From positions 1 to 31,551 of IMG/VR virus record IMGVR_UViG_3300020045_009140: DNA of 31,551 nucleotides, one strand, 5' to 3'. The notes under the pieces are model-generated. The model ran no database searches, was not told where the DNA came from, and was given only the letters and a program-made list of their open reading frames with translations. The translations under genes were made by a program, and so were the position numbers. Numbering within the stretch: the stretch's first letter is position 1; the number at the start of each line of letters is the position of its first letter. The stretch comes from a virus (taxonomy: Duplodnaviria; Caudoviricetes). Positions 1-31,551 of the stretch are shown here, piece by piece.

Positions 1-121
1 ACATATCATCATTGATTGTGTAGTTTACAATTTCATATTTCTTACAAATAATTTTAATCTCTTCTGTTGTCATTTTATTTATACTTTAGCTTGTGCAGAT
101 TTTGATTTTATTTGCGCCTTA
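1..121. repeat. Terminal direct repeat, left copy (circular assembly overlap)
   Basis: Identical to 31431-31551 by direct reading; cuts through the LRR-like gene and the 79..501 gene. Confidence 0.97.
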
Positions 122-501
122 ATGTGGTTCACTTGTGCAGATTTTGATTTCCTTTGCGCCTTAATTGCTTGCGCTACAGAATCGTATACCATTAAGTGCA
201 AATACTCATCATCGATAGCAATGATATGATATATCCCGTAATACACATAACTATATTTATGACTTCCCTTACGTTTATGGCTTCCCACTATTACATCACC
301 CACGTCTACTCTATTTATTTCCAGGTCACCTTCGGACCAGTCTATCCAATTGCGTGTGAAATTTTTCAATGTAACATAATCAGTGATAGTAGCGAACCAT
401 TGTGTATTACCCGGCTTTGCTCGTTTTAAATGGGTATTATTTTCTTGTTCAGATACAAATGATGCATATCCAGCATCTATTTTTATTTTAAGTTCAGACA
501 T
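79..501 (-). CDS. Hypothetical protein with duplicated basic C-terminal tail
   Basis: Track ORF 79..537; ATG at 501 preferred (A-rich leader, downstream of promoter-like motif 522-560). Ends IKAQRKSKSAQ / IKAQIKSKSAQ. Confidence 0.8.
   Translation of the reverse strand: MSELKIKIDAGYASFVSEQENNTHLKRAKPGNTQWFATITDYVTLKNFTRNWIDWSEGDLEINRVDVGDVIVGSHKRKGSHKYSYVYYGIYHIIAIDDEYLHLMVYDSVAQAIKAQRKSKSAQVNHIKAQIKSKSAQAKV
90..165. repeat. Two 34-bp direct repeats, 42-bp period (90-123, 132-165; 2 mismatches)
   Basis: cttgtgcagattttgattt(ta/cc)tttgcgccttaat occurs twice, in frame. Confidence 0.9.
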
Positions 502-521
502 TTTATTTATTTTTCTTTTAT

Positions 522-562
522 TATATATTATATCCAAAAAATGGATTTTTGTTTGGTGGATT
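522..562 (-). promoter_or_regulatory. Phage motif class A, AATCCA-N27-AATATATA
   Basis: One of four copies with 27-28 nt spacing, each just upstream of a gene. Confidence 0.6.
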
Positions 563-580
563 GTTTAATATTTTTGGATA

Positions 581-868
581 TTATCCGCGTTCATCCGGGT
601 TGTTCCTCTCATATTCATACCGTTCAATCAATGACCATTCACATTTAACGTCTAACATTTCACCAATTAATACGCGTATTTCTTCTTTATCATTTGACCG
701 GATAAGTGCATCATAAATAGTGTCAACATCAGTGATGTAATCGTTTTCCATTTTTTTGATATAGTCATCAATCGATAGATTTTCCCGGGCGGCACAATCG
801 ACAACTAGCTCATCCATCACCTCAAATGAGTAACCAACTGCAAAATCGATTTCATAATTACCAGTCAT
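581..868 (-). CDS. Acidic hypothetical protein
   Basis: 95-aa ATG ORF with its own promoter and A-rich leader. Confidence 0.75.
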   Translation of the reverse strand: MTGNYEIDFAVGYSFEVMDELVVDCAARENLSIDDYIKKMENDYITDVDTIYDALIRSNDKEEIRVLIGEMLDVKCEWSLIERYEYERNNPDERG

Positions 869-911
869 ATCTTTTTTATTTATATCGTACTCCTAATGAG
901 TTACTTATCTG

Positions 912-943
912 CAAATGTAATCTATTTCCTCCACGCGACCAAA
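912..943 (-). promoter_or_regulatory. Bacteroidota primary-sigma promoter
   Basis: TTTG-N20-TACATTTG on the minus strand matches the TTTG-N19-21-TAnnTTTG consensus. Confidence 0.75.
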
Positions 944-1201
944 TTAAAACACATTTAATATTATATTATCCTCAGTATATTAGCAACTTCGCACAACAAC
1001 CATTAAATAATATTTAACATAACAATGAAATTTCTAAGAATACATCAAAAATAATCATTTCGTTCGCGACCCTACTCCACCATAACTTGTTTGTAAATTA
1101 TGAATATCATAAAAGTGACATATTTGGAAATGATTGGACCAATCTGATGATCTGGAATGAATTGGAATGGTGTGACCGAACGTAACGAAGTGTAGTGAGG
1201 T

Positions 1202-1885
1202 CTATTTGAATAAATTACTCACGCTGGATGGGTAAAATATACCACCCCGGGATGATTTAAATCCACCATTATTCAATTGTTTAGCTATATCTTTGAGTGT
1301 CATCCCGCCTGTACGTAATGAGGTTGCCAACAATTTGGCCTTAATATTATTAGGATTGGAATTCTTTTTGACTTGCATAGCTTGCAGTCCTAGTATTCTG
1401 TTAGCATCACTGATGTGGCTACCATTACCCAGCTTAGTTATCTTATTACCTGCCTTAGATAAATGATATCCATCTTTTTTAATATTGGCCTTAATCACTG
1501 CCAGTGTATTTTTTGTACGTTCAGTTACCTTATCCACTTCGAGTTGTGCCAATGCCGCAAATAAATGTATTGTGAAATTGTTACAATCGGGTATATCACA
1601 TGCAACAAACTTCACACCAGTATCCATTAACCTAGAGGTGAAAGAGACATTTCTGGATAATCTATCTAGACGCGCGATTATTAACATACAATGATTTTTG
1701 CGCGCGAAGTCAATTGCCTTATTCAACTCTACCCTATTACTATTCCTACCAGATTCTTTCTCAGTGTAGCTGGCAACTATCACATCATCCGATTGGATGA
1801 AATTATTTATTATGGTCATTTGCGCGTCAAGCCCCAAAGACTGATCTTTGGTGGATACTCTTGTGTATGTTACATATTTTTGCAT
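1202..1885 (-). CDS. Small serine recombinase (resolvase catalytic domain plus short recombinase-type DNA-binding tail)
   Basis: YTRVST catalytic motif, EKESGR..R, ARLDRLSRN, C-terminal TLKDIAKQLN..GFKSSRGG. Confidence 0.92.
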   Translation of the reverse strand: MQKYVTYTRVSTKDQSLGLDAQMTIINNFIQSDDVIVASYTEKESGRNSNRVELNKAIDFARKNHCMLIIARLDRLSRNVSFTSRLMDTGVKFVACDIPDCNNFTIHLFAALAQLEVDKVTERTKNTLAVIKANIKKDGYHLSKAGNKITKLGNGSHISDANRILGLQAMQVKKNSNPNNIKAKLLATSLRTGGMTLKDIAKQLNNGGFKSSRGGIFYPSSVSNLFK

Positions 1886-1896
1886 ATTTGAAGGAA

Positions 1897-2011
1897 ATTA
1901 TCTGTTAAAAAACTTGTGTATGTTATTTTTTTTCACGTAATTTGTGTTGGTGCCCTGAAGTCTCCGAAAGTACCGACAATGAAAGGGAAGTTTTTAGCTT
2001 CCCTTTTTTTT
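1897..2011 (+). ncRNA. Candidate antisense sRNA 1 (targets small recombinase start)
   Basis: TTG(1861)-N19-CATATTTG(1883-1890) near-consensus promoter; G.U-containing hairpin ~1946-1978; terminator 1982-2011; 13-nt match to the recombinase 5' coding region. Start is approximate. Confidence 0.4.
1982..2011 (+). terminator. Intrinsic terminator
   Basis: AAAGGGAAG-loop-CTTCCCTTTTTTTT; the long T-tract is on the plus strand. Confidence 0.75.
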
Positions 2012-2015
2012 AATA

Positions 2016-2411
2016 TTATTCAATTGTCAATTCTGGTGTTAACTCTCGATATACCTTATCCTCCCATGTCCTGTAATACCATTGACCATCAGTAAACAAA
2101 TAGGCAAATTCATCAAATCTTAACTTCTTTTTGTTAGTGTGTTCCTTTGCCTCGGTTCCTTTTTCGTTCCTATCCCGGGCGTATGCGAATGTGATTAATC
2201 CCTCATCATTATCCGGGGTGGTGTCGGTGTCGCTTATACGTGAACATAAATAACTGATGTCACCTAATTCTAGCAAGGCTTTAACCCTATCGAGGGTGTT
2301 ATAATAAGTTAATAGAGTGGCTCCGACTCCGGTTAAATATCCATCGTTATGCGAGTAAATATCTTTATAAATTCCATTTTCGTTATATGCAATAAAACAT
2401 CTTGTAGACAT
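2016..2411 (-). CDS. Conserved phage hypothetical protein (MSTR...YxHxDGY family)
   Basis: Track ORF 2016..2582; ATG at 2411 gives MSTRCFIAY..IYSHNDGYLTGVGATLL, a pattern I recognise from phage proteins, and removes the overlap with 2461..2772. Confidence 0.82.
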   Translation of the reverse strand: MSTRCFIAYNENGIYKDIYSHNDGYLTGVGATLLTYYNTLDRVKALLELGDISYLCSRISDTDTTPDNDEGLITFAYARDRNEKGTEAKEHTNKKKLRFDEFAYLFTDGQWYYRTWEDKVYRELTPELTIE

Positions 2412-2460
2412 ATTTTGTGAGTGTTTAAAGGGCCTCGCTTCGCTCGGCCCAATGTTAATA

Positions 2461-2772
2461 TTAATTAGATTTTGTTTCAACCAGCCTATCAAATGTATCT
2501 TGAAGCATATCGAAATATATTTCAGTGTGTTTGGATTTGACCTCAAATTTCTTTGACAATAAATAGACCGTGTAGGTATCATTCCAAGCTAATATGATGA
2601 GTACTAGTCCATTATGCAGGTGTCCATTGACTTTGAGTAATAGCCCTTTATCATGCAGGTTAACTGCCTGTGATACACCCCAGCACCAAAAAATATTGAT
2701 TGGTGATTGCAACACTCGCATAGTTTCAGCGGTGTTAAATTCCCGCTCGCAGAGCGGTTGTAATTCTTCCAT
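2461..2772 (-). CDS. Conserved Bacteroidota phage hypothetical protein
   Basis: 103 aa, KVNGHLHNGLVLIILAWNDTY; upstream promoter-like TATCTTTA at 2808-2815. Confidence 0.8.
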   Translation of the reverse strand: MEELQPLCEREFNTAETMRVLQSPINIFWCWGVSQAVNLHDKGLLLKVNGHLHNGLVLIILAWNDTYTVYLLSKKFEVKSKHTEIYFDMLQDTFDRLVETKSN

Positions 2773-2826
2773 AATTTCAAAGATTTAAGTTAAACATTCT
2801 TACCTTGTAAAGATACGAATAAATAC

Positions 2827-2865
2827 AGTATCAATAACACCCGTTACTGATATTGTATTGATACT
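2827..2865. promoter_or_regulatory. Operator-like inverted repeat
   Basis: AGTATCAATA-N19-TATTGATACT (perfect 10-bp arms) over the upstream promoter region of 2461..2772. Confidence 0.5.
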
Positions 2866-3014
2866 ATTTTTCTATGTAACTAACTGAAGTTATGCGTTTT
2901 AACTATCGTAATTTAAAGTAAATTTAATACGGAATAAATATGAGACCACCTCCGCCGGGGGTAATTATTTTGTAAGAAATATTAAAATATATTTGTAGGA
3001 ATTAACATCTATTA

Positions 3015-3037
3015 TTATTTAGAATAGTTCTTAATAA
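3015..3037. promoter_or_regulatory. 10-3-10 palindrome, possible Flavobacteria Fur-type box
   Basis: TTATTTAGAA-TAG-TTCTTAATAA (1 mismatch); second half-site TTCTAAATAA at 3116-3125. Confidence 0.4.
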
Positions 3038-3218
3038 TGTCAAAAAATGTAAATATAAATTGTAAGAAATTAGTTATTAATAGTGAAACAATTCCGGATA
3101 AACAGTTTGTAATCATTCTAAATAAGAATCAGATGACCCGTATTCGCTACCTTCGCCTATCGGCTCAGGCTTAGACTGGTAGGATATTGATATGATTAAT
3201 TATATTATGGTATATTTT

Positions 3219-4421
3219 TTAGAAAGACCAACCATTATTAGACCCCTTCAATAAATGCGAAATCAGATATCTGCTTGCATCAATTAAGTGATTCCATTTG
3301 TCGATTGGTTGCTCACCATTGATTTTCCAACTATAATTATTCAATTCTGTTATCAAATCGGTTGATTCCGGGTCAATAATCAGTTGGTAATTTTTCATTA
3401 GCATAATACCCTCCTTGACGGATCCTGCACCTTTTTTACAGCGTATTATGTTGACTCCGTCGGCTTTCATTTCATCGATTAAACGACCTTCCGCATTATC
3501 ACCAATAATTAAATTATTTCCGCATTCTTTTTTAAATATTTCAGATAACTGTTTGGTATTAAGCCCTTTTTGATATAAATGTTGCTTCAAATAGATTTTC
3601 ATTTGCTTTTTGTCGATATATCCACTCACTAGTGTTGAAGGGTCATTGGAATACCCCCAATCGGCACCAAAATTGACCTCAACATTAGCTGGAAATGTTC
3701 CAAGTGACCAATTTGTGAATACAACACCCTCCGATTTATCCAACCAACCCCCCATAACTATATGCTGGTAACGTTCGGGATGATTTAATCTCATGTGTTC
3801 TATTTCAGATAAGAAATCTTTACTCAGATGTTTATTGTCATGAAATGTAGTATGGATGTAACAAGTATCACCAATGACTGCATTCGTTCCCGGTTGCACT
3901 CCTCGCAATGCAAAGAATTTATTATATATCCAGTGCGTTTTAGTCGACGGATTTAAAATTAGGATGACCCGATTTTGTGTGTGATTGGCCCGGATGGATA
4001 AATTTATTTTATCGAATAATGATTCGTCGACTAGTTCCTCCGCCTCTTCAACTATGAGTGTAGTGATACCTTGGATACTCTTAAGCCTAGCACTGTTATC
4101 ACCGTTCGAAGTACGTAGACCCATGAAGAGAATCTTACTACCAGATTGCAGATTTATTATTTCATTTTTGGTGACTTCAAAATATTTGGTAAGTCCCATT
4201 AACTTAATCTTTTCGACCAATTCCGGGATAATCGAAATGTGTGCGGATACCATCGTTAGACGCGTGAACATGATGACGTGGTTCGCCTCAAATGTTAGCA
4301 TCACTAAAAAGCATGCAACGCTGAAAGATTTAGTTCCACCACGACCACCGGTTATTACGGTGTATCTTTGGTCATGTGTATATAGGGGTTTGAATTTCTG
4401 CGGTATTTGTATTTTTCCCAA
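3219..4421 (-). CDS. terL: Terminase large subunit (PBSX/SPP1-like family)
   Basis: Walker A GGRGGTKS, Walker B LIVEEAEE, LNP coupling motif, nuclease GADWGYSNDP and NHLIDASRY. Confidence 0.96.
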   Translation of the reverse strand: MGKIQIPQKFKPLYTHDQRYTVITGGRGGTKSFSVACFLVMLTFEANHVIMFTRLTMVSAHISIIPELVEKIKLMGLTKYFEVTKNEIINLQSGSKILFMGLRTSNGDNSARLKSIQGITTLIVEEAEELVDESLFDKINLSIRANHTQNRVILILNPSTKTHWIYNKFFALRGVQPGTNAVIGDTCYIHTTFHDNKHLSKDFLSEIEHMRLNHPERYQHIVMGGWLDKSEGVVFTNWSLGTFPANVEVNFGADWGYSNDPSTLVSGYIDKKQMKIYLKQHLYQKGLNTKQLSEIFKKECGNNLIIGDNAEGRLIDEMKADGVNIIRCKKGAGSVKEGIMLMKNYQLIIDPESTDLITELNNYSWKINGEQPIDKWNHLIDASRYLISHLLKGSNNGWSF

Positions 4422-4437
4422 TCATATTATCTTATTT

Positions 4438-4755
4438 TTAGATTTCTTCAAAATCAGTGAAGTCATCATTATCCGGGTCTTTATCGAAGCTTATGATATC
4501 CTTTAGTTGGATATTATTTACAGTTGCATTTACATTTGAATTGATGGTGGTGGTTGGATTTCCTACCATGTAAGCAAAATATAATTTTATGCATGTAGCA
4601 TCACCGGCCCTTGCCCTTGCAATTAAAATCTCTAACATTTCCTCCTCGTACACCTTTAATTTGGATGAAAATGCTTCTTCTACTATTCTGGGTTTCCTTC
4701 CTGCCCCGGGTCTTGCTCCACCATTTTTTCCTCTAATTGGTTTATCCGCTGCCAT
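4438..4755 (-). CDS. terS: Putative terminase small subunit
   Basis: NGGARPGAGRKP N-terminus; directly upstream of terL. Confidence 0.75.
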   Translation of the reverse strand: MAADKPIRGKNGGARPGAGRKPRIVEEAFSSKLKVYEEEMLEILIARARAGDATCIKLYFAYMVGNPTTTINSNVNATVNNIQLKDIISFDKDPDNDDFTDFEEI

Positions 4756-4764
4756 TTTTATTCT

Positions 4765-5013
4765 TTATATTTTTGTAATCTCATTCAGCTCACTTATCAT
4801 TATCTTATATCCCTTTATGATATCTCTGAGGGTTGTTTTTTCGCTCAATTGATATACATCATCTGATATGATATATTGTTTAATACCAACCACATACACC
4901 AGCTTTACTTTTAAAATTATATCACCCTTGTCTACTTCTTTACGGTAGATGATTATACCACGCGTGCGTATAATGATTGATGTATTAATGAGTTGGTATA
5001 ACCAGTTGAGCAT
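4765..5013 (-). CDS. Hypothetical protein
   Basis: 82 aa, tightly packed in the operon. Confidence 0.65.
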   Translation of the reverse strand: MLNWLYQLINTSIIIRTRGIIIYRKEVDKGDIILKVKLVYVVGIKQYIISDDVYQLSEKTTLRDIIKGYKIMISELNEITKI

Positions 5014-5014
5014 T

Positions 5015-5263
5015 TTATTTATCCTTTTTTTTATTCAATCGGAATAGGATAACTTTAATCCAAATAACTATATATAGACATTGCAAATAGGTGATGTATG
5101 GTAAGGCAGCTAGACCACTAACCAGTAATAGACTTGTTACCCAAATGATAAGTGTCGAGAATAATAGATTGCAAATGATATGCATCAATGCCACGAATGA
5201 ATGAAGCATCACACCACCGTTTAGTAATTTAGTATTCCACCATATTTTTAATTTATTTATCAT
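5015..5263 (-). CDS. Small membrane protein
   Basis: 82 aa, about two hydrophobic segments, basic C-terminus; overlaps the upstream stop. Confidence 0.65.
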   Translation of the reverse strand: MINKLKIWWNTKLLNGGVMLHSFVALMHIICNLLFSTLIIWVTSLLLVSGLAALPYITYLQCLYIVIWIKVILFRLNKKKDK

Positions 5264-5480
5264 ATTTATCGGTTAGTTTTTTCGTCTCTAGTTGTGCCTT
5301 ATCAATCAGGTCACTGTATGTAATGATGTACACTCCATAGTCAAAATCGAAATGCAAATACTGATCTGGTTGATTTTCCGGTAACTTGTGGAAATTGATA
5401 AACTCGAAATAATATTTTAACAGTTCAATGTGGAAATAGTCACTATGTTGGTTGATTTTATTTATATCATCTACTAACAT
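5253..5480 (-). CDS. Hypothetical protein
   Basis: 75 aa; TAATG coupling with the upstream gene. Confidence 0.7.
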   Translation of the reverse strand: MLVDDINKINQHSDYFHIELLKYYFEFINFHKLPENQPDQYLHFDFDYGVYIITYSDLIDKAQLETKKLTDKYDK

Positions 5481-5977
5481 TACTCTTCAGATATATTTGT
5501 TGAATGATTTGCCAAAAAGATTTGCCAAAGTTTTTCTCTTATTTGTATAACTATCGAAGGACATTGACAAGGCACCAGATGTTGGTTTAAAATTCTGTTG
5601 TATTTTTCGAACAGATAATTTCTATCCACATACCCAATTGACATATTATTTTTAATTCTTTTGATGAATTCGATTTCTTCACCGGTCATTTCTTTAGCAA
5701 TTAATGTGAACGGGAATAGCCTGTTTAATTTGGCTTGTCTCTCTTTACACTGCTCACATTGTTCTACTCCAACCGCATTAGTGACAAATTTGATTACATC
5801 ACCTACACCGGTTAATTGGTCAGTTGATGCTGATGCTCCGGTTAATTGTTCGGGTGTTGCTGTTACTATTGGACCAACCGCAGTTGTATCCGGTGTTACA
5901 ACTGGTTTTTTTACTGGTGCTTTTTTCACAGGGGTTTTCTTTTTCGGGGTATTCCCGTAATCTGGATATTTAGCCAT
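5480..5977 (-). CDS. Conserved Cys-motif phage protein (possible Zn binding)
   Basis: GVGDVI...CEQCKERQAKLN...PCQCP; Lys/Pro-rich N-terminus; coupled to the sigma gene. Confidence 0.8.
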   Translation of the reverse strand: MAKYPDYGNTPKKKTPVKKAPVKKPVVTPDTTAVGPIVTATPEQLTGASASTDQLTGVGDVIKFVTNAVGVEQCEQCKERQAKLNRLFPFTLIAKEMTGEEIEFIKRIKNNMSIGYVDRNYLFEKYNRILNQHLVPCQCPSIVIQIREKLWQIFLANHSTNISEE

Positions 5978-6471
5978 TATTTATATTTATTTTTTAGGTA
6001 TTTTTTTGTTGTTGCAATTGATGATTGAATAGTGTTAAATGATATTCCCGTTTGTCTTTCGATTTCCCTCATTGAGTTACCATCGACAACCACCAGCGCG
6101 AATAATTTAGAGTGGAACCATTCAAGATCAGCAAGTTCCTTCATAATGTTAGCATGTAAAATGTGGTTGTCGATGTCTTTAATTGCGTTATAATTGTAAA
6201 AATCTTGGTCCATCTCATCACTATATACATTTTCATCGTACTCCCTTTTTTTTATTGTGTTGGATTTATGCTCATTGTGGAATCGCACTATAGATGTATG
6301 TATATATCCGGCATTGATTGCATCGGGTGTTTTTGACATTTGCATATATTTCATATAAAAATTATTTACATAGTCATCCGCTTGCATTTTATCACCACAT
6401 ATTACCATTGCCATCTTTCTCCATTTTTCATCATCGGTAACTATTTCATCTATATTTTTGTAATAATTCAT
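5977..6471 (-). CDS. ECF-like sigma-70 factor / late transcription regulator
   Basis: Region-2-like ADDYVNNFYMK and region-4 HTH GNSMREIERQTGISFNTIQSSI; 164 aa. Confidence 0.8.
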   Translation of the reverse strand: MNYYKNIDEIVTDDEKWRKMAMVICGDKMQADDYVNNFYMKYMQMSKTPDAINAGYIHTSIVRFHNEHKSNTIKKREYDENVYSDEMDQDFYNYNAIKDIDNHILHANIMKELADLEWFHSKLFALVVVDGNSMREIERQTGISFNTIQSSIATTKKYLKNKYK

Positions 6472-6532
6472 TCAACATATTGTAGGGGTTTTACTATATA
6501 TTAAATATTGCGAGTTCCTTATATACATGCAT

Positions 6533-6572
6533 AAAAAAAGGACCCGTTAAGGCCCTTTAAAAGAAAAATAAA
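6533..6572 (-). ncRNA. Candidate antisense sRNA 3 (~40 nt, includes terminator)
   Basis: TTG(6605-6607)-N20-TAATCTTG(6577-6584) on the minus strand; hairpin AAAGGGCC-ttaacg-GGTCCTTTTTTT; first 15 nt complementary to the leader of gene 79..501. Confidence 0.35.
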
Positions 6573-6581
6573 AATGCAAGA

Positions 6582-6737
6582 TTATAATTGTAATTTTTTA
6601 TGTTCAACAAAATAAACGAAGCCTTTTCGGTTGATGTTTAAATATTTGTCAGTCATAGTAGGCATCACTTTATTTATATACTTTGTAAGCTGAAAAGTTG
6701 AGTAAAAAAAGAAATAGTTTTGGTTTAATTGTATCAT
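6582..6737 (-). CDS. Small hypothetical protein (51 aa, below track cutoff)
   Basis: MIQLNQNYFFFYSTFQLTKYINKVMPTMTDKYLNINRKGFVYFVEHKKLQL; preceded by a class A motif and followed by a terminator. Confidence 0.55.
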   Translation of the reverse strand: MIQLNQNYFFFYSTFQLTKYINKVMPTMTDKYLNINRKGFVYFVEHKKLQL

Positions 6738-6759
6738 CTGATGTTGTTTTTGTTTACTG

Positions 6760-6801
6760 TATATATTAAATAATAATATTAGTTTTTTATCAACATGGAT
6801 T
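6760..6801 (-). promoter_or_regulatory. Phage motif class A, AATCCA-N28-AATATATA
   Basis: Direct reading; upstream of 6582..6737. Confidence 0.6.
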
Positions 6802-6830
6802 TTTTAATGTTTTTTAATATCTTTGTATTA

Positions 6831-6902
6831 ATATTAATTTCTTTCAAAGAGGGGTTAACATTCTTACAACAAAAAGCCGCGTCTTAATTGATGCGGCTTT
6901 TT
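6831..6902 (+). ncRNA. Candidate trans-antisense sRNA 2 (~70 nt)
   Basis: TATCTTTG at 6818-6825, no ORF, strong terminator; 9-nt and 11-nt blocks complementary to the 5' leader of 2461..2772. Confidence 0.6.
6871..6902. terminator. Intrinsic terminator
   Basis: AAAAAGCCGCGTC-ttaatt-GATGCGGCTTTTT. Confidence 0.85.
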
Positions 6903-6994
6903 GAGTTTATGACTCATATATGATAATGATGTTATTATCTATATATTTATCTATATTCGCATATTGAAACTATCATAAAAACAAATGGTCGATT

Positions 6995-7678
6995 ATGAAT
7001 GATGCAGATTTACCCAATACAAACGAAAATGTAACTGAGAATAAAATAATAAATAAATATAAGTACTATATAGGCGTTATATTTATTGGTGCAATTGGTT
7101 CTGGATTTTGGGATTTAATACTAAAAGATTTGTTGTTTAAAATAGGTAATTATTTTGTAAATACAATTTCTTTTTTTCACGAAGGTTATATTGATACTTT
7201 ATATAAAAATGTCGGATCTGGTGGCAGCGGCTTTGACTATTTACCATCTATGTTATTGATATTGGTGATAATTAGTTTACCGATACATCTGAGTTTTATT
7301 ATATGGATATATAAAACCAAATCTATTAAATTTCGTGATGCAGAACAAAACACTAGAAGTATATTTAATGTGGTTTTATTGAAAAATCACAAATTAAGCA
7401 TTTTGATAATTGTTATACTTTTTACTCCAATGAGTATACTTTATACAAATCTATTAATCAAAGGGATTTCCACAATAGGTGCGGTTAATTCAATTAGTAG
7501 AAGTATTGAAATTATACACCCATACATAAGCGAAAAGGATTTTCTAATACTTAGAAGTAAGTTTCGACAAATTGATAATAAAGACAAAGTTGTAGAAATA
7601 ATGAAATCAATAAAGGAAACTGCAAAGAAAAACAACATAAAACTCGATGAATATAACTTATACGGGATTGAAAATTAA
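6995..7678 (+). CDS. Multi-pass membrane protein, moron-like
   Basis: 227 aa, about 3 hydrophobic helices, opposite strand, TATATTCG promoter-like box at 6952-6959. Confidence 0.82.
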   Translation: MNDADLPNTNENVTENKIINKYKYYIGVIFIGAIGSGFWDLILKDLLFKIGNYFVNTISFFHEGYIDTLYKNVGSGGSGFDYLPSMLLILVIISLPIHLSFIIWIYKTKSIKFRDAEQNTRSIFNVVLLKNHKLSILIIVILFTPMSILYTNLLIKGISTIGAVNSISRSIEIIHPYISEKDFLILRSKFRQIDNKDKVVEIMKSIKETAKKNNIKLDEYNLYGIEN

Positions 7679-7702
7679 ATAATTGATGTGGGTTTTTGAG
7701 TT

Positions 7703-9436
7703 TTATTCTCCTAGTATTAAAATATTTTCTTTGGGAACTGTGAATTTCACCTTACCAATGTCAGTATCGAACCATTTATATATTTCATCTTGTGAAGTCA
7801 ATAAAATGCCTTTATTATCGTAGGTGGTAACTAACCACTGACCGATAAGACGATAAGCATATACTGTTCGAGATTTCATCCGGGTTGCATTACCATCGAT
7901 TAATAATTTCAGCGATGCTCCGGCGGTATTATTGCTCATGGTCAGATGTATATCCAATAACACATCACTACTGTTATCCATTTTCGTTATGTATATATTT
8001 TTTATGAACTGTTTGAAAATAGAAATGATGTCTGATCTGGATGTTGTTATATTTTTTAAATAATTTTCATCATTTTTAGCATTATTTATTTTTGATAATA
8101 AACTTTTTTGCTCATTTATTTGTTTACTAATTAGGTCGATTCGTTCATTAATGGTATCAACTTCTTTGGTTATATTTTCACTTCTCTGATTGTAGGTCAT
8201 TATAGTCATGCTACTATTTTCATATAAGTCCAATAGTTTCATTTCTTTGTTCTGTTGTTTTTTCAATAGCGATGTGTCCATTGATAATTGTTTATTTAAA
8301 TTATCCAATTCCATCTTTACACTAGATTTCATTTCATCGGTTTTGTCTAAAAATTTTAATAATACTTCGGTGCCAATAAGCATGTCATATATTACGCTGT
8401 CTAAATAAGTGATGTTCACTCCGGGGTTCCCACAATTACCACCTTTACTTAATCGGGAACTACAGATATATACCTTATCACCACCAACAACCGGTTTATA
8501 TTTCGCGAAAAAGTTCCTCCCACAAATACCACAAGTAATTAAATCTTTAAGCAAATAATCATATTTTGTGATGTGATTCGCATGTGTTTTTGTTTTTCGT
8601 ATGCTCATGCATTTGTCGAAAATTTCATCTGATATAATTACTGGTGCTTCGAGTATTTGGCCTTTAAATCTTCTTTGACCTTTGTATATCGTATTTTTTA
8701 AAATTTCATCAACTGTCTTATCTACCCAAATAATTTCATCAGCTGTTTTTTCGGTTGTAAATTTCATCAATTGCGTCCCAAACGATTTATTAATTCTGGT
8801 GGGTATCTTTTTTTCATTTAAATATCCAGCTATTTTTTTGAAGCCATTCCCATTTATATACATGTCAAAAATTTCTTTAATTATGATAGACTCCTCATCA
8901 TCAATAACTAATTGTTTATTTTCTAACTTCGTATAACCATACGGTAAATATTTACCGGCACCAGCGCGGCCGGATTTTGCCGATTGTAAAAGACCAGATT
9001 TCGTTCTTTTTTTCATTGTTTTGCTCTCAGAATCAGCGAATTCCATGAGGACCTGAAGGATGATATTCATGATGGAATCGCGTTCCAAATTTTCATCTAA
9101 CGTTTGCCGGTTAATCGAGGTGATATATATAGGTATCTTTTTTTCAGTCAGATTATCAATTAAATTTCTGGTTGCTTTGGGGTCTCTTCCAAGCCGTGAA
9201 ATCTCGGTGATATAAATTGCGTCAAAATAATTAGGATCTGCATCAATTATTTCTAACATCTTGGATAATTGCGGTCGGTGTTCATTTGGCTTATATCCGC
9301 TTATTTGTTCAGCGAAAATTTCAATATCATCATTACTGTATCTATCACCAATTGCGGTTTTGCAATCGCTTATTTGCCTAGTATAATCCTGCTTGTCGAT
9401 TGTTGATACCCTTGCATATATGCACACTTTTGTCAT
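7703..9436 (-). CDS. int: Large serine integrase
   Basis: YARVST, EISRLGR, PYGY, recombinase domain (ILKNTIYKG), zinc ribbon CGICG...YICS...C, coiled coil. Confidence 0.95.
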   Translation of the reverse strand: MTKVCIYARVSTIDKQDYTRQISDCKTAIGDRYSNDDIEIFAEQISGYKPNEHRPQLSKMLEIIDADPNYFDAIYITEISRLGRDPKATRNLIDNLTEKKIPIYITSINRQTLDENLERDSIMNIILQVLMEFADSESKTMKKRTKSGLLQSAKSGRAGAGKYLPYGYTKLENKQLVIDDEESIIIKEIFDMYINGNGFKKIAGYLNEKKIPTRINKSFGTQLMKFTTEKTADEIIWVDKTVDEILKNTIYKGQRRFKGQILEAPVIISDEIFDKCMSIRKTKTHANHITKYDYLLKDLITCGICGRNFFAKYKPVVGGDKVYICSSRLSKGGNCGNPGVNITYLDSVIYDMLIGTEVLLKFLDKTDEMKSSVKMELDNLNKQLSMDTSLLKKQQNKEMKLLDLYENSSMTIMTYNQRSENITKEVDTINERIDLISKQINEQKSLLSKINNAKNDENYLKNITTSRSDIISIFKQFIKNIYITKMDNSSDVLLDIHLTMSNNTAGASLKLLIDGNATRMKSRTVYAYRLIGQWLVTTYDNKGILLTSQDEIYKWFDTDIGKVKFTVPKENILILGE

Positions 9437-9457
9437 GATTGTAGTTTTTAATTATAA

Positions 9458-9488
9458 CAAAGATACACCACATATTTTAAGTAAACAA
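9458..9488 (-). promoter_or_regulatory. Integrase promoter overlapping the attP arm
   Basis: TTG(9486-9488)-N20-TATCTTTG(9458-9465). Confidence 0.7.
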
Positions 9489-9520
9489 CATTTGTCGCTT
9501 TCTTATTATGTGTGGTGTAT
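9463..9520. other. Candidate attP site
   Basis: 28-bp arms with 22/28 dyad identity (outer 10 bp ATACACCACA perfect) around central TT at 9491-9492, 26 bp upstream of int. Confidence 0.75.
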
Positions 9521-9567
9521 ATAAAGTGCTGTAAAACAGATATTTAATTTACAATTATTTATGAAAT

Positions 9568-10086
9568 TTAAATATTTACAAACGTAGAGCCGGCAATATA
9601 ATCTTTTTTATTGTGTTTTTCTAGCAATTTTTGCCATGTGTTCCCGAATGTTTTCTCGAAATGTGGTGCATCATATATTGTCCTAAAATCACCACCCCAC
9701 ACATATCCAATTTTTTTAAAATGCCTAACTACTTCCATCCAATCAGCGTCACCATCAGCATCACCATCTTTTTTAATATCCCATGATAATTTTTCGAAAT
9801 TACCATCATGATTTAAATCGTAAAACATAGCAAAGTCGAAAGCTAGTCCATAATTATGCATTGATTGGCCGCCTTTGCTTTTAGTCACTACATTACCCGG
9901 GGCGGTCCTGCCTTGTGCAAATAATGCATTTTGCTCTATGATGGTGCGTAGACCTTGTGTAATTTCAAATCGAACCCCTTTACCTAATAAATACTTATTA
10001 ATATATAGGTAAGCCTTTAATATTTCTTCTTTAATTTTCGGATGTAATTTACTGATCCGCTCTAGTGATTTTTCCTTTGGTGTCAT
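9568..10086 (-). CDS. Endolysin, M15 family (L-Ala-D-Glu peptidase-like)
   Basis: GLRT..EQ..L..QGRT, SMHNYGLAFD, WGGDF..DAPHFE zinc-peptidase motifs. Confidence 0.92.
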   Translation of the reverse strand: MTPKEKSLERISKLHPKIKEEILKAYLYINKYLLGKGVRFEITQGLRTIIEQNALFAQGRTAPGNVVTKSKGGQSMHNYGLAFDFAMFYDLNHDGNFEKLSWDIKKDGDADGDADWMEVVRHFKKIGYVWGGDFRTIYDAPHFEKTFGNTWQKLLEKHNKKDYIAGSTFVNI

Positions 10087-10112
10087 TATTAATTTATAAA
10101 TTTCTCTATATA

Positions 10113-10679
10113 TTAAAATTTACTGACCCCAAAATGTGCAGGAATTTCCACCGACCATGACCAAAGTTTACCACCACATTTGGGATAGTCACCCATGAAA
10201 TCCAACCTGTTCATCAAAAATCCACATACTCGATTACCTTCACCACCGTAGGATAGATGATATTGATTATCTCTAAGTAATTGGGCTAGTTTTTTTGGCT
10301 TGCATATAAAGAAATTTTGCTCATTATATTTTGGTAATATGTATACAAAGAAATCCGCCTCAGTAGCAAATACCCCGGATAATTCCTTGGAACATTTGAA
10401 CTCAAAAAATAAATTATCACTCGCATATTTATCTGTTTTAATTTCAAATGTGATGGTGCGTATAAGTATATCATTTTGGTACACCCCAAATTTTAAGTCA
10501 TATTTTTTTAACTCTTCTTTGGTGGTGCCATTGTTATATTCTATGAATTTTAATTCTTTGTTTTCGAGTTTTAAAACTTTATTAAAATTTTGAAGTATAA
10601 AGGCTATAGATTCTTTTTCGAAATGTTCTCCCCAGTTTTTGCAATCGGTGAATAATTTTGTGTCCATGTTTATTTTCAT
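10113..10679 (-). CDS. PD-(D/E)xK restriction-endonuclease-fold protein
   Basis: GEHFE...YDL...FEIKTD...NLFFE...SGVFATEAD pattern. Confidence 0.7.
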   Translation of the reverse strand: MKINMDTKLFTDCKNWGEHFEKESIAFILQNFNKVLKLENKELKFIEYNNGTTKEELKKYDLKFGVYQNDILIRTITFEIKTDKYASDNLFFEFKCSKELSGVFATEADFFVYILPKYNEQNFFICKPKKLAQLLRDNQYHLSYGGEGNRVCGFLMNRLDFMGDYPKCGGKLWSWSVEIPAHFGVSKF

Positions 10680-10693
10680 TTTTTTTTATACAC

Positions 10694-10735
10694 TATATAT
10701 TTGTGTGAAAAAATGACTTTTTGTAGGGGTGGATT
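10694..10735 (-). promoter_or_regulatory. Phage motif class A, AATCCA-N28-AATATATA
   Basis: Direct reading; 14 nt upstream of ATG 10679. Confidence 0.62.
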
Positions 10736-10858
10736 TTTTATACAATATTAGTCTTAAGTCAGTTGAAAAATAAAAAGTAAGAAACGGACTCCAAATATTA
10801 TTTTTTGTTGTATATTTGCGATGTAAGAATTTAATATATACTTAAAGAAAAAAATATT

Positions 10859-11248
10859 ATGAAAAAAATACTGATGATTGCCTTATTCGCCGTGTTCGGA
10901 TGTTCAAATGATTCTGAGATTGAAACTACACCAACCGGTTATTATTACTTTTTCGAAACTTTTAGAATCGAAACTTTTTACCAAAACCCTGCGGATGGTT
11001 CATTTTCTTTGAAATATCCAAACGAAAAACTGGTTAAAAAAAGTGATGGGATTTATTATGTAAATGGTGGCAAAGTCATTAATTATGTACAAAGTTCAAC
11101 ACTGATTTCAAGTCAAAAAACGTTTATCCCGGGTGATTTTTTACATGACGAAATAAGAAATCGAGTTTATAAAATCGAACCGGATGTAAGTGGTGTTACC
11201 ACTACCTATATAACTTATCCCTACGGTGTCATACCGACAAGAAAATAA
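10859..11248 (+). CDS. Lipoprotein, moron-like
   Basis: MKKILMIALFAVFG-C signal peptide II followed by SNDSE; promoter box TATATTTG at 10811-10818. Confidence 0.85.
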   Translation: MKKILMIALFAVFGCSNDSEIETTPTGYYYFFETFRIETFYQNPADGSFSLKYPNEKLVKKSDGIYYVNGGKVINYVQSSTLISSQKTFIPGDFLHDEIRNRVYKIEPDVSGVTTTYITYPYGVIPTRK

Positions 11249-11279
11249 AAAAGGCCTCTAATAATTAGAGGCCTTTTTT
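11247..11279. terminator. Bidirectional intrinsic terminator
   Basis: AAAAAAGGCCTCTAA-taa-TTAGAGGCCTTTTTT between convergent genes. Confidence 0.9.
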
Positions 11280-11499
11280 ATTTTCGTTTATTTATTTCAT
11301 CCCGAATCACTATACAGTAATCGTACATCTCTTTTTGCACATAATATTCTAACATTTCAGCAAATAACATATCACTATAAAATGTGTATGGTTCGAGTTC
11401 CAACAACACTGCAAGGCCCCACGGTTCAACACATTTTTCTAAATTTTCCAAATCGATTTGGTGCAGATCATAATTGTTTACGTTCAGTTTTTTAGCCAT
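11278..11499 (-). CDS. Small protein with UvrB/UvrC-like C-terminal motif
   Basis: EYYVQKEMYDYCIVIRDEI resembles ExYExAAxIRDEI. Confidence 0.7.
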   Translation of the reverse strand: MAKKLNVNNYDLHQIDLENLEKCVEPWGLAVLLELEPYTFYSDMLFAEMLEYYVQKEMYDYCIVIRDEINKRK

Positions 11500-11508
11500 T
11501 TTTAGTGA

Positions 11509-11946
11509 TTATTTTTCATCGGTATCGATGATGTCATTGAGATCCTTTTTGAGGCTTTTTACTTTGGTGAAAAATTCTCTGAGAATTACCCAGAATGACC
11601 GGTGGCCCAATTTCATACTCGATTCATCAAGTGATTTTATTTCGATGTAACACCATAACATAGCCAACATTTTTGGTAGTAAATCTGGAATTCCAAGTGT
11701 TGCTCCCCCAAAAATAAAAATAGAAATAGTGTGTGCCAACATTATACTAAGCATGTAAAAAAATAGCTTAATCACAACGTTAAAAAACTTGTGCGATTTG
11801 AATGCTTTTTTTCCATTGAGCTTAATCGCTACGCGTATACCAACGGCGGTGTCAAGGAAGGTAAACCCCACCATGAGCCATAATAGGCCGGCAATAGGTG
11901 TAAAAAAAGTAGCAAATATGGTTAGTAATGTTATGCAGATTTTCAA
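11509..11946 (-). CDS. Holin
   Basis: 3-4 hydrophobic helices, DTAVG and EIKSLDE motifs, charged C-terminus; follows the tailspike. Confidence 0.82.
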   Translation of the reverse strand: MKICITLLTIFATFFTPIAGLLWLMVGFTFLDTAVGIRVAIKLNGKKAFKSHKFFNVVIKLFFYMLSIMLAHTISIFIFGGATLGIPDLLPKMLAMLWCYIEIKSLDESSMKLGHRSFWVILREFFTKVKSLKKDLNDIIDTDEK

Positions 11947-11961
11947 TTTTAAAGGTTAATT

Positions 11962-14649
11962 TTAATTAACAGATGCCCAAGCGATGTACATACCTACTGC
12001 ACGCCCAACTTCTAAATAAAAGTTATTATTACCATGAAAAGGATCTCCTTGTGTTCTCATTTCCTGTGTTAGATTACCATTTGAATACAAATTAGTAGTA
12101 TTCAAATATTCAAATTGGTTAATTCTATCACTGTGAATTTGAGTCGAAAGGACTTTTACATTAGATTTTCCCAAAGTAGATACCATTAAGTTTAAATTAA
12201 TCAGGTAAGGTATATATTTTGCTAAAAAATTTTCACCATTTGTCCCAGCTCCAAAAGCAGCGGAAGGCATAACACCGATCTGTATTGTTGGAAAAACTGT
12301 TGTAACTTGAATCAATAATTCAGGTATGAATTTCTGTAAATCTATTAATCCATACGTATTATTATTAATGTCATTAATTCCTAATTGAACTGTCATTACA
12401 TCTAAATTTGTAATGAGTCTTTCAGAACAATATTGCGAAAAGCTAAATATGTAAAAATCCCTTGTAAGCTTATCCTCTCCGGCATAATCTGCATAGGATG
12501 TTTCCGCTGAAACACCACCGGATGTAAAAGTATAACAAAAGGTAGGTTTATTTAATTTATCCGTACCAGTAGCAAGAAACATAAATCTATTTGGTGTTCC
12601 GGGTGGTGGTGAAGAAATTAAATGTGGATAAATAACCGTACTACCGACCAATGTTCGTTTACCAAATAAAGTATCAGAACCCCAACCGTCAGTTGCTTCA
12701 CATGAGGTGCCTAAATCGTCAGTCATACCTCCTTTATAATTTCCAGTTATACCAAAATTTGATATATATTTTCTCGTATAAGTGGCTAGACCATTATTGG
12801 TAGTACTTCCTCCTATCATCATTATATCCTTAGTTGTCCCGACCAACACAGATGAAGAAACTTTATTAATATTTACATTACTTACACCATATAAATAATC
12901 TATACCATTATCTTTCAACACAATAGGGTCTTTATCAAAAATGCAAACTAAATCGATTGTATTAGATTTAATTGTATTTGTATTTATTAGTAGTTTTTCG
13001 TCGAAATAATGATACGTGGGTGTGAGGGAATAATCAATATTTGTAAACGATTTTTTAGCAGTAGAGTCTTTCGAAATCATGCACAGTCTTTTTACTTTAG
13101 AATTATTTGTTAATGAGCGTCTATATATTGGCAAATCTTGACCTTCTATTAAAAATAAATCCTTTCCTAAGTATAGTGATTTTTCCGATTTGGTAACTTT
13201 CTCAGATTTTACGGCATATTTCGAATAGTAAATAAATTCTGGAATCACAGAATTTAAAACCGCAAAAATAATTCGGTGAGCATTAATAGGTATTACGATG
13301 TCGATATATGCGCCACTAGATAATACGTCAGATGGGGTATCTCTCAGTGTTCTTCCTGTCAAATATTTACCATTAACGTCAACAAATACATATCCATCGT
13401 TCGCACCACCTATAATAGCTGGAATAGTTATTATTGAATATAATGGTATTAAAATTGTGTCTATTGTATAATTTTTTGTTGAAGTCACCAAGTTTATTGA
13501 GTTAAAATTCACTGTGGTGTCTGGCGTTTTTGTCAATGTCGAAAATATAACTGATAATTCCCGATTAGATTTGACAATATCTGATATTATATTTCTGTCC
13601 CTATCGATTGATGACTTATTATATGAAGTACTTGCTTCTGATGCGTTTATTTTAAGAAATCTTAATAATACACCATCCATTATCTTAGTCCCGTTATCAT
13701 AAAGTAAAACTGCTTGTGTGGTCCTATCGATTACATTTGAAAAAACCACCAAAAGACTAGACGTAGTGTAATCAAATACCAATGTTTTAGCAGAACTCCC
13801 AACTCCTAAGTTAAAATTTGTATCACTTAAAAATGTTATACTTTTGAAATATTTACCCATACGCACCTCCAAAATACCAGCTGAAAAGGTTATATCACGT
13901 ATACCATAAATAACTTCTGGACATTTAGTGATTACGGTATCATTCATAATAGATTCGTTATTATATCCAAATAAACGCTCTACCCACTTAGTACTTGTTC
14001 CGGGTACATCACCCGCAACTGTTGCCGCATTTGACACCCAATCTTTCCCTATATAATTAACATGTGAATCGACAAGATATGTAGTAGCTATCCAAGTTTT
14101 TATTTTTCCGGCATCTGTATTTAATGAATAATTAGCAAATTTATCATTCAAGATTTTCCCTTGTGCGGCTGATAATGGTACTACTGTAGATGTAGATGTT
14201 AGTGTATTATTAATATCAACTATTTTAGCATATTCTGTTAAATTCAATGTCGTTTGCGACATTGAAAATACTCCGGCATCACTTCGTGAAATAACCGCGA
14301 ATGAGTTAGCAGCAACAACCACACCGCCAAAGTTAGTATAGGTTCCATTTTGAGTTGCTAACCAATAGCTTTTACCAGTTCCGGTTGGTGTTGATGTTGG
14401 CACGACGGAACCCAAAAATGGTGCTCCTTGTATATTAGCGGTTGCCCAATCAACCATACCTTTAACCGTCGGATATTTTACGGTAGATGTTAGATTACCG
14501 GTTATATCACCCGTTTTATTTGCTACAGATTCTTTAAGTAAAAAAGTGGCAATTATTTCGGCTGTATTTGAATTTATTCCGTCAAATGCATTTCTTAATT
14601 TGTCTCCTGTACCATCGTTAAAATTTGCTCCGGTGTTAAATACTATCAT
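11962..14649 (-). CDS. Receptor-binding tailspike with C-terminal SGNH hydrolase
   Basis: N-terminal NDGTGDKLRNAF (T4 gp9/gp10-like), fibre repeat LSAAQGKIL, SGNH blocks GGSTT / DGWGS / LGIND / DPFH. Confidence 0.8.
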   Translation of the reverse strand: MIVFNTGANFNDGTGDKLRNAFDGINSNTAEIIATFLLKESVANKTGDITGNLTSTVKYPTVKGMVDWATANIQGAPFLGSVVPTSTPTGTGKSYWLATQNGTYTNFGGVVVAANSFAVISRSDAGVFSMSQTTLNLTEYAKIVDINNTLTSTSTVVPLSAAQGKILNDKFANYSLNTDAGKIKTWIATTYLVDSHVNYIGKDWVSNAATVAGDVPGTSTKWVERLFGYNNESIMNDTVITKCPEVIYGIRDITFSAGILEVRMGKYFKSITFLSDTNFNLGVGSSAKTLVFDYTTSSLLVVFSNVIDRTTQAVLLYDNGTKIMDGVLLRFLKINASEASTSYNKSSIDRDRNIISDIVKSNRELSVIFSTLTKTPDTTVNFNSINLVTSTKNYTIDTILIPLYSIITIPAIIGGANDGYVFVDVNGKYLTGRTLRDTPSDVLSSGAYIDIVIPINAHRIIFAVLNSVIPEFIYYSKYAVKSEKVTKSEKSLYLGKDLFLIEGQDLPIYRRSLTNNSKVKRLCMISKDSTAKKSFTNIDYSLTPTYHYFDEKLLINTNTIKSNTIDLVCIFDKDPIVLKDNGIDYLYGVSNVNINKVSSSVLVGTTKDIMMIGGSTTNNGLATYTRKYISNFGITGNYKGGMTDDLGTSCEATDGWGSDTLFGKRTLVGSTVIYPHLISSPPPGTPNRFMFLATGTDKLNKPTFCYTFTSGGVSAETSYADYAGEDKLTRDFYIFSFSQYCSERLITNLDVMTVQLGINDINNNTYGLIDLQKFIPELLIQVTTVFPTIQIGVMPSAAFGAGTNGENFLAKYIPYLINLNLMVSTLGKSNVKVLSTQIHSDRINQFEYLNTTNLYSNGNLTQEMRTQGDPFHGNNNFYLEVGRAVGMYIAWASVN

Positions 14650-14749
14650 CTTTTTTCGTTTCTTTTTCTTTCTCGTTTTTTAAAAAATCGAGTAATTTTT
14701 GTAAGTCCGTTTGTTTAAACTTTCTCTTTTTTTTGCTCTCTTTAACCAT
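14636..14749 (-). CDS. Small basic peptide (37 aa, below track cutoff)
   Basis: MVKESKKKRKFKQTDLQKLLDFLKNEKEKETKKDDSI; TAATG-coupled to the upstream gene and fills the gap. Confidence 0.6.
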   Translation of the reverse strand: MVKESKKKRKFKQTDLQKLLDFLKNEKEKETKKDDSI

Positions 14750-15240
14750 TATAGACACCAGCTTAATTGAAAATTATTATCTGGTGCTCCACCATCACAA
14801 TTTTTATACTCCGGGATGTTTACACCTCGCATATAATCATAAAATTGCAGTTCGAAGTTGGCACCCATGTCCAAATAATATTTCGAAAGTCTTTCAATTG
14901 CTTTAAAATCAACAACCTGTGAATTTGCAGCAGTATGAGAAAATACACCGCCATTGCCAATAATGATTGAGTTTTTCATTACAAAATCCGCGGTGGTAAA
15001 CATCACTAACATAGCGGATACATGATCATCAAATATTTCTAAATAAGGTCCTGTAAGTGCGTTAGCGGTAAAATCATTTAAGATCTTAGCATATAAGGAT
15101 TGGCCCAAAATTCGTTTAATGTGGTTCACTTGTGCCATCCAGATGCTCGGTGTTATCTTATCATTGTCAACATTTCCAGATATTTGGGTGATGCGATTGA
15201 ATATATTATCACCTTTTTTTATTAATAAATTATCGTTCAT
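14749..15240 (-). CDS. Putative head-tail adaptor
   Basis: Coupled to the portal; ISGNVDNDKI...AQ..HI..ILG..LY..I pattern. Confidence 0.7.
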   Translation of the reverse strand: MNDNLLIKKGDNIFNRITQISGNVDNDKITPSIWMAQVNHIKRILGQSLYAKILNDFTANALTGPYLEIFDDHVSAMLVMFTTADFVMKNSIIIGNGGVFSHTAANSQVVDFKAIERLSKYYLDMGANFELQFYDYMRGVNIPEYKNCDGGAPDNNFQLSWCL

Positions 15241-16358
15241 TATTTCGTTTCTTTATTTTCATCTGCATCTGGGAAGTTTTCAAATTCCAGTTCAAATTCC
15301 GGCTCAGCAAATTTCAAAATGAACTCTAATCCTTCGATTATTTCCTCTCGTATTGGGTTAATATTTGATTGAAATAGATGCTTTAATGATGTAATTCTGT
15401 CTTCCGATGCACTGGCAAATCCAGAGGGTGATGGAATTCCAAAAAGTATTGGATTTGTCACTGAGTGTGCGATGAATAGTTTACGTTGTGCCTCCTCCGA
15501 GAAGTAAACCAGTTGTTGGTCCAGACCCTTAACCTGTAATGTTTGGACATCTATACCAGCTCCATCCTCACCCGAAGAAAAGCCAATAATGGTTTTGTTC
15601 GATTTTGACGATCCGGTTAATTCTTTGGTTAATTTATTCCTTATACCCTCTTGTACCGTTATCTCCGGTACGTTCCCTTTAATGGTAATAATGGTACCAG
15701 CTGAAAATCCATTATTCACATGTGAAATTGCAGAATTTGAAAGTTCCTCCTCCAGTTGGGCGTATTGTAAACCAGCGAGATAGTCGGGATTTGGGAAATA
15801 ATCCTCAGATGATACGCGGTTAATTGTTAACATTTCAACCGGGTGATTTTCAGCATAAATACCTGTAAATTTTTTATATAAAACTGGCTTATATTTTGAG
15901 GTATTTTCCCAATCGAATGAATACCAGTAACCATCAACATCACCATATTTGCTTAAATTTAACCCCAATTTAAATGTCGGAATGTATTTTATTTGGATAG
16001 GTTTTGGTTCGAGATTTAATAAATTTGAACCTTGTGACCAAATTACGGAAACTGAAAATTGTCCATAAATTTTAAAATCTTGACAAATTAATCTAAGGTC
16101 TTTTTTGCTGATATATTTTTTAAGATTACCACCTTTTTTTTCAATTAATCCAGCTGAAATAATATAAGATACATAAGAGTTAATTATTCCAGAATTGGTT
16201 GGTGAGCCTTTATATCGTTGACGTACATAATTAAAAAAACTGTTATTATCACCGTTCAATACCCACTTTCGCGAATGTGAAGGTGTGATATCTGGCAGTA
16301 CGTAGTTGTTGAGATTTATTATATGAACGTTGTCATTATGTGTGATTTTTTCATCCAT
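15240..16358 (-). CDS. Portal protein
   Basis: WVLNGDNN, SPTNSGII, YFPNPDY, NGFSAG, IAHSVTNPILFG; size and position fit. Confidence 0.85.
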   Translation of the reverse strand: MDEKITHNDNVHIINLNNYVLPDITPSHSRKWVLNGDNNSFFNYVRQRYKGSPTNSGIINSYVSYIISAGLIEKKGGNLKKYISKKDLRLICQDFKIYGQFSVSVIWSQGSNLLNLEPKPIQIKYIPTFKLGLNLSKYGDVDGYWYSFDWENTSKYKPVLYKKFTGIYAENHPVEMLTINRVSSEDYFPNPDYLAGLQYAQLEEELSNSAISHVNNGFSAGTIITIKGNVPEITVQEGIRNKLTKELTGSSKSNKTIIGFSSGEDGAGIDVQTLQVKGLDQQLVYFSEEAQRKLFIAHSVTNPILFGIPSPSGFASASEDRITSLKHLFQSNINPIREEIIEGLEFILKFAEPEFELEFENFPDADENKETK

Positions 16359-16678
16359 TAAAATTTTAAATTATTTTCATCTGAATTATGCATTTGATAA
16401 TTTTGGATGTCTTTATTCGTGTACATTATTTGCCCCATCCACATAATTCCTGCACTTGCACCCGTTAAAATCAACTCATATTTTTCATCCGGGATAGGCA
16501 CAAAATCAGTCAAATCAACATTCATTATACCGTTCAATATTTCACATGAAAATTCATGATATGATTCGTTATTGTCAGTTTTTGCGCGAATTGTTCCGTA
16601 AATCTCATAATCGAAATATCTTGGAATTAGCAAAACACTATATGTATTTTCGGCTGTGTTGTGTGTGATTATTTGCAT
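16358..16678 (-). CDS. Hypothetical structural protein
   Basis: Track ORF 16358..16726; ATG at 16678 preferred (follows AATATATA motif); LIPR motif. Confidence 0.65.
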   Translation of the reverse strand: MQIITHNTAENTYSVLLIPRYFDYEIYGTIRAKTDNNESYHEFSCEILNGIMNVDLTDFVPIPDEKYELILTGASAGIMWMGQIMYTNKDIQNYQMHNSDENNLKF

Positions 16679-16749
16679 AGTGTATATATTTAAAATGACC
16701 CATCCCGTATATCCAGAATGGGTCATTTAGTGTATTTTTTTGTAAGATA

Positions 16750-17280
16750 TTACTGAACCATGTAAACATCTGAAACTAGTCCTTCATAAGCGGTTACTGC
16801 TGCTGATGCTAAATATGGAATCAAATCGCGCTCAATTGATGCGAACGATAATGAGAACCCACTCATGTCCTTTCTGGCTTTCCCGGTTGCTAATTTCAAT
16901 GAGGTCGACTGCATTCCGAACTCAACACCAGCTAATAAAATACTACCATCATAAAGCTCGATATAAGCATGTATCGGTGATGCTGCTAATAGTCGCAATT
17001 GGTCTCTCATTGGCTTACTAAGTACTGGTAAATCAACCACTAACACTCCACTAACAACTGATGTATTTGTTGCCAAATCAGTTTCTTGTGTTTCTTCATA
17101 ACTAACAGAATCGTTTTTATCCAATTCAAATTTGAAGATTACATTTGTTCCTATGCCACTGACGTCACCAGCGGTTAGAACTATATTTTTATTGTATTCC
17201 GCAAATCCAATTGAACGAACCCCGGAAAAACTATTTGCACAAGGCACTGAGTACCCGGCTGTTATAAATTCACATGCCAT
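16750..17280 (-). CDS. Major tail tube protein
   Basis: MAC....G...PC....G N-terminus, TG....D.SGF.L.F C-terminus; follows the capsid gene. Confidence 0.7.
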   Translation of the reverse strand: MACEFITAGYSVPCANSFSGVRSIGFAEYNKNIVLTAGDVSGIGTNVIFKFELDKNDSVSYEETQETDLATNTSVVSGVLVVDLPVLSKPMRDQLRLLAASPIHAYIELYDGSILLAGVEFGMQSTSLKLATGKARKDMSGFSLSFASIERDLIPYLASAAVTAYEGLVSDVYMVQ

Positions 17281-17301
17281 TTAGTTTTTAATTATTTTTA
17301 T

Positions 17302-17327
17302 AAAAAAAGGTGGTGATTAAGCCACCC
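17302..17327 (-). terminator. Terminator after major capsid gene
   Basis: GGGTGG-cttaatca-CCACCTTTTTTT on the minus strand. Confidence 0.75.
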
Positions 17328-17341
17328 ATTTTTCTCTATTT

Positions 17342-18220
17342 TTATGCTTTGTAAAAAACGATTTCTCCACCAAATGCATAACCTTGACCGGCTAATAGTT
17401 GAACTTTAGTTTTTACCATTCCGTCCAAATTTGTCTCATCTGAGTCAACCATTCTAACATTCTGCATATCAGACTCCAAGCCCGTAGCGAAGTATAAATT
17501 TTTAACCCTATATGCTACCATTGTTTGGTTAGGGAATTTTGAAATAGTATCAATTTTAGTCCCTAAATAGTCCAATTCTTTTGCTCCAACAGTAGTGTTA
17601 TTACCCATTGATGCCTGTGCTGATCTGTACATTTTTGCGATGTCTTTAGATACCACAATTACCACGTCATCCTCTTGGTCTATCTCACTTGGAATAGCGT
17701 TGTAAGTTTTTGCGATTTCAGCCACAACATTTGCTACTGAGATAGTTGCTCCAACTACATCAATAACCGTTGCATCAGCAACGAATTGTGCGAATAAACC
17801 ACTAGTTGAGTCATTCCAGATGTAATTATCAACCGCGTATGCTGTATGTTTAACGATTTCTAACAAAATCGCTTCTTTGATGTCCGATGGTATTTCAGAT
17901 TGCGCTGAAAAAAGTCCTAAATTTTGAGCTGAAAATGTTTGTGCGAAATCTTTTTTACACAATTCATTAGCAATTTCGAATTGCTTAGTTGTGATTTCTT
18001 TTTCAGTCAATGTGATAGTACCAGTAGGGTTCCATCCGCATGTAGCAGCGTGAAGTGTATCAGAATACGCCAATTTTGGTAGGATAGCTGAACCGATTAC
18101 GTTTGGTAAAACAGTGATTAATCCTTTAGAGATTGTGTCACTAGATTTCATCATTTGAACAAAAATTTCTTTGGATGCTGTACCAACGAAAGATGATGTT
18201 ATGGTTGTATTTGTTGCCAT
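17342..18220 (-). CDS. Major capsid protein
   Basis: 292 aa after protease/scaffold and before a terminator; ELCKKDF and NLYFATGL..D motifs as in Flavobacteria phage capsids. Confidence 0.85.
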   Translation of the reverse strand: MATNTTITSSFVGTASKEIFVQMMKSSDTISKGLITVLPNVIGSAILPKLAYSDTLHAATCGWNPTGTITLTEKEITTKQFEIANELCKKDFAQTFSAQNLGLFSAQSEIPSDIKEAILLEIVKHTAYAVDNYIWNDSTSGLFAQFVADATVIDVVGATISVANVVAEIAKTYNAIPSEIDQEDDVVIVVSKDIAKMYRSAQASMGNNTTVGAKELDYLGTKIDTISKFPNQTMVAYRVKNLYFATGLESDMQNVRMVDSDETNLDGMVKTKVQLLAGQGYAFGGEIVFYKA

Positions 18221-18238
18221 TTATTGTTGTTGTTTTTT

Positions 18239-19912
18239 TTATTTTTGGTTTTTTATCATGTCTTTAATGACTGATAATGTGGTTTTTGGTGCGTTTTTAT
18301 CTTTGTTGATTTCGGTATCGTTCAGATTAACCCCCTCAACTTTTGGTATTTCGGATAATTTAATTGCCTCGGCTTTTAAATCAACATTTTCGTTTTTTAT
18401 TGCGATTAATTCAGCTTGTAATGCTGCATTTTCTGCCTCTAAATCAGCGACTTTAGTATTAGCAATTTCCAGATCTGCCTTCATTTGCTCCACATCTGGT
18501 GCATCAACTTCAACATCCTCAGCTGCATCAACTTCAACATCCGCGATTTCGATAATTACACCGTTTTCATCAGTTTTGAAATTTTTATTCTCGAATACGA
18601 ATGCTGCATTAATTAATGGTTGGTTGTCTTTATCAAACACTACCATATCTTTATCCAAGGCTTCTGCCATTACACTCAAATCATCTGAAATCTTAAATTC
18701 TGACAATTGAGCCTCCAATAGTATCTTTGCCATTACAGCCTCTTTAACTTTCGAATAATTCATTTTTTGGTTATTTTTTTTATTTTCTCGACCAATACCC
18801 ATTCGGGAATCAATCGAAAATCCTTTGACTTTACCAGATGATACATAGTCCTTCCAGATATCGTCATTTTCAACTTTCATCGAAATCATCCAAGTTCCTG
18901 CTGGTAAGTCATTGAATCCTAATGCGTTTGCTTTATCGTTTTTTGAATCTGTAATTATCCAACTTTCGAAAAAATACACACCCTCAATAACTTGGTTATC
19001 ATCATGCTCGATGGTGGAATTTTTCTGGTATTGATTTTTAAAGAAATTTTGCTGTAATTGTTCGATGGTATCAGCAGATGCCTTCACATAACATTTTTCG
19101 CCTTTCAAATCTCTATATATCAATTGTTCCGGGATAAGTACCGGCGATGTTAAGATTCGTTTTTCTTTATTGGATGCTGAAAATTTTAATTCCTCTGAGG
19201 ATAGTCTCCAGTAGTTATTTGATGCTGATGCAACCTGTGATACTTCGGATGGATTTAATTCAAGTTTGGCTTTTTTTGCATCGGATTTTGATAGTTTTCC
19301 AATTTCTTTAAGTGCGTCAAAAACAGACATTTTTTTGTTGTTTTTGTTGAAATAAATTTTTCTGGTAAAATAATGTTGGCAGTTAACTCCGCCCTTGTAC
19401 ATCAATACATTATATCGATTGGCACCTTTTGCGCCTAGCCCGGGATTTGCTCCGGAATTTACAAGGTCTTCTTTTTTAAATGTCAACCCAGAACTAGCCA
19501 TTTTAATGCAAAAATCTCTGGATGTTGCACTGGTAGATGATGGTGTGTATTCGTATCGGACTTTAAAAATCTCATTATCCTCAACACCGTCACCAGCACT
19601 TTGGGATACAACACTAGCAAATGATATATCAGTGTCACTTTCATCATTTACACGGGTTTCATCTAATAATTCCCATTGTTCAGCATCGATTTTCTCACCT
19701 TTAGACAAAATAAAATCTGTAATCTCCGGGGCAATATCATCACCATCAGTTGAACAATTACATTCGATTATTTCCACATTGGAAAATTTCAAAAAGTCAA
19801 CATTAATGGCTGGATTTTCGACTAATGAAACACCGTATACACCCACCATTTGATTTACATCAAACTCTAGGTCATAAATCGGTAAATTTGTATCAATCTT
19901 AGGTACTGCCAT
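18239..19912 (-). CDS. XkdF-like prohead protease with inserted domain and fused scaffold
   Basis: VSLVENPAI, PVLIP...IYR, TIEH, ESWI, P.GTWM, VKGFSID; acidic coiled-coil C-terminus. Confidence 0.88.
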   Translation of the reverse strand: MAVPKIDTNLPIYDLEFDVNQMVGVYGVSLVENPAINVDFLKFSNVEIIECNCSTDGDDIAPEITDFILSKGEKIDAEQWELLDETRVNDESDTDISFASVVSQSAGDGVEDNEIFKVRYEYTPSSTSATSRDFCIKMASSGLTFKKEDLVNSGANPGLGAKGANRYNVLMYKGGVNCQHYFTRKIYFNKNNKKMSVFDALKEIGKLSKSDAKKAKLELNPSEVSQVASASNNYWRLSSEELKFSASNKEKRILTSPVLIPEQLIYRDLKGEKCYVKASADTIEQLQQNFFKNQYQKNSTIEHDDNQVIEGVYFFESWIITDSKNDKANALGFNDLPAGTWMISMKVENDDIWKDYVSSGKVKGFSIDSRMGIGRENKKNNQKMNYSKVKEAVMAKILLEAQLSEFKISDDLSVMAEALDKDMVVFDKDNQPLINAAFVFENKNFKTDENGVIIEIADVEVDAAEDVEVDAPDVEQMKADLEIANTKVADLEAENAALQAELIAIKNENVDLKAEAIKLSEIPKVEGVNLNDTEINKDKNAPKTTLSVIKDMIKNQK

Positions 19913-19917
19913 CTAAC

Positions 19918-19945
19918 TATATAATGACCGTTTACCGTTTTGATT
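19918..19945 (-). promoter_or_regulatory. Phage motif class B (late-promoter candidate), AATCA-N14-CATTATATA
   Basis: Same spacing as the copy at 27704-27731; 5 nt before the protease ATG. Confidence 0.6.
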
Positions 19946-19957
19946 GGTTTTTTTACC

Positions 19958-22045
19958 TTAAAATTTGGCAGAATCTGATATTTGACGGTCCAATTGTTGT
20001 GCCTTGGTGATGTCAGTTGAAACAACGAACGCTTTGACCACTGTATTTTTTTCAGATGCTAATTTAATCGAGTCAGATATTTGACTTTGCGGACTATTTT
20101 GGAATGCCACCGATGGTGCAGCGGTTGCCGCTGCTGATACTGATGAACCACCTCCACCACTATCACCATCACCAGATGATAATAATTGTTTTGCCTTGGC
20201 AATGTTGGCCAATATAGGAATTATCCCAGCCGCGTATGTTGCTATTTTGGTTGGTAAATAGGCTGGTCCTGCTGCTGCTCCGGTCGCCTCTGACCCCTTA
20301 ACTAATGATGAAATTGCTGATGCTGTATCGGCCCCTATTTGTGTTAATGTCAATGCTTTTTGAAGTTTTTTAGCGGCTTTTCCTTTAACAAGTCCCAATT
20401 TTTCAAGTGAATCTAAGGTTGCCATACCTTGACCTGCCATGTCTTTAATTGACGAATATTTTATCTTTTCGATTTCTGCACGTTTATCGGCAGCCTCAGT
20501 TGCATTAGCGTTTTCGCGCTCGGTATATCCCGCATTCAAGGACTTAATTTGTTCAGCTGTTGCACCGGCTAATTCCATTTTTCTCACATCAGCAAGGCGT
20601 TGTGCTTCTAATTTATTATTGTTATAAAGTTCGATATCTGTAACTTCTTGTGCGTTTTTTGCATCATTAAATGTTTTTTCAGACATGGCACCTGCAAGCA
20701 ATGAATCTATTGTACTATTATCGGTTAGTATTTTATCTGCTGCTGCTTTATCAATAGCCTCTTTAGCTACTCTTTGAGCTTCTTGGTACTTTAAATTGAT
20801 ATCATTTTTATCATTCAAATATTTAATCTCTAACGCATTAGTATCTGCACCGTATTTCTCCAATGCTTTTTTATTCTCATTATATTTATCGGTTAAGATT
20901 TTAGTCTCTTTGTCCTTATCAGTCAACAATGCCAATTCATTTGCTGCCTTTGCCGCGTCATTTATTGTTTTAATTTCGGACAATTCTTTTGCTCTAGTTG
21001 CCTTTGCTTCGCTTGCTGCTTTGTCATTCGCTGCCTTTAAATCGTCATTCGCTTTATGGTTCGCGCTGGTTTTTTCGGCTGTAATAGCCACCTCATTCGA
21101 ACGAACAGTTGCCGCTCTATTTTTGTAAGATTTATCTAAAATATTATTCTGCTCCTGCAATTCTTTATATGCTGATTGGGTCAATTTTTCTTGTGCAGCA
21201 ATTACTTCATCAGCAGCACCAGCAGATTTTAATGATGCTAATGTGTTACGTTCCCTAATAAATGTGTTACTCGCTAATGTTGCATTTGTTTTATTTAATG
21301 CGATTTCCTCCGCGATGTGTTTCAATGTTAATTTTCTCAATTCTTCACTCGATGCACCGGCTGCTGCTGCCATGGCATATACATGCTCATTATGTGTCTT
21401 TAGTGCGTTTGCGGATCTTGCAGCCTTAACACTTTGTTGTTCAAGTGCTATTGTGTTTTTTGCTGTTTTTGCGGCTGCTTCATCATTGGCTGCTGATGAA
21501 TCAATTAAATATTTAGTGAATAAATAAATACCAGTACCGGCTGCTACCAATAATGCAATAAATGCAACTAAAGGATTTGCCAGAACTGCTGCATTCCACA
21601 ACCATTGCGCCGCGGTTGCCACAGTTGTTGCAGCAGTTGCAATACCTTTAGCAACCGTTGATGCCACTGTTGATGCCGTATCTTTTATTTTGGTTAATAT
21701 CGCACTTTGATTCGCGGTGTTGTTACTAACTGTTGATACAGTCATTATATTAGTGGCTGCTGTATCCGCTTTTTTTCCGGTAATAAATAATGCTGATGCC
21801 TCAACTGCATCTTTAACCATCATGGCATATCCTCCGGTTAAATCATTCAATAATCCCATCGCACCACCATTCTCTAGTATCGAATTGGCATTAGTTTTCA
21901 GTGCCGCGGTATGACCGTTCAATGCCGCGGTAGCATTAGATGTATTACCGCCTAACTGGTCCGTTGTATTGGATAAATTTTGAATTTCCGCTTGTGCTTC
22001 TTTAGCATTTGTGTTTATGTTAATTGTGGCTGTTTTAGTTATCAC
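19958..22045 (-). CDS. Tail tape measure protein
   Basis: 695 aa, Ala-rich helical, AQWLWNAAVLANP repeat motif; GTG start. Confidence 0.9.
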   Translation of the reverse strand: MITKTATININTNAKEAQAEIQNLSNTTDQLGGNTSNATAALNGHTAALKTNANSILENGGAMGLLNDLTGGYAMMVKDAVEASALFITGKKADTAATNIMTVSTVSNNTANQSAILTKIKDTASTVASTVAKGIATAATTVATAAQWLWNAAVLANPLVAFIALLVAAGTGIYLFTKYLIDSSAANDEAAAKTAKNTIALEQQSVKAARSANALKTHNEHVYAMAAAAGASSEELRKLTLKHIAEEIALNKTNATLASNTFIRERNTLASLKSAGAADEVIAAQEKLTQSAYKELQEQNNILDKSYKNRAATVRSNEVAITAEKTSANHKANDDLKAANDKAASEAKATRAKELSEIKTINDAAKAANELALLTDKDKETKILTDKYNENKKALEKYGADTNALEIKYLNDKNDINLKYQEAQRVAKEAIDKAAADKILTDNSTIDSLLAGAMSEKTFNDAKNAQEVTDIELYNNNKLEAQRLADVRKMELAGATAEQIKSLNAGYTERENANATEAADKRAEIEKIKYSSIKDMAGQGMATLDSLEKLGLVKGKAAKKLQKALTLTQIGADTASAISSLVKGSEATGAAAGPAYLPTKIATYAAGIIPILANIAKAKQLLSSGDGDSGGGGSSVSAAATAAPSVAFQNSPQSQISDSIKLASEKNTVVKAFVVSTDITKAQQLDRQISDSAKF

Positions 22046-22193
22046 TTTTTTTGGTTAATATTTTTCGTTTGGCAGTTTTAAATGATTCCCTAAAACTATC
22101 CGGGTATTTATTGATGCCTTTAAGGATGTCGATATCAGAATCAATACCGTAATAATCACCTAATTGTAACATCTCATATATTTGTTTAAACAT
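22035..22193 (-). CDS. Small protein upstream of tape measure (52 aa, below track cutoff)
   Basis: MFKQIYEMLQLGDYYGIDSDIDILKGINKYPDSFRESFKTAKRKILTKKSDN; A-rich leader; stop overlaps the TMP start. Confidence 0.75.
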   Translation of the reverse strand: MFKQIYEMLQLGDYYGIDSDIDILKGINKYPDSFRESFKTAKRKILTKKSDN

Positions 22194-22209
22194 TTTTAAT
22201 TATTATTTT

Positions 22210-24321
22210 TTATCTGATTACATTATTCAATTTCAGCTTAGCATTTCCGTTAATAATATTCAATTGTATATCTGTAATTGTATAATTTTCGTTAGAAATA
22301 ACTATCTGATTATTAAGTGATAATGTGGTAAAAATATGCCTTGGTAGATTGGCCTCAATTTCAAATTCCCTGGCGTAATTGCTGTAAATGGACTTAACCA
22401 GATCAGCATATCCATTTTTAAATAATGATTCCATCATTTGACCGCTATCCAACATATTTTCAGAGGAAAATGCCAATGAAGTTGTCGGTACTGCCAGATC
22501 ATCAATGTTTGAAAATATGGGATAATTTGTAATGGAATAGTTAGTTGATGGTGCTACACTATATGCTATATATTTCGATTCATTAATTTCTGAAAATCCA
22601 TTATAAAAAAATATGGTTGGCTTATTTGTCACAACCGAATTATTCTCACCTGCTGCATCACCAACTATCCACGTATTGTTTAAAAAATAATCATCGGCAA
22701 AATCCACACCGGATAATTCGCGGAAATTCATCAAATTAAATTTAGATTCAATTTTATATTCATCCGTATCGCCGTCAACATATTCCGCTGTAATTGCACC
22801 ATATTCGCGTGCCGGTTTTTGTGCTTTTTTATAAGAAATATTGTACCAATAAGATGACTCCGCATGTGTGAATGTCAACTTTTTATAGGTTTTAATTTTG
22901 TTTATTTTTTTGGTAGAAGTGCAATATTTAGTGATATCTAGTATTTTCCCGGTAGCATAAAAATCGGTGAAATACTCTAATTGATACACATTATCATCCA
23001 TCGGTAAAATGACCAAATTGAACATTTTTATTATCGATGTCAAAAAATCTTGAATTTTCAATTCCGGTAAATTTTCTGAAATGGTCACGCGATTTTGTAA
23101 TAAAGTGGATACGGTTGATGCAATGGTGGTCGTATTCACGGCGCGGAATGGTGGGTTCGAAAATGTTCGTTGAATTTTTATTTCACTATCGATTAATGCA
23201 ACCGTATCAGCGTCTTTAGTCTCAGCAATAAATCGGAATGTTTTTTTAGTTCCAATCGGTTCCGTGGTTGGTGACCATGAGTATTCAACTAAATTATTTT
23301 GGTCACCCTTTCGATATTCCGCTGATTGGGATACTATTCCGAAATTAAATTGGTCCGCGGTTGCCATTTCATTAACCGTTCCATCAGCATTTAATATTAC
23401 CTGTTGTATTTTTCCAATATATTCCGTGGTCGTGTTCGACATGTCCACATTGATGGATATTTTGAATTTATAAGTAAATGAATCGCCGTTCAAATTCGCC
23501 GGGCTGTCATATCTAATAACTGAAACATAATCATGTAAGTCACTATACTCGATATAATTAGTATTAGTAAATGTACCATTCGTTGAAATGACTATACCAC
23601 CACTATCAAAAACAGAATTGGATTTGTTCAGCCACATATATAACTTATCCAACCGGCCGGAATCAATAAAACCACCGGTGAAATTAATCCCATATTTATT
23701 TTCAATTCCGGCTAATATTTTACTCATTTTAATCGCCGGGCGTAGTTCACCGCGTTTAATTCCCAATGGGTTAAATACTAATGGGTCATATTTGAAATCT
23801 GAATATTGCGTAAAATTTCTTAAACTAGATATTAATGGTATTTCGATATCCTTATTTAATATTGTGTTCGAAAATGACCCGTGTACAGCTGCATCATCGA
23901 ATGGAATTATATTACTTCCCATCACGGTGGAATAGTCCAATTGTGAAATTAATACATCACCAAAAATGTCCTTTAAGCCCTTTAATAATGTGGTAAATTG
24001 GACCGTGTAACTTTTATAATCGCCGCGGTCATTCGTTTGGAACGACATTAATTTTAGCGTACCTTTTTTGTAAAAAACACCACCGATATCCACCCGCGAA
24101 GCAATCCCAATGTTGGACACTTGGATGTCATTTTTTACATCGAACCAATATTTCAATGCCTTGTTATTTACGGGTGATGCAGGAATAGTAAATGTTTGCG
24201 TATAACTGCTGTAATTAGTCGCAATGTCTCGGATGTCAACCTGTTTTAAATTTATAATTATATTTTCATCATCGAATAATTCCAAAATATTTTCATCTGC
24301 ATATATTTGTACATCATTCAT
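22210..24321 (-). CDS. Tail tip/baseplate hub protein
   Basis: LELFDDE.I...DIRDI....SSYTQTFTIPAS..NN, LRPAIK, IQDFLTSIIKMFNL. Confidence 0.75.
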   Translation of the reverse strand: MNDVQIYADENILELFDDENIIINLKQVDIRDIATNYSSYTQTFTIPASPVNNKALKYWFDVKNDIQVSNIGIASRVDIGGVFYKKGTLKLMSFQTNDRGDYKSYTVQFTTLLKGLKDIFGDVLISQLDYSTVMGSNIIPFDDAAVHGSFSNTILNKDIEIPLISSLRNFTQYSDFKYDPLVFNPLGIKRGELRPAIKMSKILAGIENKYGINFTGGFIDSGRLDKLYMWLNKSNSVFDSGGIVISTNGTFTNTNYIEYSDLHDYVSVIRYDSPANLNGDSFTYKFKISINVDMSNTTTEYIGKIQQVILNADGTVNEMATADQFNFGIVSQSAEYRKGDQNNLVEYSWSPTTEPIGTKKTFRFIAETKDADTVALIDSEIKIQRTFSNPPFRAVNTTTIASTVSTLLQNRVTISENLPELKIQDFLTSIIKMFNLVILPMDDNVYQLEYFTDFYATGKILDITKYCTSTKKINKIKTYKKLTFTHAESSYWYNISYKKAQKPAREYGAITAEYVDGDTDEYKIESKFNLMNFRELSGVDFADDYFLNNTWIVGDAAGENNSVVTNKPTIFFYNGFSEINESKYIAYSVAPSTNYSITNYPIFSNIDDLAVPTTSLAFSSENMLDSGQMMESLFKNGYADLVKSIYSNYAREFEIEANLPRHIFTTLSLNNQIVISNENYTITDIQLNIINGNAKLKLNNVIR

Positions 24322-24323
24322 TC

Positions 24324-25766
24324 TTATTTAATGTTATTTTGGTAGTCATTCGCTTCGACAAATGATAATGTATACTGCATTTTGGCCTTATCATTTAATG
24401 CTGTTTTTTGGACAAAATCAGTTTCAGTTAAGTTGATGGGAATGAATGATTCTGTACTGTAATCGATTAACCAGTGTCTATCACTAGCCACCAATTGTTC
24501 GATGTAACTAACATTTATTTCATCTAAAATATCGGTATTGAATGACCAATTAACATCAGCATTTTTATTGATAATTGCACTAGTGCGCTCCGCGGTGGAA
24601 TAGTTCCATGGTGTCGATTTCAATCTATTGTATTTTTCATTTTTCATTTTTAGAGTACGCGTTGATGATCTTGGAAATGTGTAAGTGTCCAATATACCAT
24701 TGCGGTCCAGATACATTATCTGATGTGGGGTGTTTAGTCCTGCACATACCAGCTTATAATTACTAGTAAATTCTCGCTTAATTAATGTTTGTGTTCCGGT
24801 AGCAGTTGGGTAAAGTGAGGCATCATAAACAAATGTGTTATAGGTGTGGTATTTATGTTCATTTAGGGTTAATTTATCATAACTTCCAGAATCAATTGTT
24901 ACTATACCACTGTCAATAGAGATTAAAATACTATCAATTGTGATTATATTTTCATCCACATATATTGTGATTTTGGGATTCGAACCCTCAGAATGTAGTC
25001 CATAACCCAATGTTGCTAATTTCAGATCAGAATTAATGATCTCAACTACACTAGAGGACCCAAATGCGGTTAAATAGGAACGAATTTGGTACTTGAAATT
25101 GATGATTTCACCAAAATTTGCGGTGGAAATATTATCAAAAAAGGAACTATTTGGCACCGGGTCAATCATATCTGCGATGTAATCGGAAATATTAAGATGA
25201 ACACCTGTAGATGTTGGTGTTATTTTGTGTGAAGTTAGTGTATAGGTAGGTGTTGATGGAATAGCAGCAAAATCACCCGCCCAAATGAATAGGTCAATCT
25301 CGATAAATGTGAAATTTTTGTAATTATTATAATAATTTACCCAATATGGACTTTTAGACATTACTATGTCAACCGTAGTGGTGTCCATTGTTATTGGCGT
25401 GACCGTGGTATAATTAGTAATTGTGAATGTTACGGCATCAATAGATGTGAAATTTCCATTACCGGCCAAATATTCAACTTGCAAAAAATATTTTCCTGAT
25501 TGTTCCATATATACTCTATATGGAAATCGATTGGATAAATAATATCCATCGGTTGTGTTGAACGGGTGTATATTATACAAAAAAGTGGTGTTCATTATCA
25601 CTTTTTCATTCGCGGGTATAGTACTCTCAGTATTTATTGTATAATTTGATACTATCCCATTGATGACCATTAACGCCTCAGTCTCGTTCAATAATTCAAA
25701 ATTCCAATATGTTTTACTTCCAATTATGTTGGCTGTTCTTTGACCAATTGTTATATTTTTTAACAT
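24324..25766 (-). CDS. Minor tail (distal tail-like) protein
   Basis: 480 aa in the tail module; SPY, GYG...EG.NP, YLDRNG, K..LNDK..QYTL.F patterns. Confidence 0.7.
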   Translation of the reverse strand: MLKNITIGQRTANIIGSKTYWNFELLNETEALMVINGIVSNYTINTESTIPANEKVIMNTTFLYNIHPFNTTDGYYLSNRFPYRVYMEQSGKYFLQVEYLAGNGNFTSIDAVTFTITNYTTVTPITMDTTTVDIVMSKSPYWVNYYNNYKNFTFIEIDLFIWAGDFAAIPSTPTYTLTSHKITPTSTGVHLNISDYIADMIDPVPNSSFFDNISTANFGEIINFKYQIRSYLTAFGSSSVVEIINSDLKLATLGYGLHSEGSNPKITIYVDENIITIDSILISIDSGIVTIDSGSYDKLTLNEHKYHTYNTFVYDASLYPTATGTQTLIKREFTSNYKLVCAGLNTPHQIMYLDRNGILDTYTFPRSSTRTLKMKNEKYNRLKSTPWNYSTAERTSAIINKNADVNWSFNTDILDEINVSYIEQLVASDRHWLIDYSTESFIPINLTETDFVQKTALNDKAKMQYTLSFVEANDYQNNIK

Positions 25767-25784
25767 TAATTATTCATTCTTTTT

Positions 25785-26300
25785 TTACTCATCACCAAAT
25801 CCATTTAGGATATCATCCGCTTGTGCTTCGGCTAAATAATCAGTGAATTTTTCTAATTCTTCATTTAAGACATCATTAAAAAAATTCATTGGTTTTATAC
25901 CTTTTCTGTAAATCGAATTGACAACCGCCCATGGTGATATTCCATGTGCCACCGCCCATGGTCTTATTTGGTCAACCGGTGGTTTTTTATCTCGATATGA
26001 GAATGGTGATTTGGTCACAACGGAACGATTTGTTTTAAATCTTTTATCCGCTTTGCCTCCTTTTGTTTTTTGATATCCTACACCATTAACACCTTGGTCG
26101 ACAAAATCTTGGTAATATTCACCCAAAATTTCAATACCAACATCACCATCAGCATCCGTAATAATTTGAGCATCAATAGCATCAATCATTTTACCGGTCC
26201 AAATACCTCTACCATTCTCCTGTAATCTAGCTTTACTTTTTTGTCTTAAAGTAGCAACCAGTAATTCACCAGCCTTTTTTAAATCACTATCTGTTAACAT
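25785..26300 (-). CDS. Neck/tail-completion protein (HK97 gp10-like)
   Basis: TGKM..., Y..FVDQGV.G, KKPP, SIYRKGIKP..FF. Confidence 0.7.
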   Translation of the reverse strand: MLTDSDLKKAGELLVATLRQKSKARLQENGRGIWTGKMIDAIDAQIITDADGDVGIEILGEYYQDFVDQGVNGVGYQKTKGGKADKRFKTNRSVVTKSPFSYRDKKPPVDQIRPWAVAHGISPWAVVNSIYRKGIKPMNFFNDVLNEELEKFTDYLAEAQADDILNGFGDE

Positions 26301-26743
26301 GTTGCAATTTCATTTTGGATAGAAATCACAAAAGAACATTCGAACCCATCCAATAAATGAACACCCTCAAATATGATTGGTGTTGCAGATGTGGATGATT
26401 CCAAAACGATGTCTAAATTATTTGGTTTTAACTCCAAATTTGTCAATGCTTCAAGCATAATTCTGGATGACATATTTAGCGAGTCAATTAGATTATCGCC
26501 AAAGATTTTTTGTGTTTGAAAGTGGTTCGGTTGTGTTCGGATATCGACCACTGCAATGTCGTATGTTAAGTATATTCTTTTGCCTTCTAGACTGATCTGT
26601 GAAGGCATAATGTGAACCAATGGATATACATCATTCTTATTTAAATTATTTGCGTCAATGGCCCCAAATAGGATAGTATTTACATTGTCATTAGCATCAA
26701 ATAAGTCTATTATATATTGTGTTGCAAGTGCATAATTGGTCAT
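26294..26743 (-). CDS. Tail terminator-like protein
   Basis: VNTI.FG...YPLVHI; 149 aa, acidic. Confidence 0.65.
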   Translation of the reverse strand: MTNYALATQYIIDLFDANDNVNTILFGAIDANNLNKNDVYPLVHIMPSQISLEGKRIYLTYDIAVVDIRTQPNHFQTQKIFGDNLIDSLNMSSRIMLEALTNLELKPNNLDIVLESSTSATPIIFEGVHLLDGFECSFVISIQNEIATC

Positions 26744-26745
26744 TT

Positions 26746-27497
26746 TTAATTATTATTTTTCTTCTCAAATTCATTTTTTTCCAGTCGAAAAGAACACCAG
26801 TATAAAAATGTATGTGCGTTCATTTTATATACTTTTTCGATTTCCAGAATGTTGTCGTTCGCTGCCAAATAGACTAGTAAAACATAGCCGGAATATTTTA
26901 GGGTAAATTTATTCGGTGACGTGAAGCTAGTGCGTTCATTTTCTTCATCTCTTGCTCCGTATATGCTAGTATAACTTGATTTAATTTTTCGTAAATACTC
27001 AAAAAAAAAGCTAATACACCAGTCAAATAATGAAATGGTAAATCTTTAAATAATTGATGTGTACCATTATATGGTTCAATTAAATAGGAATCATTTCGCT
27101 CAAATGTAATAGGTCGAAATAATATAGACATCAGTGATATGAAGTCTTTTTTTATTAAATAAGAATCCAAATCTATTAGCTCACCAGCTGTTATATCTTT
27201 ATCGAATGAGGGTATAAGGCCGTATTTGTGACCTCCAAATGTGAATGTGGTATATAGTGTTGGCTTTGTGTTTAATACCGCGTTTAAATGGTGTAGGATT
27301 TCGTCTATCTCGTTCTGCTTCAACTTGTTTACGTGCTTCATCGGTACATCACAAAATAATTCAATCATCTTGTTTTGTAAAAATAATTTGTCAATATCCG
27401 GGGTGGTGGTTAACTTCTCAAATGTTATCCATTTAGATAATGAAATCTCATCTGGTGATGTTGGAATGGTGTAGGTAAATTGTTGTTGCTCAGTCAT
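26746..27497 (-). CDS. Tail assembly chaperone, -1 frameshifted long form (~250 aa)
   Basis: GCT TTT TTT TTG at 27011-27000; the -1 frame is open for 84 codons to TAA at 26748-26746, 2 nt before the next ATG. Confidence 0.75.
26898..27497 (-). CDS. Tail assembly chaperone, short form
   Basis: IP....EI.L, YGLIP..D.IT.GE.IDLD.Y, MSILFRPI; contains a T9 slippery run. Confidence 0.75.
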   Translation of the reverse strand: MTEQQQFTYTIPTSPDEISLSKWITFEKLTTTPDIDKLFLQNKMIELFCDVPMKHVNKLKQNEIDEILHHLNAVLNTKPTLYTTFTFGGHKYGLIPSFDKDITAGELIDLDSYLIKKDFISLMSILFRPITFERNDSYLIEPYNGTHQLFKDLPFHYLTGVLAFFLSIYEKLNQVILAYTEQEMKKMNALASRHRINLP

Positions 27498-27507
27498 TAT
27501 CTATATA

Positions 27508-27684
27508 TTAAACTTTCGTCTTTTCCGACAATTTATGTGCAAATAATTTCACCAAAAATTTAATAGGGATAAATCTTGAAATAGTACGTAAAACTATACC
27601 GGCATTTGTGGTTGCTGGTGATTCTGAGTACCTTTTTGCGGCATTTTCAAGGACAAAAGTGATTTCTAACGGTATATCGTTCAT
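27508..27684 (-). CDS. Small protein, first gene of the late operon (58 aa, below track cutoff)
   Basis: MNDIPLEITFVLENAAKRYSESPATTNAGIVLRTISRFIPIKFLVKLFAHKLSEKTKV. Confidence 0.7.
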   Translation of the reverse strand: MNDIPLEITFVLENAAKRYSESPATTNAGIVLRTISRFIPIKFLVKLFAHKLSEKTKV

Positions 27685-27703
27685 GTGTGTATATATCTTT
27701 ATT

Positions 27704-27731
27704 TATATAACGATTGAACAATAGAATGATT
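27704..27731 (-). promoter_or_regulatory. Phage motif class B, AATCA-N14-CGTTATATA
   Basis: At the head of the tail operon; ECF-like CGTT -10 element. Confidence 0.6.
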
Positions 27732-27911
27732 TACTGATCTGGTTGTGGTTCGTGTTGGACACACCACACCGAGTTGGGTAGGTTGGGTAGATTATTTGCT
27801 TAGTGTTTTGTTCAGAGGGTCGGGCCAGGTCGATGGCCCTTTGGTAAAAGATTCATGTAATTTATTAAACATGTATTAGAAATCAACTATCACTAATCAT
27901 TCAAGAATTAG

Positions 27912-28103
27912 ACATATACAAATAATATGTTTACCCTTTTTTTATCATCAATCAATATCAATTATCCATCATCAATCAATCAACCATTAAAACATATACA
28001 AATAATATGTTTACCCTTTTTTTATCATCAATCAATAATCAATTATCCATCATCAATCAATCAACCATTAAAAACATATACAAATAATATGTTTACCCTT
28101 TTT
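27912..28103. repeat. Tandem repeat, ~80-82 bp unit x2.4
   Basis: Units start at 27912, 27992 and 28074 with ACATATACAAATAATATGTTTACCCTTTTT, followed by ATCA-rich tracts. Confidence 0.92.
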
Positions 28104-28161
28104 CATAAATAATACGACCGGCCCACCACAGGCCGTGGCTTAATATCACAAAACATTAAAA

Positions 28162-28202
28162 AATCCACCTATCAAAAAAGTAATATAAAAAGTTAATATA
28201 TA
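28162..28202 (+). promoter_or_regulatory. Phage motif class A, AATCCA-N27-AATATATA
   Basis: The only plus-strand copy; points into the polymerase-like gene. Confidence 0.6.
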
Positions 28203-28345
28203 GTATGTAAGAAATTATTATATAAACTTTTTTAAAGTTTTTGGATATAACTATTATAGAGGGTCCCGGGAAGTAATTAGCCCGGGTGCTGGACCTCTTA
28301 AAAAAACCAGAAAAACAAAAAATAATCCAGCATAAATTGACAACA

Positions 28346-29560
28346 ATGATTCCCACAACAATTATCGAGACGGTGCATGACTACACATCGATGACAAATT
28401 ACACACACAAACAAAAAATAGCATTAGAAAAAATACTATTAGAAATTTGGATTTTCATTTACGATAAACAAATAACAGATAAAGATTTTATCAATATGAA
28501 ATGCTACACAAATATCCACTCTAATGACCTATCACATTTCAGAATAAAAATAGATGGTAAAAATATTTCATCAAATAAATTAATAGACATCCTTGTAAGT
28601 CTTAAAATACTTTCAAAAAACGGAAAATACTCAACCGGATCCTTCACAAGTGCTTATAAAATAGAAACCTCAATACTTTCATTTGGAAATTTAACACAGG
28701 TTGAACTTGACATTGAAAAAGTTTTCAAAAATATAAGACCTAAATCACATTGGTTAGGCTTATACCCAAAATTCAGCCACCTAATAGAGGATATATATTC
28801 GACATCGATTAGATTGGATGATTATCTGCACTACTTATTAAATAATATCGGGATGCAATTACATCCAAAGACTGTAAAAATGAACATCAAAGGCAAAGAT
28901 ATATCCTTTGTCAAGGAACAATTCCTAACCGAAGCAAAAGCATTTCAATACATACACATGGCAATGAAAATAAATATTGGTAACATTTGGGTAGCTGAGT
29001 TCACCACCGGCAGATTCGCATCATCGGTGTCAAATATGTCATTTACAGCTACCAAATTTTTCCAAATGGATAGAAATAATTTGGTAGACATAGACATAAA
29101 GAACTCACAGCCATTATTATTGGCTTCATTAATCGATTGTCCAGCATATAAAAAAGATGTTGAAAATGGTATATTTTACGATAATATGGCTAAACAAATA
29201 TGCGAAATAAACAAGGAAGAGTACACCAAACAACACCGAGAAATGTTCAAAACGAACAGTTACAGATACATATTTTTCAATAACAATACATTGGGAACAA
29301 CGGGTGAGATAGCAAAAGCGATGAATAAACTTTACCCGGATGCATTAGACCAAATAAATAAATTAAAAGAGAATGGAACACTAGCTGGTAAACTTCAAAG
29401 ATTAGAGGCTGATATTTTTGTTGATTTTATTGGTGCACTAGGGATAAAAAAACTGCTTAGACATGACCAAGTACTGATTGCACCGGGATATGAACGAATG
29501 GTAAAAACATTACTCATAAATAAATATGCTGAGCTGGGTCTTAATGTAAGTTTTGGATAA
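28346..29560 (+). CDS. Family-A-polymerase-like (TV-Pol-type) putative replication protein
   Basis: GRF, motif A DIDIKNSQP, motif B REMFK..SY, LQRLE, motif C RHD; ATG 28346 preferred over GTG 28286. Confidence 0.65.
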   Translation: MIPTTIIETVHDYTSMTNYTHKQKIALEKILLEIWIFIYDKQITDKDFINMKCYTNIHSNDLSHFRIKIDGKNISSNKLIDILVSLKILSKNGKYSTGSFTSAYKIETSILSFGNLTQVELDIEKVFKNIRPKSHWLGLYPKFSHLIEDIYSTSIRLDDYLHYLLNNIGMQLHPKTVKMNIKGKDISFVKEQFLTEAKAFQYIHMAMKINIGNIWVAEFTTGRFASSVSNMSFTATKFFQMDRNNLVDIDIKNSQPLLLASLIDCPAYKKDVENGIFYDNMAKQICEINKEEYTKQHREMFKTNSYRYIFFNNNTLGTTGEIAKAMNKLYPDALDQINKLKENGTLAGKLQRLEADIFVDFIGALGIKKLLRHDQVLIAPGYERMVKTLLINKYAELGLNVSFG

Positions 29561-29892
29561 CTAAACGCATCGGTTTTGGTACACAAACTCGCGTTTTTTG
29601 GGTTGATTGGCCTAATTTATTTGATGATTTCAACCGTAAAAATGCCATTTATCGGACTAACGATGAAAAAATATGCTTATATTGAATATATGTATAAAAT
29701 GTGGTACCATCAATAAAATCAATACCTACCAAAGTTTAGCGCACGGGACCACTTCTGAATTAAATAAAATGTTTAATTTTAAACATTAAATTTGCGCATG
29801 CGAACAATTATTTAATGTATATTTGTCGAATAATATGTAACGTAAATAATTAACATTACATATTATAATAACACAAACTTTAATTTACATAT

Positions 29893-29930
29893 AAAAAAAG
29901 CCCAACCGTTTAAGATTGGACTTTAGTTTT
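29893..29930. terminator. Imperfect terminator hairpin
   Basis: AAAAAAAGCCCAA-ccgtttaaga-TTGGACTTT; T-tract on the minus strand after 29937..30089. Confidence 0.6.
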
Positions 29931-29936
29931 ATGTAC

Positions 29937-30089
29937 TTAGTAAAAGTACGAGTTAATAATAGATTTTAGAAAGTCAAAGATTTCACGAGAATTATCAATT
30001 AATACTCCAACGGTCAGGTTAGTAAGTATTGTTGAAATCCGTTTAACTATTGAACTTTTACGTTCTGGGTATTCTGGTTTATTTTCCAT
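29937..30089 (-). CDS. Small peptide (50 aa, below track cutoff)
   Basis: MENKPEYPERKSSIVKRISTILTNLTVGVLIDNSREIFDFLKSIINSYFY; lies between a promoter and a terminator. Confidence 0.45.
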   Translation of the reverse strand: MENKPEYPERKSSIVKRISTILTNLTVGVLIDNSREIFDFLKSIINSYFY

Positions 30090-30251
30090 TTAGGTTTAAT
30101 GTATTTGGAATTTGGATTTGGACTCCTACAGCCACAGCAGGTTGTGTTTTGTTTGTTAATTGTTTTCATAATTAAAAATATTAAGGTTGTACAATAAATA
30201 AAAGAACTTAATTCGCCATCCCAAATGGACGAACTTTTTTTGTTTTACCAA

Positions 30252-30283
30252 CAAAGGTACTAATAACAATCGCATTTTAACAA
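30252..30283 (-). promoter_or_regulatory. Bacteroidota primary-sigma promoter
   Basis: TTG-N21-TACCTTTG. Confidence 0.65.
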
Positions 30284-30344
30284 GTTTTTTTGTAATTATT
30301 TTTTCACAATACCACAAGACGCTTAAGGTCAAATACATACCAAC

Positions 30345-30378
30345 AAAAAACCACTAAATAATCTTAGTGGTTTTTTTT
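30345..30378. terminator. Bidirectional intrinsic terminator
   Basis: AAAAAACCACTAA-ataatc-TTAGTGGTTTTTTTT. Confidence 0.85.
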
Positions 30379-30670
30379 ATTTTAACAATTGACGTATCAA
30401 CATATCCCGGCGGTAAATCAGCAACATTTCCAGCTCGATTTGGTCCCAATTTTCCAGATCTTCATACCATTGCCCCGGGGGCTTATCCATCACATAACAT
30501 TCTATACTTTTTCGATGGACATCTATTTGATAGTCGATTCCGTTCCAATACTCACAATGGATTTCGTTCCATTCTATATTTTCACGCATGCGGTCGAAAC
30601 TATATTTGTGTTGTACGCTTTTGTCACCATCAATGGGTAATGGGTTGTAATATCTCTTATGGTTTGTCAT
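30377..30670 (-). CDS. Hypothetical protein
   Basis: 97 aa; ATGA overlap with the upstream ORF; ends RRDMLIRQLLK. Confidence 0.75.
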   Translation of the reverse strand: MTNHKRYYNPLPIDGDKSVQHKYSFDRMRENIEWNEIHCEYWNGIDYQIDVHRKSIECYVMDKPPGQWYEDLENWDQIELEMLLIYRRDMLIRQLLK

Positions 30671-30825
30671 GTATCAAGTTTATTTATCAACTCAATAAGC
30701 TTATCAAGGTCAACCAGTCGCTTCATATATGGCCTATATTTGGTCCCTTCCCATTTATTCACAGGTGTATTGACAATCGGTAATTTTTCCAATTCACTCA
30801 ATATTAATAATTTTACTTCATCCAT
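30667..30825 (-). CDS. Small hypothetical protein (52 aa, below track cutoff)
   Basis: MDEVKLLILSELEKLPIVNTPVNKWEGTKYRPYMKRLVDLDKLIELINKLDT; follows TTTAATATATAG. Confidence 0.65.
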   Translation of the reverse strand: MDEVKLLILSELEKLPIVNTPVNKWEGTKYRPYMKRLVDLDKLIELINKLDT

Positions 30826-30879
30826 ACACTATATATTAAATATTCAACGGCTTCAATAGAGGCGATTTAAGACACTGAA

Positions 30880-30923
30880 AATAAAAAAGCATCTACCAAT
30901 ACCGATTGTATTAATAAATGCTT
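30880..30923 (-). terminator. Terminator after LRR-like gene
   Basis: 16-bp stem with G.U pairs (AAGCATTTATTAATAC / GTATTGGTAGATGCTT) followed by a T-tract on the minus strand. Confidence 0.7.
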
Positions 30924-30963
30924 GTAATATGTGGTAATGTGAGTGGTGATGGTAAGAACGTGA

Positions 30964-31503
30964 CTAACTTAATAGTTCTTTGATTGATTGGGTGCGATTA
31001 TAAATTTTCATTAAATTTTCATCAGCACAAAAAAAACCACCTATACATACTGGTATCCCGTCCAATGAAGTTAGTTTATTAAAAATACACATATAATACC
31101 CACCCACTGTAACCGGTCCACCAATTAAATTAGTTAATTTATTAACACCACAACTAAAAGCCCCACCTACCCTAACCGGTGAACCCTCTAATGAAGTTAA
31201 TTGATTTTCACTACAATAAAAATTACCCCCTATACTCACCGGTGAACCCACCAGAGAAGTCAATCGATTACTGCTACAATTATAAGTACCACCAACGTTA
31301 ACTGGTACACCCACTAATGAAGTCAAATGGTTATTCCTACAATCGAAATTACCACTGACTTTATTAAATACCAATGGTAAAGCAATCAATTTACAAAAAC
31401 TTAAATCAACCTCACCATCCACATCAATAGACATATCATCATTGATTGTGTAGTTTACAATTTCATATTTCTTACAAATAATTTTAATCTCTTCTGTTGT
31501 CAT
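30964..31503 (-). CDS. Leucine-rich-repeat-like protein
   Basis: Five 21-aa repeats VGGxFxCxxNxLTSLxGxPxx (63-bp period). Confidence 0.88.
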   Translation of the reverse strand: MTTEEIKIICKKYEIVNYTINDDMSIDVDGEVDLSFCKLIALPLVFNKVSGNFDCRNNHLTSLVGVPVNVGGTYNCSSNRLTSLVGSPVSIGGNFYCSENQLTSLEGSPVRVGGAFSCGVNKLTNLIGGPVTVGGYYMCIFNKLTSLDGIPVCIGGFFCADENLMKIYNRTQSIKELLS

Positions 31504-31551
31504 TTTATTTATACTTTAGCTTGTGCAGATTTTGATTTTATTTGCGCCTTA
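31431..31551. repeat. Terminal direct repeat, right copy
   Basis: Identical to 1-121. Confidence 0.97.

Follow-up and report, generated by a model that had tools for sequence, protein, structure and literature searches.

The window analysed here, the whole stretch of 31,551 nucleotides, is a phage record that is complete at 31.4 kb and has a terminal repeat of 121 nt. It encodes portal, head proteins, holin and endolysin besides the genes given in Table 1. Relatives with the same gene order are found as prophages of Flavobacterium genomes, the hosts including F. azizsancarii, F. enshiense and F. qiangtangense, so that the window is most likely a temperate phage of the Flavobacterium type. A short cassette (6818-6902) is placed between a weakly sigma-like gene and the integrase region. 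Its predicted target is the leader of gene 1, which is transcribed in the opposite direction together, probably, with gene 2; a bidirectional terminator (1981-2007) comes after gene 2. Elsewhere in the window, three 46-nt direct repeats with a spacing of about 81 nt (27912-28119) lie upstream of a 424-aa ORF (28286-29560), which is conserved in the relatives, has no database match, and carries what we take, by eye, to be family-A polymerase-like motifs. The repeats and the ORF are likely to be the origin and a replication gene.

Table 1. Features of the window that bear on the cassette and its predicted target
Feature	Position	Strand	Remark
Small serine recombinase	1202-1885	-	3' of gene 1 in 10/10 syntenic phages and in many other elements
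Gene 2, phrog_1987	2016-2411	-	probably co-transcribed with gene 1
Gene 1 (target), 103 aa	2461-2772	-	soluble alpha/beta protein; weak phrog_9437
5' leader of 31 nt, predicted target	2773-2803	-	25-bp duplex with 2 G-U, -25.8 kcal/mol
Target promoter box TATCTTTA	2808-2815	-	one base off consensus; predicted +1 = 2803
Terminase	3219-4421		
Weakly sigma-like gene	5977-6471		
Small-RNA promoter box TATCTTTG (sigma-A, -7)	6818-6825	+	matches consensus; predicted +1 = 6830
5' hairpin	6834-6858	+	contains 6842-6850 and GGGGTT; from folding
Toehold, mostly single-stranded	6857-6867	+	complement of message +1 to +11 (2803-2793)
Intrinsic terminator hairpin with U tract	6871-6902	+	from folding
Large serine integrase	7703-9436		
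Possible second target, leader of lipoprotein-like gene 10859-11248 with its promoter box	10811-10861	+	-17.9; same 8 nt from the predicted +1 as in the gene 1 message
GTAAGAA copies	2972, 3062, 10777, 10823, 28207, 30952	+	
GTAAGAA copies	2803, 6867, 31475	-	

The TAnnTTTG box of flavobacteria is described as occupying positions -12 to -5 (PMC9723704), and from this the start of the RNA is predicted at 6830 and that of the target message at 2803. The predicted RNA is 73 nt long (6830-6902) and consists of a 5' hairpin, an unpaired stretch and the terminator. Its whole fold reaches -25.1 kcal/mol (z -6.8), a value attained by none of 200 shuffles. The preliminary description had read the locus as a promoter box, about 70 nt without an ORF and a strong terminator. 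Box and terminator are indeed present at 6818-6825 and 6871-6902, but the absence of an ORF holds for conserved ones only, since a 30-codon ORF (6795-6887), starting upstream of the promoter box, overlaps the cassette. No Rfam family was matched by the window cassette at E<=1, nor, at the gathering score, by any of six loci, among which L003, L035 and L034 contain a cassette.

The product of gene 1 has a confidently predicted structure (pLDDT 87.9) and no named relative in the collections searched: no Pfam family, no PDB match by Foldseek at E<=0.001, only unnamed proteins in the viral structure library (best VIA Z 6.4, inside the common range), only hypothetical clusters in the Atlas, and no named domain in three gene-1 fusion proteins. 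The gene is widespread, with 888 representatives at E<=0.001 and an occurrence in 32 of 401 genus genomes; it usually lies 5' of the small serine recombinase and is also found within large phage proteins. Gene 2 was found in 3 of 401 genomes and in 2 of 401 family genomes, and an alignment search with it reached 79 viral loci, none from the family of the window phage. From its short promoter-led leader and its position, gene 1 is probably an early gene. In islands made of gene 1 plus the recombinase (L138-L140, L142, L144; also L020, L022, L043, L046, L051), a complement of the leader lies directly 3' of the gene 1 stop on the same strand. It is the top local match in 5 of 6 such elements, and its sequence changes in step with the leader; either silencing by 5'-3' fold-back or an inverted repeat in the DNA may explain it. 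The spread of gene 1, its recombinase neighbour, its occurrence in large proteins and these post-stop complements suggest that the gene is under repeated pressure toward silencing.

Two blocks connect the cassette with the leader. TTTCAAAGA (6842-6850) recurs at 2775-2783 and AACATTCTTAC (6857-6867) recurs at 2793-2803, with spacers of 6 nt in the cassette and 9 nt in the leader. The segment 6842-6850 is the complement of the start-proximal leader, and the adjacent GGGGTT pairs partly via G-U. One end of the duplex coincides exactly with the predicted +1 of the message and the other stops 3 nt before the AUG. These points bear out what the preliminary description had claimed: both blocks of the match, the location of the target between the minus-strand box (2815-2808) and the ATG (2772), complementarity to nearly the whole leader (25 pairs over 31 nt), and partial G-U pairing in the gap (two G-U in the duplex). 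A small correction is that this box departs from the consensus at one base. Ranked by duplex energy, the leader is likewise, as anticipated there, the best non-self site in the phage for the RNA (-25.8). It stayed first when the best 250 of 3121 windows were rescored with folding costs included, at -17.5, the next locus having -12.0. Comparison with shuffled RNAs gave a divided answer to the expectation that they would score worse: 3 of 28 equalled or beat the raw energy genome-wide, whereas none of 579 did so against 43 start-codon regions. Within the window genome alone, the match is of moderate strength. A second complement of the leader (30951-30992, minus strand) is stronger than the cassette (-29.2) and beats all 22 leader shuffles; it covers the last codons and the 3' flank of the gene 30964-31503, without promoter or terminator, and an equivalent is absent from the top matches in G001.

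Relatives were collected by alignment of 23 gene-1 proteins, which gave 119 loci, 79 of them non-redundant including the window; two more were obtained via the recombinase. Ten elements were chosen by shared gene order, and a cassette complementary to the element's own gene-1 leader is present in six of these (the window, W, and G001, G002, G003, G004 and L066). Two others, L056 (5.4 kb) and L057 (17 kb), are fragments, and G001, a near twin of L057, has its cassette 28 kb away. The remaining two, G803 and G804, have no cassette though their att/sigma region is covered, so that the cassette is dispensable to the family; gene 2 is missing there as well, and their integrase is another one, of tyrosine-type appearance. 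Three non-syntenic elements (L035, G805, G599) were added after a match in an early screen and do not form an unbiased sample. L035 and G805, unrelated elements with gene 1, have clear cassettes, and in G599 the complement lies directly 5' of a terminator on the gene's own strand, with no promoter box nearby. The RNA body is identical in G003 and L066, so that eight pairs represent seven distinct RNAs, and the target proteins of the other pairs are 36-67% identical. The copies form a direct repeat in 6 cases and an inverted one in 2, at distances from -5.3 to +30 kb. Cassettes of the family lie near the integrase/att end, whether the neighbour is the sigma-like gene or the lysis genes. An alignment of six cassettes by MAFFT was too divergent for a covariance model.

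Other searches defined the limits of this sample. Single-protein searches of viral contigs returned no relatives. For the exact two-block DNA pattern there were 11 viral matches; not one of them has a protein in common with the 17 window ORFs compared, and they were set aside as chance. In the first cassette screen, which covered the 79 non-redundant gene-1 loci with at most 10 kb on each side, most loci had no such cassette in that range, and the top matches (L120, L029, L132, L032, L031) were inverted copies of the promoter-leader of another gene. Weaker candidates are GU-rich stretches directly before terminators in L101, L114, L129, L027 and L076, which are partly complementary to the AC-rich leader. 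Hand-written terminator finders missed cassettes (those of W, G001, G003, L066 and L035), and the cassette counts rest on a later census.

This census was blind to complementarity and gave 44 promoter-plus-hairpin cassettes in 13 elements. In each of 8 elements, one cassette has a duplex energy of -21.7 to -34.4 with the leader of gene 1 (that of G002 being counted twice), and the best of the other 35 reaches -12.1; among control pairs of cassette and leader, -20 was attained by 5 of 436. When each of the eight RNAs was paired with each of the eight leaders, folding included, its own leader was the best (-13.9 to -22.2) with the exception of L066, whose RNA, having the body of that of G003, binds the G003 leader better. 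Some cross-talk is predicted as well: the G004 RNA would act partially on the window leader, and the window RNA on that of G001. Seven of the eight cognate pairs beat all of 1000 shuffles, and the L066 pair was matched by 5. In 8/8, the limit of pairing lies at -2 to +1 relative to the predicted message start, and the promoter is never entered. From +1 to +11, 87 of 88 cells pair; 48 of these are the anchor, and 39 of the 40 in the remainder pair. Among the cognate pairs, 9 of the 11 positions of this stretch show 2-5 pair types; non-cognate pairs have a mean of 6.9/11 over it. The leaders of G003 and L066 have gained internal hairpins, one of which separates the two pairing blocks in G003, yet the match persists at the first bases and in the start-proximal block. 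A 5' hairpin is predicted in all eight cassettes, with differing sequences.

RNA and leader thus co-vary across related phages, a check that the preliminary description had proposed, and we regard a real, conserved trans-antisense RNA/leader pair as likely from this pattern in the sequences. The further claim of that description, a dedicated trans-acting silencer of the operon, stands in part. The covariation supports a dedicated antisense RNA against the leader, but the operon wording exceeds the evidence, since only the leader of the first gene is paired and a bidirectional terminator follows gene 2. An effect of the RNA on genes beyond gene 1 would be indirect.

With good confidence, the cassette can be taken as a promoter-to-terminator unit whose predicted 73-nt RNA, complementary to the gene 1 leader, likely blocks translation of gene 1 in trans. 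Initiation in Flavobacterium is reported to be favoured by low structure and by adenines at -3, -6, -12 and -13 (PMC7797042). In Bacteroidetes, for which no obvious Hfq or ProQ is reported, pairing of the RNA GibS at the start region is described as repressing messages without a Shine-Dalgarno sequence (PMC7366714). In the proposed course of events, message bases +1 to +11 would be captured by the unpaired toehold, after which the 5' hairpin would open and pairing would extend up to 3 nt short of the AUG. Flavobacterium ribosomes depend on an initiation region that is unstructured and contains A; this region would thereby be buried, and decay of the message would probably be hastened too. The RNA would be made steadily from its consensus promoter, mostly near the integrase/att end, a position consistent with the predicted expression in the lysogen. 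The RNA promoter has the consensus box, final G included, in 7/8 cognate cassettes against 2/8 target promoters, from which the RNA would be expected in excess. Gene 1, probably an early gene, would stay silent in the lysogen, as it would in a superinfecting phage that shares the leader; in a naive cell it would be translated until the RNA accumulates.

Second targets were also considered. The second-best promoter-led leaders belong to lipoprotein-like genes in the window (-17.9) and G001 (-13.5) and to the recombinase in G002 (-20.9); they match the toehold at +1 or cover the start codon, and no clear second promoter-led target was found in the remaining cassette elements. The lipoprotein-like gene of the window (10859-11248, plus strand) has its own promoter, runs against the direction of the lysis genes, and has equivalents in G001, G803 and G804. 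It is a candidate superinfection-exclusion moron.

A wider role for the RNA may be put forward tentatively. Lysogeny and superinfection immunity might be held by an RNA rather than by a repressor protein, with a relocatable antisense RNA reading the first bases of a master early message and co-varying toehold/leader pairs setting the immunity groups; this is doubtful enough to be offered as a conjecture. No match to a helix-turn-helix repressor family came from a scan of the 40 main window ORFs and of 100 further ORFs, drawn from the window and from five relatives; short or divergent repressors, or those in unscanned ends, could escape it.

Such a role would be like that of P4 CI and P1/P7 C4, in which a phage RNA acts on a message of its own phage to hold lysogeny. 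C4 sequences are phage-specific and define immunity groups. P4 CI is described as pairing with two separate sequences, seqA and seqC (PMC4825925), and P1 C4 as controlling ant (PMC8201110). Pairing at two target segments is common to both and is found in the predicted two-block duplex as well. However, P4 CI is processed from the transcript that it controls and causes termination, whereas the window RNA has its own promoter and terminator on the opposite strand, 4 kb away. RNAs of the window type are unlinked and mobile, lying 1-30 kb from the target in the relatives, pair from the +1 base, and have no Rfam match. The RNAs of the CI and C4 class act on an antirepressor or a replication operon; gene 1 has neither a Pfam family nor a clear fold match. 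The antisense RNAs sar of P22 and OOP of lambda are encoded in cis, opposite their targets, and overlap them, whereas the window RNA (6830-6902) would be trans-encoded with respect to its target at 2773-2803 and pair imperfectly. Together with aQ of lambda and STnc6030 of BTP1, which are likewise made opposite their targets, they are described as phage antisense RNAs repressing a phage gene, and STnc6030 as giving superinfection exclusion (PMC12197685). A layout like the present one is that of GibS of Bacteroides thetaiotaomicron, reported as trans-encoded and repressing via pairing at the initiation region (PMC7366714), and the predicted likeness extends to an unlinked locus, a separate promoter and terminator, and imperfect pairing at the initiation region. 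By that account, GibS is encoded in the chromosome, keeps its seed conserved and acts on metabolic targets, whereas in the window type the seed changes with one phage target. No description of such an RNA in Flavobacterium or Bacteroidetes phages was found in the literature searched (titles and abstract openings).

The same RNA-RNA pairing could serve a different role. If gene 1 is toxic, the RNA may be a type I-style antitoxin, unlinked to the toxin gene, and serve to stabilise the element; we hold this as possible but rather improbable, and it departs from the silencing of an early gene in role, with the same mechanism. Type I toxin messages have folded-back ends, and the leader complement just after the gene 1 stop in other elements (5/6) is like these. 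In the par/Fst system, RNA II is described as a short RNA with pairing blocks that derive from direct repeats read oppositely, the variable blocks giving specificity (PMC7472228). The cassettes resemble it in having two element-specific blocks, which are a direct repeat in 6/8 and inverted in 2, and in a predicted cognate specificity. However, the par/Fst genes are convergent and share a bidirectional terminator, whereas the window pair has neither feature and lies 4 kb apart, and the par/Fst toxin is a short hydrophobic peptide, whereas the target here is, from its modelled structure, a 103-aa globular protein of the soluble alpha/beta kind. The lack of the cassette in G803 and G804, and within the screened range at most of the 79 gene-1 loci, also speaks against a stabilising antitoxin. 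The RNA would work like P4 CI, P1 C4 and type I antitoxins, yet does not share the layout by which each of these is defined.

A reading of another kind takes the shared blocks as protein sites in DNA and the RNA as incidental. The sites would be those of the serine recombinase, or else an operator that spans +1 and has a decoy or autoregulatory copy. GTAAGAA occurs in 9 copies in the phage, 8 of them outside genes (the ninth was scored intergenic only owing to where the circle was cut), which makes it the most intergenic of 372 comparable 7-mers. It stands at the predicted +1 of two promoters, and G001, L057 and L056 have further copies 5' of gene 1. The equivalent 7-mers are much less intergenic in G002 (3/23), G003 (10/25), L066 (4/11) and G805 (1/5). 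Protein sites would moreover leave unexplained the second block, the G-U bias, the conserved hairpin-toehold-terminator fold and the stop at +1, and the transcript is antisense in every orientation of the copy. The sense duplex was stronger than its mirror image in 7/8, as G-U pairing predicts, by a modest margin of 1.5-4.0 kcal/mol. DNA sites with an incidental RNA are accordingly unlikely. GTAAGAA may still be an operator overlapping +1, or a site for a phage regulator, and as such could coexist with the antisense RNA.

That the cassette is a relic duplicate of a promoter-leader module, or chance in AT-rich DNA, is less probable still. Such duplicates exist in the gene-1 family (the five inverted copies of the first screen), and 3/28 shuffles do reach the raw energy. 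However, the known duplicates run into the promoter box and mostly through the start codon, whereas the eight cassettes stop at +1, have their own promoter and terminator, and follow the changes of their own leader; this covariation largely refutes the reading as far as sequence comparison goes. Least probable of all, and scarcely credible, is a gene for a 30-aa membrane peptide at 6795-6887, for the ORF is hydrophobic but has its ATG upstream of the promoter box and a frame not kept in the other 7 cassettes.

Translation in Bacteroidetes starts without Shine-Dalgarno initiation, and few trans-acting RNAs have been characterised in this group. Prophage silencing in Flavobacterium is poorly described, and the locus offers a concrete candidate switch that can be tested cheaply. 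It also flags an uncharacterised, widespread gene as one worth keeping off. The seven distinct RNA/leader pairs found in nature, in each of which a preference for the cognate partner is predicted, are ready for swap experiments, and could serve as orthogonal RNA regulators for Bacteroidetes.

A second conserved cassette lies close to the target genes. At about 1935-2007 on the plus strand, a second promoter-like box with a GTTGGTGC-like start is followed by about 60 nt and then by a terminator. The unit converges on gene 2 and is found at the same place in L056, L057, G001-G004 and L066, and no consistent phage target of it was found. In G002 (L048), genes 1 and 2 are flanked by a near-perfect 62-bp inverted repeat at about -227 and +920 from the gene-1 ATG. 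This repeat contains the promoter of the second cassette and adjoins the small serine recombinase, and a shorter repeat is present in L066; genes 1 and 2 of G002 are possibly an invertible segment. Accessory slots occur after gene 2 or the recombinase (L039 11004-11225, L048 12619-14759, L049 11930-12439), and their contents vary by relative: a HicA toxin, a GmrSD/HNH nuclease with an EcoRI-type methylase, and a Panacea antitoxin.
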